DNA of 698 bases, from the NCBI RefSeq assembly GCF_003334785.1, contig NZ_QOWV01000075.1; one strand, written 5' to 3'. The notes beneath the pieces were generated by a model. That model saw nothing but the letters and a program-made list of their open reading frames with translations, was not told the origin of the DNA and made no database searches. This document shows positions 1-698 of this stretch, in pieces. The stretch comes from Escherichia coli (lineage in GTDB: Bacteria > Pseudomonadota > Gammaproteobacteria > Enterobacterales > Enterobacteriaceae). The position numbers and the translations under genes were made by a program. The first letter of the stretch is position 1; each line of letters opens with the position of its first letter.

Positions 1-1
1 T

Positions 2-667
2 CACCCGGAGCAACACCTCCGCCCCTTCCGGGGTATCCTGCAGGCGGATGCGTTCACAGGTTACGACAGGTTGTTCAGTGCAGAACGTGAAGGTGGTGCA
101 CTGACAGAAGTTGCGTGCTGGGCCCATGCCCGGCGAAAAATCCACGATGTATACATCAGCAGCAAAAGTGCGACGGCAGAAGAAGCCCTGAAGCGAATCA
201 GTGAACTGTACGCCATCGAGGATGAAATACGGGGATTACCGGAGTCAGAGCGTCTTGCCGTCAGGCAGCAGCGAAGCAAAGTGTTACTGACGTCGCTGCA
301 TGAATGGATGGTGGAGAAGAATGGTACGCTGTCGAAAAAATCCAGACTGGGCGAAGCGTTCAGCTATGTACTGAATCAGTGGGATGCCCTCTGTTATTAC
401 AGTGATGACGGTCTGGCGGAGGCGGATAATAATGCTGCGGAAAGAGCGCTTCGTGCAGTCTGTCTCGGAAAGAAAAACTTTATGTTCTTTGGCAGCGATC
501 ACGGCGGCGAGCGTGGAGCACTGTTGTACGGGCTGATCGGCACCTGCCGTCTGAACGGTATCGATCCGGAAGCGTATCTGCGCCATATCCTGAGCGTACT
601 GCCGGAATGGCCTTCCAACCGAGTTGATGAACTCCTGCCATGGAACGTAGTACTCACCAATAAATAA
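2..667 (+). CDS. IS66-family transposase (TnpC/Orf3-like), C-terminal ~221 aa; 5'-partial, true start lies upstream of the window
   Basis: The frame of nt 2 has no stop from 2 to 664 and ends at TAA 665-667. Translating 2-70 gives HPEQHLRPFRGILQADAFTGYDR, which runs straight into the track ORF 71..667. Recognised IS66 transposase motifs are GILQADAFTGYD, ACWAHARRK (nt 113-139), DNNAAERALR and the C-terminal tail GIDPEAYLRHILSVLPEWP...LLPWN. The track's start at 71 is a TTG inside the longer open frame, with no convincing Shine-Dalgarno at the right spacing, so it is not the real start. Confidence 0.9.
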   Translation, partial: HPEQHLRPFRGILQADAFTGYDRLFSAEREGGALTEVACWAHARRKIHDVYISSKSATAEEALKRISELYAIEDEIRGLPESERLAVRQQRSKVLLTSLHEWMVEKNGTLSKKSRLGEAFSYVLNQWDALCYYSDDGLAEADNNAAERALRAVCLGKKNFMFFGSDHGGERGALLYGLIGTCRLNGIDPEAYLRHILSVLPEWPSNRVDELLPWNVVLTNK

Positions 668-696
668 GCGTCAATACGGTGCTCCGTTGACGCTTA
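665..696. repeat. Perfect 10-bp inverted repeat (potential stem-loop) spanning the transposase stop codon and the IS terminus
   Basis: TAAGCGTCAA at 665-674 is the exact reverse complement of TTGACGCTTA at 687-696, separated by a 12-nt spacer (TACGGTGCTCCG) that contains a nested 3-bp CGG/CCG mini-palindrome. No U-tract follows (the window ends ...CC), so it is not a canonical intrinsic terminator. Confidence 0.8.
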
Positions 697-697
697 C
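668..697. repeat. Putative right terminal inverted repeat (IRR) of the IS66-family element
   Basis: Read from the right end inward, the reverse complement of 668-697 is GTAAGCGTCAACGGAGCACCGTATTGACGC, starting with the GTAAGCG/GTAA signature I recall for IS66-family termini. It sits immediately downstream of the transposase stop, which is the usual position. The exact extent is uncertain without the left end. Confidence 0.55.
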
Positions 698-698
698 C

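Follow-up and report, generated by a model that had tools for sequence, protein, structure and literature searches.

The right end of the insertion sequence ISEc23 (IS66 family), most likely in a truncated copy, in a 698-bp stretch of Escherichia coli DNA

Content of the window and identity with ISEc23

The window, i.e. the whole stretch of 698 bases analysed here, contains an open frame (frame 2) that runs from position 2, where it is open at the left edge, to a TAA stop codon at 665-667; the stop is followed by a 30-base tail ending ...GTTGACGCTTAC at 697, and a final C occupies position 698. The 221-residue translation of this frame is recognised by the IS66 transposase models of Pfam and NCBIfam: PF03050 (DDE_Tnp_IS66) with an E-value of 3.3e-52 over model positions 118-283 of 284, PF13817 (DDE_Tnp_IS66_C) with an E-value of 2.3e-16, and NF033517 (IS66 family transposase) with 221.6 bits, above its curated cut-off of 180, though the fragment is only 221 aa long. 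Window 2-664 encodes residues 317-537 of the 537-residue transposase TnpC, identical to WP_000080195.1 as translated from a complete copy of the element (L003), and the window keeps the 3' 41% of the gene. The features are as follows.

1, no strand: single T, most likely outside ISEc23; equals the last unique base of a 109-bp end fragment of ISEc38 (ISL3 family) in NZ_AP022179.1 and NZ_CP069544.1
2-3, no strand: CA dinucleotide common to ISEc38 and ISEc23 at the breakpoint, a 2-bp microhomology (junction alignment)
2-697, plus strand: 3' segment of ISEc23, element positions 1837-2532 (100% identity to ISEc23-annotated copies)
2-667, plus strand: 3' part of tnpC, codons 317-537 and the TAA stop at 665-667 (translation identity, family models)
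2-511, plus strand: DDE_Tnp_IS66 match (PF03050, Pfam)
533-643, plus strand: DDE_Tnp_IS66_C match (PF13817, Pfam)
665-696, plus strand: perfect 10-bp inverted repeat TAAGCGTCAA / TTGACGCTTA (665-674 and 687-696) with a 12-nt spacer, in which the element tip pairs with the tnpC stop region
674-697, minus strand: right terminal inverted repeat (IRR), inward reading GTAAGCGTCAACGGAGCACCGTAT (20 of 24 bases shared with the left repeat, IRL, GTAAGCGTAAACTGACCGCCGTAT)
691-697, minus strand: GTAAGCG-type IS66 terminus (comparison of copies)
698, no strand: first flanking target base, which in NZ_AP022179.1 is the first of CCGCATCC... inside an ISEc8-family tnpC (copy comparison)

In the TnpC fragment, the aspartate of LQADAFTGY (GAT, window 47-49) is presumably the second catalytic Asp, and the glutamate of NNAAERALR (GAA, window 440-442) is taken by us to be the catalytic Glu; the motif CWAHARR begins at window 116. 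The DDTPV motif, which we presume to hold the first catalytic Asp, lies upstream of the window and is absent from it, as are the N-terminal coiled-coil and zinc-finger regions. A PDB sequence search with full-length TnpC returned no solved structure of a relative. Antisense open frames in the window, such as one of 100 aa on the minus strand at 284-586, were put down to the coding frame as its by-products.

Over window 2-697 there is 100% identity with the 3'-terminal 696 bp of ISEc23, element positions 1837-2532 of 2532. A megablast search of 5,426 complete E. coli genomes matched 6,233 records from 4,605 genomes, and many of the 100%-identical copies are annotated by RefSeq/PGAP as "IS66-like element ISEc23 family transposase". 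In PLSDB, 2,115 plasmid records matched, with Escherichia foremost, followed by Klebsiella, Shigella and Salmonella. The ISfinder naming convention asks for about 95% or more identity to the reference element; the name ISEc23 is taken here from the RefSeq/PGAP annotation of identical copies as a proxy for that reference, and the window is 100% identical to the copies so named. Papers in the literature that name ISEc23 merely list it.

Members of the IS66 family carry imperfect terminal inverted repeats of about 20-30 bp that start 5'-GTAAGCG. The element shows the marks of the family: a DDE transposase (TnpC) scoring above the family-profile cut-off; imperfect inverted repeats of about 24 bp with GTAAGCG tips, the right one in the window and the left one in complete copies; an 8-bp target-site duplication around most complete copies (see below), the window's own copy having no left end; and the genes tnpA, tnpB and tnpC in all complete copies fetched, a three-gene layout that extends outside the window. 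These definitions are reportedly those of Gourbeyre et al. 2010 and of Han et al. 2001 (J Bacteriol 183:4296), the latter said to be a functional characterisation of the IS66 family. The earlier note on this DNA, made from the sequence alone, had read it as the right end of an IS66-family element, comprising a transposase C-terminus and a GTAAGCG-type terminus, and as routine mobile-element content. All of this holds, and the 100% identity together with the IS66 profile matches specifies the element as ISEc23, which is present in most complete E. coli genomes.

The same terminus occurs in several close relatives, so that an origin from another named IS66-family element (ISEc47, ISEc22, ISEc8, ISEc43 or IS679) had to be weighed. 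ISEc47 comes closest: in the last 300 bp, identity to its annotated copies is about 94-95%, and its terminal 57 bp, including the 665-696 hairpin, are the same. ISEc47 diverges farther upstream, however, and the window reaches 100% only against ISEc23-annotated copies, compared with at most 94.7% against those annotated as ISEc47. The ISEc8/IS679 group has the three-gene layout, the GTAAGCG-tipped inverted repeats and the 8-bp duplications in common with ISEc23, and its TnpC contains identical Pfam and NCBIfam domains, but the group is a separate element whose end is clearly different from that of the window: the inner parts of the inverted repeats read GTAAGCGTACAGCGAGGG... versus GTAAGCGTCAACGGAGCA..., and the ISEc8-family end has no terminal hairpin of the kind found in ISEc23. 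We therefore regard an element other than ISEc23 as extremely unlikely. The window resembles canonical ISEc23 in its TnpC C-terminus, its IRR and its end point relative to the 8-bp target duplications; it differs in that the window copy probably has no element positions 1-1836 and carries a fused ISEc38 fragment instead.

Position 187 of the window is polymorphic among ISEc23 copies. It is C in the window and in L002, L003, L004, L012 and L013, and A in five other complete copies (L007-L011); the two states mark two ISEc23 sub-lineages, matching the protein accessions WP_000080195 versus WP_000080200/193.

The right boundary of the element

The last bases of the element are CGCTTAC, the reverse complement of GTAAGCG, at window 691-697. 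In 698 bases, counting both strands, about 0.08 chance occurrences of a given 7-mer are expected; the motif on its own therefore proves little, and the boundary rests on a comparison of copies. The IRL of complete copies, GTAAGCGTAAACTGACCGCCGTAT, shares 20 of its outermost 24 bases with the IRR, and the IRR can thus be assigned to window 674-697. The IRL is the matching left inverted repeat whose absence, according to the earlier note, would have spoken against an element end here.

For an unbiased sample of copies, we searched with window 398-697 and drew hits from across the ranking; the seven complete copies thus obtained, together with three found earlier, make ten. All ten are 2531-2532 bp long, run from GTAAGCGTAAACTG... 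to ...GTTGACGCTTAC and contain tnpA, tnpB and tnpC. Similarity among them ends exactly after CGCTTAC. At the position that corresponds to window 698, the ten copies have C, C, G, C, A, T, A, G, C and A, respectively. Perfect 8-bp direct repeats abut both ends in eight of the ten, and all eight target duplications are different (CATGAATG, CGTATATT, GGAGCAGA, CTTTTTCC, ATATGTCC, GAGACAGC, CCTCTTTC and AAATGGCT). The flanks are unrelated, being traD, quuD, plasmid backbone, a Klebsiella plasmid and others. Because base 698 varies and the 8-bp repeats begin directly after CGCTTAC, the right boundary of ISEc23 is at 697/698, the junction that had been proposed along with the 8-bp duplications typical of the family.

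The opposite view, that the CGCTTAC/GTAAGCG motif is internal or coincidental and the element runs on past the window, can draw on the weakness of the 7-mer as evidence and on the best 20 BLAST matches, all of which reach base 698. The latter is a ranking artefact, since copies with C at that position score one base higher than the others; base 698 as part of the element was accordingly rejected. With A, T, G or C as the next base in the unbiased sample, 8-bp repeats starting at that base and unrelated flanks, there is next to no chance that the element continues.

Two complete copies, both 2532 bp, have no matching repeats: the flanking 8-mers agree at 2 of 8 positions in L009 (CP088651.1) and at 4 of 8 in L010 (NZ_CP043265.1). 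Unmatched flanks are to be expected once an IS has mediated rearrangements, and in these two copies they suggest that recombination between copies, or deletion of adjacent DNA, followed the insertion.

The tip of the element can also fold, at 665-696, into a hairpin with an RNA folding energy of -17 kcal/mol (z -2.87). The hairpin lacks a T-run, and a terminator scan found no intrinsic terminator in the window. As a selected structure the hairpin was rejected: only elements that are nearly identical overall share it, and in the more distant IS66 relatives (L016, L017 and the ISEc8-family end) the pairing is lost, with no compensating substitutions. The inverted repeat is probably incidental; what is conserved in this region is the sequence CGTCAATACGG, probably the inner IR. 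A permissive Rfam scan of the window gave nothing above a gathering score; its hit to snoTBR17 (E 0.41), at 15.7 bits where the gathering score is 40, was dismissed as a chance match. A promoter scan of the window found one promoter-like site, at 405-433, no more than in shuffled controls.

The left edge and its ISEc38 junction

Among the 5,426 complete E. coli genomes, megablast finds a match to all 698 bases in a single record, the plasmid pWP7-S17-ESBL-04_2 (NZ_AP022179.1; locus L001). There, PGAP calls the ISEc23 transposase CDS partial, with its N-terminus missing. The earlier note had expected tnpA, tnpB and the left inverted repeat within about 2 kb upstream. They are found in the complete copies, but the DNA upstream of the ISEc23 piece in NZ_AP022179.1 contains none of the three; it consists of a 109-bp end of ISEc38 and a fimbrial usher/chaperone operon. 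The missing left repeat at this locus does not count against the element boundaries, because intact copies elsewhere define both ends.

The first base of the window is T, and the corresponding base is A in all ten complete ISEc23 copies. The ISEc38 piece is the terminal 109 bp of that element, beginning at its inverted repeat TGGCTCTTCCGCAA... and running to window base 3, and identity with ISEc23 begins at window base 2, with the CA dinucleotide as the overlap. At the breakpoint, ISEc38 reads ...CATCTTCA/GGCG, ISEc23 reads ...GGGGAAA/CACCCGG, and L001 reads ...CATCTTCACCCGG. Upstream of the junction the ISEc38 sequence is ...GGCGTTTCAGCATCT / ...TGGCGTTTCAGCATCT, and canonical ISEc23 upstream of the equivalent of the window is ...CGGCAGGGGAA / ...AACCGGCAGGGGAA. 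The ISEc38/ISEc23 junction with T occurs in two records in each collection, NZ_AP022179.1 and NZ_CP069544.1 (L005). A synthetic 120-mer representing ISEc23 read-through with T had no perfect match among the 3,117 spanning records from the 5,426 complete E. coli genomes; its best match was 99.2%, i.e. one mismatch.

These data bear on whether the window comes from an intact, potentially active ISEc23 copy that acquired the T at base 1 by a private point mutation (K316N, AAA to AAT). Window 2-697 is identical to intact copies, and a one-base difference is weak evidence of a junction. Against this stand the absence of T from the ten complete copies and from any read-through in the 5,426 complete genomes, and the existence of a T-bearing ISEc38 junction, with one record that has it matching all 698 bases. 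The T is thus better explained by ISEc38 than by point mutation, and an intact copy appears unlikely, though with a real residual chance. The copy in the window is most likely a 5'-truncated remnant starting at window 2-4, to which the window would be tied by the single base at position 1 and one full-length database match. Taking the parts together, we assign a probability of about 0.85 to the reading that window 2-697 is the right-hand 696 bp of ISEc23, that base 698 is target DNA, and that the copy is most likely a dead remnant. The copy at NZ_AP022179.1, having no IRL, tnpA or tnpB, is not autonomous, which applies to the window if it derives from that or an equivalent locus.

Two further observations concern these loci. 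In NZ_CP069544.1 (L005 3705-3710), a complete ISEc22 (IS66 family) is inserted in the ISEc38/ISEc23 remnant at about window 645-649, just 5' of the tnpC stop. In L001, the first part of a short open frame, with a signal-peptide-like sequence (MNKTLAILLFSVSFSAYADINLY), occupies 3828-3894 and is interrupted at 3895 by the terminal repeat of ISEc38.

The insertion target, proposed history and significance

In NZ_AP022179.1, the IRR abuts CCGCATCCCGTCAGC..., which is internal tnpC sequence of an ISEc8-family IS66 element; the stretch downstream of the junction reads CCGCATCCCGTCAGCACTGACGG.... This fragment (L001 4699-5237, 539 bp) shares 99% identity with ISEc8-family copies and extends to a ...GTACGCTTAC terminus (CGCTTAC) of its own. 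Downstream of it lie a resolvase gene fragment and then eatA. The DNA beyond 698 is indeed an insertion target, as the earlier note had put it; its further suggestion that a disrupted gene or a driven neighbour might show up at the junction does not hold at this locus, since ISEc23 went into another insertion sequence, where it neither breaks a functional gene nor brings one under IS control. The ISEc8-family fragment ends inside a truncated resolvase (recombinase family) gene (L001 5238-5510) upstream of eatA, an extra layer of the mosaic.

Another plasmid, p14EC017c (L004), carries an independent complete ISEc23, flanked by the duplication GGAGCAGA, in the same orientation and 30 bp further along the same ISEc8-family gene. 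The two insertions into ISEc8-family tnpC (L001 4698-4740, junction CCGCATCC...; L004 1146-1165 / 3697-3710) may reflect a preference for related elements, or chance.

We propose the following history. Intact ISEc23 is a three-gene element (tnpA-tnpB-tnpC) whose DDE transposase TnpC, with TnpA and TnpB as accessory proteins, would act on the two GTAAGCG-tipped inverted repeats. A staggered cut of 8 bp at integration would give rise to the 8-bp direct repeats; the repeats are observed, and the chemistry is extrapolated from the family. As for the order of events, we infer that an ISEc23 copy first inserted into the ISEc8-family tnpC, and that a later rearrangement removed its left 1836 bp (IRL, tnpA, tnpB and tnpC codons 1-316). 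This rearrangement would have joined ISEc23 position 1837 to an internal point of ISEc38, 109 bp from the ISEc38 end, via the CA microhomology. Since neither side of the join is an IS terminus, deletion or illegitimate recombination, and not transposition, is the presumed cause. What remains would be a scar in an IS mosaic on an ETEC-type plasmid, with the fimbrial operon on one side and eatA on the other.

Having a single inverted repeat and a TnpC fragment devoid of the N-terminal DNA-binding regions and the first Asp, the remnant would be neither mobile nor a source of transposase; judged from its sequence, it should be immobile and, in effect, non-coding. It is very unlikely that the remnant is not inert, either through a C-terminal TnpC fragment acting as a trans-dominant inhibitor or through a -35 box in the IRR that makes hybrid promoters. 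For the former, an internal start such as the TTG at window 71 (198-aa ORF) could give a C-terminal fragment inhibiting full-length IS66-family transposases in the same cell. As to the latter, TTGACG at window 687-692 within the IRR is an outward-facing, -35-like hexamer that could form a hybrid promoter given a suitably spaced -10 in the target; the bases at the right spacing in L001 (AGCACT) are not -10-like.

To place the window at the right end of an IS66-family element is correct; the finding is routine and known, and implies no new biology. The base-accurate right boundary of ISEc23 is useful for masking and for the annotation of IS junctions. The copy itself would be a scar in an IS mosaic beside virulence genes of ETEC, namely eatA and a fimbrial operon of CS type; mosaics of this kind preserve a record of the way in which virulence plasmids came together, and further rearrangements can use the homology that they offer.

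Follow-up and report, generated by a model that had tools for sequence, protein, structure and literature searches.

Analyzing the window, by which we mean the whole 698-nt stretch of Escherichia coli DNA presented above, we found that positions 2 to 697 of its plus strand are the 3' 696 bp of ISEc23, an insertion sequence (IS) of the IS66 family that is truncated here on its 5' side. Thousands of ISEc23 copies match over 2-697, and TnpC residues 314-537 lie on the window at 99% identity by tblastn (locus L001, positions 2993-3664, i.e., the window through 664). The open reading frame stops at 667, a protein identical to its product carries Pfam domains PF03050, PF13817, PF13005, and PF13007, and RefSeq names this product an ISEc23 family transposase. 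The matching locus is on an E. coli ETEC virulence plasmid bearing eatA and fimbrial genes (NZ_AP022179.1), where the annotation gives an ISEc23 transposase pseudogene without an N terminus. The window copy is a partial ISEc23 lacking an intact 5' side.

Gene order and target duplication were judged on intact copies, the window itself holding only the 3' part of tnpC and the right inverted repeat (IRR). Intact ISEc23 copies (L005, L006, and L007) are 2,532 bp long with the gene order tnpA-tnpB-tnpC; they end in GTAAGCG...CGCTTAC and are flanked by 8-bp target duplications (CATCTTGA, CATGAATG, and CAATATTC), as are IS66 relatives (CTACCTAT, GAACGAGA, TTATAAGC, and CCTTTTCC). From the ends and duplications of the intact copies, the IS ends at window position 697, and 698 is flank. 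ISEc23 has all four features of the IS66 family, namely, the TnpC type, the tnpA-tnpB-tnpC order, GTAAGCG inverted repeats (IRs), and the 8-bp duplication, and its ends resemble those of ISEc8, IS679, and IS66 in sequence, duplication length, accompanying gene order, and bipartite IR. The first flank base is C in 7 of 14 tabulated copies, so that the apparent preference for C extends to half of them only. What follows directly on the window ISEc23 is part of an ISEc8-like tnpC, covering residues about 377-534 at 63% identity, and it has a right end of its own near L001 position 4242; the segment L001 2993-4242 is a pile of IS66 debris on the ETEC plasmid, between the fimbrial genes and eatA.

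Features of the ISEc23 right end in the window (plus strand unless stated)
Feature	Positions	Strand	Basis
tnpC 3' part, DDE transposase residues about 314-537 including stop	1..667	+	ORF, tblastn, Pfam
tnpC stop TAA, the first three bases of the stem	665..667	+	sequence, ORF
Inboard (5') arm of outer stem, within the right-end-specific block TA[A/G]CCGTCAATACGG of relatives	665..673	+	repeat, fold, alignment
Inner stem 5' half ACGG, also in the inner IR box ATACGG (674-679)	676..679	+	fold, IRL/IRR comparison
Tetraloop TGCT	680..683	+	fold
Inner stem 3' half CCGT; C685 and G686 derived, two pairs gained	684..687	+	fold, alignment
Outboard (3') arm of outer stem, the IS tip; G689 derived, one pair gained	688..696	+	fold, alignment
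IRR common to both ends, 20/24 positions identical to the left repeat (IRL) GTAAGCGTAAACTGACCGCCGTAT	674..697	+	IRL/IRR comparison
Family-wide tip ACGCTTAC-3' (GTAAGCGT from outside)	690..697	+	conserved at either end of every relative examined
U-rich tail UUUAUUGGU directly 3' of the minus-strand hairpin	656..664	-	sequence, fold
-35-like TTGACG facing outward, 5 nt from the IS end	687..692	+	sequence
First base of the flank, an ISEc8-like tnpC fragment	698..698		annotation, tblastn

Anatomy of the right end

The IRs of IS66 elements are bipartite, with the tip followed by an inner CCGT(A/C)T box 19-24 nt from either end, and the two ISEc23 ends have in common the tip, at positions 1-8, and the inner box GCCGTAT, at positions 18-24. 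By analogy with DDE transposons in general, the tip is presumed to be the end that is cleaved and joined in strand transfer. Matches to the tip motif elsewhere in the element are at chance level (7, versus 4.8 expected). Just inside the shared 24 bp sits the inboard arm, in a block that is conserved at right ends only and opens with the tnpC stop. Within the tnpC coding region there is another, less perfect inverted repeat of 19 nt (343-361/444-462, 84% complementary).

The arms TAAGCGTCAA (665-674) and TTGACGCTTA (687-696) are 100% complementary and 12 nt apart. A perfect 10-bp inverted repeat with a loop of 3-40 nt arose somewhere in the window in 42 of 3,000 dinucleotide-preserving shuffles (1.4%), and the same perfect repeat at the 3' terminus arose in none of the 3,000. 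Folded as sense RNA, positions 655-698 reach -17 kcal/mol (z = -6.3), with none of 200 shuffles equally stable; the minus-strand RNA hairpin reaches -18 kcal/mol (z = -4.5), and the DNA fold is -12.7 kcal/mol on either strand. The minimum-energy structure consists of an outer stem of 9 bp (665-673/688-696), a bulge at 674-675, and an inner stem of 4 bp (676-679/684-687) closed by a loop at 680-683, with A664 and C697 unpaired in ISEc23. The center of the inner stem is shifted by 1 nt from that of the outer stem, in addition to the 2-nt bulge.

A sequence-only reading of this stretch had already recognized the perfect 10-bp repeat at 665-674/687-696, placed one arm on the transposase stop (TAA at 665-667 indeed opens the inner arm), and assigned the element to the IS66 family, which the TnpC match and the IS66 ends confirm. 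Its view that the terminus is internally palindromic as DNA agrees with the predicted DNA fold on both strands. It was right that the other arm is the IS tip and took 696 rather than 697 as the outermost base, and the RNA hairpin that it predicted is as stable as the fold of 655-698 that it had called for suggests, with a further 4-bp inner stem that it overlooked. Also overlooked were the terminator-like layout of the antisense strand and the derived, invariant, one-clade status of the hairpin.

Distribution and origin of the stem-loop

We compared 24 distinct right-end 33-mers, which in ISEc23 span window 665-697, drawn from Enterobacterales genomes, plasmids, ISEc8, ISKpn24, ISEc22, ISCro1, and a Thauera element. 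Among these right ends GTCAATACGG and CGCTTAC are at least 90% invariant, indicating that each arm is conserved in its own right. Pairing at 10/10 positions is found only in the ISEc23 type and at 4-8 of 10 in the remaining right ends, pairs 4-29 and 8-25 are formed in only 3 of the 24 sequences, and none of the 24 shows a compensatory (two-sided) pair change. In the covariation test on the same set, paired cells amount to 73.3% versus 73.4% in shuffles. Nearly all relatives fold no better than shuffles, with the terminal pairing unused in most minimum-energy structures, and the palindromic right end is absent from ISEc8, ISEc22, ISKpn24, ISKox1-like elements, ISCro1, and the Thauera element. 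Since pairing elsewhere is limited to 4-8 positions and no compensatory changes occur, the hairpin is not a trait of the IS66 family at large. The sequence-only reading had proposed that it might belong to the transposase-binding architecture of the IRR and had pointed to the left end and to other IS66 members for comparison; the left end has no such inboard arm (fold z = -0.2), and with the pairing unconserved among the members, a family-wide part in transposase binding or end architecture appears unlikely. We also rejected a conserved structured RNA of the IS66 family, as covariation equals the shuffle mean with no two-sided changes, and an Rfam search of the window returned nothing relevant. 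For the Enterobacter asburiae element, the candidate ends match at 14/24 IR positions and have no target duplication.

In relatives, the right end alone bears the strictly conserved mini-palindrome CCGT-CAAT-ACGG (columns 4-15 of the 33-mer, equal to window 668-679), and in most of them this is the pairing that the minimum-energy fold uses. ISEc23 lost the CCGT half (now GCGT) as the larger stem arose.

The perfect 33-mer defines one clade in a neighbor-joining tree of the adjacent 600 nt of tnpC, and by RefSeq naming this clade includes ISEc23, ISEc47, ISEc43, and IS682. Unlike other IS66 IRs, the right IR of this clade is self-complementary with the 9 bases inboard of it. With sister and outgroup elements pairing at 4-8 of 10 positions and folding otherwise, the hairpin is a derived state of the ISEc23/ISEc47/ISEc43/IS682 clade. 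The adjacent tnpC of clade members has diverged by up to about 15% (about 84.5% identical), with the 33-mer identical. The 33-mer is at least 99% identical in 1,708 of 1,711 plasmid records and 5,582 of 5,584 E. coli records that contain it and is invariant in at least 99.8% of records, and it is found in 4,309 of 5,426 complete E. coli genomes. Loss of the repeat from closely related copies, which the sequence-only reading had named as evidence against its proposal, was not what we saw.

Going from an ancestral-like consensus to ISEc23 takes five substitutions (C4G, C16T, A21C, C22G, and A25G), of which four create pairs and one lies in the loop, no pair being broken. When five substitutions were drawn at random, 13 pairs were reached in 3 of 200,000 trials, a test that is post hoc in that the structure was picked for its perfection in this sequence. 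Moreover, the sister clade shows free variation at spacer positions 16-22, which, like the loop, are invariant in the ISEc23 clade. We propose that in the common ancestor of the clade four substitutions would have turned a 9-pair quasi-palindrome into a 13-pair stem-loop that has been invariant since, and that selection rather than mutational bias was probably behind it. The invariance could also reflect ordinary IR constraint, or recent spread with recombination among copies. Within the clade, ISEc43-type elements end in ...GGG TAA and have a stem of 11 outer pairs (-23.4 kcal/mol). Stem decay is seen in two sequences, L010 and L040, although three of the four secondary changes in L010 would be tolerable in the sense RNA (two in the loop and one G-U wobble). 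A single template switch (quasipalindrome correction) was considered as the origin of the stem and is unlikely, because both arms carry changes and there is a 2-nt offset between the halves.

Possible roles of the folded end

Searches of the accessible literature on the IS66 family (circular intermediates included), ISEc23, and IS679 turned up no description of the right-end palindrome or of a mechanism at this level. The ISEc23 hairpin is a further example of a known phenomenon, secondary structure at an IS border, and not a major surprise. Nevertheless, few ISs of E. coli are commoner than ISEc23 and its close relatives, virulence and resistance plasmids often carry the 33-mer, and the mechanism of IS66 transposition is poorly understood; a clade-specific, invariant stem-loop at the right end offers a cheap experimental handle. 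It marks where to seek transcript 3' ends, protection from outside transcription, and unequal treatment of the two ends.

We tentatively favor the reading that the stem-loop is a clade-specific and probably selected folded single strand, which would insulate the right border of ISEc23 from the DNA of its landing site. Its outer arm is the IS66 tip that transposase must recognize and cut, and its inner arm is part of the right-end-only block. On the sense strand, the structure would serve as a portable 3' stem-loop of the tnpABC message, to which read-through transcripts would be trimmed by 3'-to-5' exonucleases and at which they would then be protected in the manner of REP hairpins. On the antisense strand, the hairpin followed by UUUAUU would stop transcription arriving from the flank. 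The anatomy, the one-clade restriction, the directional substitutions, and the invariance are what we observe; that the active molecule is RNA and not DNA, and that it has both of these activities, is what we infer.

The offset of the inner stem, the bulge, and the pair-creating changes in the spacer favor a folded strand over a symmetric protein site. In the sense direction, the hairpin is followed by C and then the flank with no U-run, and it does not qualify as an intrinsic terminator; the attenuation of read-through out of the element that had been suggested from the sequence is not borne out. With no U-tract on this strand, the sense role would be to block the decay of read-through tnpABC transcripts from the 3' end and not to end transcription. 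In the antisense direction, the hairpin leads directly into UUUAUUGG, which derives from the Asn-Lys-stop codons. A consensus scan for promoters and terminators, run over the right end and flank of an intact copy, called nothing on either strand, and the antisense hairpin with its tail goes uncalled because of the bulge and the 12-nt outer loop.

Several points speak against this reading of an insulating folded strand. The hairpin of ISEc43-type elements, which end in ...GGG TAA, lacks the antisense U-tract, so the terminator part fails for the clade as a whole, and since the tnpC stop lies within the stem, terminating ribosomes would melt the hairpin. The missing sense-strand U-tract, the terminator scan that called nothing, the lack of compensatory double changes, the post hoc nature of the substitution test, the other possible grounds for the invariance, and the stem decay in L010 and L040 also weigh against it.

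Known systems resemble this end in part. REP-type and other 3' stem-loops that shield mRNA from 3'-to-5' exonucleases are likewise stable (the ISEc23 hairpin at -17 kcal/mol), immediately 3' of the last ORF, and without a U-tract; unlike them, the ISEc23 hairpin overlaps the stop codon and the transposon tip and is present in a single copy, and the functional likeness is predicted only. Intrinsic terminators at IS borders, which block transcription from outside, have a likeness in the ISEc23 minus strand, where UUUAUU comes directly after a hairpin at the edge of the element, but the ISEc23 stem has an A-U-rich base and an internal bulge, is uncalled by the scan, and has no terminator counterpart on the sense strand. 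Subterminal repeats of the Mu or Tn7 type comprise several copies of an end motif at both ends, whereas ISEc23 has one extra copy at the right end only. The hairpin ends of IS200/IS605 elements go with an HUH transposase, no IRs, and no target duplication, whereas ISEc23 has a DDE transposase, IRs, and 8-bp duplications.

It is also conceivable, though in our judgment improbable, that the stem has no function of its own. Two separately constrained arms, complementary at 8/10 positions by chance, would have been completed into a stem by chance or by a template switch, and the stem would have hitchhiked with a successful IS lineage. The conservation of the arms across the family whether paired or not, the rarity of pairs 4-29 and 8-25, the shuffle-level pairing, and the absence of compensatory changes are what such a by-product would leave, and hairpin-less relatives are active elements with target duplications, while L010 and L040 lost pairs with no obvious penalty. 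Set against this are the four of five lineage substitutions that created pairs, a rare outcome in the random trials, their occurrence on both arms with a 3' half that does not simply repeat the 5' half (2-nt offset), and the invariance of a loop and spacer that vary in the sister clade. If no functional reading holds, what is left is a well-documented palindrome that was perfected within a transposon end.

Body-less stubs and a possible inward-facing second tip

An exact 34-mer, GTAAGCGTCAA-TACGGTGCTCCG-TTGACGCTTAC, occurs without any IS body in 40 plasmid records and on many E. coli plasmids. These stubs (L002 2366-2399, L014 66-99, L015 1501-1534, and L070 401-434) are equivalent to window 664-697 except that G replaces A664, and they consist of two IS66 tips and a 12-nt spacer. 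In IncI-type plasmids the stub lies between traC and pilI, taking the place of about 265 bp still present in related plasmids and truncating pilI; further stubs are found in an IncF backbone, beside ISEc8 on pVir68-like plasmids, and by a partition locus. An ordinary truncation, in L003, differs from the stubs in keeping 20 nt of tnpC.

The stubs bear on another reading, in which the inboard arm is a second, inward-facing tip, either an extra site for transposase or TnpA (a regulator or decoy) or a cuttable pseudo-left-end, and the stubs are its footprints. We consider this likewise improbable, although several observations fit it. The inboard arm is identical to the IRL tip at 9/10 positions and in the IRL orientation, and in ISEc43 it is a perfect 11-bp GTAAGCGTCAA. 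The 34-mer occurs in at least four unrelated contexts with a common left boundary, no target duplications, and no significant upstream tnpC homology; if the inboard arm were used as an end, a common breakpoint at the edge of the palindrome would be expected. The replacement of ancestral sequence in IncI plasmids is what an end-mediated adjacent deletion would do, and single-stranded DNA hairpins are predicted on both strands. However, the element has no further copies of the tip motif, the arm is missing from the left end, the ISEc23 pseudo-tip opens with A rather than G, and the target duplications of relatives indicate that these transpose with no palindrome. A duplicated binding site would also leave the inner-stem substitutions unexplained. 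The stubs themselves lie within IS-riddled mosaics, where several events are likely, and were picked by requiring G; a metagenome census allowing any preceding base gave only three matches, too few for statistics, two of which were intact ISEc43-like elements.

The stubs resemble the remnants of nearly precise Tn10 excision and MITE-like IS derivatives in being palindromic, with two tips and almost nothing between them; unlike these, they lack a target duplication and stand at deletion or rearrangement junctions. A simple excision remnant or a MITE was rejected as their origin, since the 8-bp duplication is found in none of the four contexts. We likewise rejected the idea that the flanks of the pVir68 and L014 stubs are diverged tnpC 3' ends, as their alignment to four reference 3' ends scores at or near the 95th shuffle percentile and well below the shuffle maxima.

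In its strongest form, the two-tip reading holds that transposase would act on the 34-bp two-tip unit as such, deleting the IS body with adjacent DNA and leaving the palindromic stubs behind, and this we regard as quite improbable. If the stubs do reflect the inboard arm used as an end, some deletion junctions of IncI and IncF plasmids would be explained, and a two-faced end, if true, would equip the element with an inherent means of deleting itself and rearranging plasmids and would provide the first mechanistic handle on end recognition in the IS66 family.

Outward-facing -35 elements at IS ends are well known in other families. That the palindrome is incidental here to an outward -35, created by derived G689 and serving a hybrid promoter with a -10 in the flank or a circle-junction promoter, is very improbable: TTGACG does match TTGACA at 5/6 positions, where relatives have TTAACG, TTTACG, or TGATCG, but the scan of an intact copy with its flank found no complete promoter, a -35 accounts for only one of the four pair-creating substitutions, and a circular intermediate for IS66 is not established in the searchable literature. 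A circle junction with a spacer of about 5 nt would put TTGACG 17 nt from TAAACT of the left IR.

In addition to the stubs, we observed other IS66 ends in close company. In two independent cases a right end abuts the tnpC 3' end of another IS66 element, at points that lie within 1 nt of each other, TTAC|CATGGAACG and TTAC|CCATGGAACG (L015 1535-1600 and L059 about 3334-3394, equivalent to window 638-646, CCATGGAAC), and on pVir68 an ISEc8 is inserted in the hairpin loop of a resident right end (…TCAATACGG|GTAAGCGTACAG…). Nesting of IS66 elements in one another's 3' ends seems to occur. Two plasmids of E. coli KMi006 carry ISEc23 right-end remnants (L003 3501-3553, 53 nt, and L076 431-470) that adjoin the same molybdopterin-oxidoreductase gene, and on one of these plasmids the remnant is next to an intact ISEc22. 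In Serratia symbiotica (L049 1601-4123), two right-end-type termini face each other about 2.5 kb apart and are identical at 40/40 positions (the IRL is the reverse complement of the IRR), which would be an element with two right ends or two head-to-head copies. Finally, on the chromosome of E. coli G5, a tip of the ISKpn24/ISEc22 type, TAAGCGTGCA (L005 537-546), lies about 220 bp outside the left end of ISEc23 and may be the leftover of another IS66 element.

Follow-up and report, generated by a model that had tools for sequence, protein, structure and literature searches.

The locus raises the question of whether the undamaged transposase reading frame in this stretch of Escherichia coli DNA belongs to a live insertion sequence (IS) or to the remnant of one. 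The whole stretch analysed, 698 nucleotides (nt) long, is called the window below, and positions refer to its plus strand unless stated otherwise. Nucleotides 2-697 are the 3'-terminal 696 bp of ISEc23, a member of the IS66 family, with 100% identity (696/696 bases) to the copies of that name in RefSeq. Judged by its sequence, the window is ISEc23, already named in ISfinder and RefSeq, observed thousands of times, and nothing in the fragment departs from the known element. When the window was used as a megablast query, ISEc23 and its relatives were matched in 4,605 of 5,426 complete E. coli genomes; many of these copies are 100% identical over nt 2-698 and carry the annotation 'IS66-like element ISEc23 family transposase', and most of the matching genome sites are full-length ISEc23 genes. 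The same pattern was obtained with 72,556 plasmids of PLSDB, the matches coming mainly from Escherichia, Klebsiella, Shigella and Salmonella. Compared with an intact ISEc23 copy of E. coli G5, the window shows a single difference, at nt 1, which is T in the window and A in the intact element.

Frame +2 of the window is the 3' part of tnpC (nt 2-667). It consists of 221 sense codons (nt 2-664), encoding TnpC residues 317-537, and a TAA stop codon at nt 665-667. Translation bears out the initial annotation, in which the 221 residues were described as free of frameshifts and internal stops, and the 221 codons hold zero substitutions relative to intact ISEc23 copies. Because no decay is visible in these codons, the coding sequence alone cannot separate a live copy from a dead one. 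The tnpC part in the window is without a start codon, a ribosome-binding context and the N-terminal 316 residues. Antisense open reading frames (ORFs), such as a 100-aa one at nt 284-586 on the minus strand, were set aside as alternative genes, because nothing supports them, while the evidence that places the plus-strand frame in a family is overwhelming.

This family support comes from profile matches, conserved motifs and alignment. The translated frame matches Pfam DDE_Tnp_IS66 (PF03050) with E=3.3e-52 over model positions 118-283 of 284, and the NCBIfam equivalog NF033517 ('IS66 family transposase') with 221.6 bits, above the cut-off of 180 bits, over profile positions 195-385 of 387. Both matches are C-terminal only because the window begins at residue 317. 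The IS66 C-terminal domain DDE_Tnp_IS66_C (PF13817) lies at nt 533-643 (window residues 178-214) and is matched with E=2.3e-16 over model positions 2-39 of 39. Thus the IS66 DDE domain and the IS66 C-terminal domain expected by the initial annotation were both recovered, and its description of the window as the C-terminal part of an IS66-family DDE transposase with intact motifs agrees with PF03050, PF13817, NF033517 and the alignments described below. The motif ACWAHARRK is found exactly where it had been placed, at nt 113-139, with C355 at nt 116-118, H358 at nt 125-127 and R361 at nt 134-136. The DNNAAERALR block is likewise present; it occupies nt 425-454, with the E463 codon at nt 440-442, and had been located one codon off, at nt 422-451. 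The name 'CwAH-rR' for the first motif reportedly goes back to the ISfinder/Gourbeyre et al. 2010 description. The motif string was not found in a literature search, and its conservation is shown by alignment instead. Literature searches on the DDE residues and leucine zipper of IS66 TnpC returned nothing, and those on IS679 and ISEc23 returned survey papers only; in one paper (PMC8369957), IS66 is mentioned descriptively only.

To assign catalytic residues, the plasmid tblastn and protein-homologue searches were uninformative, as they gave only close relatives (at least 50% identity). Distant relatives, with 21-60% identity, were taken from a tblastn search of phage records and included ISEc8, ISCro1-like, Pseudomonas, Leptospira, Streptococcus and human-gut contig sequences. 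In alignments of 13 and 20 IS66-family proteins (21-83% identity overall), D268, D332 and E463 are invariant (13/13 and 20/20). Twelve of the 13 sequences retain C355, H358 and R361, a degraded Streptococcus copy being the exception, and all three residues are invariant in the larger alignment (20/20); R360, N459, N460 and R467 are each at least 90% conserved among the 20 sequences. Alignment with ISEc8 and other IS66-family proteins, which the initial annotation had proposed as a check, thus assigned the DDE residues to D268, D332 and E463. According to this conservation and the predicted fold, the three residues would constitute the catalytic triad of ISEc23 TnpC.

The full-length TnpC of the G5 copy was modelled with AlphaFold2 on the basis of the 20-sequence alignment (mean pLDDT 85.4). 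The model shows an RNase H-like order of elements, with predicted strands 1-3 at residues 264-275 (with D268), 282-292 and 304-310, followed by a helix at 316-321 and strand 4 at 328-331, directly after which D332 is located. Then come a further helix, strand 5 at 351-353, a helix at 356-370 that opens with the CwAH-rR motif, a predicted all-helical insertion domain at about 373-450, and a helix at 460-466 bearing E463. Searched by sequence with full-length TnpC, the PDB yielded neither a meaningful match nor an IS66-family structure. When the predicted structure was compared with the PDB by Foldseek, the DDE transposase of ISCth4 (6xgx, 6xg8) was the only significant match (E=2e-7, probability 1.0). 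In terms of this model, the window begins after strand 3 of the RNase H-like core, strands 1-3 all lying upstream of residue 317. The window holds two of the three triad residues, E463 and D332 (codon at nt 47-49, within LQADAFTGY, placed by alignment and predicted fold); D268 lies 49 residues upstream of the first window codon. The full DDE triad is therefore not in the window.

What should stand upstream can be read from the intact ISEc23 copy of E. coli G5 (locus L002, 2165-4696), which is 2,532 bp long and encodes tnpA, tnpB and a TnpC of 537 residues. It starts with GTAAGCGTAAAC... at the 5' side, ends with ...GTTGACGCTTAC at the 3' side, and is bounded by an 8-bp target duplication, CATCTTGA. 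Full-length TnpC relatives bear PF13005 (zinc finger) and PF13007 (leucine zipper). In intact IS66-family elements, the DDE transposase TnpC acts on both GTAAGCG... ends, giving rise to an 8-bp duplication. The tnpA and tnpB genes are also required for transposition, as IS679 genetics is said to have shown. Judging from established knowledge of DDE transposases, the TnpC of intact ISEc23 would bind the two GTAAGCG... ends and carry out transposition by cutting and integration, duplicating 8 bp of the target, with tnpA and tnpB as accessory genes. Some database proteins of 644-664 residues (P0001, P0003 and P0108) carry PF05717 (IS66 Orf2/TnpB) and the TnpC domains in one chain, and these annotated TnpB-TnpC fusions, which share 64-100% identity with ISEc23 TnpC, may result from gene-calling errors or from genuine read-through or frameshifting.

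Among the 5,426 complete genomes and 72,556 plasmids, all 698 bases of the window are matched by one record only, plasmid pWP7-S17-ESBL-04_2 of E. coli WP7-S17-ESBL-04 (NZ_AP022179.1); among the matches listed, every other one begins at nt 2. In this plasmid the ISEc23 sequence is cut exactly at window nt 2, and RefSeq/PGAP annotates the gene as a pseudogene ('incomplete; partial in the middle of a contig; missing N-terminus'). The sequence upstream (L001 5895-6003) is the terminal 109 bp of the right end of ISEc38, an element of the ISL3 family, holding on the opposite strand the terminal repeat GGCTCTTCCGCAACC... and the last transposase codons. In a three-way alignment, the plasmid follows ISEc38 up to ...GCATCTTCA and ISEc23 from CACCCGG, the CA at nt 2-3 being common to both elements. 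The T at nt 1, a flanking base that does not belong to ISEc23, is in this record the last unique base of the ISEc38 remnant, and the junction carries a 2-bp CA microhomology. At the fragment in pWP7-S17-ESBL-04_2, neither tnpA, tnpB, the left repeat and the tnpC start nor the leucine zipper, the zinc finger and D268 are found upstream. The gene order tnpA-tnpB-tnpC is missing, and its place is taken by the ISEc38 remnant and a fimbrial chaperone gene. D268 is accordingly deleted in the sole record that matches the entire window. The initial annotation had suggested that this copy may encode a functional transposase C-terminus, with the N-terminal half simply lying outside the window. The N-terminal half is indeed outside, but in NZ_AP022179.1 it is absent altogether, so that the upstream part of the gene is defective there in the strongest form. 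The suggestion of a functional product is unsupported, as the sole full match is a pseudogene truncated at nt 2.

These observations make it very probable that the window is a 5'-truncated, non-functional remnant of ISEc23, and a truncated context is the most likely origin of the window. Alternatively, the window could come from the 3' side of a complete ISEc23 that is capable of transposition and has an A-to-T single-nucleotide polymorphism at nt 1. The two readings differ in what precedes nt 1, namely ...CTGGCGTTTCAGCATCT of the ISEc38 remnant versus ...CCGGCAGGGGAA of intact ISEc23. On its left side the window has one non-ISEc23 base only, and an intact ISEc23 with such a third-position change (K316N) gives the same 698 bases. 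A single mismatched base is thin evidence; moreover, nt 2-698 are 100% identical to intact copies, and full-length ISEc23 genes account for most of the E. coli genome matches. However, no intact ISEc23 with T at nt 1 was seen among the matches listed from the 5,426 genomes and the 72,556 PLSDB plasmids, where intact copies align from nt 2. In addition, the mismatch at nt 1 sits exactly at the breakpoint found in two related plasmids and is the very base that they carry there. The extent of the window points the same way, because its 698 bases take in the entire ISEc23-homologous block and only one further base at each end, the right edge stopping just one base past the IS end, as for a remnant taken with one flanking base at either side. 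On these three grounds truncation is favoured, and an intact element with K316N is considered improbable, with perhaps one chance in eight or so left to it.

The second of the two plasmids is NZ_CP069544.1 (FDAARGOS_1248 unnamed2), in which the left junction is identical and a complete ISEc22 is inserted in the ISEc23 fragment after window nt 645. Since both ISEc38 and ISEc23 are broken internally at this junction, it is to be regarded as the scar of a deletion or illegitimate recombination and not of an insertion. We propose that a deletion joined ISEc23 position 1837 to the interior of the ISEc38 remnant through the 2-bp CA microhomology. Such an event would account for the loss of the left end, of tnpA and tnpB, and of the beginning of tnpC with TnpC residues 1-316. 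The remnant, perfect in sequence, would make no active transposase, and with a single end it would not be mobilisable, even by a transposase supplied in trans. It may persist as neutral DNA and as a patch of homology for recombination with other IS66-family copies. ISEc23 and ISEc38, which are fused in the remnant, are also neighbours elsewhere: in E. coli M8 (L016 1-3623), the end of an intact ISEc23 tnpC lies about 700 bp from a complete ISEc38.

On the right, the first base past the IS end (nt 698) is, in pWP7-S17-ESBL-04_2, the first base of a 3' remnant of an ISEc8-like tnpC (98% identity to ISEc8), which is followed by a recombinase remnant and eatA. Among complete genomes, this right junction occurs in pWP7-S17-ESBL-04_2 only. 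Relatives of the IS66 family are nested at the locus, as the right end of ISEc23 adjoins the interior of the ISEc8-like tnpC (L001 6699-7245) and, in the sister plasmid, ISEc22 lies inside the fragment (L003 about 6726-9200). The stacking of three IS66 relatives within 3 kb may be due to preferential insertion into related transposase genes, or the locus may just be a hot spot for IS. More broadly, the fragment has on one side a fimbrial operon of the CD15/CS22/SEF14 family that includes AraC and ANR regulators, and on the other eatA, which encodes a serine-protease autotransporter (L001 1-12698); pWP7-S17-ESBL-04_2 is an ETEC-type virulence plasmid, and the fragment lies in an IS scrap-heap on it. 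The host strain is from Tokyo, Japan, and its name carries 'ESBL'. The ISEc38 terminal repeat also truncates the beginning of a short ORF, ATGAATAAAACACTTGCAATACTG... (MNKTLAILLFSVSFSAYADINLY, resembling a signal peptide), at L001 5828-5894; located just upstream of the CS22/SEF14-type chaperone-usher operon, this ORF is probably a disrupted gene of that region.

The right end of the element is preserved in the window. The right terminal inverted repeat (IRR), identified by comparison with the left repeat in the intact G5 copy, spans nt 674-697, is 24 bp long and ends in ...CGCTTAC. When reverse-complemented (GTAAGCGTCAACGGAGCACCGTAT), it agrees with the left repeat in 20 of its 24 positions, the terminal GTAAGCGT included. 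The left repeat itself is outside the window and missing in the pWP7-S17-ESBL-04_2 context. Nucleotides 665-696 hold a perfect inverted repeat of 10 bp (TAAGCGTCAA / TTGACGCTTA), whose arms at nt 665-674 and 687-696 are separated by a 12-nt spacer. When single-stranded it forms a strong hairpin, folding at -17 kcal/mol (z=-6.3), and none of 200 shuffled sequences folds as well (0/200). The outer arm is the IRR tip, and the inner arm overlaps the region of the tnpC stop codon. The palindrome is a real feature of the ISEc23 end, and the hairpin could serve as a 3' stabiliser of the transcript, or it could sequester or duplicate the tip to which the transposase binds. No obvious equivalent hairpin was noticed when the adjoining ISEc8-like end (L001 about 7205-7245) was read by eye. 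An Rfam scan of the window gave a sub-threshold chance match only and no known RNA element, and the single weak direct repeat, a 20-nt pair with 75% identity, was taken as chance.

An open, undecayed frame next to an intact right repeat also invites the idea that the truncated gene is expressed, for instance as a 198-aa product started at the TTG of nt 71 or through upstream read-through, and that the resulting TnpC fragment acts in trans as a dominant-negative product or as an end-binding competitor of IS66-family transposases. Inhibition by shortened forms of a transposase is established elsewhere among IS families, Tn5 Inh being an example, and intact ISEc23 coexists with ISEc8 and ISEc22 relatives in the same genomes. 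However, the fragment lacks an ATG and a ribosome-binding context, PGAP calls it a pseudogene, and no promoter-like site precedes it in its context, the counts staying within those of shuffled sequences; when the window and its surroundings were scanned for promoters and terminators, neither was enriched over shuffles. The TTG at nt 71 opens the longest in-frame ORF with a start codon, and its product would lack D332 as well. The predicted fold is also unfavourable, for the encoded polypeptide would begin only after strand 3, part-way through the RNase H-like core, and would be unlikely to fold properly. Furthermore, the interruption by ISEc22 in NZ_CP069544.1 has broken the fragment further, which argues against selection to keep it. 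We regard expression of an acting fragment as highly implausible, and equally little credence is due to the idea that the C-terminal fragment (helical insertion domain, E463 helix and IS66 C-terminal domain) and the intact right repeat together regulate the several live IS66-family elements of the cell, by a decoy or dominant-negative effect. The preferred reading is still that of an inert, truncated remnant.

For this remnant the significance hardly goes beyond annotation hygiene, since truncated IS fragments are routine in the IS clusters of virulence plasmids. The lesson, one of method, is that function should not be read from conserved motifs and an undamaged frame when only part of a gene lies in view. 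In this case, a single mismatched edge base, read together with its database context, points to the loss of the first Asp of the triad, half of the catalytic fold, the accessory genes and one end of the element. The mapping of the putative IS66 DDE triad (D268, D332, E463) and the fold match to ISCth4 are small by-products which may help annotators.

Among known systems, the closest is ISEc23 itself (e.g. WP_001697975.1), to which the window is 100% identical in TnpC codons 317-537, the stop codon and the right inverted repeat; the difference lies in nt 1 and in the first 1,836 bp of the element (left repeat, tnpA, tnpB and tnpC codons 1-316), which are absent in the context of the sole full-length match. 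In the case of ISCth4, an element of the IS256 family, the predicted full-length TnpC shares an RNase H-like DDE core with a TM score of about 0.5 on the target, whereas the sequence identity is 13-14%, the IS family is another one, and the window encodes only the part of the core after strand 3. ISEc8, ISEc22, ISKox1, ISKpn24 and ISCro1 are distinct IS species by nucleotide sequence, but their intact copies share with ISEc23 the three-gene architecture and the GTAAGCG terminus, and their TnpC proteins, 50-83% identical, carry the same D/D/E, CwAH-rR and DNN-AER blocks.

Follow-up and report, generated by a model that had tools for sequence, protein, structure and literature searches.

This 698-nt stretch of Escherichia coli DNA (hereafter the window) carries the 3′ part of a transposase gene whose reading frame runs off the left edge, and raises the question of whether the gene continues beyond that edge or is already truncated in the genome. 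A program-made list of open reading frames places the start in frame 2 at TTG 71, with a product of 198 amino acids. The original prediction regarded this start as an artefact of window truncation, and expected a real start codon several hundred codons upstream and a protein of roughly 500 or more residues. Translation confirmed that the frame is open back to the edge: starting at base 2, 221 sense codons precede the first stop, a TAA at 665-667. On its own this is unremarkable, as the chance of 23 stop-free codons preceding TTG71 is (61/64)^23, or ∼0.33.

The identity of these upstream residues was established by homology rather than by the openness of the frame. The 23 codons preceding TTG71 encode a peptide identical to residues 317-339 of the 537-residue TnpC transposase of ISEc23, a member of the IS66 family; base 2 of the window opens codon 317 of the intact protein, and TTG71 is the codon for Leu340. 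The translated fragment matches the Pfam domain DDE_Tnp_IS66 (PF03050; E = 3.3e-52) from its very first residue, covering model positions 118-283 of 284, and the IS66 C-terminal element (DDE_Tnp_IS66_C, PF13817; E = 2.3e-16). It also scores 221.6 bits against the NCBIfam equivalog model for IS66 family transposases (NF033517; curated cutoff 180 bits), with the alignment covering only profile positions 195-385 of 387. The residues upstream of TTG71 are therefore real transposase sequence, as originally proposed. The LZ_Tnp_IS66 and zf-IS66 domains and a full catalytic domain are missing both from the window and from the plasmid locus that matches it (see below). A literature search for the positions of the IS66 catalytic triad (D, D, E) did not find them.

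ISEc23 (the ISfinder name, as used by PGAP) is abundant in this species. When the window was compared by megablast with 5,426 complete E. coli genomes, 4,605 contained a match. Many of the matches were 100% identical over bases 2-698, and all of these were annotated by PGAP as 'IS66-like element ISEc23 family transposase'. An intact copy (L002) contains tnpA (2307-2675), tnpB (2672-3022) and tnpC (3053-4666), the last encoding a protein of 537 amino acids (WP_000080195.1) with LZ_Tnp_IS66 at residues 60-130, zf-IS66 at 138-182, DDE_Tnp_IS66 at 196-486 and the IS66 C-terminal element at 494-530. From its ATG to window base 2 the distance is 316 codons. For intact ISEc23, then, both the distant start and the predicted protein size hold. 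This ATG has no obvious Shine-Dalgarno sequence (...TATAAAAACGGTCATG) and is located 30 nt after the tnpB stop codon; a search for the first in-frame start with a ribosome-binding site, which had been put forward as the way to find the native start, might have missed it.

The full element measures 2,530 bp. Its right end (...GCTTAC) was set at window base 697 on the basis of the left and right ends of intact copies and their 8-bp target duplications (AGTTTTTG in L005 and CTTTCCTG in L010). The inverted repeats are imperfect and share no exact seed of 9 nt, and were located by means of the GTAAGCG terminus together with the target duplications; the right repeat matches the left (GTAAGCGT...) at 22 of 30 positions. 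The related E. coli elements ISEc8 and ISEc22, also of the IS66 family, have in common with ISEc23 the tnpA-tnpB-tnpC order, the Pfam domains and the GTAAGCG.../...CGCTTAC termini. Bases 2-697 of the window thus represent 696 of the 2,530 bp and take in tnpC from codon 317 through codon 537 and its stop, together with the right inverted repeat. The features assigned to it are collected in the table.

Table. Features of the 698-nt window, with the evidence on which each assignment is based.
Position	Strand	Feature	Evidence
1..1		Last unambiguous base of the upstream ISEc38 end fragment	Extent of the ISEc38 match; A in the intact copy; query of intact copy with T
2..667	+	3′ part of ISEc23 tnpC (codons 317-537 and TAA); pseudogene remnant lacking the N-terminal 316 codons	Translation; 100% nucleotide identity; Pfam; NCBIfam; PGAP
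71..73	+	TTG, Leu340 codon of intact TnpC; mechanical ORF start in the window and in full context	ORF lists; upstream TAG
665..696		Stable stem-loop overlapping the tnpC stop codon and the right inverted repeat	RNA fold
668..697	-	Right terminal inverted repeat of ISEc23, outer end ...GCTTAC	Target duplications; repeat alignment
698..698		First base outside ISEc23; in the matching plasmid part of the neighbouring IS66-family 3′ fragment	Target duplications; divergence of L001 and L002 right after the element end; PGAP

Could the window simply have been cut from one of the intact copies? The gene would then continue for 316 codons upstream, TTG71 would be purely an edge effect, and base 1 would be a single-base variant or a sequencing error, since the window has a T where the intact copy has an A. 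E. coli offers thousands of ISEc23-like places (3,446 records of the complete genomes cover at least 80% of the window), and bases 2-698 do not separate intact from truncated copies. Base 1 argues against such an origin. Because the canonical preceding base is A, all other matches listed begin at window base 2, and the sole match over 698 of 698 bases was a truncated copy on plasmid pWP7-S17-ESBL-04_2 (NZ_AP022179.1, 85977-86674, reverse complement; the window corresponds to positions 4001-4698 of the locus extracted from it, L001). When a synthetic query was built from the ISEc23 upstream sequence of an intact copy with T placed at window base 1, no perfect E. coli match was found among 3,373 records and 7,012 places; the best reached 99.2%, equivalent to one mismatch in 120 nt.

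The T is exactly the junction base between two insertion sequences. It was found at the junction in only two plasmids, in which ISEc23 is fused to an end fragment of ISEc38, an element of the ISL3 family. In the matching plasmid, the 109 nt at L001:3895-4003 agree at every position (100% identity) with one end of ISEc38. They begin at its terminal GGCTCTTCC and take in the final ∼80 nt of its transposase gene, which is encoded on the opposite strand. The ISEc38 match ends at window base 3, and bases 2-3 form a 2-bp CA overlap common to both elements, beyond which the ISEc38 fragment extends for ∼107 nt. The plasmid and the intact copy diverge exactly at base 1: directly upstream, the plasmid has the ISEc38-derived sequence ...TTTCAGCATCT (also as ...ACATCTGGCGTTTCAGCATCT), whereas intact ISEc23 has ...GGCAGGGGAA (also as ...CCGAACCGGCAGGGGAA). 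The window consequently spans one base before the junction to one base after the element end, and such a coincidence at both edges would be unlikely for a window cut from an intact copy. The junction is rare, being present in 2 of the 5,426 complete E. coli genomes (the matching plasmid and NZ_CP069544.1, L004) and in two PLSDB plasmids.

One diagnostic base (the T that opens the window), the single record that matches exactly, and the way both window edges coincide with the limits of the remnant point to the truncated locus as the source of the window, and we consider an intact copy very unlikely. We are highly confident that the window is a dead 3′ remnant of ISEc23, whose most likely source is a virulence plasmid of the ETEC type, pWP7-S17-ESBL-04_2 being an example. 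Compared with the complete element, 1,834 bp are missing from the 5′ side, namely the left inverted repeat, both accessory genes (tnpA and tnpB) and tnpC up to codon 316; the ISEc38 end fragment stands in their place. A complete insertion sequence of this type would have two inverted repeats flanked by an 8-bp target duplication, with tnpA and tnpB upstream of tnpC. The matching locus has the right repeat and no left repeat, and tnpA and tnpB are absent upstream of the remnant in both plasmids (L001 and L004). The PGAP entry for the gene is in both cases that of a pseudogene, with the remark 'incomplete; partial in the middle of a contig; missing N-terminus'.

In this plasmid context the distant start does not exist. 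An in-frame TAG is present at L001:3957-3959, 14 codons upstream of window base 2, and no ATG, GTG or TTG occurs in the tnpC frame between this TAG and TTG71. The stop, which lies in the ISEc38-derived flank, closes the frame on the upstream side, so that TTG71 is the first available start. Accordingly, when the ORF list was compiled with 4 kb of upstream DNA, the frame was still called from the TTG (4071..4667, 198 amino acids). The original prediction had named an upstream in-frame stop in advance as the observation that would overturn it, and with this stop in place the description of TTG71 as a product of window truncation falls: the truncation is in the DNA itself. What had been expected several hundred codons upstream, together with a protein of 500 or more residues, belongs to intact ISEc23 and not to this 5′-truncated locus. 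The warning that an annotation beginning at base 71 under-calls the gene was right in that TTG71 is not the native start; an upstream extension would be wrong here, however, and the appropriate label is a 5′-truncated pseudogene.

Although TTG71 is the first start after the stop, the sequence around it gives little reason to regard it as one that is used. By reading of the sequence we found no convincing Shine-Dalgarno motif for TTG71, the AGG at 58-60 being 10 nt away and the AGG at 68-70 directly abutting it (0 nt). No promoter-like site was present on the plus strand between L001 positions 3646 and 4071, that is, in the ∼400 nt upstream of TTG71. A promoter and terminator scan of L001:3600-4800 returned two promoter-like sites, where 1.5 were expected, neither of them placed to drive TTG71, and a terminator-like hairpin inside the ISEc38 fragment. 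As judged from these sequence features TTG71 is not credible as a functional start, and the remnant is probably not expressed. A fusion of the upstream ATG-initiated ORF (L001:3827-3955) into the tnpC frame was also considered and rejected; that ORF is in another frame and stops at 3955.

These observations bear on whether the truncation might have created a gene with a function of its own. A 198-residue C-terminal TnpC protein initiated at TTG71 could act in trans on copies of ISEc23 or other IS66 elements, for instance in a dominant-negative manner like the Tn5 inhibitor Inh. The ORF is intact over its 198 codons, is 100% identical to active copies without internal damage, and is predicted as a product by gene callers in many assemblies. 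Such perfect identity is nevertheless explained by recent decay and is not a sign of selection; the start codon is a TTG and has no properly spaced Shine-Dalgarno sequence, the upstream region offers a terminator-like hairpin instead of a promoter, and the junction itself is rare. The likeness to Inh lies in the fact that the product would also be a transposase devoid of its N-terminal DNA-binding region. Inh is missing only 55 residues and arises from a dedicated internal start in an element that is itself intact. Here, in contrast, 316 codons have been deleted from the genome, part of the catalytic domain among them, and the search for expression signals found none. We therefore consider a functional truncated gene highly unlikely. 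As gene callers predict the same 198-residue ORF, some small chance of a translated product from TTG71 is left, but we regard it as exceedingly improbable that the fragment is made from this plasmid locus and influences in trans the intact IS66-family elements that share its cell, perhaps as a dominant-negative multimerization partner. If it were so, remnants such as this ISEc23 fragment would be a source of transposition regulators.

The recurrence of the 198-residue call in public data has a simpler explanation. The ORF from TTG71 is called in many assemblies (155 blocks of public assemblies). In the loci L005-L012, where it occupies coordinates 3001-3597 in each case, it is annotated as a separate gene and the upstream tnpC is split into two or three pieces; the tnpC region of L005 is 2 nt shorter than that of L002. 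The split genes likely reflect frameshifts or long-read assembly errors that yield spurious short 'IS66 transposase' proteins. Because the 198-residue calls adjoin split or frameshifted pieces of tnpC, they are by-products of gene calling.

Dead remnant is thus the preferred description of the window, and its properties follow from what has been lost. It is unable to encode an active transposase, as the native start and both N-terminal domains (leucine zipper and zinc finger) are gone, together with positions 1-117 of the 284-position DDE_Tnp_IS66 model. With only a single end it is also not mobilizable as an insertion sequence. The way in which it arose is suggested by the junction. The join point is internal to both ISEc38 and ISEc23, and two internal points joined at a 2-bp microhomology suggest that the fragments, lying in a cluster of IS remains, were brought together by deletion or by illegitimate recombination and not by simple insertion; the lost 5′ part of ISEc23 would thereby have been replaced by the ISEc38 end, joined at CA. 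The gene order of the matching locus fits this proposal: the 5′ fragment of a fimbrial-operon gene is followed by the ISEc38 end, the ISEc23 3′ end, a 3′ fragment of a second IS66-family element, a recombinase fragment and eatA. In both plasmids eatA and a CS-type fimbrial operon are found near the junction.

Several further features of the neighbourhood were recorded. Directly to the right of the window, a pseudo-CDS annotated by PGAP (L001:4699-5205) is the 3′ fragment of a second, different IS66-family transposase, and ISEc23 appears to have inserted into this older element. In a single comparison the fragment showed 85% nucleotide identity to the 3′ end of the ISEc22 copy in NZ_CP069544.1. 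That sister plasmid carries an intact ISEc22 in place of window bases ∼650-698 and the next 92 nt. On the left side, an ORF that follows the fimbrial chaperone and usher genes opens with what resembles a signal peptide (MNKTLAILLFSVSFSAYADINLYG), but only its 5′ part (L001:3827-3894) is left, because the ISEc38 terminus interrupts it at 3895; the insertion probably destroyed a gene for a fimbrial subunit here. Direct contact between an ISEc38 copy and an ISEc8 copy also occurs in the chromosome of E2865 (L003), as well as in many records of strains labelled O26, O103 or O145. In E2865 the transposase CDS annotations of the two elements overlap by 4 nt (L003:3024-3027), and the annotated start of the ISEc8 tnpC appears to be located in ISEc38 sequence.

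At the right end, the tnpC stop codon and the inverted repeat are overlapped by a strong stem-loop. It consists of a perfect 10-bp inverted repeat (665-674 with 687-696) and four inner pairs, with a folding energy of −17 kcal/mol (z = −6.3), and none of 200 shuffled sequences folded as stably. On the minus strand the stem-loop is followed by TTTATTGG, and it could there terminate transcripts that run into the element from its right-hand side. We looked for a strong stem-loop in the equivalent right ends of ISEc22 and ISEc8, where it was absent; a family-wide role was dropped, as the structure is not kept in either element.

The remnant belongs to a catalogued insertion sequence and was already annotated as a pseudogene, and in this respect adds nothing new. 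What it illustrates is that an open frame at the edge of a window, even with clear homology, does not prove that the gene continues past that edge. Here a single flanking base, the T at position 1, together with a match in the public record, shows that the truncation is in the DNA. The right call is a pseudogene with a missing N-terminus, and both a 198-residue protein from TTG71 and an upstream extension to ∼537 residues would be wrong. Since the 198-residue ORF is called as a gene in many assemblies, it makes a small but genuine contribution to the spurious 'IS66 transposase' proteins found in databases.
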